A DNA stretch of 63,948 nt, the filler included, from Globobulimina sp. (Eukaryota), in assembly GCA_003354225.1 (NCBI GenBank). It is 21 parts of 21 records of this genome, joined end to end, with 100 filler letters (N's around TTAATTAATTAA, not from the genome) between each part and the next. Parts side by side here need not be neighbours in the genome. Positions count along the whole stretch, not along the records: positions 30,513 to 33,462 come from PIVH01004259.1; 20 more parts are not named here. The stretch is one strand, 5' to 3'. This document shows, piece after piece, positions 1 through 63,948 of the stretch (position 1 is its first letter; each line of letters opens with the position of its first letter). The notes beneath the pieces are model-generated. The model made no database searches, had not been told where the DNA came from, and worked only from the letters and a program-made list of their open reading frames with translations. A program made the translations under genes and the position numbers.

Positions 1-1104
1 ACCATCACCTAATCCAACACGAATTTTATTAGCAAGTACACTATACTCAGTAAACAATGATTCACCTGGCATCATGTGTGATGTAGCTCCAGAATCCACT
101 AACTGTACAATTGCTTTATCATCTCTAACTTGAAAAACTACCTCTCCTTCTTTTTCATGCATTAGAGACATTGCCCTTGTTCCACTTTTCCTTCCTCCAG
201 ATGCTACTGATCTCTTCTCCTCCTGATCTGAGTTACTGTCTGAACCATAGTCATCATCCTTCAGCTGACGATTAGAATGTTCCCCTCCTGTTTTGGCCGA
301 TTTTGACTTTTTCTCACTGTCCTTTTTGTCACAGTTACGAGCAATATGTCCCTTTTTCCCACAATTATAACATGAACCAGGGGGACCAGGAGTTTTCGGA
401 CGAAAAGGACCATGCCACTTTTTACCTCCTCGAATTGCCATAACCTGGGATTGAGAACTGTCCTTTGTTCCTTTTTGTCGCAATTCTTCCGATCGCAAAG
501 CTTCAACAAATTCGGTAATTGTGAAAGTTCCTTTAGCAAGATAGGCCACACGAATGGTATCATACTCAGATGGCAGTCCACGCAATAAACAGGCCAGATG
601 GACTTGATCAGGCAAGGCACACTTGAGGGCAGTCAACCGAGAAGACAAGTCCAGATAGGATTTGTAGTAAGAGTCAACAGACATACCCACTGACATTTTC
701 AGGTCCATCATACGGGTCAACACTTGCAGCTGATTGGTCATAGTGTCTTTTTCAAAATGGGCAACTAATTTATCCCATCTATCTTTCGGTGTCACAAGTG
801 TTTTGTCAGCTACCAAATACAATAAAGTAGAGGAAACCATTCTATTAATTTCATGCTTTGCTCGGGCAGATCTCAATTCAAATCCCTTTCTCATTAATTT
901 AGCCTTGTCAAACTGCTTCTGCTGTTCATTGGTTGGGTTTTCAGGCAAAGCAGCCGGTTCAGGGGGACATTCTTCATCTCCAGTAATAATTTTCCAACAG
1001 TCTAATGATTCTAAATAAGTCTGCATAGCGTCACTCCAAAGCATCCAGTTCTGTTCGCCATACAACTTTTCAAATGGCAAACCTTTTTCTTCTTTGAATT
1101 CCAT
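1..1104 (-). mobile_element. Ty1/copia gag-protease ORF (runs off the window start; missed by the ORF track)
   Basis: Manual translation from ATG at 1104: MEFKEEKGLPFEKLYGEQNWMLWSDAMQTYLESLDCW (copia gag N-terminus), zinc knuckle CYNCGKKGHIARNC, protease VDSGATSHM. Confidence 0.92.
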
Positions 1105-1144
1105 GACTCAGCAATTTAATAATCCCACAAACAATAAGCAAGTT

Positions 1145-1158
1145 TCGGACTTCTAATC
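1145..1158 (-). promoter_or_regulatory. Primer-binding site complementary to the tRNA-Arg(UCU) anticodon arm
   Basis: Minus-strand GATTAGAAGTCCGA directly after the LTR end CAACA; its complement TCGGACTTCTAATC reads as a tRNA-Arg TCT anticodon stem-loop. Confidence 0.75.
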
Positions 1159-1552
1159 TGTTGAGACTTCGTGCGCACTATTAAATAGCCAACAATATAA
1201 CTTTGGAATCTGTTTATTTGGAGTATAGACGTTAGATATAAGGCTGTTGACAACGTAAGTAATATACACTGGCGATGGCGGTCCGACCACTGCTCTTTAG
1301 ATCAGAGAACGAGAGAACTAACAGCTATATGCGATTGGCCGGGCTGGTATAGAATAATAGCATGTCTGCCTAGACCTAGATTACAAACGATAGCTGGCAC
1401 CTATCCTAAGAATGCATGTATTACAACCAGCAGTGACTATACGAAAACTGAGACACAATAAACGATTAGGGACGACACAAATACATTGCATAACTGTGTG
1501 TAATGTTATATGTTATATATATGTATGTAATCAGGGAATCGCACCTTCAACA
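1159..1552 (-). repeat. Long terminal repeat (about 394 bp) of the copia element
   Basis: TGTTG...CAACA ends, preceded by polypurine tract GAGGAGGAG (1553-1561), internal AATAAA near 1213-1218, followed by the PBS and gag. Confidence 0.8.
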
Positions 1553-1564
1553 CTCCTCCTCGAT

Positions 1565-2952
1565 TCACTGATCAGAATCCAGACCACTTGTTTTGGCAGT
1601 CAAACCGAGTTTCAAGCGTAGTTTGTTGAACTGATCTCGGGACAGCGGTTTGGTACATATGTCTGCAATCATCTCATCTGTTGGGCAATATTTCAGGCCA
1701 ATGTTGCCTGTGGCAATTTCATCTCGGATGAAGTGATGTTGAATATCGATGTGCTTTTGTCGAGAATGATAGACCGGATTTTCTGACATAGCAATCGTTG
1801 CTTGGTTATCTTCAAAGATTTCAATTGGTCTAAACTCTGTTCCCATTTCTAAGAAAATTTGTTGCAAAAACTTCGCTTCTCGAGTTGCCATGCCCAAAGC
1901 CACATATTCAGCATTTGCAGTGGAAATGCTTACTGTTTTCTGTTTACCAGAATACCATGAGATTGCTGCTTCTCCAAGTTTGTACACATACCCAGAGACA
2001 GATTTTCGGTCATCAACATCTCTGGCATAGTCAGAATCGCTGTATCCAATCATTACATTTGATCTTGGTCGATATGTAAGTTCCAGGTTGGCTGTATCTT
2101 TTAAGTATCCAAAGATTCGTTTCACGGCTGTAAGATGATGTTGATTTGGCTGTGAGTTATACCTAGCTACAGTACTGACAGCATACTGTATGTCTGGTCT
2201 TGTAGCCAAAGCACAGTACAACAAGCTTCCAACCATTGACTGGTATAATTTGGTATCAACCAATTTTGGTTTATCTTCCAGTTCCAGACTATCTGAGTGC
2301 TTTCGAAGCACAACACTGGTATCTGTGGGTGTTGAGTAAGGTCGGATTTGTTCTAATCCGAAACGTTTCAGTAATGTTCGAATGTATGTTTCTTGTGACA
2401 ATCGAAGTTCGCCATTTTGTGATTGTGCCACTTTAATGCCCAAGATGTGATGTAATGAACCCATATCAACCATTTTGAATTCTTGCATCAACTGACTTTT
2501 TAACTGTTGCATTTTGAGATCATTCTCAGTGGCTAGTACAACGTCATCTACATAGATTGTCACATAGGCCAAAGGTTCTTTGCAGATGAACAAGCATGGA
2601 TCTTTTATGCTTTGTTTGAATCCAAGTTTCTTTAGGAATGCACTAAACTTGGTATTCCACTGTCTTGGTGATTGTTTTAGTCCATACAAGGAACGGTTTA
2701 ATTTGCAAACCCAGTTTTCTTTTCCTTGCACTTCATATCCGGGTGGTTGTTTCATGAAGATTGTTTCATCTAAACTTCCATTAAGAAACGCTGTGGTTAC
2801 ATCCATTTGGTGTACTACCATGTTTTTCTGAATGGCGTATGCCACTACAGCTCGCAGCGTTCCAAGACGTACAACAGGGGCATATGTTTCCAGATAATCA
2901 ACCCCATATTGTTGAGAAAAACCACGGGCCACAAGCCTGGCTTTGTAGCGGT
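1565..2952 (-). mobile_element. Ty1/copia reverse transcriptase-RNase H (pol C-terminus)
   Basis: QMDVTTAFLNG, SLYGLKQSPRQW, YVDD, GYSDSDYA, DNQATI, KHIDIQHHFIRD, ADICTKPL motifs. Confidence 0.97.
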
Positions 2953-3052
2953 NNNNNNNNNNNNNNNNNNNNNNNNNNNNNNNNNNNNNNNNNNNNTTAA
3001 TTAATTAANNNNNNNNNNNNNNNNNNNNNNNNNNNNNNNNNNNNNNNNNNNN
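2953..3052. other. Artificial contig linker (N44-TTAATTAATTAA-N44); first of 20 recurring about every 3050 bp
   Basis: Identical 100-bp spacer with stops in all six frames; flanking contigs decrease monotonically in length. Confidence 0.98.
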
Positions 3053-3054
3053 GT

Positions 3055-3696
3055 TTGAAATCAAAAGATTTGCAGCATAGCATTGCAGATATCATATTTG
3101 AGTATGGCTCAACTTATAATCTCTGGGAAATTCCGAAGGAAATTGGAATATGTTGCAATGGCAAAGTGACGTTCAATCCGTCAAATAGTAATTTTACAGA
3201 TTGCTATCAAACTGCATTTATACCACATTTTAAAATCGATCCAAATATTATTGGTAAATATTGCTGTTCAATAAAAGCATCAATGGTTTGCATAGAAACA
3301 TATTTTGGAATAATTGATGTTGAAAATGCAAATAAAAATGCCTTTCTTACATGTATCGGATATTTAGAATTAAACAGTGGTTATGGATATTGCTTCAATC
3401 GCGGCGGATATTATCATGATGAACAAAGAGATCCCGTTGGAGGTGCATATAATATCAATTATTCCAATGAAACGTCTCAAAATGTGACTGATGTAATGAA
3501 TGTTTTTATCACTGTCAATTCAAATAACAAAGGAACAATTGATTGGGGTCTAAATAACAAAGTATTCGCAGCAGAATCTATTGATATTACAATTCCATCG
3601 AATGGCTTATTGTTTGCCTGTTCAACTATTGGACAAAAGGTTAGCTTTGAGATTGTAAAGATTATATCACCAGTACATGCTATTTATTTTGATTAG
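3055..3696 (+). CDS. Hypothetical protein, possibly SPRY/B30.2-like beta-sandwich (5' partial)
   Basis: Beta-rich 213-aa ORF; ending TIDWGLNNKVFA...FACST..VSFEIV weakly resembles SPRY. Confidence 0.35.
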   Translation: MKSKDLQHSIADIIFEYGSTYNLWEIPKEIGICCNGKVTFNPSNSNFTDCYQTAFIPHFKIDPNIIGKYCCSIKASMVCIETYFGIIDVENANKNAFLTCIGYLELNSGYGYCFNRGGYYHDEQRDPVGGAYNINYSNETSQNVTDVMNVFITVNSNNKGTIDWGLNNKVFAAESIDITIPSNGLLFACSTIGQKVSFEIVKIISPVHAIYFD

Positions 3697-3741
3697 TTTG
3701 CAGGACTTCGACATGATTTAAAACATGAATTTGAGCAAGGT

Positions 3742-4574
3742 TCACTTCGGAAATAGTTTTTGCAATGTTTGTTTATCATCGGATCTTAGTTTACTTTCCT
3801 GTTGTTGACGATTCACAGAGTCCAAGCACTTGCTGTATGTGTGATGGTGTTGATGACATAGATATATTTGAGCAAGACCGGCGCGCGCAGTGGAATACCT
3901 ATATCCGCCCCAACGCATTTCCTTCAAATCTAGACATCGTTGATACATTTTAAAGGAATCCTCACATTCATTCTCTACCACAAAATCCAATCGCAATGGG
4001 AATGTGTCCTGCATATATTCAATAAATTCCTCTTTGGAATCATAATATCGTTCTTTCTGCTCTTCCAATGACAATGCGTCCCATTCTAACATGAAATTTA
4101 TATAAATTTCATAAACAATCAAGAAAAAACGTTTTTATTTAACTTGATTTCGGTTTTGGCACAACACAAGGCCTTGGCAATGGTTTTTTATCTGTATTAA
4201 TATCTTCATCCTCGAAAAAAGAAGGTAGCGGCGGTGCAAATGCATTGGCATTCCGATCTAAAATAAATGGGTTTCTATCTGAATACTTTGCAGTTTTCCT
4301 TTCTACGTTTTGCGCAAATACATCGATGTCGGGAGTTCCACTGCGTTGGACTTTGAACGGAGCGGGCACATCTTGTGAGGTTACCTTTTTACCGCGGAGT
4401 CTTTTCACTGTTCAGGATATTAATACAACGTTACTCGAATATTTAACACATATAACTCAACTCAAATATGTTGGTTCAAATTTGTGTGGATATTGAATTG
4501 GTGCATTCCTATCAAATGATGGAGGCTGTGGCCAACACGTATCAGAATCAGTTGGTTGTGGTTGGGTGAACATT
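3742..4574 (-). CDS. Probable multi-exon hypothetical gene
   Basis: Three consecutive minus-strand ORFs separated by short AT-rich gaps; no recognisable family. Confidence 0.3.
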
Positions 4575-4720
4575 ATTGTGTTTTTTAGCTGTTTGCCATT
4601 GACAGAATTAGCTGAATACAAATTAACTAACTGTTTGCTTGCAAACTGAAAAACTTCACATATTGCGCAATATAACAAATACTCACATCGGAGTATCAAA
4701 ATAAAAGAAGAGAAATCCGT

Positions 4721-5771
4721 TTATTTAATCAAAAGCATGGCAACAAACCCAACCAAAGCAACAGCCATAATTGTTATTACAATATATACCATTTTAATTG
4801 TTTTAAATCCGTTTTTATTGACTTTCATCATAAGTTTTCTTTGATTTGCTCGAGGAAATGGAACATTTATTGGTATTTCTTTGTTCAAAAATGTGCACAA
4901 CGGATCCCATCCATTTTGACAATTAAATAGTAACAATTTATCTTTTGGTACATATTTCTGCACCAATTTACTCCATTCATTATATTGTTTTTTTAAATAC
5001 AATTCCTGTTTTTTATAATCACTAATTTTTATTCTAAACAATAATAAATAAATGTCTTCAATAAATTTATTATGCTGACTCCATTTTGGTGATATTTGGA
5101 ATACAAAGGATTGAAACATTAACAAGTACGGATACACCGTGTTTATAATTGATTGATACCACACATTCTCATTGTTACGAACTGTTAATATTACCTTCAT
5201 TGCATAACACATATAAAAACTAAAAACACTTTCAACTGAAAACAGATTCGAATTCGTATTTATTAATGACGGATCTGTTTATCATTGAAACTGTTTGATC
5301 AACTTTGTAATTTGGTGTATAATGATTCAATATCTCCACAAAGAATGCGTTTGTTGGTGTACCGCAACAGCCATTGTATCCATTAAAGAATTTATTCCAA
5401 TCACATGCAACCAAAGTATTATTATTCCAATCATCAAAGTTATAGTTTTTATTTGCTTTCCGAAGTTTTAACAATTTTTGTTTGGATATTTCCATCCAAA
5501 TATCCATTGCGATTTTACTTGTAAATGCATCTCTTAATTGATAACATTCGATACCTAAATGAGACAATGCTTTATTTAATGAGGTTGTACCACTTCTTCC
5601 TAATCCTGTGATATTTGGTTATAATTATTAAAAAACACATGCACAAAAACCTGGAGCTATAATAAATGGATTATCTGCATTTATTTCAGTAGAAATGCTT
5701 TCTTTGTGTTCAACTGCAATCAACTCATTTATTCCAAGAGAGTGAGTCAAAAAGGAAGTGTACCATTGCAT
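4721..5771 (-). CDS. P-loop sulfotransferase-family protein (Sulfotransfer_4-like), intron-containing, C-terminal TM
   Basis: Spliced IIAPG|LGRSGTTSLNKALSHLG; VILTVR; VPKDKLLLFNCQNGWDPLCTFLNKEIP..PFPRAN. Confidence 0.85.
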
Positions 5772-6192
5772 GACTTCCAGTTAAAAACCGTAAATTTTGC
5801 TTTCACTTTAAATAGAGTTTTCCTATTAGACTCCTGCTAACTAACTTTTTTCTGTGAATTGAGCTATAACTGAAAGGTGCAATTACGGTTTTACACTCAT
5901 ATCTTTTTGGAAGCGCTGCTAATTAAGATTTGCTCATCTGGATTTTTTGGAAGCGATGCTGATTTGATGGGATTTGTTCAAAACAAATTTATATTTGCTC
6001 AGATNNNNNNNNNNNNNNNNNNNNNNNNNNNNNNNNNNNNNNNNNNNNTTAATTAATTAANNNNNNNNNNNNNNNNNNNNNNNNNNNNNNNNNNNNNNNN
6101 NNNNTATAAAACAAAAAAAATCAAAAAGAATAATAATGCAATATGATTAATTGCGGCAATTCAAAGCAACAAAAGTAAATAAAAATTGCCAT

Positions 6193-8610
6193 TCATTTCG
6201 TAAAACTTGGCGTATTTTGGAAATAATAGTTCCAATTCGTATCATTCCTAAAATTGGGATACTTTTTATCATAAAATAATTTGGCTCGCGACGAAATAGC
6301 GAATTTCCATCCATAGTCATTCAAACAATAATGGTATGGAATATGCTCACAAATATCGCCATCTCTTGGAAACATTTCCCGATTTTTTATTCTTTTATTT
6401 TCCATTTGTAAGATCTCAATATATTCCTTTCTAAACAACTCTAACTCGGACTTGCTTTCTTGACTATATTTATTATGATATCTATGTTGTAACCACCATT
6501 CATACGAATATCGCTCTACATCCGTATCGTTATAAGTCGTATAAAATATATCCCGCGTCAATGTATAGCGACACTGCGACGCAAACAAATCATTTTGCGG
6601 CATATAATTCTTATAAGCAATGAGACCGCCAAAACACGATTTGACTGCAAAAAAGCGGTTATTTTCTTTTGCATTCGGTATCAATTTGCGTTGATGCAAT
6701 GCGTGTTCATTGTTATAAATATATTCCGTGTCATTTAGCAATGGGTCATGGCCATAATGCAACCAGCCACCATTTCTATCCACAGTGGCAAATGTATCGC
6801 GTGTATAACCCAACCAATCCAAACCATCTATACATAGCCCGTTGATATCGTCAGAAGAATAATATAACTCATTCAGAAAAGTGCGGATATCAATATTATA
6901 AATATCCATATCAATCAGCATCACGTAATCGAAGTTCATGCGCATTTCCATGCTTTTCTTATACGTCTCATTTAATATCATATTGCGATATGCCACAAAC
7001 CGCTCAATTCTGTACAATTTATCCCGAAATTTGTGATAAAACTCCTCGTCTTTCATAGCCATTTCCAGTTTGCGAAATTGCTTTGCTCGCATTGCCTTTT
7101 TTCGCTTTGCGAATTGCAATTGTTTATCGCGTAATTTTTCATACAAAATCTGCTCGTCGCCGGCCATCAGCCCTTCAATGTCGTTATGAATGGCACTGAA
7201 CTCCGACTCAAAGTCGCTTAATGTATTGATTTTATTTCGTTTTTGGATCTTTTTCTCGATTTCAGTGTCCGTATGAAACTCATTCACGCCGTCATACATA
7301 TTCAGCACCGACAATATCTCCAATTCTTTCTCCAATTCAGTGCCTACGATCTCGTCGCCAGAGATGACATATTTATGCAAATGATGCGTATTCATACTAT
7401 TTACGATGGAATCATGGTACCGCACATATTTAATCACTGCCAGTTTGTCATAGATTATCTCTTCAATGCGTATATCGGATAATTTGTTGGTTTGTAGTCT
7501 GATTTGTTCCTCTAAATACCACTCCATTTCCTTTACATCAACATCATGCAAATCCGAGTAATTGCTCAATACGTCATATATGCGCTCATCTACGTACTCC
7601 AAGCTATTATTCTCATGTACGTATTGCTCGAATGAGCTGTCAAATATATTGATCAACGCATCCAATGTGCGGCTGATATTGCCGTACTTTTCTACGTGCG
7701 TCGGATTGAACATTTTCTGCGTACAATTTATATCGTTGTCGCCATGCAGGAATTCATTCAAATATAATGACGTATTATCAATCGAATTGGATTCGAATAA
7801 TATGAATGTTGTGCTGTTATACAGACACGACACGGATAACAACTGCGCCAATGTCGATTGTAAATGCGATTCTGCATTGTTGACCTGCCCGGTTATCACA
7901 ATATTATTGTCCAAATAATACGGCGCATCACTTATATATAACTGCGGGAATGGCGCCAATTCCGAATAGGTCAGTATCGGCTTACGTTTCTCGCCCTTTT
8001 CCGCATTGTTTGTCTCGCTATTTTCGCCTCGCAACGCGGCTAAGCGCGACTTTCTTTGCTCCCGTCGTTTTCTTTTGCGTTCTAGAAACTTTTCGCGCTG
8101 CGACTGATTTTGTTGCAGTTTTTTGTCATTCGTTTCTGTTTTTGTTGGGTCGTAATCGATATTTATGTCTGGAATGTTTTTCGGTGTTTCGCTGAGAATG
8201 GTAGCGAGAGGATTGTGGTGGTGTTTGTTTTTCGATGTGAATGAAAGTATTAACAGGTAATATGCAACAATGAATAATAACAGATATATCACCAATTTGT
8301 TATAATTAAATCCGCAGCAGGGAGGGACAAGTGATAGTTGCGGTGACTGATGTAGGTAATGAATGAATGGATGGATGGGTGCATGCTGATGACGCACAGA
8401 AAGTGAATCACATACTTTATCGGATATCATTGATAATGGGGCGGTTAGCGAGTATTGTAATTGGTGGAGATTGATTAAAGATGAATTTGGTGAGAGTCGA
8501 TTGCATTTTTTTATTTTTTGTATCTTGTGTTTGGAACGAGATTTGGTTCGGGTGGATGTTTGGAGCATTCGTAAAAGAGAGGATGGCCAGTACTCACAAA
8601 AAACTTTCAA
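6193..8610 (-). CDS. Type II membrane glycosyltransferase, CAP59/GT69-like, with a long charged insertion
   Basis: TM anchor; FESNSIDNT, RIERFVAYRN, DYVMLIDMD (DxD), DTFAT, VKSCFGGLIAY, CEH motifs. Confidence 0.65.
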   Translation of the reverse strand: MKVFCEYWPSSLLRMLQTSTRTKSRSKHKIQKIKKCNRLSPNSSLINLHQLQYSLTAPLSMISDKVCDSLSVRHQHAPIHPFIHYLHQSPQLSLVPPCCGFNYNKLVIYLLLFIVAYYLLILSFTSKNKHHHNPLATILSETPKNIPDINIDYDPTKTETNDKKLQQNQSQREKFLERKRKRREQRKSRLAALRGENSETNNAEKGEKRKPILTYSELAPFPQLYISDAPYYLDNNIVITGQVNNAESHLQSTLAQLLSVSCLYNSTTFILFESNSIDNTSLYLNEFLHGDNDINCTQKMFNPTHVEKYGNISRTLDALINIFDSSFEQYVHENNSLEYVDERIYDVLSNYSDLHDVDVKEMEWYLEEQIRLQTNKLSDIRIEEIIYDKLAVIKYVRYHDSIVNSMNTHHLHKYVISGDEIVGTELEKELEILSVLNMYDGVNEFHTDTEIEKKIQKRNKINTLSDFESEFSAIHNDIEGLMAGDEQILYEKLRDKQLQFAKRKKAMRAKQFRKLEMAMKDEEFYHKFRDKLYRIERFVAYRNMILNETYKKSMEMRMNFDYVMLIDMDIYNIDIRTFLNELYYSSDDINGLCIDGLDWLGYTRDTFATVDRNGGWLHYGHDPLLNDTEYIYNNEHALHQRKLIPNAKENNRFFAVKSCFGGLIAYKNYMPQNDLFASQCRYTLTRDIFYTTYNDTDVERYSYEWWLQHRYHNKYSQESKSELELFRKEYIEILQMENKRIKNREMFPRDGDICEHIPYHYCLNDYGWKFAISSRAKLFYDKKYPNFRNDTNWNYYFQNTPSFTK

Positions 8611-8744
8611 TCACACTTACCTTTTTCGAAAAAAATTTCACCTCGGACTGCTAACAAATATCTAAACATATTCAAATCTAAACATATTCAAAATTTCAAA
8701 TCGTGCAATCAAATAAAAAAAAAGCTTGCGCCTCAATATCAACA

Positions 8745-9056
8745 ATGGGCAATGTGAAAAGCAAGGAAAAACAGGTAAATTACAAACTTTCTTATAATTT
8801 ATAAATTAATCCATTCAACAAATAATTAAATACAGATTCAAAAGAACAGCAATGCATTAATATGGAGTCAATTAGGATTGGAAGAAGAGTATAAAGCGAA
8901 TCAGTCATTATTCAAATTGGCATCAAAAGGGAGAAGAATAAATGCAAAAAAATGTGTGCGACGAATAAGATTTATCTGTGAAACCTATGTGGAATGGGTC
9001 AAAGCAAAGGTTGCGGGAACGGGAAAGAGCGAAGAAAGTGGGATGAATATATATGA
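8745..9056 (+). CDS. 5' end of a hypothetical gene (MGNVKSKEKQ, intron, exon 2), truncated
   Basis: ATG-GGC start, GT-AG intron at about 8775-8835, ORF open to the contig end. Confidence 0.4.
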
Positions 9057-9156
9057 NNNNNNNNNNNNNNNNNNNNNNNNNNNNNNNNNNNNNNNNNNNN
9101 TTAATTAATTAANNNNNNNNNNNNNNNNNNNNNNNNNNNNNNNNNNNNNNNNNNNN

Positions 9157-10853
9157 GATGTTGCTGCTATCGATGGAGATCAATGTATCGTTGATATCTT
9201 CTAAGATGTCTTCGAATTCGTACTCATTTTCGAGACAAAACGTTTTCATTTTGGCAGTAACATCTTCGTCCCAATGACGATTAATTCGCTGTTTTAAACG
9301 TTTCCAGCGCTCTTCGGCTGAAGTCGCATTTTTATAATGTCCATGTAACACTGCTTTGGACGCAATGTTGAACGCAACGGGCATTTTTGAGGTGGTGAGG
9401 TCCGGCGTCGAGGCAGATAATTGCAACGGTGGCAAAGCTGGGACATCCTTGATACTCTTAACCGACAAGGTATTAGTTGTCTGACTGTGCACTGTATCGC
9501 CACTTAATATATTCTCCACATCATACTCCACCATCGTACCAGTACGAGCTAGCCGTTGTGGTTTGATGTGCTGTACAACAACAAATATATTAAAATAAGA
9601 CAGAAATAAGATAGAAACAGTACCGGTACATGGTCATTTTTCGGGGAGTCACTGCTGAGCTCATGCTCTGTGTCGCGATTTAAGTCATTAATATTAGTTT
9701 CACTTTTATTTTCCTGTTGGTCCGCATCGTCTGAATCGACATATTCCGTATGGATAGAATCAGTATCGGTATCCTCATCGACCTCTTCTTCCAATTTAGT
9801 GTCAGGATACGCAGGCAATATAAGTTGAGCTGGGATGCTAAACTCACCGCTGTAGGCAGACTCGTGTTGGCCGTGATGGTCAAAAAACTCATTTTCGTCA
9901 TCATCCTCGTCCTCCAAATTAAAGGAGGGGCGATTTTTAGCCTGTTCCTGCATTTTAAGTGCAGTGGTCGGAGCGTACGCATTCGAGCTAATAATATTGG
10001 TATCATCCTGCTCGATGTTGAGGTTTTTATCCGTATCAATATTATTATCGGTGGGCGTGTGGGGAATGTCAGGCAGCTCCGTGTTGGTGGATTCATTTTG
10101 GGTATGACTGAGTCGTTTCTTTTGCTGTATTTTGAAAGCTTCTGCAAAATTTTGTGGCTTATTGTTACTGCGCTGGCTCGTTTTAACGGAGTGTTTGTGA
10201 CTGACGCATATATTTATTATATTTGCAGCCAATGTGGGATGCCATAATATGGACGCTGCTATTTTAAATATATCGGCATTGTATATGCGAATGATATGTG
10301 GCTGCAATGTACATTTTAATTTAGTTTTGAATATATTATTTTGTACAATACTGAGGCGCATTAAGGCGGATGATATGATTTTATTGTTGGTGGTGGTTTT
10401 GTAATGGATACATTTGGTGATGTCCATCACTGCTTTTTTGCCCATAATGTCTTTTTTGGTGATTTGTTGTGATTTGTATTGAGTTAACAGGTGGAGCCCT
10501 AATAAAGTCTGCCAAGTGTCCAATATTTGGCTGTGGTTCTCAGTGAATAAATGGTTGAGATGTTCAGTTTGAGCGCCAATGAATAATGTTTCTGAACGTG
10601 TGGTGTTTGCAATGGCAGCGGTTGTATTATTTTGAATGTATATGGTTTGCATCCATTGTTTAAATCCTCTATAAAATATCCATTCATATTCAATGTCGTT
10701 TTGATCGTTGTTTTTGTGATTTTGTGTCAAATATTTTAGTGTGTTGGTCTCTGTTTGATTTAGTTCGCATTTAAAGTGTTTGAGAATTGACACAAAATAT
10801 TCATTATGTTTATATGATTTTATTTGTTCCAATGCAGTTTGTAAACAACACAA
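9157..10853 (-). CDS. Large hypothetical protein, multi-exon, 3' truncated
   Basis: 434-aa and 141-aa ORFs separated by a short intron-like gap; acidic low-complexity region. Confidence 0.55.
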
Positions 10854-11801
10854 ATCATTTGATATGCAATCTATGTCAGTACCATTCGACTTAAATTCGT
10901 TTCTTTGCTGTTTGGTATGTTATATTATAAATGCACATAATGTACATTTGGGATGTAATGAGAGAAAAACCTGGCACAAAGTCGATATTTGAGTCAGCAG
11001 AATCTGTTTCATTGATAAGTAGTAATCCATTTTCGAAGGGATTGGACGATGACTTGACTAGAACACAGCAACGTTTTTAAAAAAAAAACAATATTTTCGC
11101 ATAAAAACGCTAACTATTCTTCTGCAAGATAACTATTAAAATATTTGCTATTTAGTTATCTTGATACACATATATTACGATCATATTATTGTATTTAAGA
11201 CTGAGTTTTTGTAGCAAAAAAAAAGTGAACGTTTTTATCATCGCTTCTGAAATCCAAGACTCCAAGTCGCATAACAAAAAAAATAACAACAATGAATTTT
11301 GAATACGATACCCAATCTGATTTGGAACAGTGTAATAACAATAATCCACCAGACACAGTGAGGTACTAAAATTGCATTTGTGTGTTTTTTGAAATAAAAT
11401 GATATAAATTTAAATCTGTTTTTAGATGGCGGGTTCGTTGAAGCTTTAGCCATTTCACACGATGTCATTTGTAAACCACAATCAACATCAAATCATACAA
11501 CAAATAATAAAACCATCACATGTTTCTGTAATGTATCAGTCAATAAAACATTATTCGCATTAAGAAGACATCGATTTCTTTGCAGATTTAATTGTATGTT
11601 TTTTATGTTTTTATGCTTTGCAATATCTCCAGAAATTTCTTGTAAAAGCCAGAAATAATTAAATATGAATACACAGTTCAAATTTGTAGGCATTGTCTGG
11701 ATATTTTTGCAACGAGACTCCAATTATTTGGTCACCTTAAATTAAATCACCAAACAACAAAAACAGAAACGATAAAAACAAGCGAATCAAATATTAATAA
11801 T

Positions 11802-12108
11802 TTGTTTTTATATCGATATCCGTGCACTGAATGCAATAAACATTACTCATCATTGAGTGCATTTAATTTACATCAAAAATCTCATACAAAACCTTATAAA
11901 TGTTTTTGTGGCAAAGCATTTTCAAGAAATCATGATTTAAAATTACATGAAACCCATCATTACAGGAAAAATAAGGTCGGTGATCAAAAAAAGAGTAAAT
12001 TGTGTAAATTTTGTGATGGATTATTTGCGTCGAATAGTTTGTTAAGAAAACATATTGAAAGCGTACACGGACAAAGAGAGAAACTATTTGTTTGTAAAAA
12101 ATGCTGTA
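11802..12108 (+). CDS. C2H2 zinc-finger protein (partial)
   Basis: Tandem CxxC..HxxxH fingers: YPCTECNKHY..LHQKSH, YKCFCGKAFSRNHDLKLH. Confidence 0.85.
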
Positions 12109-12208
12109 NNNNNNNNNNNNNNNNNNNNNNNNNNNNNNNNNNNNNNNNNNNNTTAATTAATTAANNNNNNNNNNNNNNNNNNNNNNNNNNNNNNNNNNNN
12201 NNNNNNNN

Positions 12209-13180
12209 ACATTAACATTGGACTCATCCACACCGATCAGACTGCAAAATCAAGGATTTTATAAGGAAGTTATTGTGACCAGAGACGAATTTGAAAACCA
12301 TATGGGAACAAAAGAATTATTAAATTCCGCAATGCATACTGCAAAAATGGCGCTTTTGGACGACAGGTTTCAAGATCAAAAGACTAAGCAAAGTAATATT
12401 AGAGCTGTTAAGTTATTTTATTTTATGTTATGTTATATGTTATATGTTATATTTTATTGATAGATATTACTGATTGGAGGATCGAGTAAGATGCCAATTG
12501 TTGGCGAACGATTAAACAAAGAATTTGTGGATAAATATGAGAATGCGATACGGCTAATAATACCGGATGAAGACCCTCAATTAATGGTAGTTAAAGGTGG
12601 TGCAGTTATTGGTGGTTCTATGGCTTATTTGGATAATTCCGATAAGAATTTTATCCGAGAAATGTCAGAAATTGTGCCAATTAATGTGACTGATGTATTG
12701 CCGATGAGTTTAGGCTTTGAAGTATGTGTTGTTGATTATGGCCAAGCAAATGGTCAAAGATGTCATGTGATGGATATATTAATACCAAAAAATAGTAGAT
12801 ATCCAACGAAAGGGAATGGTATATATTGTCAGAAGGACGCCAGAGGAACTACTGCAACATTGAATTTGTATGAAGGAGATAGTGAGAATACGAACGATAA
12901 CGTGTTTTTGACTAATTTGGAGATATTAAATGTACCTGAAAGAAATTCGAATGTTTGTAAAAATATATTGGTTGAATTGAGTGTTGATAGTGATGGAATT
13001 TGTAAAATTGATGCAAAAACTATCGATAAAGATGGCGAAAGTAAGGAGTATACAAAAGAATTACCAATTAAATCAAACGATGGTTCGTTGAGTGAGCAAC
13101 AAATAAAAGATTTAAGGCAACAAATCTTACCTTGGTTTTCTATTCAATTCCAAAATGTAATAATTAAAGCGTTTGAATGA
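12209..13180 (+). CDS. Divergent Hsp70-family protein, C-terminal part (one intron)
   Basis: VTRDEFE, ILLIGGSSKMP, DVLPMSLGFEV, LIPKNSRYPT, LYEGD, VDSDGI; stops before the helical lid. Confidence 0.85.
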
Positions 13181-13287
13181 TGTACATTGAAAGTTGACAA
13201 TGTACCAAGTTTTTTCACGAAGATTCAAGATCGTTTTCAATATTTTTAGATAATTAATATAAAGTCCGTAAAAATATACAAATAGTG

Positions 13288-15159
13288 TTATAAATTAACA
13301 GTCATAGCAGCACCAGTGTACGTAACACTTTTATCAGGATTTTGTGTAACATTTACACCAACTCCATGGCCTTGTGACACAAGCACAATATTTAACTTTA
13401 TGGAAGCAACCATACCATCATAGTTACCTTGTCTTGCGCCAATTGTTAATTCTTTTTTTGCATCACTCCATTCAAACAATATGGTGGTAAATTCATGATT
13501 TTCCAAAGACAATCTATCTTTCCCATCGTCATTAAAATATATAAAACTCGCATCCGCGCCGCCATACAATCTGACTTCCAGTTCATTCCATGGATAATTT
13601 TGATTCGCCCATTGACTCATTGGCCCCAACAATAAAACACTGCCTTCATGGACAAACAGCGGAATCTCTATCAACGGAATAACAACGTTTTCCATATAGC
13701 TACCACCATTCACAGTGTTTCCATTCCAGAAATTATACCATTTGCTATACTTTGATGGGATATAAATATTGGTTGTATTATCGTAATTAAATACTGGCGA
13801 CACCAAAATATATGGACCGAACATAAACTGCGTAGATTTATTAAATACATTGGGATCGTCATAAAAATCAAACACCAACGATCGCTGTAACGTATATCCA
13901 TAATCTGTAATATAATATGCATTCGAATACGTATACGGCAACAATCTATACCGTAAATTATCGATTAATTCAACATCTTGCAATACCACAGGACCATAGT
14001 TCCAAAATGCGGTATTTACCGCATTGCCATGCACCCGAAAGATGGGCGTAAAAGCACCAAATTGAAACCAACGAATTAAAAGTTGTAAATACCACCAACA
14101 TTGATAATTGCATGAGGGTCGAAAAAATCCACCAATGTCCTGCGACCAATATGGATTTCCTGCCGCTTGCGTTGAGAGTGAGGCTGTGATTTGTCGTCGA
14201 AAAGTATCGTAATTTGCGGTTGTATCGCCACTCCAAACAGCTCCGCCGGTTTTGGACTGGCCAGCAAACGTTGAACGGGTTAAATCAAAGGGTCTTTTAT
14301 GTGGTTGATCCTTGTTTAATCCTTCCTGGATTGCTTGGATAACCTGCAACGAATATGGACCAAACAAGGCATTGCCTGAATATTTACTATTATCATATAA
14401 TTGATTATATTCAGGAAAGTTCTCCGGCTCAGTCGCATCACTCCATATTGCATCCACGCCAATATCAAACATTGTGTTTTTAATACATGCATAATAATCT
14501 CTTTGTGCTTGGGCGTTATAGGGATCCCACCATGGTTCAGCTGCATGCGCTGTGCCGGGGATAATCTCAATATTCTTTGTTGCTGTTTCTTGAGCTTGCA
14601 AATATTTTAAACACGTCGCATTTCTTCCAAACTATATACAGATAACAAAACAAAAGTGTTTTCAATATGAATTTAATTATTTTGTAAAACATAACTTTGC
14701 TCCATACTGAAACCATAAAATAGAAAGACATATTATGTAATTGTTCGACCATTCCTTTAGGATCTGGATATTGCGCTGGATTCCATCTTTTGTTTTTAGC
14801 ATTTTATACAATAAAAAAGATATTAATATAAGAATTAACTGTGGTCCCCAATTTTGATCATCTCCCCAATAATGCCAATCTTGTACAATTCCATCGACCG
14901 CCAATTGTTTCTCTCGATACGCAGTCGCATCGTCTAATACTTCTTGCTGTGTTTTATATCTTTGCTTACATTGCCAAAAACCATAACATGCGAGTTCGTA
15001 TAACGGGGCTGCTTCAGTCAACAATCGATATCCTCCAATAACACCATCCAAACTCGCCTGCTTCACCGGGGATTTATATTTATTCCCCGGTGCATAAATG
15101 AAATAATAATCGACATAAAATGCCTCATTTGCTTCAATATCAATATAATTTTGTGGCTC
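13288..15159 (-). CDS. Glycoside hydrolase family 31 (alpha-xylosidase/glucosidase-like), multi-exon, 5' truncated
   Basis: IVQDWHYW, WSDATEPE nucleophile, WSGDT, WSQDIGGF, RWFQFGAFTPIFRVHG, LRYRLLPYTYS. Confidence 0.92.
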
Positions 15160-15259
15160 NNNNNNNNNNNNNNNNNNNNNNNNNNNNNNNNNNNNNNNNN
15201 NNNTTAATTAATTAANNNNNNNNNNNNNNNNNNNNNNNNNNNNNNNNNNNNNNNNNNNN

Positions 15260-17788
15260 GGGTACACCAAATAGACCATTATAAAAATAACTACATTCGG
15301 TGAAATTAATAGGATTTATGTCTGACTGTGTCGGGGTTGGTGTCAACGCCCGATACGACGTGCATTCCTCCATCACCTCCACGCGCTGTGTCGTGATCTG
15401 ACAGATTTGAGTGGGAATCTCTGTTATTTTCCATAGATACTGTTCCTGACAATAATCATCGTGATATTCTGAGATAACATATCCATTCCCATTCTCATTG
15501 CATTTAATAAACTTCGACTCATTGTAATTGTCCATAAAACATTCATCTATGATGGATTCCGACACTACAAAGTGATTCTCGTCCTGCTGACAGCCCGGCG
15601 TGTCGTAGGTCTTTATCTTTACATAATCAACACACACATACTCCGATTCGCAATTATAATCTGTAATTTGTAGCGTTAGATCTCGGACAACGTCAGCTTG
15701 TCCGGTACAAATCTCTGTGTCTCGCCACCATTTCTGGATCACACCCACAATGTCACCATTACTGCCAGCCTTGCATTCATATTTATAGCTCCATTGCACC
15801 TCGCCATATGGTGCGATATTGCAGACATCAATCCGTCGCGCATTGCCATTGAAATTAACCCATCGGCAATCTAATGCGCGATGTGGTGTTGAGGGCGGAG
15901 CGCTGATTATTGCCGAAGTGGGCTCTGCTGTGGGAGCTGATGTATCCGGTAACAAATCTGGAGACCAAGTCGCATTCATCCACGTGGGACAAAAGATGAT
16001 CTCTCGATACTCGTCATCCCATAGACAAACATCTGCGATCTCGTATTCATTTGACACAAACCTGGAGGTTTCCGCACAATCGCTGCCTGTGTATAATGTG
16101 GTTGTATAGGAGTACTCCGTGCATGTTACTTTGGAGAATGTATCGTATTTATTTGGCCAACATTCGTCGATAATTATATAGTCCGTCATGTAGAAATCTT
16201 CTGTTTTATTTGCACAGCTTGCGTTTGTATAATGTTTGGCCACTAATACACTGTTGTAATGATCGTGAATGTCGTAACAGGAATGTATAGAATCACAATG
16301 AAACTGCTCAATATCTGTTTGTGCTGCAATGCGTTCTAATTTATGCTGCCGACAGCCTTTATTCTTGAAAGTGTATTTATCAATGCCTGTGTGTTGCGCA
16401 TTGCATTTGTATTTGTAAGAATAGTGTTTGCCAGCAATGGTTTCATCGCCACAAATGTCCAATGGTACGCCATGACCGATGTGTTTATCAATAAAGTAGT
16501 TACAATCAATAATGGCAGAAGTGGTGCTGTTGTAAGATACATTATTTATGCCGTCACACCATATCATATGAGTCAATTTATCATTAAAACAATCGATTTC
16601 GTGGACTGCTTTTGCTTCCCCTTGACCTGAACAGTGCGGATTGTCAAAGAATTCCACTGTGAAATATCCGTTTTCGCGCTGATTGTCATTGTTGTTACAT
16701 TCAAATATGCAAAAATTGCCATCTTTATCTTGCAAACAATGACCGACAATAAAATCATGGATAGTATATTCAGTCATAACGTCGAGATCTGAGCTAAATG
16801 TTTGTAAGTTGGTGGAAGAACAGCCGCCGTCCACTTCATATATTTTCAATTGCATATAATCCGAGGCACTGCATTCTGTTGTTTCGCATTGAAAATTAAT
16901 TACATTTTCAGTCGAGACTGGAGCGGAAAACAACAGCTCGTTGTCACAGTTGCCCGTATTATAATAATTATAATTTACTACATCTCCACTCTCACTGCAA
17001 TTGAATTTGTATGAGTACAGTTCAGAGTTAATCACATTTCGATGGCAAATATCTATCCGATGTCCAGTGCCATCGTAATTTATATATTTGCAATTATGCG
17101 CTGGTATGACAGGGACCGGTGTTGTCGTAAAAAAGTGTGTTGGTTCTTGATAACAGTATAAAACCTGCATGCAATCATGATTCGCAATTATTTCTACATC
17201 GATTGTGTTGTTATCCTGGCACACTGTTCCTGTTTTTGTTTTGAGTGTTTTTATGAAAACAGACTTTTGTATAAAGTAATAAAATAAAAACAGACCAGAA
17301 TATGTTGTAATGGAATATGAATGCGAGCTGCAAGAGATATACTGCGATGTTTGTGATTCATGATTGGCTAAACACGTATTTGTAATTAGATTATAGTCAC
17401 GATATGGAATATGGGTGTTATTTGCTGTGCTGTTTGGTAAACATTCGTAGGTTCGATAAATCATATAAAATTCTGACGGACAGATTGTTTTCGCAATGTT
17501 GCAATTGAAGTCATCTTCAATTGTTAAAGCAAATAAAACTTGTGTAATAGAAGGGGTTGATTCATTGCACTCTGATGATTGTGTAAAGTGTCGATGTTGC
17601 AATCCGGTTCCTTCATCATTACATTCAATAGTATATGAACTAGGATTAGAATTAAATTCGTCGTTTTTAAAGTCTTGTTGACACACATTCAATGCAATGT
17701 ATTCTCCGGCAAGATATGCCCAGTCACAATCTGGCACCGATGCACATAATTGCAATAATCCAAAGAATAAGAAGAAGAGCGTTGACAT
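15260..17788 (-). CDS. Secreted/surface cysteine-rich repeat protein (3' truncated)
   Basis: Signal peptide; at least 4 repeats of about 200 aa (C.Y...P.D.C...SYKYKC) separated by PT linkers. Confidence 0.8.
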
Positions 17789-18506
17789 GTTTTTTTACGG
17801 AAACAGTTTGTGTTATTTGAACGTGCCTTCAAAACTCTAAGAAATCAAGATGTTGTGTCACAAAAAATAAACTGTGTCACAGAAAAGAATTTTAAGACTT
17901 CTTGAAGTGAGCTAGTGACAACTAAAGTACGTGCAAGGGTAAACAACATAATTTATAACTAATAAGCTTTATGCGTAGCCAACCAATTAGTGGCTTTTAA
18001 CAGATCCCAATTCCATTTTTTTAAGGCAAACACAATCTTCTCCCGATCCAAAAAGCCCATTTCTCCAATCTGTCTGATTTTTTTTTCTCTTTTATCACTT
18101 GGGTGCCGAAATCTGAGATATCATAGGCATATTACGGTTTATTGTGATAAAATATCGGTTGAATATTTTCGTTTATTCGGAATATGGGACTGATAGATAC
18201 CCAAAAACCANNNNNNNNNNNNNNNNNNNNNNNNNNNNNNNNNNNNNNNNNNNNTTAATTAATTAANNNNNNNNNNNNNNNNNNNNNNNNNNNNNNNNNN
18301 NNNNNNNNNNGCAGGTGGACTGTTATGTTTATTGCAAGTTCGCCTTAGCCAACTTGCAATAAATATGGAAATTTAATTAAAATAACAAATAAAAAGTATA
18401 TAAATTATTTCAACCAATAAATATTTGCATGCAACCAATAAAAAACTTCAATGCAAACAATCAAATTACAAAAATCAACTTAACACTCATGTTGTTGTGT
18501 TTTTTC

Positions 18507-19601
18507 TCATATAGTTGCTTGACAGCCAAAATATTCACTTGGTAGGACAACATCAACTGTAATTGCAACTCTTTTCCTGCCTTTTACATCATCAACACCA
18601 ATGTTTGGTGCAGCGTGTGGTCCACCAGATCCTTGCCACACGAATGTTTCGTCTAACTTCTGATTAGACAGGTACCAGAATTTATGATTTGGATCAAATG
18701 TTACACTTGAACGTAGATTACTCATCTCAGCTTTGTTTCTGGCAGAAAGACTTTGGTGTTCCAAAAAGAATAATGGAATGTTAACAACTGTATCAACCGG
18801 CCACCATAATCTAAAAACCTCCCAATCACATGGAGCTAAATCTGTATGAACACCTGTTTCGTCCAATCCTTTTTTGGATATTAAAGTAATGCGAACTTCA
18901 GCTTCACTATCATAGATACCTTTGTCCATAGGTTTGACTAGATTTGGAATCTTTTGTTGACGAGGTTCAAACCAACGCCAAAAAAATTTCTTTATTATTG
19001 AGTACACTTCCATTCGTTTTACAGGATCCTCTTCACCCTGTTCGTAATATATTATGTTTCTTGCTACTATACTTTGTATTTCCTGTATCAATTTTTCTGT
19101 CTCATCAGAAGATAAGTAACTAGACCAAGAAAAGAAATCAAATCCAGTTTTGTCAAGACCAAGTGCTTTTTTATGTTCTTCATCTGTAAGTTGTCTCAAA
19201 TCCAAAGCAGAGATTGTATGATATTCTGGAGGTCCATATGAGATTGGTATATTCTGGAGATCCATTGCTTGATTGTTTCCTTTTGGCAGTTTGCGTGTTG
19301 TTGGATCCAATTTAAATGTCTTGACAGCATAATTTGTAAAACATTTTAGTATTTTAAAGCCACTGATTGCACAATAAGCTGCAGTTCCAAATATAACTTC
19401 GTTTATTGTTTGCACACCAAGGGTTTCATGCATTGATGCACACATACAATCATCTCTTAAATGACCACCTTTTGTATCTAATTTGACTAAATGGCCACCA
19501 GCTAATCTGCGAGGTTGAACGCTAGCTGAAACATTCTCTCCATAGTAGCAGATTGCGGTAAACATTGTTAGATAAACTATCAACTGCATTTGACGTGACA
19601 T
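18507..19601 (-). CDS. AsaB/CmcJ/NvfI-like Fe(II)/2-oxoglutarate oxygenase with signal peptide
   Basis: GFDF, VHTD (HxD), RLWWPV..PL, PNHKFWYLSNQKLDE, PHAA, terminal RVAITVDV match the family pattern. Confidence 0.6.
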   Translation of the reverse strand: MSRQMQLIVYLTMFTAICYYGENVSASVQPRRLAGGHLVKLDTKGGHLRDDCMCASMHETLGVQTINEVIFGTAAYCAISGFKILKCFTNYAVKTFKLDPTTRKLPKGNNQAMDLQNIPISYGPPEYHTISALDLRQLTDEEHKKALGLDKTGFDFFSWSSYLSSDETEKLIQEIQSIVARNIIYYEQGEEDPVKRMEVYSIIKKFFWRWFEPRQQKIPNLVKPMDKGIYDSEAEVRITLISKKGLDETGVHTDLAPCDWEVFRLWWPVDTVVNIPLFFLEHQSLSARNKAEMSNLRSSVTFDPNHKFWYLSNQKLDETFVWQGSGGPHAAPNIGVDDVKGRKRVAITVDVVLPSEYFGCQATI

Positions 19602-19809
19602 GGTTTGTATGATGATGGGAATTTAGAATTGAACTTTAAAGATTCGGTGATTTGATTGTTTGTGTGTTTTATTGTAATGAAAATTGTGCGAACCGCCGGT
19701 AATTAGCGGGGAATGATATGTAGCTGCTATGATAATTGATTTCGTCACGTTTTCGTGCGTTATCTATAAAAAATAAGGTAAGGTTATATCTATAATTAGA
19801 AAGTAATGT

Positions 19810-20286
19810 ATAAAAACTATAAATAAGATTATGCGGGAACGGAACTTTAAATGAATACTAAGTCTGTCCAGAGTATCAACCATTTGTTCATGTTGATGTG
19901 TATTGTTACCATTATTATTTGCGAAATCTGCTCGTATAATAATAATCATATCGATATCATAGTCGAAATAGAAAACATGTCTCAGACGCTGTGCCATCGT
20001 TTTCCGATCCATTTGAATTATTAATATTGTTTTTATTGTTCGCTGTAGATTTATTATCCTTTGTGTCATCATCCTGTTCGTGTCCATAAATTGGTGTTAT
20101 TTTATCTTTAGTGACTGCGCCCTGACACACTGGGCATGTAAATTGACGATCTAACCATCGATACAAACAACTCCAACAAAATAAATGTCCACATTGGGTT
20201 ACAACCGGTTTTTTCAATGTATCCAAGCAGATTTTGCATATCCATTTTGAATCGTTTGCGTCATTTTTGAGAGCAGTAGCAGCCAT
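19810..20286 (-). CDS. RING E3 ligase, RNF5/RNF185-like
   Basis: CKICLDTLKKPVVTQCGHLFCWSCLYRWL...CPVCQ..VTKDKITPIYG; probable second exon with C-terminal TM (3' end approximate). Confidence 0.85.
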
Positions 20287-21916
20287 TCGATAAGCAAAAA
20301 CTTCAGAGTAAAACTTTCAGAAACATTTGATAACATGAAATAATTTTACCACTATGTTTGCGCTTTGTTTGGTTGCGAAACTCGATTATAGCACATAGTA
20401 ATTCCACCACAGAGACACATTCCAAACGACAATGACATAAATTGCCAAATTAATAGACCATATAATGAGACTGTCGTATTATTGATACTGTCAAATTATA
20501 GCACCAAACGCCGTATTATATGGAATTTATTGAGAGAGAAAGTGCCGGCATCGAACCTTGATGATGCCGTATTTACTTGTTTGATTTGTGTGTATTTTTT
20601 CTTTGTGTGTATTTTTATCTTAACTGTGTATTTTTATCTTAACTGAGTATAAATTTTATTTAATTATTTATTTTATATTTGTTCGTCTTTGAAGTGTATA
20701 CTTGCTCCACTATGCGGATCTGCTGTTTGAAAACTGCGCCGCCAAACCACTGCAAATTTGAGTGACTGCGCCTCCAAGATGGTTCCGCAAAACATACCAA
20801 AAAATCCACATTGTTGATCCTCAAAATATGCGCCCAAATAATGATCATTCCGGTCGTGAACACGACTCAATCCAATATATAAACTTTTCATACTCAAATT
20901 TTTAATTTTCAAACATGTCTGTGAAGGATTATCTTTCCAATTTCAAAAGAAAAGTGTTTCAAACATGTTCTATTCTAAAGTATATAAATTATTTCATTAA
21001 AATAACAAATATTTGCATGCAACCAATAAAAAACAGAATTTAAATGGGATTGATTATTTGAAAAAATTGCACCAAATTAGTAAATACTCAAGAAAACCAG
21101 ATAAAAACAAACATTATTTTTTAAGAATTAAGATCTAGAGTTAGGAGCTAAAACTTCAATGCAAACAATCAAATTACAAAAATCAACTTAACACTCATGT
21201 TGTTGTGTTTTTTCTCATATACAGTAGTGTTCCCGATAAGAGGTACGCATATTAGTACTAANNNNNNNNNNNNNNNNNNNNNNNNNNNNNNNNNNNNNNN
21301 NNNNNTTAATTAATTAANNNNNNNNNNNNNNNNNNNNNNNNNNNNNNNNNNNNNNNNNNNNAAAAAAAAAAAAGTTCCTTTAAACTTCTTTATATTTTTA
21401 CATAAAGTACTTCACTAACATACATGAAAGGAATTAGCAATATGAATTTGCCTGCTTATTTTTTGGCAAAGATAACAGCCATTCAATTTTGAAGTTTTTG
21501 AGTTAGTACTTACTTTCAGTTTTTTATTTTTATCTTTGCACTCGCAGTCGCAGAGTGTTTTCCCCAAGGGTTCCAGGGTCTTGTACCCTCTTAAGTTATA
21601 GTTTGTATTGGTAACGTTTCTATAGAAATGACGAATAATTAAAGCGGTGACTTATGTCTCAGTTGCTTATTGCCAAAGGTATCAATTTTATTCCACTCAA
21701 ACTCAAACATTCAGCATAGGTCGCTATGTACACACATATCCATAGTTGCGAAATCCCGCAAAACCCAGGATTTAACTGTATACATGGAATTGGATCTATT
21801 CGCAATGGTCACTACAAATGGATACAAATTAACAATTACAAGAAATATTCATGTATTATTTTAAAAATAAATTTAAAACGCGAGAATGTTATAAAATATA
21901 CAATGTGAATAATTTA

Positions 21917-22333
21917 TTAATACGAAGAATTTACTACATCTAATAATTTTATTTGATACTGATGGTCCTTCACTTCATTTATTGCGATTTTATTTTTTTT
22001 TATTTCCAATTTTTTATGTTTCGAATTTTCCGGATCCGATGGAATCAAAATGTGAGGGACTTGAATACGATATTTTGGTAATAGCTCATCAGATTCATCA
22101 TCATTATCATTATCAAAATAATCAGAGTCTGTATTTGATGAAGACAATGAATCCCATTTAGATTCACATAGAGCGCAATGAAAATTTTTGATGCTATTAA
22201 AAAAATTACAATGTTGACACTTCCATTTATTCGAACAGAAAATGCATTTTGCCGGACTCAATGCTTTATTGTTTCGAAAATCACATTCTTTGCAAATCCA
22301 ATGTTTCTTCGATACGTTTCGATTTCCACTCAT
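21917..22333 (-). CDS. RanBP2-type zinc-finger protein (first exon)
   Basis: WICKECDFRN...CIFC and WKCQHCNFFN...CALC. Confidence 0.65.
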   Translation of the reverse strand: MSGNRNVSKKHWICKECDFRNNKALSPAKCIFCSNKWKCQHCNFFNSIKNFHCALCESKWDSLSSSNTDSDYFDNDNDDESDELLPKYRIQVPHILIPSDPENSKHKKLEIKKNKIAINEVKDHQYQIKLLDVVNSSY

Positions 22334-22430
22334 TGTTAAAAAAAAAGACTGATTAATTTATTTAATGAGCGGGATCGTTGTGGCTAGAAATTAAAGTTTT
22401 GTGGGTTTACTAAAAAAAGTCACTAACCAA

Positions 22431-24023
22431 ATGAGGTGGTACCTGCCATATTATTCAAACTTATCACTCTTACAATATATCCTGTTATTTGGTTCAATAT
22501 TTTTATGGCTTGGCATATATACACCATTCCTCCTTTACAATTTTCACGAATATTACAAACAAAGAAACCACGTGATTTATAGAGCTCGTTATGCAAAAAT
22601 AACAACCTATCAGACAGTATTTGTAATAACAAAAATAATATTCGATTGTTTCGACAATTCAGTCTACGTATTATTGAAAACAAAGCAGCCCTCATTATTT
22701 ATAGAAATATTAAATTGCTGTAATACATTATTAGCATATTTAGTGATATATTCGTGGACGTGGAGAATATGGATGATATCGTATGGCATCATCTGGACAA
22801 ATTGTACCATGAATCATGAATGGAAATGTATAATAAATAATGCCTATTTATATCAAGGAGGCGGCGCCGCAAATAGCATATATACAATGTCTAATAAACG
22901 CAGAAAATGGTATATTGCCAATAAAACAAGATATGGTAATTACGAGTGGGTGAAATGGAGATTTTTATGGCTTGTTATTTTATCTGTTTTTATCAATGCA
23001 TTTTGCAATTTTTATTCTGTTTTATATTTTGACGGACAATTTTTATTCTGTTTTATGGTTCAATTTATTGGTTTACTTCCAATGATTGTACCATATGCTT
23101 TTTTAATTATTATTTATTGCATGACACCAAAATATGAAGGTGATAATTTCTATATTTTTGCAGAAATAAAGTATATTGTTTTTTGTTTATTTATCAATTT
23201 CGTCGCATATTGTGGTTATCTGTTATTTTTTGCGTTATATAAACCAGAAATGGATACAATTATTGCACGGATTGTGACATTGTTATCCTTTCATATCGGT
23301 GTTTTATCGCAGTTTATCGGCTTATTAATCAGCACAATGTGGGTCAATAAGAAAGTATCTTCGATTGTAACTAATTCGCGGTATAAAGAGAAAGAGATCT
23401 ATGACGATAATATTGCAGATAAATTAATAACTGTAGACCCAGAATATGAGAGTATAAATACTGTGCTGTATGCAGCTGCACAAAAACTCAAAATAAATGA
23501 TGTCATATCACATGAATTGTCATTGCAATTATTTATAAATCATTTATCGAGTGAATTTTGCCTCGAATGTATTTTATCATTGATTGAATTCTTACAGTTT
23601 CAGAAATATGTCTCGCAACAAATTAATTATAACAACGATGACAATAAGAATAAGAATAAATTGTTATTATGTGACATTATAATATTCCATGACTCAATAC
23701 CAAGATCGCAAATTGTTTATAAAATGGTGGATGATAATGATTTAACAGTAAAAGCATTGGAATTATATGAAAAATATATTAAATATGAATCCGAATATGA
23801 GATCAATATTTCCTTTAATGCTAGAAAACAAATTACAAATTTTATGCACATTTTAGAGAAAAATGGTGGTTGTAACTATAATATGCCAGAAATAGCATTG
23901 ATGAATATATTCAATGAATGTTGCATACAAATGATGAATTTGATGAAGGACTCATTCAATAGATTTAAATCAACTGCGCCATACCGACAAATTGTAAATA
24001 GTTTGAATGGCACAAAAGATTGA
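22431..24023 (+). CDS. 7TM-RGS protein
   Basis: About seven hydrophobic segments followed by an RGS domain (FINHLSSEFCLECIL, LYEKYI..SEYEINIS, MKDSFNRFK). Confidence 0.88.
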   Translation: MRWYLPYYSNLSLLQYILLFGSIFLWLGIYTPFLLYNFHEYYKQRNHVIYRARYAKITTYQTVFVITKIIFDCFDNSVYVLLKTKQPSLFIEILNCCNTLLAYLVIYSWTWRIWMISYGIIWTNCTMNHEWKCIINNAYLYQGGGAANSIYTMSNKRRKWYIANKTRYGNYEWVKWRFLWLVILSVFINAFCNFYSVLYFDGQFLFCFMVQFIGLLPMIVPYAFLIIIYCMTPKYEGDNFYIFAEIKYIVFCLFINFVAYCGYLLFFALYKPEMDTIIARIVTLLSFHIGVLSQFIGLLISTMWVNKKVSSIVTNSRYKEKEIYDDNIADKLITVDPEYESINTVLYAAAQKLKINDVISHELSLQLFINHLSSEFCLECILSLIEFLQFQKYVSQQINYNNDDNKNKNKLLLCDIIIFHDSIPRSQIVYKMVDDNDLTVKALELYEKYIKYESEYEINISFNARKQITNFMHILEKNGGCNYNMPEIALMNIFNECCIQMMNLMKDSFNRFKSTAPYRQIVNSLNGTKD

Positions 24024-24412
24024 CTCGATCTCTTTGTATCTTAAAAAAGTTTCAATTTATCAGTCTAAATACGTGTACACCGCTTTTGACACTTGCCGAC
24101 ATCGTCACAAACCATCAACTTTTGAGAATATTAAAGTGTCACACGGGATCATATATTCAATAATGCACAATATCACGCCAGGATTTGAACTTAGACTACA
24201 TTACATAAAAGCAGTGCTGAGTGCTCTACCAATAAATATTGAGCTACGTGACATTTGTGTAAAAAACAAACCGAAAACGTTCACAGAAAATGAACAATGC
24301 TGTCAGGAAAAGNNNNNNNNNNNNNNNNNNNNNNNNNNNNNNNNNNNNNNNNNNNNTTAATTAATTAANNNNNNNNNNNNNNNNNNNNNNNNNNNNNNNN
24401 NNNNNNNNNNNN

Positions 24413-25279
24413 GACATCTCAAAAGCAGGGAAATAGGAATCCTCAAACATGTACGGACTGACAATTGCATTGAAATTGTGTCGGGTGGTCCCATTATGAT
24501 CGTTCTCCAACGAATAAGCATCAAAGTGTTTCAGTGTTGTGATGGCTAAATAATGGTTGGCGTCATAATAGGCACTGTCTTTGCTGCCGTTTTGTAAGCC
24601 CAACGTATAATGTTTGCCATAGAAACCATTCCATATTGGATCCTCAGAGGGCACTTCATACATTCTGCCCCATCGAGGATCACGCCCGAGATTTACTGTC
24701 GGGCTCCAACAATCCAATCCTTATATTCATTGTTTTTATGAAAGATATAACGTAGAAAGTATGATATAAGATACCTAAATGTGGTAGATTCGATGCATGA
24801 TTTTCTCCCATGCCTTCTAACCACAATGCTCTTAATTCTAAACCAATGGCAACAGAGATATTTTGAATTAATGTTTTATTGAACGAAGCTCCCAAAGCGT
24901 TTGGATTTGGAAATGTTGTGGAACACTTACTACCGCATCGGGATTGTGCACTATGTATGCAGTTAGTACCCTTTTTTTATCATTGTGTTTAGGTACATGT
25001 TACGTTAAAGTATATGATAATTATAGTTCATACCCAATCATATTCAGGAATGCCTAAACGAGGAATGAAATTCAATGGTGACTCACGCGCAGTTAATAAT
25101 AATGCCTTTTCATCCAATGTTAATAACGAGATGAGGTTATTTACACGGTTATCGATCGATAATTTTGTGTTGCAGAAATCATAACTGTTGAAATTCTTTG
25201 AGCATGCAACAGGGATTGTATCTCCATTTGCGCCGTATAATAGAAACACGGAGAAAAGGAACATTGCAGAAGGTATCAT
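24413..25279 (-). CDS. Glycoside hydrolase family 3 beta-xylosidase (5' part, multi-exon)
   Basis: Signal peptide, FCNTKLSIDNRVNNLISLLTLDEK, IPRLGIPEYDW, WSPTVNLGRDPRWGR..E, KHFDAYSLE. Confidence 0.92.
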
Positions 25280-25284
25280 GTTGA

Positions 25285-26334
25285 ATGTTTAAAATGTTTT
25301 TTAGCCAAAACTCTCGAAAGTTGTTAGATAATTACATGGAAGAACTTCAAATTAGTTGGACACTTGCAATTGATGGCAATTGTGAACAACATATATGGGG
25401 AAATGCCGAATGGGTATCAGCAATAACCGCAATATGTATATCATTATTAGGCTTATATGGGTTATTACGCTCTCAATTTTTAACCCCAATGTGGAAAATT
25501 ATGTGGTGGATGTTTATAATAAACGGGATTGCCTCAGTCATGTACCATTCTACGTTGCAAGTTGGCTGGGATTTGCTTGACTCAATGACAATGATAATAG
25601 CTATTATTTTAGCGTCATATAAAACGTCTCATGTCGTTATTCTTGCCAATTATAAACATTTTGCTGCAAATTATTATTCGTATCAATCATATATTGTAAT
25701 AAGCACAATCAATGACATAATCCATTTAGTGACATTACTAATATTTTTAGTATGCGATGCTTTATCAGAAAAATCAATTTGTTCAGTTGCAATGGTACCG
25801 TTTTCATTATCCATTTTTTGTCAGTTAATGGTGGCTATCAAATGTGTATACAAAGATATCTCTGAACAGCTGACGATTACAATTAAATATTTTGTTCATT
25901 CCGTAGTGTTGGTGCTAATGGCTGCCGTCATACGATTTACTGCAGAAATAGGCTGCCATTATCACGCCATTTTTTTGTATTCTTTTGGCCATGCTCTATG
26001 GCACATTGTCTGTGCATTGGGATTGTATAAATTAATGATAACAATGATGTATTTTGATGCATTGAATGCGCGATGTGATCCATACTGGCCGCGGGATCAA
26101 AATATTTTTTGCCCTGTTTTGAGTATCAAATCATTTAATTTAATCTCTATTTTACCATATAAACTTAGAATAGAATCTGAATGTACTGATAAAAAAATGT
26201 TGGAAAAATATGTGTCTAAATCTCTGCCAAATCTTTATTCAAATTTTAGATCGAATGCTCGAGTATCACCAAACATTACGATGCCTTATACAAATTGTGT
26301 CGAGTATCACCAAATAATACAAATTACTGAGTGA
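25285..26334 (+). CDS. Alkaline ceramidase-like (CREST) membrane hydrolase
   Basis: NCE..AEW, GIASVMYHSTL...LLD, GHALWH motifs; 7 TM. Confidence 0.85.
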   Translation: MFKMFFSQNSRKLLDNYMEELQISWTLAIDGNCEQHIWGNAEWVSAITAICISLLGLYGLLRSQFLTPMWKIMWWMFIINGIASVMYHSTLQVGWDLLDSMTMIIAIILASYKTSHVVILANYKHFAANYYSYQSYIVISTINDIIHLVTLLIFLVCDALSEKSICSVAMVPFSLSIFCQLMVAIKCVYKDISEQLTITIKYFVHSVVLVLMAAVIRFTAEIGCHYHAIFLYSFGHALWHIVCALGLYKLMITMMYFDALNARCDPYWPRDQNIFCPVLSIKSFNLISILPYKLRIESECTDKKMLEKYVSKSLPNLYSNFRSNARVSPNITMPYTNCVEYHQIIQITE

Positions 26335-27655
26335 TATATATTTATATTTTTCGGGATATGTCATTCTTTAAACTTTGTCAGTCGAAGAAATTTAGTGCCC
26401 TTATTTTGTGTTGTGTTTGTGTTTCTATTTAGTGTGTGAGTGCTTGGAGTGTTTCTGATGTTAATCAGTAAAAACGTTCCTTCAAACGCTTCATGTTTTC
26501 GGCTTTATTAATACTATTTGTTTCTTTTTTAATGTGTAACGGGGAGGTGCTTTTTATGCGTTGCCCTGGCCTCGCTCTGTTATATTATTATTTTAATTTA
26601 TTGGTTATTTCCATCAACATCTAAAAACACATTCACATTCATCAACATTTCAGTGGATTCCAAAAAATCCAAATACCTCTTATATAAAGAGGTTTAGAGA
26701 GAGCAAACAAACCAGCACTATAATCTTGTGCTATTTTTATCATATAATATTATATATATGGCGCATTGTTTTAATACCGGTGTAGTGCTGTCCGCTATCT
26801 CCAGTATACAATTAAAGGCTGATTTTGTGTATACAGTCTCGTTTGTATATTGGTAGACGTGCGTTTGCCTATTGTAGTGAATTTGAAACAAGTTTCAAAT
26901 GCCAAATTCCATAATAGTAAAATTCAACACCAATGCCATAATGTTATACTAGATTTTAATTTTTTTTGTTTATTGATATTATATACTGCTATAAAACCAT
27001 CATTGACTTTCCATATTAATAACTGCTAAATAGCAACATTATATTAATTAACCGCATCCATTACTGAGTTTTTTGTTTTTTGTTGTTGTTATTTATTAGT
27101 TATTATTAACGTTGTTGTGTCTTTCCGAAACGTTGTTGTGTTTGTACGAATTCGAATGATTGAACACGAAGGAGATGCGTACGTTTTCAAAATGTGTTGA
27201 AAAATACCTCTTCATCATACCAAAATTATTGTGATCAGATCCTACTGCGGAGTGGGACATTTTTTGATGAAAAGTTTCCCAAATCCGAAGACTAAGGGCA
27301 ACTCCCTCCATACAAACAGCCACAGCCACAGACACAACCAAATCCTCCCAAACCTCCTCAGANNNNNNNNNNNNNNNNNNNNNNNNNNNNNNNNNNNNNN
27401 NNNNNNTTAATTAATTAANNNNNNNNNNNNNNNNNNNNNNNNNNNNNNNNNNNNNNNNNNNNTATGACTATGTGAAGGTAGATGCTAGAGTTTCCCACGT
27501 GCATTAATTTAATTTTTGAGCTAAATATGCTCGCTCTGATTGCATCATTTTTTGCACTTTCTCTCAATATTTGATTTTTGGTCATGGATTGTTTCTTCAA
27601 GACTTGCCATTATATTATCTCTTAAAGTTGTAGCAGTAGTTATACAAATCCACAA

Positions 27656-27864
27656 TTAACTTTTTTGGCTTAGTTTCGTTTCATTTCAACGATTAGCAAA
27701 GTTTTTTGGTTAGCTAAAGTGGTTTTCAACCTAGTATTCGAAGTTAACCTAGTATTCGATGACCTAGGTCAACTTCGAATGCTAGGTTCAAAACCACTCT
27801 ACCTAACCAAAAACTTTTCTAATCGTTGAAATGAAACGAAACGAAACTAAGCCAAAAAAGTTAA
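27656..27864. mobile_element. Palindromic MITE-like element with TTAA flanks
   Basis: TTAA-CTTTTTTGGCTTAGTTTCGTTTC ... GAAACGAAACTAAGCCAAAAAAG-TTAA; nearly the whole 201 bp is an imperfect inverted repeat. Confidence 0.75.
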
Positions 27865-28136
27865 ATGTCTTCTGACAATTAGCAGAATTTTAATAAGCGT
27901 TCAAAGGATGCTCCAGTGAGTTTAAATGAACTTGGAACAAAAAAATATATTAAAAAATATATGACTTTTAACAAATGTAAGCATACAAAAATGAGACAAA
28001 TAATATAAACAATCGCACAGAAATCAATCATATTTTTTGCCTTCCATTTGCCACCGCATATATAGGTTTATACGGTTGTTGATTTGGATCAATTTCCATA
28101 TCTTTAACATTCAATTCCGTCATATCTTCAATTGTA

Positions 28137-30060
28137 TCAATACCAATCTCTAAAATTTAATTGTATCAATACTTCAATTGTATCACTACTTTTTACTTCT
28201 TTAAATTTATCTCCTTCCCTTCCATTCAAATTCATTCCAACAACAATTTCCTGTTTTATATTCCTCGCAGCCTCATCATCATCATTCAAAATAAGCGCAT
28301 CAACAATGTCAACAATCTTAATCGTACCCATATCATCTTGTAAATTTTGCATCGTCTCAAAAAACAACATCGCATCTTCCATTACGTCATCATAACCACT
28401 CACAATATTCATGCAAGCCGACGCAAAATCTGCCATATCCAATCTCCCTTCGCCATAAACATCCATCTCCCTCAATATAACAATCAGCTTCTCCTTCAGC
28501 TCAATCTCATACGCTTCCAACTTAAAATCGTGTCTTTCTTTCAAATCCGACAACATTTTATCATCTAAAATCGCCAACGGATCGACCACTGAAAACGTCT
28601 GTAGATGCATGCTTTGATACGGATTGATATTAACATATTGTAACTGCGCCGCCGCACCATTGTCCTCATCATACTCATCGCCATACTCATCATATTCGTT
28701 CAGCATAAAAGTATAATCAATGTTGGACAACGTACTGATTACATCGCTCACGCCGTCATCAAAGGACTCCATCACATTATGCATCGCCACATTGGCGGCC
28801 CAAGCCGGCGAAAGTAGCTTCAATGTCGGATTCAATGTGGTCGTCTCAAACCGTTTATGATTTCTGCGCTTATTTCGCAACTGTATACGGTTTGTATTCG
28901 TTTTATTTGCGGAAGTATAGGTTCTAAAATGCGTAGTGCTGCGCGTGCGGGCACTGACGGGCCGTGGTCGGGTCTGTGGATGTGGAGTCACAAAATTGTT
29001 ATACATAGCTGGGGGTGTATTGAATTGAGGATTGGCAGTCATTTTCTCCTTCAATGCGGTGACTGAATAGCTCTGATGTCGTGAATGGTTTTTGTTGTTG
29101 CCGTGGCCAAATGTGATAGTTTTCGGTCTGGGTCGGGTAAACAGCGACATTTCTAATTCTTGCGCAGTTAAGGAGATGTTTGGAATAATGTGTGGATGCG
29201 TACGCGGACTGAGTGAGGCCTTCGGTGTGCCATAGTCGTGAGGTTCGGGCGTTGGCGGTGTTTGCGGCATTTTGTTGTGGTTTGGAGCGGATAACGTTGC
29301 TTCTTGGAAGCATACTTTTTTATAATCACTGTATTGTTGCTGTTCTGTTAAGTAATTTAATTCTTGATACATATGATATATTTCTGACGACGCGAATTCC
29401 AACGATTTGCATACTTTCTTGCACATTTTTTGCGACTCTGCATGTTCTGCCAATATGTCTTTGCATATTGTCTTTACTTTTGTTTTTTCGACTGCATTTT
29501 TTTTGATATTGGATAATGAGTTTTGTATTTCTGATATTTTGCTGTTTATGCTATCGCAGTTATTGTCATTCTGTAAATGCTGTGTAAATTGAGTTAGATC
29601 TCGATTTGTTTGTTGATGGGAGCTAAAACAACGTTTTTTTAATAAAATTGATAGTTTTTCATGGTTTTGGAATTTTGATTGTAAATCAAAAAATTCTTTC
29701 GATTGCAATTTTGCTGCATTTAATCGTAATTCATATTCTTTTATTTTTGCAGTGTATTCGTAGTTTTCAGTTTGCATTTTACTCATTTCAGCCTGTAATG
29801 ATTTAATTGTTTTGTTCAATTCTTCCCGCTCACATTCTATGACCATTCCTGATGACGAGCTGGAAGTACGTGACAACGGCAACGCTGCCGATGTACTGTA
29901 GGTGCTATAATTTGACGTTATAACTGTTCCGTTACTGTTGAATTTATCAAAAGAAGGCCGGATGCCATCAATGGTATTAATAATTCCATCATCGGAGGCA
30001 ACATCGTCATCTTCCTCATGTATAATAACACTGCCTTGTGCTGCTAATGTTATATTAGCC
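28137..30060 (-). CDS. Hypothetical coiled-coil protein, possible degenerate EF-hands at the C-terminus
   Basis: 581-aa or longer ORF; N-terminal coiled coil; DVYGEGRLDMADF loop. Confidence 0.55.
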
Positions 30061-30512
30061 TTTTGTTTAAATACAAAGCTTAAATACTATATAAGTGTAC
30101 ATATATTTTAGCAGCGCACAAATATAGTATTTAAGGTGTTGGATAATGGACGTTTTCAACAAATGATAAATTTTATATGTTTGCACTTAATAAAATTTGT
30201 ACTTGTTTCTGTTGCACATAATATGCAGAAACAGAAACATATACTAAATCCAATTCCGTACTAATCCTAAATGAAAATAAAAAAATAGTCACACCACATT
30301 ATGATTGATTGTTTCTGTGAGTCCAACATTGCTGCTCTGAGCATTGTTAATCTGTTCACTTAAATTCTGATACATATCATTCAACCACGCACCAACAGAA
30401 TCATACTCCGACNNNNNNNNNNNNNNNNNNNNNNNNNNNNNNNNNNNNNNNNNNNNTTAATTAATTAANNNNNNNNNNNNNNNNNNNNNNNNNNNNNNNN
30501 NNNNNNNNNNNN

Positions 30513-31066
30513 GACACGATCATTGTCTGGGAAATAACCACGCGGCCTCCAGACGGAGCGATCATGAAACAATTTGTTAATCGGAGCGTCGCTCCAGATA
30601 TGCCAGCAGTGGCTGGTAATAACCATAAGGTTGATTTATATTTATCCGCATCGTCCATGTCATCCGACCATGAACTGAATGAGTAATAACATAAATCGTT
30701 GGTGTCATCTAAGCACGTCGCCTCCCACGCATTTAACAGCAACACGCTGACCACACTCCATATTAACCAGCCCGTGAATGCCAATAATAAATTACCAATG
30801 GAAATAACTAAATTTTTGATGGCTATTTTTTGGCCATATAGCTTCCAAAATTTTGTAGCATTTTCATCTACCGACCAATATGAAAGATGGTTGGTGTAAC
30901 AAAAGGGTGCTGGTAATTTTTTGTAACACCCAAAGCCCGATCCTTCTGGTTCTTTGCATTCTGCATCGTATTCGCTGACAGGTTTTGTTACTTCCTTTTG
31001 AGGTTCAACAAGAGTAACAAACGCTGGATTTTCTTTTTGTTTTTCATCTGTCATAGCATCCTTCAT
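30513..31066 (-). CDS. narK: NarK/NarU-type nitrate/nitrite porter (MFS), 5' part
   Basis: WSVDENATKFWKLYGQKIAIKNLVISIGNLLLAFTGWLIWS and LPATAGISGATLRL...GGR closely parallel the bacterial NarK N-terminus. Confidence 0.85.
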
Positions 31067-31352
31067 GTTCTGATGACTGAGTAGCTCACTTCAACAAGAA
31101 AATCAAACACGGAAATATTACTTCTTAAAAACCTCTTTTTAGTTTTTACACAGGACGTTTCTAAACAGCCCCAATCCTCAGAACCGTCAAAAGAGGCACA
31201 GCTGTAAAAATAGCAAATAGTATTTATTCTTCAAAAATAGCAAATAAAAAATTTTCGTTTGTGAACAACATAAAAAATCTCAACATACAATAGTAAAAAA
31301 CGCGAACAACAAAAAGCTTATATAAGTACAATATTATAAGAGAATTCTGTGC

Positions 31353-33146
31353 TTACATTGAATTTAAGTTCTTTGTATCAATATTTTGTGTGGTTGTTAC
31401 GGATTTCAGATCATAGCAAGCCTCCATATTTTGATTGGAATTATGCAATTCACGATTTGTAAATTGTATCATTAGAGCACAAAAGGAGCAGATCATTACA
31501 ACAATACCCAACACCAACCATGAATATTGTTCATCGTAATCGCTATAATTCCATGGCAAAAATATAATGAAAATAAAAAAAGCTGCGCCGGCATTGCCTC
31601 CGCTACCAACAATACCTATGACATGTCCAACTGATTTTGGTTGGATAAAAGCTACGATACTAAACGTAGCACCTTCCGCCATCTGGATACATACAGAAAA
31701 TAACATTGATAGTACAATGCATGCGGCCAACGATAAATGCCCCAACGCACCAAATAAAATAATAAAAATTGACTCTGAAAACAAAATAATAAATAAGATT
31801 TTTGCTCTCTTTACGATTGTATATTTATCACATAAATAACCACCAAATGGCCTTGCCACTAAGTTAATGCTGCTCCAAATCATCACAATTAGACCAGAAT
31901 TGATTTCATTTAAACCAAACTCTACTTGGAAATAATGTGCAGCCACCAAATAAAATGTAATTTCCACACCAAAAGAAGCAGCATAACAAGCAAATAAAAC
32001 CCATGTTCTGTAGTCATAAAATGCGTCTTCAAAATAGCCGCCAACGTTTATTCTAATACCACTGCCGGCACTGCGGTTTGGCTGGTCTGTTTTCAGCGGT
32101 TCGATTAATGGAATAGACGCTTGCGGATCCACTGCGGCATCGTCTTGCGTGCAGAAATAGTAAACAAAACATAACAGAAATAAAATAAATACGACACCAA
32201 TCAAAAACCATCTCCATGATATTCCTATTTGGTATATCATTAATGGAGCTACATAATTAACCACACCGCCACCAAAATTACCAAATCCTGCCGTCACTGC
32301 TTGTGCGGATCCCAAAATTTTGCCTGTTCGGAAATATATTAACTAGCTATGTAGCGGCGTTTGATCCGAAATGAAATTCGATCGTTTATAGCAATCTCAA
32401 TTATCGCACAATAATATGTTACATAGCAAACACAGAAACAATATAATTTATATACAATGAAGTATAGTTATTTCATCATCGCACCATATCATAATATGGA
32501 GAGATAACATTTTGACATCGAATATTATGATATGATGTGATGAAACAACATGGTACATTTTTTTGGTTGACAATAATTGAGATTGCAATGTGTAATGTGT
32601 AGAAACACTCTAATTAATATTTTTCGAACGTTAACCTGCAAACAGTCGAGTGGTGTGATACTGTGTTATTACGAAGGACGCGCCTGCAATGCCTAAAAAT
32701 ATATGACAAATAATGTAACCGACAGCGGTTTGAACCAATGACAACGCGATTAATGCGATCATGGTACAGACTAAAACCACAATGTAGCTGACTCGGGATC
32801 CAAATTTGGGGCATAATTCTGCGATTATTATACGAAATAAAATTGTTGATGTTACGGATAATGACAATGCTAACTGTTGTTGAGGCAGTGTCAAAGGGAA
32901 ATCGTCAGAAACTTCCCTGAATATGTTTGTGGTGCAAAACCATGCAAAAAAGCACCACAAAAATGTGAACCAAGTTACATGGAATGAGCGAATTGGGATG
33001 GAATTGCATGCAAACATTGTTAATGTGTCTGCTTGTTCTGGTAAAGATAGTTGCGGCACTGGTGTTTCGTCATCACCATCTTCTTTGATATCCAAGTTTC
33101 TTGCATTTGCATCGACGCCATCTGCTTTTCTTTTACTAGACTTCAT
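31353..33146 (-). CDS. NRT2: NRT2-type high-affinity nitrate transporter; intron 32324-32635
   Basis: RSFHVTWFTF, GASFVITQYH..FAG|KILGSAQAVTAGFGNFGGG, YAASFGVE, ARPFGGYLCD, AEGATF, GIVGSGGNAG. Confidence 0.92.
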
Positions 33147-33167
33147 CGAGCACTTTTTCAGTGAAAA

Positions 33168-33462
33168 ATGTTCTTAATATTACTCGCTTCATTCATCTGT
33201 ACACGTTCAAGGAGTTATGCATATAAAAACGATATATTCCATCATTTCCCTCCATCCGTGTTAAATGATGGCTTGACTGACGAAGCATTGTCGATTCAGT
33301 TTACAATTTCGTGGGAAACCTGGATGAATGCAAATATATGGTTACCAGATTGGGATTTAAAATCTAATCCCTCTCAAGCCTCCTTTTCATCACTTCGCTA
33401 TCAATTGGGCTTTGCAACGTATTCTGTAGCATCTGCATGTTCTGCGACACCGGCGTACCGAC
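33168..33462 (+). CDS. Hypothetical secreted protein (5' part)
   Basis: Hydrophobic N-terminus; ORF open to the contig end. Confidence 0.4.
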
Positions 33463-33562
33463 NNNNNNNNNNNNNNNNNNNNNNNNNNNNNNNNNNNNNN
33501 NNNNNNTTAATTAATTAANNNNNNNNNNNNNNNNNNNNNNNNNNNNNNNNNNNNNNNNNNNN

Positions 33563-33990
33563 AACAAAATGACAAATATATTGAACCAGAAATCGAAGAT
33601 GGATAAAATTGCTGCGATTTGGACACGAAAGCCTCGACAACATCTTTGAACGAAGGATTTGTTTAAAAAGTTCTCGCGACGATAGGTGGTGTTATCAATG
33701 ACAATGTCTGTTATTTGTGGGCTTGGCGAGGAGCTCATACTGGTTTGTTTGATGGAATCCTGTGGGATATGGTGTTTTGCATATTTTGGAGCGTTTTTTT
33801 TGTTTTTAATATTGGTGTTGTCCACAGATGCTCTTATATTCAACTCCAAAAATGTTGGTGCCGCCATGTTGTCTAATTGTTCTTGTGCGTGTTCAAATTC
33901 TTCTTGCTCTTCTTGGTCATATTCATCTGATATTTCTGGGTCGTACTGCTCATCTTCTTTTTGGAAAGAAGGTGTTTCTTCAATGGACAT
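33563..33990 (-). CDS. Hypothetical membrane protein (5' part)
   Basis: Acidic N-terminus leading into a TM segment at the contig end. Confidence 0.45.
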
Positions 33991-34126
33991 TGTTACACAG
34001 CTTAGTGGAGCTTTTAGCAAGAAGAATACTAAAATAGTTTTTTTCTGATACAAAAAGTAACAGCAATGACCACTGGATTATTATATCATTTCTATTCATT
34101 CGTGTTAAAATCAGAACATTTGCGTG

Positions 34127-36211
34127 CTATTCATTGTTGAAATGAGCATTTTTAGGTTTACAGTGTGTTTGATTCCGCTTGGATCGATACCACATAAAAC
34201 AAGTAGCACCGACTGTTAATATCACAGTGGAAGCAACCAACAGTGTCTGTTTATTCATTCTATCTCGCATCCAATTGAAATAATTATAATCCAATTCCTT
34301 AACCATATACGTTGCATCTAATTTATATCCCAACTTTGCATAATATGCTCTTGTTCCAATACCCGCAATGACTGCAATTCTTTTGTATCCCTTACTTGCC
34401 GCAATGCTCTCTGCTGTTCGCATTAACTTTGTACCAAATCCATAATGCTGTGCATATAAATCATGTTTCTTTTTTGTATTAATATTATCCCTCAATTTTT
34501 CCATTTTTTTCTTATCGCCAACTTTAACCATTTGTCCATAAACATGCAACTCCCGAATCAGTGCAGCACCTTCCAACTCCGGAAAGGTTCCATAAATCTC
34601 TTTAAATTCATCCTCATATTCAACATTAATACATTGTGGCAATCTCAATCGAAGAAAGCCATAAATATATTCTTCATCTCTCCTCTCGTACGACAGAAAT
34701 ATTTCGGTCCCACCACTCGATTTATACTCCCTTTCTTTCAAAACAATTTCCGAATTATATTCATCCATTTTCTTCTCTGCATCACTTCTCATATCAATCT
34801 CAATCTTTTTTTCACGTTTCCCTCTCTTTTTTTTCTTTTTCTTTTTCTTTCGATCCACAATATTTTCATTTGCATCTCTAAAAAATGCACCAATCTCTCT
34901 GCAACGAATACATTTGCATTTCAACCCCCTTTCTTTCATTTTCTTCAACAAAACTTGTCGCAAATTAGTCACCGGGTTCCCCGCAGATATGTAATGTTCA
35001 GGAATATCTCGGATGACTCTGTTCAGCCGAATCCATGGATGGACTTTGCATTTGATCCATATCATTAACTCCACCAAATCAGCGGCAGCATATGGCACAT
35101 ACTCACCGGCCTCATTCCATTTCTTTATCACTGTCCATGGCACTGTCTGACACGGATACAATTTCCATTGATCAGCTTGCATGTCCTCGCTATGCAGCAC
35201 ATAATTTATCATTTTCCGGTCCAACGCTGGTGTGGAACCCGGCAGATCTGGCATTAAATGGAAATCTATTTTGAATGCGCAGTTTTTCAATAACCGCACA
35301 GCGCGGATCGCGTCTTCGTTGCAGCAGCCTCGATTTATCTTATCCAGAATCGCATTGTTTGTGTGTTGGATGCCAATTTGTAAACGCGTACAACCATAAC
35401 CTCGCATGCGCTGAATCTCAGAAACAGTGATTGTATCCGGTCTCGTTTCCAGAGTGAGTCCAATAATGCGACATTTTGCCAGCTCGTTCAACTTTTGCTC
35501 CTCCAACAGAGCGAATGCTGTTCGTTTCTGTTTGAATGTAGCAAAACCATCACAAAAAGTGTTGGCGCTCCAATAAATATCACGGATAAATTGCTGTTGA
35601 TATGGTATGGGATATTGCGTCCAGGTTCCGCCTAGAATTAAGATCTCGATTTTGTCCACGGGATGGCCCAAATTACGCAACGTCTTTGCACGCGAATAAA
35701 ATTGGTCAATGGCGTCCCATTCGTGTCTGTGTCCGCGACGTACGCCGGGCTCGTCTGACAAATAACTGCGTGGCATGTCGGGCTCATTTGGACAATAATA
35801 ACAATTGTGTTTGCAGGAAAAACGTTGCGTTTTTATTTTCTTGGTTATAGGGTCAATGTATTGAGGATAGGGCGAGGTGAAAATAGTGATTACTAAGACA
35901 CCGGATAATGAACGCACGCCTTTACGAATAAGGTAGCGTTGCAAGGATTCATTTGCGGGGATTTCATTTTGTAATAATAAGTGTTGATACATGACCTTTA
36001 ATTGAGCTTTGCGTGGAACCATTTTGTATTTCTTACGCAAGAGTAGTTGAGCTTGGGTCCAGTCTTTGGCTGACTCACAGTCTGTGTGCTGCACTAAATC
36101 ACGAACAAAATTTTCCATTTTCTCACGTTGCTCCATTGGTATTAATTCTGTTTTTTTTTGCCATTCGTTGCTTCCGCCTAAGTTATGCTCTTTTGTGATA
36201 GGGGAACACAT
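34127..36211 (-). CDS. ELP3: Elp3-family radical SAM/KAT tRNA-modifying enzyme with C-terminal TM anchor
   Basis: CKHNCYYC, ILGGTW, GLTLETRPD, HLMPDLPG, IRELHVYG, QHYGFGTKLM, IAGIGTRAYYAKLGY; TM LLVASTVILTVGATCFMWY. Confidence 0.93.
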   Translation of the reverse strand: MCSPITKEHNLGGSNEWQKKTELIPMEQREKMENFVRDLVQHTDCESAKDWTQAQLLLRKKYKMVPRKAQLKVMYQHLLLQNEIPANESLQRYLIRKGVRSLSGVLVITIFTSPYPQYIDPITKKIKTQRFSCKHNCYYCPNEPDMPRSYLSDEPGVRRGHRHEWDAIDQFYSRAKTLRNLGHPVDKIEILILGGTWTQYPIPYQQQFIRDIYWSANTFCDGFATFKQKRTAFALLEEQKLNELAKCRIIGLTLETRPDTITVSEIQRMRGYGCTRLQIGIQHTNNAILDKINRGCCNEDAIRAVRLLKNCAFKIDFHLMPDLPGSTPALDRKMINYVLHSEDMQADQWKLYPCQTVPWTVIKKWNEAGEYVPYAAADLVELMIWIKCKVHPWIRLNRVIRDIPEHYISAGNPVTNLRQVLLKKMKERGLKCKCIRCREIGAFFRDANENIVDRKKKKKKKKRGKREKKIEIDMRSDAEKKMDEYNSEIVLKEREYKSSGGTEIFLSYERRDEEYIYGFLRLRLPQCINVEYEDEFKEIYGTFPELEGAALIRELHVYGQMVKVGDKKKMEKLRDNINTKKKHDLYAQHYGFGTKLMRTAESIAASKGYKRIAVIAGIGTRAYYAKLGYKLDATYMVKELDYNYFNWMRDRMNKQTLLVASTVILTVGATCFMWYRSKRNQTHCKPKNAHFNNE

Positions 36212-37004
36212 AGTAAGATGGTGTTGTTCTCACGAGAGGATGGTTGGATGTAAGCTACTGTTTTTTTGGATTGCGGTCCAGAGGACCCTGATGAAGATGA
36301 GTATCCATTATCAGTAACGAATGATGTCGGTGCAAATCAGCAGCAAGAATTAGAAATTGCAATCACACAGAACCATGCTGTTGAAGAAAAGGAAAAAGCC
36401 CAACCAAATATTAGCAATGCAGGTACCTTGAATGATACAGTCTCGTGTATTTCAGACTGTATTCATTGTCAGTGACGACAATGTGGGTGTTGCTGTAACA
36501 ATCCGAAGATTCNNNNNNNNNNNNNNNNNNNNNNNNNNNNNNNNNNNNNNNNNNNNTTAATTAATTAANNNNNNNNNNNNNNNNNNNNNNNNNNNNNNNN
36601 NNNNNNNNNNNNCTGAAAGATAGCTCCGTTCTTAGTAATATTTGCGCAAAATAAAAAGTGTAATATATCCATGGTAGTATCTTTGGTGCGTACGCCATGA
36701 CGGCACAACTCATTGTATGCTTTGAACGCGAGGTTAGCGGATCGATTAACAGTCTGAATAAATCATTGGCAGAGAAATCGCAAATTCTAAGAGTGGGTGC
36801 TGAGCAGAATGTTCTCCAACACAGATTACTACCATGGTGCTTAAGTAGAAACACTTCAAATCAAATAATAATAAAATAGCAAGACAAAAAATATATAGGA
36901 TGTTGACACGATATTATTTTATATATAAAAATATTAGAAATACATCATAATTTTACATAAATATGACATGGTTGAATTGAAATGGAACACAAATTGTATA
37001 AGAA

Positions 37005-38564
37005 TCAATGATAATCTGTTACATGAACAGGATTTAATAATTGATTTGGCCCACCTTCAATTTGATTTTCCTCTGAATATTTTCGTTGTATCTGTTCTTG
37101 CATAGATATTCCAACTGTACTATGCTTTTCATATAACTCCTCTCCGCCACTCGACTCATTGTCATACAACAGCTTCTCCTCCGCTATCTCAGAAGATACC
37201 AATTCAATATCATTTGAATGTGCTGCAACAGCTTTAACATCCACACCAACCAAGTCTTCATTCTGTTTGACATAGCTCACTCTATCTACTTTCTTATTTT
37301 TTTTATATAACATTATAAAGCCGATGCATACGACGGCAAAACAACATAATAACACAATGATTATCACCACCAAATATAACACTACATTGTTGGATTTATT
37401 TCTTGAGGCCACAGCTGGTGATATGAAAGCATGCGTTGATGTATACGTAACAACTGTGTTTGGTTCGCGTGTTGGTTTTTGTGTGGGTGGCAGTGTCACC
37501 TCCAATGGTGCTTCAGTACGCGTACTAACACTGGGCATATGCGATGGGTACAATGTAGGTGTAATGCTGGGATATAAACTATGTGTTATTGTCGCGTTGT
37601 GTTGTGTGGGTAATGCAGTGGTTGGATATGAACTCGGCTGCATACTGGGCGACATACTCGGATGTATGCTACTGGGAGCACTAGTAATGGGTGCAAGTGT
37701 GGGTGTATATGTAGTAAGTGATGCAGTGGAATGGATAGAGGGATGGGAAGAGGGTGCAACTGTGCCTTGATAACTATAGGTAATATCAATGGAGAATATA
37801 TTGAAATCTTCGCCTTTACTCTCACCGCTAATATGGATATTTAATCCTTGATTAGCAGGGAAAGACGAGGTATAATGTGAGGATAATTTTGGGCCAGTTG
37901 GAGGGGCGAAATCGCCATAGTCGTAGTCGATTGTATTTAATATTGGATTGTTTTTAATTGCAAAAAATATGGGCCATTGTGCAGTTTGTCGATAAGCAGA
38001 CCCGCCGGTGTTTGACCAGCAATCAGTGCCTTGATGCTCTGTTGTGTGGATGGAGTTGTTACAAAAACGAAAGTATCGGTCTGGTAAAGGTCCCTTTATC
38101 ATTTGGGAGATGTTGCGTGTGATTAATGGAGTGTTGTTGATGGGGCATTCTTTGTATGCATACTTGGGAATGTCTATGGAGATTAGTTCAGCGAAGTATT
38201 GATCTGAGGAGGTGAATATGAAAACTATTTCACCATCTTTGTGTAATGTCTCATTGGAGGTATTGCCTTTGATGAATAATTCAATGGATGAGGGGAAAGT
38301 TGGATGGAAGCCCCAGGATGGGCCTAATTGGATGTTTAGGTCAGTTCCTCGTTGTGAGGTAACATCAATGCTCCAGAGATTTGCAATTATTGATGCGCCT
38401 TCACCAAGACTGACAGCAATATCAGGTATGGATGAGCTTGTGTTTGGTGTTAGTTTGTCAGATTTTGAGAATTGGGAGAGTATGCTTGTTATTTGTAAGG
38501 ACATGACAGTACATATTATTTGGAATAATGCTAAGGAAGTCATGATTAGTGTGTTAGTAAGCAA
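37005..38564 (-). CDS. Type I membrane protein with PT-rich stalk
   Basis: Signal peptide, beta-rich ectodomain, PS/PT repeats, single TM, cytoplasmic tail. Confidence 0.8.
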   Translation of the reverse strand: MLTNTLIMTSLALFQIICTVMSLQITSILSQFSKSDKLTPNTSSSIPDIAVSLGEGASIIANLWSIDVTSQRGTDLNIQLGPSWGFHPTFPSSIELFIKGNTSNETLHKDGEIVFIFTSSDQYFAELISIDIPKYAYKECPINNTPLITRNISQMIKGPLPDRYFRFCNNSIHTTEHQGTDCWSNTGGSAYRQTAQWPIFFAIKNNPILNTIDYDYGDFAPPTGPKLSSHYTSSFPANQGLNIHISGESKGEDFNIFSIDITYSYQGTVAPSSHPSIHSTASLTTYTPTLAPITSAPSSIHPSMSPSMQPSSYPTTALPTQHNATITHSLYPSITPTLYPSHMPSVSTRTEAPLEVTLPPTQKPTREPNTVVTYTSTHAFISPAVASRNKSNNVVLYLVVIIIVLLCCFAVVCIGFIMLYKKNKKVDRVSYVKQNEDLVGVDVKAVAAHSNDIELVSSEIAEEKLLYDNESSGGEELYEKHSTVGISMQEQIQRKYSEENQIEGGPNQLLNPVHVTDYH

Positions 38565-38630
38565 CGAAGCGAAAAACTGCTACATTTGCATCTGATCAGC
38601 ACTCTTCGTCGTCTGCAGAAAAGTGTGGAG

Positions 38631-39562
38631 ATGAATAAGAGTTTATCATTGAGTTTCCGCAGTGTCTATGCCAATGAATATGATGATATGATAGCAGAAA
38701 GGGTGAAAAATGTTAGACACCCAAATGAAGATGGAACAGCACAAAAAGCGCGCATATGGAATGATTGGAATATTGAATTTATGGGAACTGTGAAAATGAT
38801 TCAAGGAACCGATGAAACCGCCATATTATCTAAATCTGATATTGTAATTCGCAAATTAAAAAATTGCAAAGTGGGAGGAAAATTAACTTTATCCATGATA
38901 CCAAAATTTAAATCAACACAATTAGCTCCAATTTGTGATGAATTATTACTAAGAGCACAAAATATGAATTATCATCCAATCGTACGATTGAATTTAACCG
39001 CCACGCGATGCGGAGCCAACATGATGCGGATTTTAGTAAATACCATATTTGACCACTATAAATATCCATATCTACAATGGATTAATTTTACGCAATGCGG
39101 CTTAACCTCCACACCACCAAAAATTAAGAAAAATGCATCTCAGCAAATGGAGGAAGAAAAAAAGAGACAGATTTATTTGGTTTGGATGTATGCAGTTTGT
39201 TGGCTGCCGGATTGGCAAAAAATAAAACATTAAAATTTTTGTTTTTGAATAAAAATCCCAAAATTGGTGCAAAAGGATTGGAAGCAATTTTACATTCAAT
39301 TAAAGCACATCCATCACTGCGAAAACTGTTATATAGCTCGAACCGATTCACAATGCAACATTCTAAAGTATTGTCGACATTTTTTGCCGCAAATCCAAAC
39401 TTACCACGCATTGAAATGGAGCAATGTTCGATTACGGATGCTATGTTTATTGAAATTGTAAATGGACTGTCGCAAAATCAGATTGTTTTTGAATTGAAAG
39501 TACCAAACAATGAAATTGGTGATGGTGGAGTTGCTGCGTTGAGCCACAAAGTATTATTGAAT
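38631..39562 (+). CDS. Leucine-rich-repeat (RI-like) protein with a frameshift near 39160
   Basis: LRRs in both overlapping ORFs (RLNLTATRCG; LAKNKTLKFLFLNKNPKIG; NNEIGDGG). Confidence 0.75.
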
Positions 39563-39772
39563 NNNNNNNNNNNNNNNNNNNNNNNNNNNNNNNNNNNNNN
39601 NNNNNNTTAATTAATTAANNNNNNNNNNNNNNNNNNNNNNNNNNNNNNNNNNNNNNNNNNNNAAATCGGGGTGCTTTATCATGAACGGATAACGTAAACA
39701 CACTATAGAGATACAAGATAAATCATAACTGTAAATAATCGTTTTGAATTTCATGTGATTGAATTATTCTAA

Positions 39773-42611
39773 TTATCTGCCACCAAAACCATGTACATTG
39801 CCACGACCCAAATCATTGCATTTGTCACTTATATGTTCATTGACTACGTAGCAATGACGGCACATATGATGATAATCACATTTTGCGTGTTCATATGCAA
39901 AATAACAATTGCCTCTTTCTTGATGTCTGCAAATATAATTAATGAGTTCGGGTCCGCCAAATAAGCGACCATTCTCTGCTTTGTATACTGCTAATTTCTT
40001 AGCATTGGGTAATCTGTCACGTAAACCCAATGGAATATGTGAGTCATTGCTGCGTCCTCGTTTAGGAGCCGGTGCACGACGATGATCATTGCGATAACCT
40101 GAACGTTTTTGAGGTGTATGCGGTTGATACGGATACAAAGTGGTGGGCTGAGGCGCAATATGCTGCGGAGTTTGATGATTTGTCGAGTTGTTTTGATTGA
40201 AGCCACCTTGATTATAGTTCTGTTGTCGTTGATTGTTATGATATCCGTTGTTGTGATTGCGATAATTGTTGTAATCATTATTGCGATGATTACGATTATA
40301 TCGTCGATATCTGCCACGTCCTCGTCTGCGATTATAGCCACCACGATACGCACCATTCTCATGTCCAGATGCTTGACTGTGGCCTGTTCCATCTCTGGCT
40401 GGTTTGTATCCACTTTCTTTGGCAGTTTGAGTCGTTGATCCAGAGACTGCTGAGGATTTGGTTGAGCCTTTTGTTATTTTGCTTAACGAGGTATCAAATT
40501 CTCGCGTTTCTCTCTTATTTTCATGTTCCTTTGCCATCACTTCCATTTTCCATGTGTTTAAGAATAATTTGCTGTTGACAGCTTCTAAGGACTGAGCACC
40601 GTCAATGTTGTAAGATTGCTTCCTTTGAAGCAATAAATAGTTGATTGCTTTCATGCCATTTTCTCCTTTTAAATGATTGCGCAAATTGTTGTCAATGTAG
40701 CGACCAAATGATTTCCATTGTAATGCTTGGATGTAAAGGTAAACACTGATAGTGATGGATTGTGTGTTTGTGCCTTTTTTCTTGTGCTCATCAGATAAAG
40801 TATTGATGGCATCACCTAACATTCTGATAAATTGATATGCAGCATCTTCCTTTTTGAGGAAGCTTTTAATGCACGCATCGATATTAAAATGTGTCTTGCT
40901 CCAATTTAATTCACCAATCAATGCTAAATAACGTAATAAATTCATCGAGTCACTGCCTCCTTCAGTACATAAATCAAAAAATGCAATGCGTGCTGCGATT
41001 TTCTTCGTATTTGTCACGTTTCCACTTACTTCTTTGTCTAAATCTGCCAAGTCTTTCTTGTAATTCTCACATAATAATAGATCTAAATCATGATAATATG
41101 ATGTATTTAAATAAATGATTATCATTAACAAGTCATCAAATGATGACTGGGCAGAATAATGTTCAACTTATGAACAGTAACTCGTACATATGGGACGTGT
41201 GAGACAGTGAGAAAACAAAAAGTCAAACGATGACTGTACATACATGGACATATACACAAATACAGAGGAGAATATACACAAACATACTATTCATTAAATA
41301 ATTTTGTATGTCTTTGTCCATAATTTTTCCTCCACTGTATTTTTTAACGATTTCCTCAGCGTGTATTTGGTCAGCTTTGTCATCAATGCCTGGATGAAAG
41401 AAATCTAAACCCGGCGCCAACGCTGCTTTATTTTCATAGAGGACTGCCTTTCTTACTTCTTTTTCAATGGCACCGACATTCGTAACTATCGCACCCGAAT
41501 GTGTTTGAGCTGCGGTGTCGATATTGCTGTCAATATCCATTTGCCTGCTTTTCCTGATTTTTGCCTCTAATACTTCACGCCTTTTCTTATTATTCAAGCG
41601 TTGAAGAACTGATGATTTCGGTTTGGATGTTCCAGACGTGACATCTCCGCCATTTCCACCTAACTCTTCCAATTCTTTCTGCCATTGTGAGATATTAACT
41701 GCTTCAATGTCAGGCACTGTGGTATGAGGCGGTATGTCATTATCTTTCTGTTCTTTTTGTTCTGGAGGTCTACGTGGATTGGCCACATCATTTTTAATGT
41801 CCGCAATAAGTTTATTCGGATCTAAGATGGCATCTTTGTATGCACTAAATGCATCCTCTGAATTTATGCCACGTTGCAAATCTTCAATCCATTTGCCCAA
41901 TCCTTTCCATTCAATGTCAAATGTGTTGATTTTGTATTGAATTTTGGCTTTTTGTAAACCATATTCATTCCCTTCGTACATTTCGAGACTTGGCGTGTTG
42001 TTGATTGTAATTTTACGATCACCAGAAACAAGCCATGTATTCCATGCCTTTATCGCAAGTCGCCAGATAAATGCTGATATTTCAATACTTTCTTGAACTC
42101 CGTCGGGATTCGGATGAGATGCGGAGCCGATTAACGATTTCAACAAAGTATCCACTAAATTTAACGTCGGATAATCTAAATTTTCTTCTAAGAAATTGGC
42201 TAATTTGGATTCGATGACGTTGGTGATGACCGCCTTGCAATTCTCGATCACCTCCCAACATTTTATTTGACCCATGGTTGGTGTGACTCGGCCAGAAGAG
42301 TCCATTTGTGATCTCCATGGATCTGTGTCATTATCAATAATTAATGTGCCCTGCACACACTCTCTTAAACGTTTGTAATCTTCGCATGTGCCGCCACGCA
42401 CTACCTTATATGCGATTTTTTGTATACCGTCAACGCTCTTTGTGATTTCATTGAATTTGATTAATAGTTCAAAACTATCATAGAATTCAAGTAAAGCGGT
42501 GCTTGTTGTGCTGTGCGGTTCTCTTTTTGCTTGCGCTATCGGTAGGCGTGTTGATGCCACGATGCTATTTGCTATAATTCGTTTCATATTGGTTGCTCGT
42601 AAAGCATTGCC
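39773..42611 (-). mobile_element. Gag-like protein of a tyrosine-recombinase (DIRS/Ngaro-type) retrotransposon; predicted intron 41167-41287
   Basis: Basic RG/N-rich region then CRHQERGNCYF..KCDYHHMCRHCYVVNEHISDKC, the CCCH+CCHC-like tail typical of YR-element ORF1; RT/YR not in the contig. Confidence 0.55.
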
Positions 42612-42712
42612 NNNNNNNNNNNNNNNNNNNNNNNNNNNNNNNNNNNNNNNNNNNNTTAATTAATTAANNNNNNNNNNNNNNNNNNNNNNNNNNNNNNNNN
42701 NNNNNNNNNNNT

Positions 42713-43085
42713 TTTGTTTGAAAATGTCATGCATTTCAGCTGCATTTATTTTAAACACATCATTTATTTTGAATAACGTTCAATTCGTTGAAATGCATTA
42801 TATTGATTATTTAATAATATTATAGCCATCAATGAATGTATTCAATTTATATTTAAACAAAAACAACACAAAACTGAGCGGCATATCGCATTGTGTGTGT
42901 TATGCAACTGTTTATGTACTTATTTTTGTTTTTTCTTTATGTTAATTTTATTTTTTTAATGTAATCGGACATATTTCTTTTGTAAATAATCAACCATTCA
43001 ACCAATTAAATTATATTACTAATATTACCAAATATTTTATGATTATGAGTTATTGCAGCTGAAATGCATGACATTTTGAAACAAA
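42713..43085. mobile_element. MITE-like element with 32-bp inverted repeats
   Basis: TTTGTTTGAAAATGTCATGCATTTCAGCTGCA ... TGCAGCTGAAATGCATGACATTTTGAAACAAA (1 mismatch) around an AT-rich core. Confidence 0.7.
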
Positions 43086-43353
43086 GTGTCATGCGTTATT
43101 TGCGTTAGTTGAAACACGTAAAACTAACCCAAAAAAAACAACATTTTAGTCACTTAAAAACCTAGCTCACAGTCACAATGGACTGTAAACAACAGGACAC
43201 GGACTTAGTCGCAACGAATATGGAGCAAGGCAGTGAATGCAATTAATATTTATATATTTTACGTTGAAATAAACACATACATAAACAGCTAAAGGTAATG
43301 CAAATATTCCTAACCGAATTCTCTGTGAATATTCTAAAAGTTCCCAGTTAACT

Positions 43354-45122
43354 GTGCCAAGTTTGATACATTGGGCGTTTACAGACGCGAATTTTGCATT
43401 TGATGAGACTGGCAATGACGATGTGGCTGGAACCATTGTTTGCAAAACACTTGTATCTTTGCAAGACACCGATATTACATACAGAGAAATATCAAGAGTG
43501 GCAACAATGGATTGTAACGTTTTTGCGTCAAATTTAGAAGATACATATTTAGAAATGAGTTTCACCGACGAAGAATTAGTCGACGCAACCATTGATATTA
43601 ATTTTAATGGATTATGTTTACAAACAGAGCAAATGTTTCGTGTATTTTATGATTACGGTATGTGTAACCTTGAAAATATTGAGCAGACATTTAAGATACA
43701 CAATATTTATATAGAAAAGGATTTAGTAACAACTGATTTTATTTTTAAGGATTTGTTGAAAGAGATTAATTGCATTAATTATGCAGCCACAATGACAGAG
43801 ATACATACGTCTATATTACAAAAATGTAAAGATGCATTGGATTTTGACATCAATCACCTGTTTTGTGACATAAACCCGTTTGGATTTAATTCTATCGCAT
43901 TTGTCCATTTATTGTCAATGCCAATGACACAATTACAGGCCAGAGTTAAAAATTGGATGAAAAAATATGACGACACACCATTTCTAATTAAAGATGAAAC
44001 GTACAATTTATTACACATAATTTATGTGTTGACTGAGGATATATACGACTTGGCTGCTAATCTCGTCATTGAAGATGTTAATCTTTTGGCACAATTCCAG
44101 TCAGTACTCAACAAAAGGCAGCAAGAAGTACAAGATAGAGAAATATTAATCAAACAGCAAATCGCAGAAATGAAACGATACAAACAACAACAACAACAGG
44201 AACAGCAACCATCCAAAAAAAATGACAATGAAATTCCAGGTACAACCTTGTATTTTAGTATAATGCGTTTCTTAAATTTTTCGAGCAACAGCGTTTCTAT
44301 TATCACAATTATGATGTTTAAAATTAAATTGAATCCATTTACAGAAAAACCAGAAAAATATTATATGAAACTACAAGAAAAGGGATCATTGACAGACATA
44401 ACAACAGAATTAACAAAACTCAAAGGCAAACACAAACAGTCATCCAAATGTTTAAAATCTGCTCATTTTGATATTAACACAAATCAAGGTAAATTGGTGC
44501 ATGATTCATGCAAAGAAAATATTGATACACTCTGCGAATAAATTGATTCAAATTACAGCATGTCAATTTAATGTAGACAATGAACGGATGGATGTTGATG
44601 ACAAAGAAAATGAAAATATGGATGTTGATGACAAAGAAAATCAAAATATCGACGAAATAGTATCGCAAAGTTTAGGTTCTAAAAATTATTTTCAACGTTT
44701 ATTACCACCTTTACACGGATCACCCCCTCCATCTGCTTCACTAATTTGGAATTATTTTCCACACATTGATATAGCCAACGCAGTATATCCATTCACCAGT
44801 TCCATTCTCGCAAATATCCAAAAAAAAATGCGCAATAAAAACGATAAATGGGAAATAATCAAAACACCAATTACCGGCATTAAAAGACCCCAGAAAAGTC
44901 TCAGTACAGCACAAGCTTTTGCTTTACATGTTAAAAACATTCAATGGCGAAATATGGAAACCAGTACAACTTGACCGACTTACCGCGTTTGTATTTACCT
45001 CCGAAAATAAAGTGTACAACCCACAAATTGTTAATTACTGGACTGTAACTGAAAAAAAAATCATCCATTCGAAATATGTGCATTTACAAAAGAATGGTCC
45101 GACTAAATCACGGAAAAGTTAA
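43354..45122 (+). CDS. Hypothetical multi-exon or degenerate gene
   Basis: 395-aa ORF plus overlapping downstream ORFs; 30-bp tandem duplication encoding MDVDDKEN. Confidence 0.4.
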
Positions 45123-45842
45123 ATACTGAAAATCATTTCAATTCTCCTCTGTAATATCAATTTTTTCCCCACAATTTCAGATCGTTTTTTCTCACAAATC
45201 GGATGGTGTTGGATAAATCATGTCGTTGAAACATCTATTTTTTGCAAAGATGCAGTTGATTCAATATACTGGCTGAAAATTGGTAACTTTCGGCTCGGAT
45301 TTTACACAATGTATGGTAATTCATGGATATCTTTTACATCGGAAAAATGTCAATTTGAAACTGTTGGAAACGTTAAATTTAGGACAAGTGCCAAAAAAGA
45401 GGCAGGACGGTTAATATTGATATGGCAACGGTTAAAATTCTAATTATGTGGCAACGGTTAATTATATTGCACTTAATTATAAAGAATTTGTTACATGTTC
45501 TGGAATATTTTTGAATTTCAGAAAGCCTCCTGGCAAATTACAGTTTTTTTAATTTAATTTTAGATATAAAAGAATATTTGTTATGCGTATATGTTCAACT
45601 TGTTTGCTTTTAAATCACTATGTCATCCCATGAATGTTTCCGTGTAATAAAATATTAGTTNNNNNNNNNNNNNNNNNNNNNNNNNNNNNNNNNNNNNNNN
45701 NNNNTTAATTAATTAANNNNNNNNNNNNNNNNNNNNNNNNNNNNNNNNNNNNNNNNNNNNCAAACGAGCGAGGACATTAAGCTCAAACAAAAGTTTTTCT
45801 CTCTTCGCAGCATCAAAAACAATGGATGCTGCGTATCATATC

Positions 45843-46060
45843 GCGAAGCCGCCGCATTATTCTATTTATTATGGTATTTATGGCGGCGAAGCCGCCGCAT
45901 CGTATTGATTTTGATATTTATGGCGGCGAAGCCGCCCCATCGTATGGTTGTGGTATTTATGGCGGCGAAGCCGCCGCATCGTACTGTATTGATTATGGTA
46001 TTTATGGCGGCGAAGCCGCCTCATTGTAATCATAGCATATTGGCGAGCGTAGCGAGCCAT
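45843..46060. repeat. Tandem array of GC-rich hairpins (TATTTATGGCGGCGAAGCCGCC)
   Basis: Four full copies and one partial copy at 39-45 bp spacing, ending in GGCGAGCGTAGCGAGCC. Confidence 0.9.
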
Positions 46061-46437
46061 TTATCGCAATCGATGAGATCATAGTGATGATAGCTCGATG
46101 AGAGCATCTTATTAAATAAGATTTGGGTCGAAATCCCAATCATCACATTTTTATATCTTTTTTTTTAGTTTTTTTAAAGTATATTAAGGTTTTTTCCAAT
46201 GGTGTGTGTGTTTTCGTTTCCATTTTATTTATGTAATAAAATAGAAACGTTTCTATTTTATTTGGTGTTTCAGCAATAAAGTTACTTTTATAGTAGACAA
46301 ATAAAACTTTTTTATAGGCGTTTTTTGCAATAAAACCATGCAATACATTTGTTAGGGAGTGTTGTTAAATTACAGATATTAGCAGACCACTTCACTGTGA
46401 AGTTGAGTATAAAAAAGAAAAAACATTCCCAAAAAAT

Positions 46438-48297
46438 ATGTTGGCATGGTCTCGCCAGTCTCGTCCGTCTCGTATGCATTGCCGTTTTGTACAATATTGC
46501 CTTCCACGTTTTGATTTTTGTACAAGCGGAAGAAAGCCAATTGCAACAAGAATAGGACACAAAGAAGAAAGTATTGTATCTGATGTAACAATTATTGGTG
46601 CAGGTGTTGCTGGATTAGCATCAATCCAACGACTTCGTAAGGATGGATTTTCAGTGAATGCAATTGAATCTGGTAATAGCGTCGGAGGTACCTGGTTTTG
46701 GAACCGCTATCCTGGGGCAGTTTGTGATATTCCATCAATGGAATATTCATTTCAATTTGATGCCCAACTACAACAGGATTGGGACTGGACTCATAAATAT
46801 TCCACGCAAGCAGACATATTATCATATTTGGAGCATGTTGCTGATAAACACGATTTACGTAAACATATTCATTTTGAACAAGCTGTAGAAAAATGTACTT
46901 ATTCAGAAGAGAATTCAAATTGGATCATTGAAACCAGCACTGGCCATAAATATACGTCTCAAATGCTTATATTAGCAACGGGCGGTTTGTCACATCCAAG
47001 TCAGCCAAAATATGATGGAATTGAAGACTATGAAGGATTTATATATTATACAAGTAAATGGCCTCAAAACCCGGTTGATTTTAGTGATAAAAAAGTGGCA
47101 ATAATTGGTACCGGTTCAAGCGGTGTCCAAACTATTCCAAAAATTGCAGAAACTGCAAAACATTTAACTGTTTATCAACGTACAGCGCAGTATGTTTGTC
47201 CCATAAAGAATAAAAAATTAAGCGAGTTCGAAAAACAAACAGTTAAAGATAATTATGATGAATATCGTCAGAATGCGAAAAATACAGCATTAGGACTGAT
47301 GGGGCTGGAAGTATCTGAAAAAATGTTTGCTGAGATGACTGTGGAAGAATATGAAAATGCGTTATGGGAGGCATGGAATGAAATTGATGCTCAAGGATTT
47401 GCTGCATTTCTTATTTGTTGTTCGGATCAAACTGTTAATAAAGATGCGGATGTTGCATTGAGTCAGTTTATACGCAATCGAATTCGAGAGATTGTTAAAG
47501 ATCCAACAATTGCTGAACGATTATGTCCAACTGAGAATCAATTATATTCTTGCAAACGACCTTTATTTTCTTGCAATTATTTTCAAACATATAATCGAAA
47601 CAATGTTGAGTTAGTCTCTATTTCTGATACGCGGGAGAATGGCACACCAATTAAGTCGATAACATCGAAGGGGATTATTACATCTGATGATGTAGAACGT
47701 GACTGTGATGTATTAATATTTGCAACAGGTTTGTTTATTAATTTTAAATTGAAATATTGTCAGTTATAATTATGGTTTTGCTTTGCTCAAAAACAAAAAG
47801 GTTTTGATGCGTTGACCGGTGCTGCATTAAATATTAATATTAAAGGGATGGATGAAACAATACAGGAATGTTGGAAGGATGGACCAAAAACTTATTTAGG
47901 ATTACAAACAGTTGGTTTTCCAAATATGTTTACAATTTGTGGACCTCACAGTCCCTCGGTATTCACAAATATGATACCTGCAATTGAGCAGAATGTTAAT
48001 TGGATTGCGGATTTAATGCTTTTTATGAAGGATAATAATTTACATTGCGTTGAACCAACGAATAATGCGCAACAAGAATGGGTTCAATATAATGCAGAGG
48101 TTGCAGAACAAACTTTATTTGGTTCTTCATCCTGTAATAGTTGGTATTATGGATCAAATATTGATGGGAAAAAGAGACATTTTTTACCCTCTTTAATGGG
48201 CGTTCATAACTATGCTGAAAAATGTAATGATGAGGTGCATGGAAATTATATGGGATTTGATTTTAATTTGCGATCTCGACAAAGAAAAGCAAACTAA
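46438..48297 (+). CDS. Type I Baeyer-Villiger monooxygenase (cyclohexanone/phenylacetone monooxygenase-like); intron about 47729-47800
   Basis: GAGVAG, GGTWFWNRYPGAVCD, GTGSSG, CKRP, spliced ATG|FDALTG, GFPNMF, SWYYGSNIDGK. Confidence 0.95.
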
Positions 48298-48809
48298 TGT
48301 CATAGTTTCATTGATTACGAATTGTATTTTTGTATTAGTTTTGTGTATAATATAGTTTTATGTATATATCAATTCAGATTGTAAATTAATTCGAATTCCA
48401 GTTAACATAAGATTTAAGTTTTTATGTTTTTTGATTAAATCATTGCTTGACTCTCCAGCATGAATTCATGCGAGCAGAAAGAACAAAAAATAGGGTCCAA
48501 TTCATGCGATGGGGCTAGGGTCCAATTTTAATTACGTAATAGGATAGTATAGGCTTTGAGCAATGAGTAAGCACTAAACACTGTATTTTTTCCTTGCAAC
48601 GAGCTCAAGCATTTGAACTGAATACTCAAAAAAACCCACCAAACCCCCCAAAATTAAAAAAAAGATGTGATTACAGATCTAGCTTATCTTCTGTCACCGC
48701 TGTCATTTGNNNNNNNNNNNNNNNNNNNNNNNNNNNNNNNNNNNNNNNNNNNNTTAATTAATTAANNNNNNNNNNNNNNNNNNNNNNNNNNNNNNNNNNN
48801 NNNNNNNNN

Positions 48810-49650
48810 TATACAAAATAATTACAAACACCCGTTGTCACGACAGCGTGATAACTGCAGCGTGTTTCTAATTTGGTTGTAACACAAACGTGTCAAATGG
48901 GTGTTTTCACCACCTATCAACACTACGATGGGATCCAATCGATTCACAAAACAATGACACATATTATGCAATATTTTTAGCGGCTTATCAGCAGTCATTT
49001 TTTTTAATTCTGTCAAACAAATATTGCGTTAAAACATTATGTTGATATAAAGATATTTCTTAACTTGTTTCAATATCAACACCGTCTTTGCAGGCAAACA
49101 CATGATTTGCACCAAATGTAACAACATTATACTTATAATCAGCATTCATTTTGCCTCTTCGAATCAAGTCAAGTGCAAAAAGTATAGCTAACCCCCCACC
49201 GGTTGCATTTCCCACAATATACATTTCTTTCACATCTTTCAATTTTTGCAATTCGCCCAAAATATCCATGAACTGTGGTCCACTGATTTTCTTATGCAAA
49301 TTGCTATGGACAAACACATCCTCATCTTTCATTAACACGATACTCTTTGGCGGAGAACATAAATCCTGCACTATATCATCGTGTGAACCTGCATCAAATA
49401 CTAAATATATTTTTTCATATTCATCATCAAAGCGTGATCGTAAAATGCTCCATTTGTGATCATGTGATTCTGCTTCAGCCACTTTATACGTATTCTCTTT
49501 TCGCTTTTCATTATCAAGCAACTCACAACAAGCTTTTACAATGTCCGCCTCCAATAAACCGTCATGCTCAATCCCTGGTTGTTTCAAAATATGGCCACGG
49601 AAATTTTTCAATATATCATTATATTCCAAATTAAAAACTGCAACTGTGTA
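48810..49650 (-). CDS. Lipase class 3-like protein, nucleophile apparently substituted
   Basis: VFVHSNL, YIVGNATGGGLA (for GHSLGG), VVTFGA, downstream FVNRLDPIV exon. Confidence 0.55.
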
Positions 49651-49685
49651 TTTTGCAGATATGCATGTGAGGACAGCGTGGAATA

Positions 49686-50639
49686 ATGCATTGTAACAGT
49701 AATTTAGCAAAGCAATTAGTTTGGGAATTCCATAACTTTACAGATCATTGTTTCAACTCCGAAGGTTTAGATTTTTTAATCGCAGTGAATGAGTTTAGGG
49801 ATTTAATTGATTCTGACGATGAACTACAATGTAAAAAAAATGTAGTCGCAATATATAAAATGTATATTGACCGAGATGCAGAATGTTGTATCAATATTAG
49901 TGGTTCGCTAAGAAATCAAATTTCTGCACTTTGTCAACAATTTGAACGCGAATTAAAACAACCAAAACCAGACGAAAATGAACAAATAAAATCATTTACG
50001 ATAAGCATAACATACAACACTATGTTTGAAGCTTCTTATTCTGAAATATTTAAAATTATGTTGCCGTATTTTCAGGACTTTATCAAACAGTTTCATGCCA
50101 AACGAAAACGATGCAAATTCAGAATACTCATTCCATTTTATTTTGAAACTGATTGGGGAATCGTTTGGGATCAGCGATTACAAAAAGAAACGAAATCAAA
50201 TAAAGCTGATCGACTGTTATCGACACATTCATCATTAGCTCGTCCTTTGTTGAATGAAAACGTTAATAACGCGGATAATAAAAGTGATAAAAGTGATAAA
50301 AGTGGCAAAAGTGGTAAAAGTGGTAAGAGTGATAAAAGCAATCGAAGTAATCGCAGTAATCGCAGTGGGAGATCAAAACCTGATCCTTGGGTGGAAGCAA
50401 TAGCGATGGAACAAATGCGGATGAAAACACTTGCCGTTGCTCCGGGTGTTGCTGCGCAGGAAAGGGTATTGGATGAATATCACAGTACATTTTCAGCACA
50501 AACAGTTCCACACCGTTTGCTTCACTCACAATCTGATAATACTAATACGTATAAACCATCAGAATCACATCCGGATAAATTGCCAGCGTGGAATTATGTA
50601 AAAAGTGTGAGTTTAGAAGGTGGGCAGTCCGTTGTGTGA
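49686..50639 (+). CDS. RGS-domain protein (probably 5' incomplete) with a 9-bp repeat tail
   Basis: FNSEGLDFLIAVNEFR, IYKMYIDRDAECCINIS; SDK/SGK/SNR repeats. Confidence 0.8.
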   Translation: MHCNSNLAKQLVWEFHNFTDHCFNSEGLDFLIAVNEFRDLIDSDDELQCKKNVVAIYKMYIDRDAECCINISGSLRNQISALCQQFERELKQPKPDENEQIKSFTISITYNTMFEASYSEIFKIMLPYFQDFIKQFHAKRKRCKFRILIPFYFETDWGIVWDQRLQKETKSNKADRLLSTHSSLARPLLNENVNNADNKSDKSDKSGKSGKSGKSDKSNRSNRSNRSGRSKPDPWVEAIAMEQMRMKTLAVAPGVAAQERVLDEYHSTFSAQTVPHRLLHSQSDNTNTYKPSESHPDKLPAWNYVKSVSLEGGQSVV

Positions 50640-50865
50640 ATGTAAATTTGTTTTCAGATGTCAGCTTTTTATGATATATTTTTATAGCTTAAATTGTGTT
50701 TTTATGTGTGAATTTGAGTTGCTTTTATTGTATAAAAGATTTTATTTTGACTGATTTTTTGTAAAATTATATTTTGATCGATATTACGATTTTATTACAA
50801 CTAAATTTAGATTTTGTATTGGTGGATTTTTTGAAAAATATTACACCAGCAACGGCTGTGCATTG

Positions 50866-51700
50866 TTAAATCTCCGACACTTTAGGACCAATACATTTCA
50901 AATAACCGATTCCCAAATATGAACTATGGGAATATCCTGATATCCTGATGGCATCTGTTTTGACGCCAACTCTTAGTGCATTAATAGAACTTTCTGAAAC
51001 CTCAATCGTTCCCACAAACACCCATTTTCTTTTTTCATTATCATATTTATCCAATCCTGCTCCATTTAAATATGCCGATCCCCAACCTTTACCTAAAAAA
51101 GCTCCAACTTCAATCGTTGTAATATGTACTATATTATCAAAGGTTGCTTGTATCCATGGATTCTTCTGTTGTTTTGTTCCACATCCTTTGGTCAAATCTC
51201 TATTCATTAATCTGTCATACGTATATATACTATAATTTGCAGACATTTTGGATGACATTTCAAATGTATATCTTACTGTAGCTGTCCTCAATGCTGTTTC
51301 AAACGAACCGCATCCTCTATCAGGTTGTTGATAATACAATAACACACTAATTAATTCTTTGTCATTTAATACATTTTCCGGCTCTACAAATTCTGCAAAA
51401 TATTTCCCATTCATTAATCCAAACCGTATCAAATCCCTCACAGATTTTAATAAATATGACCTATACTCTTTTGGTTTAACATCATTAATATTCCCATCAT
51501 CATGTTTTATATCGTCTGCATCCGGCACATCATTACAAACATTTGCTGTGCTTTGATACTCTGACCATTTCAATACAGCAGTCCATAATGCTTCCTCTGA
51601 ACATTCCAAAGGTTGTGTTTCCAGAAACAATCTCATTGCTTTCAACCCCAATTTTACAAAATCATTATCTTTTAATATCTTTTTAATCATAAAATAATAG
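50866..51700 (-). CDS. BTB/BACK-domain protein C-terminal part with a discoidin-like domain
   Basis: LECSEEALWTAVLKW, LIRFGLM (BACK); PWIQATFDNIVHITTIEV (F5/8C-like). Confidence 0.7.
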
Positions 51701-51947
51701 CTTTTTTGTAAGAATTGTTGACATCGTTTAAAGAATTTGGGAAAATTTAATTCAACCNNNNNNNNNNNNNNNNNNNNNNNNNNNNNNNNNNNNNNNNNNN
51801 NTTAATTAATTAANNNNNNNNNNNNNNNNNNNNNNNNNNNNNNNNNNNNNNNNNNNNTGCTAGTGAAAATTAGAAATTGATAGCGCAAATATTGAATGAG
51901 AAAAAAATAAATTAAAATTTGCAGAAATAACATTTTCGTGAACATGA

Positions 51948-52382
51948 TCATGGGATGATCAACTTGATGTGTTTAACAATAATATTGAAATCATAAATAG
52001 GATTTGATATCAATGAGTATGTATTCCAATCACCACTAAAATTATATGGTTTAAACATTTGTAATTCAGTGCCAAATGAATCGCTTTTACTAATATGTTC
52101 AACAGTTTTGTCAGTTGAATGATATAAAACCATTTGATTTTTGTCAGTTATATTTTGCGATGGAAGAACAATCAATGTTCTAGCATATCCGTTGAAATTG
52201 GAAAATGATCCAGATGCCTTACAAAACGCCGATGATAAACGATACTGAAATGATGAATCTTTAATAGATGATTGAGGTGGAAATATAGCATATTCAACCG
52301 TGGAACCCTTCCCATTTTTCCATTTCATTCTTTGAAAATCTTTCTTTGTATATACTCTACAACTGAAATCAAGTTGAGGCAT
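51948..52382 (-). CDS. HutD/Ves-like cupin protein
   Basis: MKWKNGKGSTVEYAIFP, FQYRLSSA, FSNFNGYARTL, FSGD, DFNII. Confidence 0.85.
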   Translation of the reverse strand: MPQLDFSCRVYTKKDFQRMKWKNGKGSTVEYAIFPPQSSIKDSSFQYRLSSAFCKASGSFSNFNGYARTLIVLPSQNITDKNQMVLYHSTDKTVEHISKSDSFGTELQMFKPYNFSGDWNTYSLISNPIYDFNIIVKHIKLIIP

Positions 52383-52550
52383 TTTTATCGAATTCAGTGA
52401 AGGGTTTTTACTTGAAACATTTATTTAAAAACTAAATCTATCGCAATATCTCCGAATTGATTGCATTTGTCAGTAATTTTGGTACGTATTAATAGTTAAT
52501 ATAAATGAAAACAAAATAAATAAATAATAAGAAAATTATAAAAATTAAAA

Positions 52551-54779
52551 TCATTTTGATCGAGAAGAATGATAATCCGAATCCGTTCTATATTTATTCC
52601 TTCCATCCCTTCCTGTTCTTGGTTTACGATGACCTCCATAGGTTTTCTTAATTCTTTTCCTTTTCCTTTTAGATTTATATTTAGCTTTAAATTCATTCTC
52701 TGCCGCGGCGATATGATGTGATGTTTTCGATAAATTCGATGAATTCTCCGATTCGTTCCCTTCTTCATCGATCATTTCAATTCTTCTCCTTTTTCGATCT
52801 GAGTCATTCTCATCACTTTTATCACTGAGTCTTCTTTTTCTTTTTCGTTTTTTATTTACCTTCTTTTTATCTGCTTTATTTTTACTTAATTTTGCAAATT
52901 CAGTGTTGACAATTTGTCCATCTTCGACTTTTCTAACATCAACGCTCGGCGGCACCACATCCCATCCAATTGCAACGATTTTTACTCTCTCTCCATTTCG
53001 ATACACAATATCTCCGATTTTAAATCCTTTATATTCCATTGTTTTACTTTGCGATTCTTCAATATCATAATCTTCATCCTCTAATTCTTCCTCTTCCTCT
53101 TCTTCCTCTTCCTCTTCTTCCTCTTCCTCTTCCTCAGATAATTTATTATTTTGCTCAGATTTACGTATTGAAATTGATAAACGTTTTGCTTTTTTTTTAT
53201 TAATATCCTCATTGCCATCATTACTCGCATTGCTCTCATTGCTGTCTCTCTCATCATCACCAAACTCATCGTTGTTGTTATGCTGCTCTTGGCTGTCTTG
53301 TAACATTCGTCTTCTTTTTCTATTTTCTTTGTTTTTTTTGCTGAATTTTCTTTGTTTATTTTTCTTCACCGTTTTTTTTGACATATTCCTGGTTCTCGTA
53401 ATTTTCCTATTTTTATTTTTATTTTCTGATTCTTGATCTGACTCTTCATCATCGTCATCATTTACATCCTCATCATTTGTGTCAATATTCATCGGCGATA
53501 ATGAATCATCCTCGGTTTTAATCTCTAAATTTGGCAATTTATTATTTGTAATTGAATCCATATCGAGATCTGAATTTGAATTTGAATCCGAATGTGAATG
53601 TGAATTGGAACCTGCATTGGATTGAATTGGTTCGATTAATATCTCAGTTTTATCTGGAATTGGTCGATCAGTTTCGGATGAATTTATATCTTCATTTAAC
53701 AGCATGTCACCGGTCATCACAGCATGGCCATTCCCTGATGCTTTTCTTCCTAAATAGCCGGTATAGAATGGATCAAAAACTTTTAAATCCAGCGCTTCCA
53801 TATCACCATCCGCCTCACCTTCATCCTCTTCGTCGCCTTCGTCATCCCCAATATCTCAGACAGTTTTTGCATGCAATGAAACTGAATGATGCTTGGTTTG
53901 AAGGGAAGCAATGTTACGTTTTCTAGGTTTTACTAAAAATCTAAATTCTTTTGACACTGTTTATATTCCAATTATATTCTCAGAAAATAGAAAATAAAAA
54001 ATAAAATTATACCGTCTTTGCCAGATTTAGTTTCAAAATGAGCGGGTTCATAGGTTTGCGGTGTCCGGTCGTGATAAGTCAGTCTCATTTCGCATTTTAG
54101 ATTGTTTGCATGCAATGAGCTCAATGTGGAACAAAATAAGGAAATTTGCCGCTTGACTCTATTAATATTTCGTGCCAATTCTTTTCCTTCACAAATTATC
54201 GGCGATTTATGTGCGTTTTGCCCATTTTTATGGCTTAATAACAATGTCGGTGCATCATTGCGAGACAATGGATATGATATTTCAAAGCAATAAGTTTCAG
54301 CCAATTCATTGTTGTCTTTATGGATGGAAAAACATAATTTATTCAAATATTTGTGTTGTATTGCTTCCATTGCCGAATCTATCCACGTTAATATATCATC
54401 GATGTGATCATCAGATCCTGATTTTAATTGTTTATATTTCTTTCGTGCTGACAAAATAATTATATTTCAATTTGTAAAATGATTAAAATTAGTTTGAATA
54501 TGTCATACCCGCATCTTTCCTCTCTACAAATTTATCTTCATCGAAGACTTGGCGCAAATAACAAATGGTTGATATTGATATTCCCAATAACTTTTTTAAT
54601 TTATTTATTTATTTTTTTAATTTGTGGGGAAATATTTGAGAACGTACGCGTACGCATACCTGTTTCACTCCGGTTAAAGATTGAGTTTCATTTAAAGTAT
54701 CAATACGGGTTACTTGTGCACTGCATTGACTTCCTGAAGTTGAAGGCCTACGGGATCTCGCCGTTTTAGTTGAGGCCAT
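52551..54779 (-). CDS. HOP1: HORMA-domain protein, Hop1/HORMAD-like, multi-exon, long charged C-terminus
   Basis: Spliced exons give ETQSL..|LLGISISTICYLRQVFDEDKF, WIDSAMEAIQHKYL, ETYCFEISY, MRLTYHDRTPQTYEPAHF. Confidence 0.8.
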
Positions 54780-54906
54780 GTTTGAAAGATGATGTTTAAA
54801 CTTAANNNNNNNNNNNNNNNNNNNNNNNNNNNNNNNNNNNNNNNNNNNNTTAATTAATTAANNNNNNNNNNNNNNNNNNNNNNNNNNNNNNNNNNNNNNN
54901 NNNNNC

Positions 54907-55461
54907 GATAATTATGTTGGGGAAAAAATTTATAGTATATACTTAAAATTAGCTAAAAAACCATTGACCAGAGCACAATTTGGACTCGGTTGCTTTATGC
55001 AAGGTTCGCAAATACAAATTGATAAATATGGCAATGTTGTCAATGTGGAACAATTACAAGATGGTGATTATGTTTTTAATCCTGTATTGAAGAAACAAAT
55101 TAGAATTCATACCGTGATACAAGGGCCTGAAACTGGACATATGTATCAAATTATGACAAATGATTCTTTGTCTGTTACGGTTACGGATACGCATCCAATC
55201 AAAGTTTGTAATGTTACTGGTGTGGATACGTTTGATTGCGATAACAATATTGCAGCAAAACATGTATTTGAAGGTGAATGGACGTTGACTAAAAATGGTC
55301 ATCGACAAATTAGTTCCATTGAAAAGATATCTGTTCAGAATGCAATGGTTTATAATTTCATGTTTGATGTGTCTGAGAATACCTTGATTTCAGCGCGTGC
55401 TGTTATTGCAAATGGAATTGTTTCACTCGATTTGTGGGCACAAAAAGATCATCATCAATAA
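54907..55461 (+). CDS. C-terminal Hint (intein/Hedgehog-type) domain protein, 5' truncated
   Basis: G|CFMQGSQI block A, VEQLQDGDYV, TVTDTHPI block B, VYNF, IANGIVS; no terminal His-Asn. Confidence 0.85.
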   Translation, partial: DNYVGEKIYSIYLKLAKKPLTRAQFGLGCFMQGSQIQIDKYGNVVNVEQLQDGDYVFNPVLKKQIRIHTVIQGPETGHMYQIMTNDSLSVTVTDTHPIKVCNVTGVDTFDCDNNIAAKHVFEGEWTLTKNGHRQISSIEKISVQNAMVYNFMFDVSENTLISARAVIANGIVSLDLWAQKDHHQ

Positions 55462-55758
55462 TTAATTCACACATAATTTTATGATGTGTATCATTTGTTG
55501 TGTGTATGTATGACGTTGATTGATGATTTGTTAATTTGTTTTTTATTATATTTATTTGCTAAAGTTAAGAGCAATGATATTATGACCACAAACGAATGCC
55601 ATTGCCATTCAATGTAGCTGACAGTAAATAAATGAACTCATAATTAATCGATATCACTCGCCAGTTCTAAAACAATTAACAATCCGACATCGCAGTTTTT
55701 ATCTGTCGGGGTTTTTTGAATTATGATGGAATCAAATCGCCTACTTGCTACTTTCATA

Positions 55759-57083
55759 ATGGGCGCCTGTTTTTCAACATCACAACAAAAACAAACACTG
55801 CAATCAAGTTTGCAGCAACAAGACAGTGCATTTTCTTTGATTGCGGGATATATTCGTAAAATTAGTTATGGTTTGGCAAGTTGTGATTTCGCACACATTC
55901 AATTTGTAATTTTAATGTTTTATCCTGCAAAAGGGCTATCACTGCAACCCGACGCAGCTTATTTATCACAACAACTCGGTAAACACAAACCAAATAAATT
56001 AACTGATAATATTCCTGTAAAATCTTATTCTGACATACCGGAACAAACGTGTTTATTATGCCATGCCTGTCAACCAAATGCAATGCCACATCAACCATCG
56101 CAGCAACAGTTACAAATGGTTTTAGATCATTACGTAATCGCTCAAAATAAAGATATGGAACAAATATTATTTGAAAATGAGCCGCATGTTTTGCAGTTTC
56201 GAGATAAAATATATCTGAAAGCCCAGCAAAATGGAATTAACTGCACATCAAATGATGATTTGCGATTAAAAATATTAGGAACTGTCATCGAATATACATT
56301 CAAGAATATACAACCACCAAACAAATATACGGAGGTTTTCTTATCTTTTCTTGTCTTTTTTTCATATACACAATTAATGTGCTCTAAATCCACAGGAAAC
56401 GGACCGAACTCATTTCACAGAAGTTGCGGCATTTTCCGCAAAGTTTTGCGAAAATCAAAACCTTGAAGTACCACTTACTTTGATCTGTGCAGCATGGTGC
56501 CATGACATTGAACGCTTTATACCGTCCACAAAATGCAAATATCTCCCAGAGGTATGTTTCCTTTTGTTTTCTGTACAAAGTATAGCTTTAATCCACACTA
56601 TAAATGACCATAAAGGTTGTGGATAAATATCGTAAACAGGTAATTCATCCAATTACTTCGGCAAAAATAGCGCGCGTATTATTCAAAGGTGGACCTATAA
56701 CGACCCCAGAAATTGATCGTATTTGTGAGTTAATTGTCCGCCATGACCTTCCAGACCCTCGTAAAGATATTATTATTTTGAGTGAATTATTAGTGTCCAA
56801 AGCCAGTGAGGATTTATTGTGGGAATTAGAGTGTTTAATGGATGGTGATGCATTCGCATTTTTCGAATCTACAATTTCGTCGTTTATAACGTTTAAAAGC
56901 AATAAGAATTCACCAGATTGGATATGGGAGAGAGTACGAACTAATATAAAACGATTGCGACCATATTTACGGGCCAAAGCTGTAGAATGTATTACTAATT
57001 TATCGCCGGATTTATTGTGTAAAATGAGTGTCAATTATGATGAATTGAATTGTTTGTGTTTTCCAAATTCAATTTCAAAATAA
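55759..57083 (+). CDS. Hypothetical multi-exon protein, MGACFS N-acylation motif
   Basis: Consecutive plus-strand ORFs with short GT-AG gaps; LIAGYIR motif. Confidence 0.55.
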
Positions 57084-57501
57084 ACAATGCTAAGCTGTTT
57101 GTAGTACGTATTAATTTAATTTAATATAAATATTTTTGTAGTATATGTTAAGGTACAATAAAATAAAAGTGGTGTATATGAATACAAACGGATTTAAATC
57201 AACATATTAGATTGATTTTGGTTTTTATATCGAAAATTGTATTCAAATGCTAGTATATATTGAATGTCCATAAAATAAACTGTAGAATGCAAAGGGAATT
57301 TATATATATAATTAAATATAGATGGATTCGATCAGTTTACTTGTTGGACATTTTAAATATATTTTTTTTTGTCTCCCACTTTTATTGAATAATTGTCTCC
57401 TAATTGTGTTATGTAATTAATATTTCTTTCTCGAATATAATTTATTAGTATTTACTTAGCCCTTAGTTTCTGAACTAATCAAAAACAAAATCTCCGTTAG
57501 C

Positions 57502-57853
57502 ATGTCTTTCCTGCTTATTTTATTTGCTATATTTCATATTTGCGCGTCACGATATGGCGTCCCAGTTACAGCAAATATGAAATCTTTTTCATCATCGATC
57601 AAAAATGGCCATATTGTCGCTGGTCAAGAACAAGTTGTATTCTCTAAGAATGAGGGTCCGGGTGTCATTACAGAACAATCCTTTGTTGCAGGATATGATG
57701 AACGGACAATTGTGAGATATTATATTGATGGCGACACCCAACCAACCATTCAATTCCATTTGTTCATTGCACATGGTATTGGTTTTACCGCTGCTGAAGC
57801 AAACGGAGATGTACCATGGGGCACCAAGAGAATTGGCCATAATGCACAGAATG
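57502..57853 (+). CDS. Secreted DUF2961-like protein (5' part)
   Basis: Signal peptide; GPGVITEQ...IVRYYIDGDTQPTI. Confidence 0.55.
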
Positions 57854-57953
57854 NNNNNNNNNNNNNNNNNNNNNNNNNNNNNNNNNNNNNNNNNNNNTTA
57901 ATTAATTAANNNNNNNNNNNNNNNNNNNNNNNNNNNNNNNNNNNNNNNNNNNN

Positions 57954-58811
57954 ATAACATTCAGCTGCACTCATCTCCGAATCCGTAATCATTTGATTAA
58001 TGATATCATTTTCCAATTCCTTATTTAAAGTGGCATCGTCTTTTATTCTCTGCTTGAATTTACTTTTTTTTTTCTTTTTTTTTATTGGCAGCGCATTATA
58101 AAAGAATTTATGTTTACTCAATTCCTCCTTACCTTCGATCATCCCGCCATGTAATGTCAGTGATGTGCCCCATGAATTTATCTCCAATTTATCATAATCG
58201 ATATCCCCCGAATCTTTACGTAGCGCCGCACCGCAATAAAACGTGCTATTTCTATGTCCGTTGTTGTCCGAAGGGATAACCGACATACAATTATCAGAAA
58301 CGCTTTGTTCTTCATCGTCCGGCAACACTTTCATATATTTCATCGATAATTGCGTAGAAAGTATAGGCGAAAACGTAAGATCATCATCGTCGATTTGCTC
58401 GCTATCATTATCGTAACCGCTCTCTTTATACGATCTGCCTTCGTCCGCTGTCAATGAATATATGCTTTCACTCGGCACAGTATCGAAACTATGGCGTTTG
58501 CGCAAAAACTGTATGCGGTTTTTAGTGTTTTTACCGTTTTCAGAGTATCGGATTTGTTGAGGCTCATCTTTGGTAACTAACGAATTACGTTTTTGGTGAT
58601 AGTCTGTGCACGTTTTTGTACTTTGCGTTTCTGTCTCAATGTCACTGTTTGAATTCGAGCATGAACTGATATTTATAGCATGCGAGGAATTAGCCATTTC
58701 GATGAAGCGTTCTCTTTGAAATTGAGTCTCTTCGCCAATTTGACTCTCTGTGACCGGGATAGCAACGTATTTATTCACTTTTGATGTGGTGTTTTGAGAG
58801 CCATTTGACAT
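57954..58811 (-). CDS. Hypothetical protein, disordered N-terminus (3' truncated)
   Basis: Long ORF from ATG, S/D-rich. Confidence 0.55.
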
Positions 58812-58883
58812 ATAATTTGAGTTATTTTTTTTGCAGTTTTTGTTTTTTAATGGCGGAGATTGGCTGTAAATTTGTATGTTTTT

Positions 58884-59654
58884 TCAGATAAAAAATTGTT
58901 TTTTGTCAGTAAGTATTACGTTAATTAACTTTTTCTTTCGTTTTTTGGTGATGGCATAAATAACGAATATGCACAATGTGAATGGAACGAATGCGATTAA
59001 AAACAGTAATGGATTAATACTGAGATTTTCCGGTGAATTCATATTTGAATTTGCATGTTGTACATGTTTGGCACTATTTGTATTTGTGTTGTTGGAGTGA
59101 AAGAGTTTTCTTCTTTGTTGGTCGTAAGCATTTAATGCTGATTTATACTCATTGTCAATGGCATAACGTGTGGTTGTACTTGGTGTGGATGGTAATATTG
59201 CGGATGGATTGCATTTATATTGTATGGTATTTGTGATTGCCTTCCATTTATGCATCATACATTTGAGCCTAATGTCAGTATTCATGATTGGTAAAATAAT
59301 ATTTTTCGGACCACAGAAAGTGTTTTGTGCGTTGTCGACGATTACATGGATAGTAACCATCATATTATATAATTGTGCGGGTGATATATGGATTGGTTTT
59401 GGTAGATTGTATTGGGTGTAATTATCATTTGTTACAGCGAGCGGATGAGATGGTTCAAGAGATCGAGAGGTTGGAATGTCAAATTGATCGAGATTGAGGA
59501 ACGAAACTGATGTGATATCAGGTTGAGTATATGTACAAGTTTGCGTGATCGGAAGATTGATGTTTGGCGTTTGAATGCATGCGATATGGTAACTGTCAGT
59601 AATACTGATTGGGAACAAAAGAAATACAGTAAGTATGAAAGACATTATGAGCAA
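58884..59654 (-). CDS. Hypothetical single-pass membrane protein
   Basis: Signal peptide plus C-terminal TM followed by KKRKKK. Confidence 0.55.
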   Translation of the reverse strand: MLIMSFILTVFLLFPISITDSYHIACIQTPNINLPITQTCTYTQPDITSVSFLNLDQFDIPTSRSLEPSHPLAVTNDNYTQYNLPKPIHISPAQLYNMMVTIHVIVDNAQNTFCGPKNIILPIMNTDIRLKCMMHKWKAITNTIQYKCNPSAILPSTPSTTTRYAIDNEYKSALNAYDQQRRKLFHSNNTNTNSAKHVQHANSNMNSPENLSINPLLFLIAFVPFTLCIFVIYAITKKRKKKLINVILTDKKQFFI

Positions 59655-59879
59655 TTAGTACACTGGGCATGAGAAAGAAAATTAAAACTTTTAGTTCGCA
59701 TTTGATAACTTGGACTGTCTAAAATCTAGCCAACCAAATATGAGCTTGAAAGAGGTACAATTGCTTTTACGTCATATCTTATTTGCATATACAGAATATA
59801 TACTTTTACGTCAAAGAGCCTTCGCGGCCGCGGAGCAAAATTATTAATAAATAACGCATCAAAATCATTAAAGAGCCCG

Positions 59880-60838
59880 TTGTTGTTTGACATGCAAATT
59901 GGAAAACGAACATTTGGCATAGAAATTGAAGCAATAATATCTCGTTGTAATAAGCACCAAAACCATTCAGATATTTTAGATTCGCTAAATTTAAAAGATT
60001 CATGGAATATCGTTGAAGATTTCTCCATCGACACTGAATTTAAACACACAAATCAAACTAAAATAGATCCGTTTATGAAATGCGAATTTGTATCTCCGAA
60101 ATTAGAATATAACAATGGAACAATGCGTTCATTGCAAGATTTGTGTCAAAATTTGCAATATGGAGTGGGGGCAAATATTAATCAAAGTTGTGGATTTCAT
60201 ATTCATTTTGATACAGAAGATTTAACAATAAATGATATCATAAAGATTGCTATTAATTATTCATACTTTGAACAAATTATTGATTTATTTATGGACAAAA
60301 CGCGAAGGGATAATAGTAATAAATTTATACAGTCGATACGTTCTCCAACTTACAAAAACATCGATAATTTGTATAACATTTTCGAAAATCCATTTTATAA
60401 TAAAACGTCATTAAGGTATAGCTTCGGAAATAAATTAACGAAATTTGTATATACAGATAATGCATCTTTTTGTATACAAATTTCTTTATTTAATTCATGT
60501 GTTAAACGTTAAGTGTGTTGGATATGATTAATCCAAATCGGAAGTGTCATAAATATAATTTTACCAATTTATTTTATTATAATTTGAATAAAATTGGTGT
60601 AAACAAATATATAAATACCATTGAAAATAGACATCATCACTCTACATTTAATTATTATGAGATGTTAAATTGGATTCGTTTCAATTTATTATTTATCCAT
60701 CATTCCGTGAATAAGCCTGTGTGTCTTATCAGAAATGATGCACAATTTAATATTTTAGCTGATTTTATTGAAGACGACGAAATAATCGAGTATTATCACC
60801 AGAAAATAAAAAAAATGCAAACAACAATTTTTATTTAA
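59880..60838 (+). CDS. Putative amidoligase (COOH-NH2 ligase, Amidoligase_2-like); intron about 60416-60513
   Basis: RTFGIEIE, W.IVEDFSI, EFVSP, NQSCGFHIH, KYNFTNL, TIENRHHHST. Confidence 0.82.
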
Positions 60839-61001
60839 TTAATTTTATTTTTATTTAAACGATTCATACATAATGACACATTTCTTTACGTTTTCGTTTT
60901 TNNNNNNNNNNNNNNNNNNNNNNNNNNNNNNNNNNNNNNNNNNNNTTAATTAATTAANNNNNNNNNNNNNNNNNNNNNNNNNNNNNNNNNNNNNNNNNNN
61001 N

Positions 61002-61563
61002 GCAAGCCGATGATAACGATACGTGCAATTTGTGGGCAGATAAGCGAGATACCGCCTCATTATGGATTGGATTTATGATTACGTTTTTAGCCATATTTTA
61101 TGCGGCATTTCGAGCCGATCAGATTGGGATTTTATGGGAAACGGATGAGGAGAATGCAGCGATGGAGCAACCATTGTTAGCGTCCGATGGTAAAAAGAAT
61201 AAAGATGTGGAGCAAGGGAGCATTGATGATGATATTGTGGCGGATAGCAATTATAACGATGTGGATGAGGATAAAAAGAAAAACGTGCAAAGTGAGAGTG
61301 TGGATGAGAACGCCGCATCTAAACAAGTACAGAAAATATCCAATGTGTATTTTCATTTAGTGATGGCATTGGCAGCCTGTTATATGGCGATGTTATTTAG
61401 TAATTGGGGGACTGGAACTGAATTGAAAACAAGTGGGAAAGCGTCGATGTGGGTCAATGTTGTATCACTATTTGCCACTGCATTGTTATTTTGGTGGACA
61501 TTAATAGCGCCTTTGTGTTGTCCGTCGCGCTTTGGTGCTCGTAATGAGGATGATGATATTTAA
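61002..61563 (+). CDS. Serine incorporator (Serinc/TMS) C-terminal part
   Basis: YFHLVMALAACYMAMLFSNW, SMWVNVVS, WWTLIAPLCCPSRF. Confidence 0.9.
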
Positions 61564-61814
61564 TTTTTTACCAAAAAATGTGTTTAATATAAATATTTAG
61601 TTTTAATTATAAAGAATCTTTAATTATAAAGAATCTGTTGTCCTTTTCTTCAAATGTTCTCCCACATATAAGCTGGAATCGGACTTACGTAATTTTGCGC
61701 AACACACTATTTACACACAGTAATTCTACAACAAATCAAATATAAAAAGGTATAATAATGAAACAATAAATATAAAAAGGTATAATTGACAAATTTGGCA
61801 TACTGTACACAAAT

Positions 61815-63544
61815 TCACCTAAAAATTTTTAATTTCTTTGTCATATTTACAATAATAATGGTACGATTAGCCGAAGCAATAACTCTTTCAATATACGCAT
61901 CTGACGTAATCCCAAGTTCGTAATGCCTCAGTAAAACATGTCCAAAACAAATGATATTCTTTCTAATGACAGTTGAACATTGGTTATAGTCATTTGATCC
62001 AAAAGCGATTAAATCATTAGTCGATGTCAATAAAACAGTGTGACATTGTCCGGCTTCAGCATCAATAACCTTAATATTCTCAAAAGCAAATCTGTTGATA
62101 TTATCATTGTCCGTAGATTTTTGAAATGTGAATGGCTCGTGTAGTGTCTCGAAATATTTTGTCCCACATTGTCCTTTATCATTAGAGCCAAATAAATAGC
62201 ACAAACCATTCGAATCGCAACACACTGAATGATGAGCACCACAATTTATCCTCGTTATGTGATCGCGAGTGTCATTATCTGTTTTTTTGTCAACAAACCA
62301 TGGGTGTTTTATCGCCTCATATATACGCTGTTTCATATTATTTTCAATTGCCATGTGACCAAATACCCACAGCTCACCATTTTCATCAAGGCATAGATTA
62401 TGGTTATCACCACACGCGATACTCTTTATTCTGACATCTAATTCGATTTTTGAAAGTGCCTTATGACCCTTAGCTAAATTTGATTTATCAATTGACGATA
62501 TCGATATGTTCCCCAAGTTTGGTCCGGATCCAGCATAGGCGTTGACATCGTATGCTGAACTTACAGGTGTTACTAAACCATCATATTTTAGCTGAAAGTT
62601 AACTAACTGTGGCACACTAACTTTTTTTACATCAGCAGCTAATCCTAACTGACCACTCCAATTTTGTCCACAGCTCCAAACACTGCCATTGGAGCAAAGA
62701 AAAAGAGTATGATATTTACCACATTTGATGTCTTTTATTTTGTGTTTTTCAAGGTTTAGGTACAAGTCATCTGACACCTTATCTGACCAAACGTTTTTGA
62801 TTTCTGTCCATTGTGATAACGGATTCTCGTCAGCTTTAATAGTCAGAGTACATATTGAAAACATGAAAACGTGTTTGCATGTATCAAACCTGTGGCACAC
62901 TGTCCGAATTTGTTTTTGCCATAACAGAAAATGTGTTGTTGACATGTGTTGCGATTAATAGTCGAAATAAAAAGATGTTTATTTGATATTCCGTCTGAAA
63001 TAATATCAATAAAATTATGTTTATTGTTATTTTCAGCGAAAAACTTAATATGTTTAAAAGATCCAAGGTCTTGATCTGTACAATATACTTTATCCTGAAT
63101 AGTGGAAACATGGCATATATCATTAGCACCATTGTAATGTATGGCAGCTGGAGAAGATGCTTCATGGGACATTCTAAACGTTGAATAAAACGATTGGTCA
63201 GATGCTCCAACTTCTATGGTAACATATTGAGGGAAATATGTTTTTTTAACGGATGTTAATATAACAGGTGGAATCAATTTTGTTTTCTTATGTTCATAGA
63301 GTAATTGTCTGATATATCCAGTAATTAATATTTCCATTTTTATTGTTCCATTGGCTAATGTACTACAATTATCCTTGAAAAGTCCTCGTGATTCAATTAT
63401 TCTTTGAGATGTTATTTCACTGAGCGATGCTATATTTGGTGATGCAGATATTTTTCTTAATATTGCCTTTATATTAGGTTTATTAACATCGTTTAGATCT
63501 AATCGCTCGAATTTTTGATTTTTTGCTGAGGTGCACACTCCCAT
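61815..63544 (-). CDS. RCC1-repeat protein with MGVCTS acylation motif; intron about 62836-62889
   Basis: CGKYHTLFL..GSVWSCGQNWSGQLG, ACGDNHNL, CGAHHS..FGSNDKGQCG, AGQCHT. Confidence 0.9.
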
Positions 63545-63948
63545 TAAATTCTTTTTTCTGTATGGACATTAAACGATTTTCGAGAGATGTGACTATAAAA
63601 AAGTTCCAGTGAACAGTGATATCTTTTTAAAAGAGACATAAAATATCAACTTTTTGATGACAATAAAATTGTATTTCAATTTTCAAACCCTTTCAGAATT
63701 CAGATTATTGGAATAATAGTATTATAGCTATAGCAGTATAGCTAAATAAACAATCAGAAATGTATAGCATTTGATTATACAAACTTACATTCTAAAACAA
63801 AATCATTAATAATTAAATTAAATAGAAACAGAGACTAATACTTCTTTTTTTAATAATGGATGAATTAAAAGGGATAAATATTTAATAAAATTTGGTAAAT
63901 CCAATTTTTGTTCTTCACAATTTGATAGAAAATTGCTTGCTTCTTCTT

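Follow-up and report, generated by a model that had tools for sequence, protein, structure and literature searches.

To our knowledge, complete denitrification among eukaryotes has been reported in foraminifera only. A contig of the foraminifer Globobulimina sp. (PIVH01004259.1, assembly GCA_003354225.1) carries two NNP-family transporter genes side by side, here called gene A and gene B, and the locus raises the question of what the two genes are, where each came from, and whether their arrangement reflects a functional unit, a piece of an imported operon or an artefact. Published work describes an NRT2 form and a NarK/NarU-like form in foraminifera, the latter proposed to act in denitrification (PMC6783311, PMC8153729), and a strong expansion of both transporter families in a foraminifer genome (PMC6783311). 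Both forms are described as steadily expressed across oxygen treatments (P > 0.05; PMC8153729), so that the reported expression gives no anoxia-specific induction tying these transporters to respiration.

Structure of the locus

The window, the whole 63,948-nt stretch of DNA analysed, consists of 21 contigs of ~2950 nt each, separated by 100-nt N/TTAATTAATTAA linkers (linker map), and because it is made of joined contigs, the sequence flanking the transporter contig is not genomic context of the gene pair. The contig (Table 1) includes 316 nt of sequence before the start of gene A and breaks off inside gene B. In tblastn searches of the whole window, NNP protein queries matched genes A and B only, and the E. 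coli queries NarG/H/J/I, NapA/B/C, NirB/D/C and CysG gave no match at E<=1e-3; the 2.95-kb contig itself contains no nitrate reductase gene. The third open frame was covered at 33168-33461 by contigs of runs X6 and X8, and a Pfam search of that segment (plus strand) returned no family.

Table 1. Features of the transporter contig, with positions counted along the window.
Feature	Positions	Strand	Remarks	Basis
Assembly contig with both transporter genes	30513-33462		artificial N/TTAATTAATTAA linkers on both sides	linker map
Gene A	33146-31353	-	complete, 493 codons	open frame, translation
Gene A exon 1	32636-33146	-	ATG at 33146; N-terminal tail and TM1-TM4	translation; splice border from X4, X6, X8
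Gene A intron	32324-32635	-	312 nt, GT..AG, 29.5% G+C	spliced-out contigs
Gene A exon 2	31353-32323	-	includes stop 31353-31355; TM5-TM12	translation
Spacer, gene A stop to gene B ATG	31055-31352		298 nt, 31% G+C	
Gene B, 5' fragment	30513-31054	-	180 codons; N-terminal tail, TM1, long outer loop, TM2	translation
Gene B ATCLDDTNDLC	30689-30721	-	residues 112-122, TM1-TM2 loop; 6-residue insert and two flanking cysteines	alignment A1
Gene B Arg158	30581-30583	-	corresponds to R89 of E. coli NarK	alignment to E. coli NarK
Third open frame, start only	33168-33462	+	divergent; 98 codons to contig end; outside the transporter pair	ORF list

Gene A is a complete, spliced and transcribed type-1 NNP (NRT2/NarK1/NasA-like). 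It encodes a 12-TM protein with an A-G-[FW]-G-N-x-G-G-G type signature and retains all seven NarK substrate-site residues (F49, R89, F147, N175, Y263, F267 and R305), which have been described as highly conserved across the NNP family (PMC4432589). The two exons matched the 'NarK family' NNP model TIGR00886 at model positions 1-116 (exon 1, E 1.9e-21) and 122-368 (exon 2, E 1.8e-42). Runs X4, X6 and X8 each contributed one contig that lacks the intron at precisely its annotated limits, with ends reading CT..AC on the plus strand and the cut at +1, and the intron sequence itself was covered by contigs of the DNA-type run X1. These three runs are the source of spliced gene A, though none of the listed runs is recorded as RNA. 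Gene A shares 68% identity with a transcript protein from Bolivina argentea and 53% with a protein from Nonionella stella, and the close relatives of both genes are all transcript proteins of foraminiferal sets (Nonionella stella, Bolivina argentea and Ammonia sp.).

The reading frame of gene B is still open at the contig end at 30513, and the gene is therefore present as a 5' fragment, about one third of its length, starting from the ATG at 31054, with a second in-frame ATG four codons upstream as an alternative start. The fragment is 58-72% identical to Nonionella and Bolivina proteins of 560-626 aa, which share with it a eukaryote-only N-terminal tail. Its N-terminus aligns with the pre-TM1 motif, TM1 and TM2 of E. 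coli NarK/NarU, and both of the NarK substrate-site residues that it covers, F49 and R89, are kept, R89 of E. coli NarK being the nitrate-binding arginine of TM2 (PMC4432589). Among the full-length orthologues, all seven substrate-site residues are present in P0004-P0007 and six of seven in P0008, which has Cys at the F147 position. TIGR00886 matched both genes and was the best family for gene A, with scores below its curated cut-off of 311.7 bits for the two exons of gene A, scanned separately (76.6 and 145.7 bits), for the gene B fragment (17.9 bits) and for the full-length foraminiferal orthologues (220.7-279.4 bits). The NCBIfam NarU model NF011608 matched the fragment at E 5e-9, its cut-off of 836 bits lying above both the fragment (35.7 bits) and the full-length orthologues (227.6-271.9 bits), and a Pfam search of the fragment alone returned no family at E<=1.

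Several elements of the original prediction could be compared directly with these data. Translations and the linker map bear out that one contig carries NNP genes of two subtypes in the same orientation, and the ~290 bp given between them measures 298 nt from stop to ATG. A likeness of the second gene's N-terminus to bacterial NarK/NarU agrees with its matches to the NarK/NarU structures of E. coli (PDB 4jr9, 4u4t and 4iu8; E 7e-7 to 5e-6) and to NF011608. The added Cys-containing loop held in part: the TM1-TM2 loop exceeds that of E. coli NarK by ~25 residues, but most of this extra length is already found in the closest prokaryotic relatives (alignment A1), and on that alignment the foraminifer-specific part of the loop is only the 6-residue, two-cysteine insert, which occurs in five of six foraminiferal rows (gene B of the window and P0004-P0007, not P0008) and in 0 of 12 other rows. 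This insert would lie on the non-cytoplasmic side of the membrane, where it may form a disulfide.

Genes A and B lie head to tail on the minus strand, the type-1 gene upstream of the NarK2-type gene. A 1482-nt contig of X1 covers 30513-31690 without a difference, spanning the spacer, and extends 304 nt past the contig end at 30513; it offers no sign of the chimeric join that would have undermined the prediction, although X1 may be the source sample of the assembly and the bridge is for that reason not independent support. Gene B, at 94-99.6% identity, and spliced gene A occurred jointly in runs of three other studies (X4, X6 and X8). The RNA-type contigs of these runs leave 31107-31304 of the spacer uncovered, a gap from which co-transcription is not inferred in either direction, and genes A and B are most probably transcribed as separate units. 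Upstream of 31092, the contig of X6 that covers gene B has a further 693 nt unlike the window; this stretch may be the diverged 5' region of a related species, or another exon.

Ancestry of gene B

A search with the gene B orthologue P0007 scored 8000 candidates, all at E<=0.001, and among the best 120 of these 8000 the matches outside foraminifera were 45-56% identical, those named by organism being prokaryotic. The closest non-foraminiferal relatives among the matches listed were P0024-P0030 (54-56%), and the relative clusters queried were named for Thalassarchaeaceae and Poseidoniaceae archaea. In the IQ-TREE trees, the foraminiferal sequences formed a clade of eight rows (SH-aLRT 100) nested in a narGHI-linked prokaryotic branch, here given the working name long NarK2, the branches enclosing it having SH-aLRT 93-99 and the window fragment filling 24% of the columns. 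Together with its sister pair P0025 and P0036, the foraminiferal clade grouped with Heimdallarchaeota LC_3 and marine group II archaea in a larger clade, itself within sequences of Planctomycetota, Zixibacteria and Gemmatimonadota. From the genome loci, 25 of 77 long NarK2 genes entered these trees, and from the metagenome loci 18 of 80; every tree of this study came from a 'quick' or FastTree search run without bootstraps. The placement agrees with the NarK-like form that PMC8153729 reports near archaea.

The gene B family shares with long NarK2 its tree placement, a long TM1-TM2 loop and a length of 530-570 aa. E. coli NarK (463 aa), by comparison, belongs to the 'short' NarK2 branch, the gene B family being of the 'long' kind, with 530-626 aa and longer loops. 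One or more of narG/H/I lay in the locus of long NarK2 relatives in 60/77 genome and 50/80 metagenome cases (110/157), and a same-strand NNP partner lay directly upstream in 45/77 and 48/80, respectively. This partner belonged to the gene A-like subgroup in nine loci (31-38% identical); the metagenome scan retrieved no loci of the P0025/P0036 type. Judged from these trees and loci, the gene B family is of NarK type and of prokaryotic ancestry, its source family normally residing in narGHI respiratory clusters. The predicted prokaryotic derivation of the NarK-type gene is thus upheld, and the outcome that would have spoken against it, both genes grouping within ordinary eukaryotic NRT2, did not occur in these trees, gene B falling instead within prokaryotic long NarK2.

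Ancestry of gene A

The gene A clade, a group of bacterial NarK1 sequences and a putative NRT2 group of eukaryotes separated in a three-way split, the label 'eukaryotic' resting on one atlas look-up in trees built without named eukaryotic NRT2 (plant, alga, fungus, Micromonas). The best free tree joined the gene A clade to the bacterial group with a support of only 49.7, and a tree constrained to unite it with the putative eukaryotic group had a log-likelihood 7.97 above that of the free tree and was not rejected (p-AU 0.649). The sequences were restricted to representatives with lengths of 420-640 aa, comprising 40 of 148 new ids, and a later tree comprised 72 of 138 rows. In pairwise comparison, gene A was 34-38% identical to bacterial NarK1-type partners (177-235 bits; P0191, 34.6%) and 28.2% identical to P0316, which the atlas groups with diatom clusters. 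The atlas cluster nearest to gene A is eukaryotic (Streptophyta), a match that serves as a lead only. Gene A shares its 12 TM, signature and seven substrate-site residues with the eukaryotic NRT2 of plants, algae, fungi and diatoms, but its clade was not nested in the putative eukaryotic group, and two published trees with named eukaryotes are reported to group the NRT2-like foraminiferal form with eukaryotes (PMC6783311, PMC8153729). What had been predicted as an intron-containing, eukaryote-type NRT2 is accordingly confirmed for the intron, spliced in X4, X6 and X8, and not for the eukaryotic type, given the three-way split. The spliceosomal intron of gene A would fit an origin by joint transfer with gene B as well as a eukaryotic one.

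Comparison with known systems

The two Nrt clades described for Globobulimina (PMC6783311) and the 'NRT2' and 'NNP (NarK/NarU-like)' forms described for Nonionella stella and Bolivina argentea (PMC8153729) are the same two subtypes as genes A and B, which would presumably correspond to published clades I/II. The existence of two transporter types in foraminifera, with a proposed denitrification role for the NarK-like one, is therefore already published in these two papers. The physical linkage of the two, in the order of bacterial narK1-narK2, looks new, the side-by-side pair being unmentioned in the searched main texts of PMC6783311, PMC8153729 and PMC7490399.

In bacterial narK1-narK2, a type-1 NNP likewise lies directly upstream of a same-strand NarK2-type gene, and the substrate-site residues are conserved in both; the two are described as fused in the NarK of Paracoccus denitrificans (PMC5217062), and a tandem narK-narT is described in Thermus thermophilus (PMC6394727). 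Unlike the bacterial pair, the foraminiferal contig lacks narGHJI, gene A is interrupted by an intron, 298 nt separate the two genes, the RNA-type contigs show no sign of a single transcript, and the pair does not trace to one and the same prokaryotic subgroup.

Gene A could mediate nitrate uptake, probably proton-coupled, into the cell or a nitrate store, and gene B could act as a nitrate/nitrite exchanger in the membrane of a nitrate-reducing compartment. In Paracoccus, symport is reported for NarK1 and antiport for NarK2; the E. coli proteins NarK and NarU are reported to be capable of both net uptake and exchange, and the difference between these modes in NNP members is described as not readily explained by sequence (PMC5217062). 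Because sequence predicts transport mode poorly, a symport/antiport split between genes A and B is only weakly suggested.

Origin and role of the gene pair

The contig is very probably nuclear and carries, head to tail, a spliced type-1 NNP and a long NarK2-type NNP from a prokaryotic family, both types being known already. It is hardly credible that the join is an assembly chimera or that gene B comes from a prokaryotic contaminant. The assembly is highly fragmented, as the 21 contigs of ~2.95 kb in the window illustrate, the relatives of gene B are mostly prokaryotic, and the sole DNA-type bridge may derive from the assembly's own sample; the X1 contig was nevertheless built separately and is identical across the junction, and the runs of three other studies that contain spliced gene A also contain gene B. 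The physical linkage of the NarK-type gene to an intron-bearing gene on one contig argues against contamination, as does the foraminiferal identity of its nearest relatives, with their eukaryote-only tail and Cys insert.

Given a genuine nuclear pair, joint acquisition of both genes as narK1-narK2 from one prokaryotic nar cluster, adjacent ever since, would account for the shared order and orientation, for the greater closeness of gene A to bacterial NarK1-type partners than to P0316, and for the free tree that, at low support, unites the gene A clade with the bacterial group. The trees of A and B are however not congruent. Long NarK2 genes with a gene A-like partner (L091, L095, L097, L155, L022 and L037) fall outside the 38-row clade (SH-aLRT 99) to which the foraminifera belong, and the members of this clade whose context is known (L086, L087, L088 and L113) have a partner NNP that is not gene A-like. 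With the higher likelihood of the tree uniting gene A with the putative eukaryotic group and the eukaryotic placement of the NRT2-like form in the published trees also weighing against it, such an origin is highly improbable, and a block transfer of the pair finds no support in the present trees.

A secondary juxtaposition of the two genes into a co-regulated cassette for uptake or storage and nitrate-nitrite exchange that would serve nitrate respiration in a eukaryote, a eukaryotic counterpart of narK1-narK2, is conceivable but doubtful. The common strand, the 298-nt spacer and the order of type-1 before NarK2-type are consistent with it, as are the equivalent order upstream of long NarK2 in 45/77 and 48/80 prokaryotic loci, the nine loci with a gene A-like upstream partner, and the joint occurrence of both genes' contigs in the runs with spliced gene A; chance proximity of ~300 nt between two specific families would presumably be improbable in a large genome. 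Against this, the arrangement is a single instance, from a 2.95-kb contig of a single organism, the reported family expansion raises the odds of chance neighbours (PMC6783311), and both forms are described as steadily expressed over oxygen regimes (PMC8153729). A little less likely again is that the head-to-tail pair is a conserved and selected unit in which the narK1-narK2 order was rebuilt in a nuclear genome and duplicated and regulated as a cassette serving nitrate storage and respiration, having arisen by secondary joining or, less likely, by retention of an imported operon fragment.

Significance

The very probable nuclear pair supplies a clean genomic example of the two foraminiferal transporter types, with a validated intron, a physically linked NarK-type gene and a two-cysteine insert specific to foraminifera. 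Conservation of the side-by-side order, if established, would make the pair a rare example of operon-like functional clustering among protist transporter genes, and would indicate which paralogues act together.

Structure and expression of the paired transporter genes

The window is artificial, a string of 21 contigs of 2947-2952 nt, sorted by falling length and separated by 100-nt linkers (44 N, TTAATTAATTAA and 44 N). The transporter pair is confined to a single contig bounded by these linkers, so that sequence beyond a linker says nothing about its genomic context. The original prediction of two co-oriented transporter genes on this contig is borne out by open frames, family matches and a bridging sequence contig, with gene B, the NarK2-type gene, represented by its 5' third only.

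Features of the transporter contig and the adjoining contig (window coordinates)
Feature	Strand	Coordinates	Basis
Contig of the transporter pair		30513-33462	
Gene A (NRT2/NarK1-type, type-1 NNP nitrate porter)	minus	ATG 33146; frame broken at 32636, resumed at 32323; stop 31355-31353	translation
Gene A intron borders	minus	GT after 32636; AG before 32323	
Gene B (5' fragment, NarK2-type NNP)	minus	ATG 31054; open 180 codons to contig end 30513	translation
Third open frame	plus	33168-33462	
700-codon frame, adjoining contig	minus	34127-36229	

Joined by coordinates, the gene A exons comprise 1482 nt and 493 codons. The 312-nt intron is exactly skipped by one contig each of X4, X6 and X8, runs from three further studies (coded organisms B, C and A), the skipped segment ending CT..AC on the plus strand, cut +1; this demonstrates a genuine intron in a transcribed and spliced gene. 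Parts of the intron are covered by contigs of X1, a DNA-type run. The X4, X6 and X8 contigs are ~93-99.6% identical to the window over the genes of this contig, and lack 9 nt (three codons) present in the window at 32060, an in-frame length difference among strains or species, located in the central TM6-TM7 loop. The two exon pieces match TIGR00886, the NarK-family NNP model (E 1.9e-21 and 1.8e-42), with scores of 76.6 and 145.7 bits that, for a gene scanned in two pieces, both lie below the curated cut-off of 311.7. A protein search with exon 2 gave 15 matches among 3602 candidates, the best belonging to B. argentea (68%) and N. stella (~50-53%), with further matches in Ammonia sp.

Gene B begins after a 298-nt spacer (31% G+C) from the gene A stop, with a second in-frame ATG four codons upstream of its own. 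A Pfam scan of the fragment (E<=1) gave no match, and the NarU model NF011608 was matched at E 5e-9 with 35.7 bits, a score from a 180-codon fragment set against a cut-off of 836. The fragment also aligns to the E. coli NarK and NarU structures (E 7e-7 to 5e-6) across the pre-TM1 motif, TM1 and TM2. Among longer proteins, 5 of 794 candidates were recovered at E<=1e-3 (58-72% identity, 560-626 aa), in records of Nonionella stella and Bolivina argentea. With the gene A matches, these records identify the source of the contig as a foraminifer. Differences from the window over gene B number 2/534 nt in X4, 33/580 in X6 and 28/524 in X8. The X6 contig extends 693 nt past 31092 with sequence unlike the window spacer; this may represent an exon further upstream, or a 5' region that has diverged in a related species.

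The join between the genes is spanned by one 1482-nt X1 contig, which covers 30513-31690 with 0 differences, a span that takes in the whole gene B fragment, crosses the spacer and enters gene A by 338 nt; the X1 contig also reaches 304 nt past the end of the window contig. As X1 is perhaps the sample behind the assembly, this bridge excludes a scaffolding error and is not independent proof of the join.

The third open frame starts 22 nt from the gene A ATG on the opposite strand. This frame opens with a hydrophobic, signal-peptide-like stretch, is covered by X6 and X8 contigs and runs off the contig; a Pfam search of it found no family. The unbroken 700-codon frame on the adjoining contig encodes a product that may resemble the Elongator subunit Elp3 (radical-SAM and acetyltransferase).

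Substrate site and the TM1-TM2 loop

All seven residues of the NarK nitrate site (F49, R89, F147, N175, Y263, F267 and R305; PMC4432589) are conserved in gene A, and the gene B fragment retains the two that it covers (F49 and R89). Among full-length foraminiferal gene B orthologues, P0004-P0007 retain 7/7, with Cys replacing F147 in P0008.

The TM1-TM2 loop of gene B is ~25 residues longer than that of E. coli NarK. This loop was originally described as an added Cys-containing feature, which holds for part of it: in an 18-row alignment most of the extra length is already present in prokaryotic rows of the branch holding the gene B family (here termed long NarK2), and the foraminifer-specific part is an insert of 6 residues between two cysteines, which the window shares with P0004-P0007 and which P0008 and 12/12 other rows lack. 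A further common feature of the foraminiferal proteins is an N-terminal tail with Cys ahead of the HLSYW motif. In the standard MFS topology the N-terminus is cytoplasmic, which would place the TM1-TM2 loop outside or in a lumen and make a disulfide plausible.

Ancestry of gene B

In a search with orthologue P0007, all 8000 of the 8000 scored candidates fell at E<=0.001. Among the 120 matches listed, identities outside foraminifera were 45-56%, the closest seven non-foraminiferal relatives (P0024-P0030) reached 54-56%, and the listed matches bearing an organism name were prokaryotic (Thalassarchaeaceae, Heimdallarchaeota LC_3, Gemmatimonadales, Planctomycetota and Zixibacteria); 3 of 10 clusters looked up were named, mostly as marine group II archaea.

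A 73-row tree was built with IQ-TREE (quick search, LG+G4) and rooted on E. coli-type short NarK. Its eight foraminiferal rows, one of them the window fragment, form a single clade (SH-aLRT 100), whose sister is the pair P0025 and P0036 (support 100). Both fall within a clade of 32 rows (95) that also contains Heimdallarchaeota LC_3 and marine group II archaea, itself nested among Planctomycetota, Zixibacteria and Gemmatimonadales in a clade of 48 rows (99). A 91-row tree gave the same picture (inner clade 81 and 93, 38-row clade 99), and both trees agree with the published placement of the NarK-like foraminiferal form as 'closely related to archaea' (PMC8153729).

P0025 and P0036, which lie on short contigs and lack the two-cysteine insert, share with foraminiferal proteins extra residues around the central FLGNTNQ stretch, and P0025 has a CCYK motif ahead of the first conserved motif. 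A NarK-like gene may thus be present in a second eukaryotic lineage, represented by this pair.

Ancestry of gene A

A HMMER search with gene A exon 2 recovered 1000 proteins at E<=0.001; stricter thresholds left 354 at 1e-10 and just 13 at 1e-30. Identities outside foraminiferal data sets were at most ~40%. Two trees (FastTree, 138 rows; IQ-TREE PMSF, 72 rows) recovered a foraminiferal clade (15 and 14 rows, support 100), a bacterial group including the NarK1-type partners of long NarK2 genes (96 and 97) and a third group (95), one member of which was placed with diatom clusters by an atlas, as a lead only. The trees give no firm branching order for the three groups: the free tree joins foraminifera and the bacterial group at 49.7, and constraining foraminifera to the third, putatively eukaryotic group gave a slightly better likelihood (+7.97, p-AU 0.649). 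In published trees with named eukaryotes, the NRT2-like form lies beside Micromonas commoda (PMC6783311) and among NRT2 of photosynthetic eukaryotes (PMC8153729). Gene A is thus plausibly a eukaryote-type NRT2.

Gene order and the origin of the linkage

E. coli probes were run over 80 genome and 80 metagenome loci, in which a long NarK2 gene was found in 77/80 and 80/80. NarG, NarH or NarI lay within the same locus in 60/77 and 50/80, many of the remaining loci being short contigs, and another NNP gene immediately preceded the long NarK2 gene, in the same orientation, in 45/77 and 48/80, upstream sequence of at least 1500 nt being available in only 63 and 58. The long NarK2 branch is therefore the second member of the classical narK1-narK2 pair that accompanies respiratory nitrate-reductase genes. 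Three betaproteobacterial loci (L056, L062 and L048) carry three successive NNP genes before narG: NarK1-type, long NarK2 and short E. coli-like NarK2. In Paracoccus denitrificans NarK1 acts as a nitrate/proton symporter and NarK2 as a nitrate/nitrite antiporter; the transport mode of NNP members is not readily explained by sequence, E. coli NarK and NarU being capable of both (PMC5217062).

The foraminiferal contig resembles the bacterial pair in having a type-1 gene followed by a NarK2-type gene on the same strand, and nine bacterial loci (L022, L025, L032, L037, L038, L091, L095, L097 and L155) have an upstream partner in the gene A-like group at 31-38% identity; in L010 the gene A-like gene lies downstream. 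Joint entry of both genes as one block was therefore considered. In the 91-row tree, long NarK2 genes that have a gene A-like partner sit in subclades other than the foraminiferal one. Within the clade that includes the foraminifera, the members whose context is known (L086, L087, L088 and L113) have a partner of another NNP subgroup; the sequences nearest to the foraminiferal ones (the P0024 group, P0025 and P0036) carry no context. This speaks against one-block transfer. The two genes would then have been brought together secondarily, perhaps under selection, or be neighbours by chance, both families being expanded; a 'multitude of diversified homologs' is reported (PMC6783311).

Relation to described foraminiferal transporters

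Two Nrt clades have been reported in Globobulimina, one grouping with bacteria (p 0.352 when eukaryotic monophyly was examined by AU test) and the other having a eukaryotic neighbour (PMC6783311), and two subclades occur across rotaliids (PMC9231491). The two forms have been named NRT2 and NarK/NarU-like NNP, both steadily expressed, and the NNP form has been proposed for nitrate/nitrite transport in denitrification (PMC8153729). The predicted two-transporter module with a prokaryote-derived NarK is therefore mostly in print already; here the prokaryotic ancestry of its NarK gains support from the nesting of the gene B family in prokaryotic long NarK2, and the eukaryote-type label of gene A is only plausible. 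The word 'tandem' is absent from the main text of PMC6783311, PMC8153729 and PMC7490399, as is 'same contig' from that of PMC6783311, and an additional literature search turned up nothing on the pairing. Supplements may list contig names revealing the pairing. The single element that looks new, and what this contig adds to the two published forms, is the physical linkage of an intron-bearing gene A with gene B in bacterial narK1-narK2 order.
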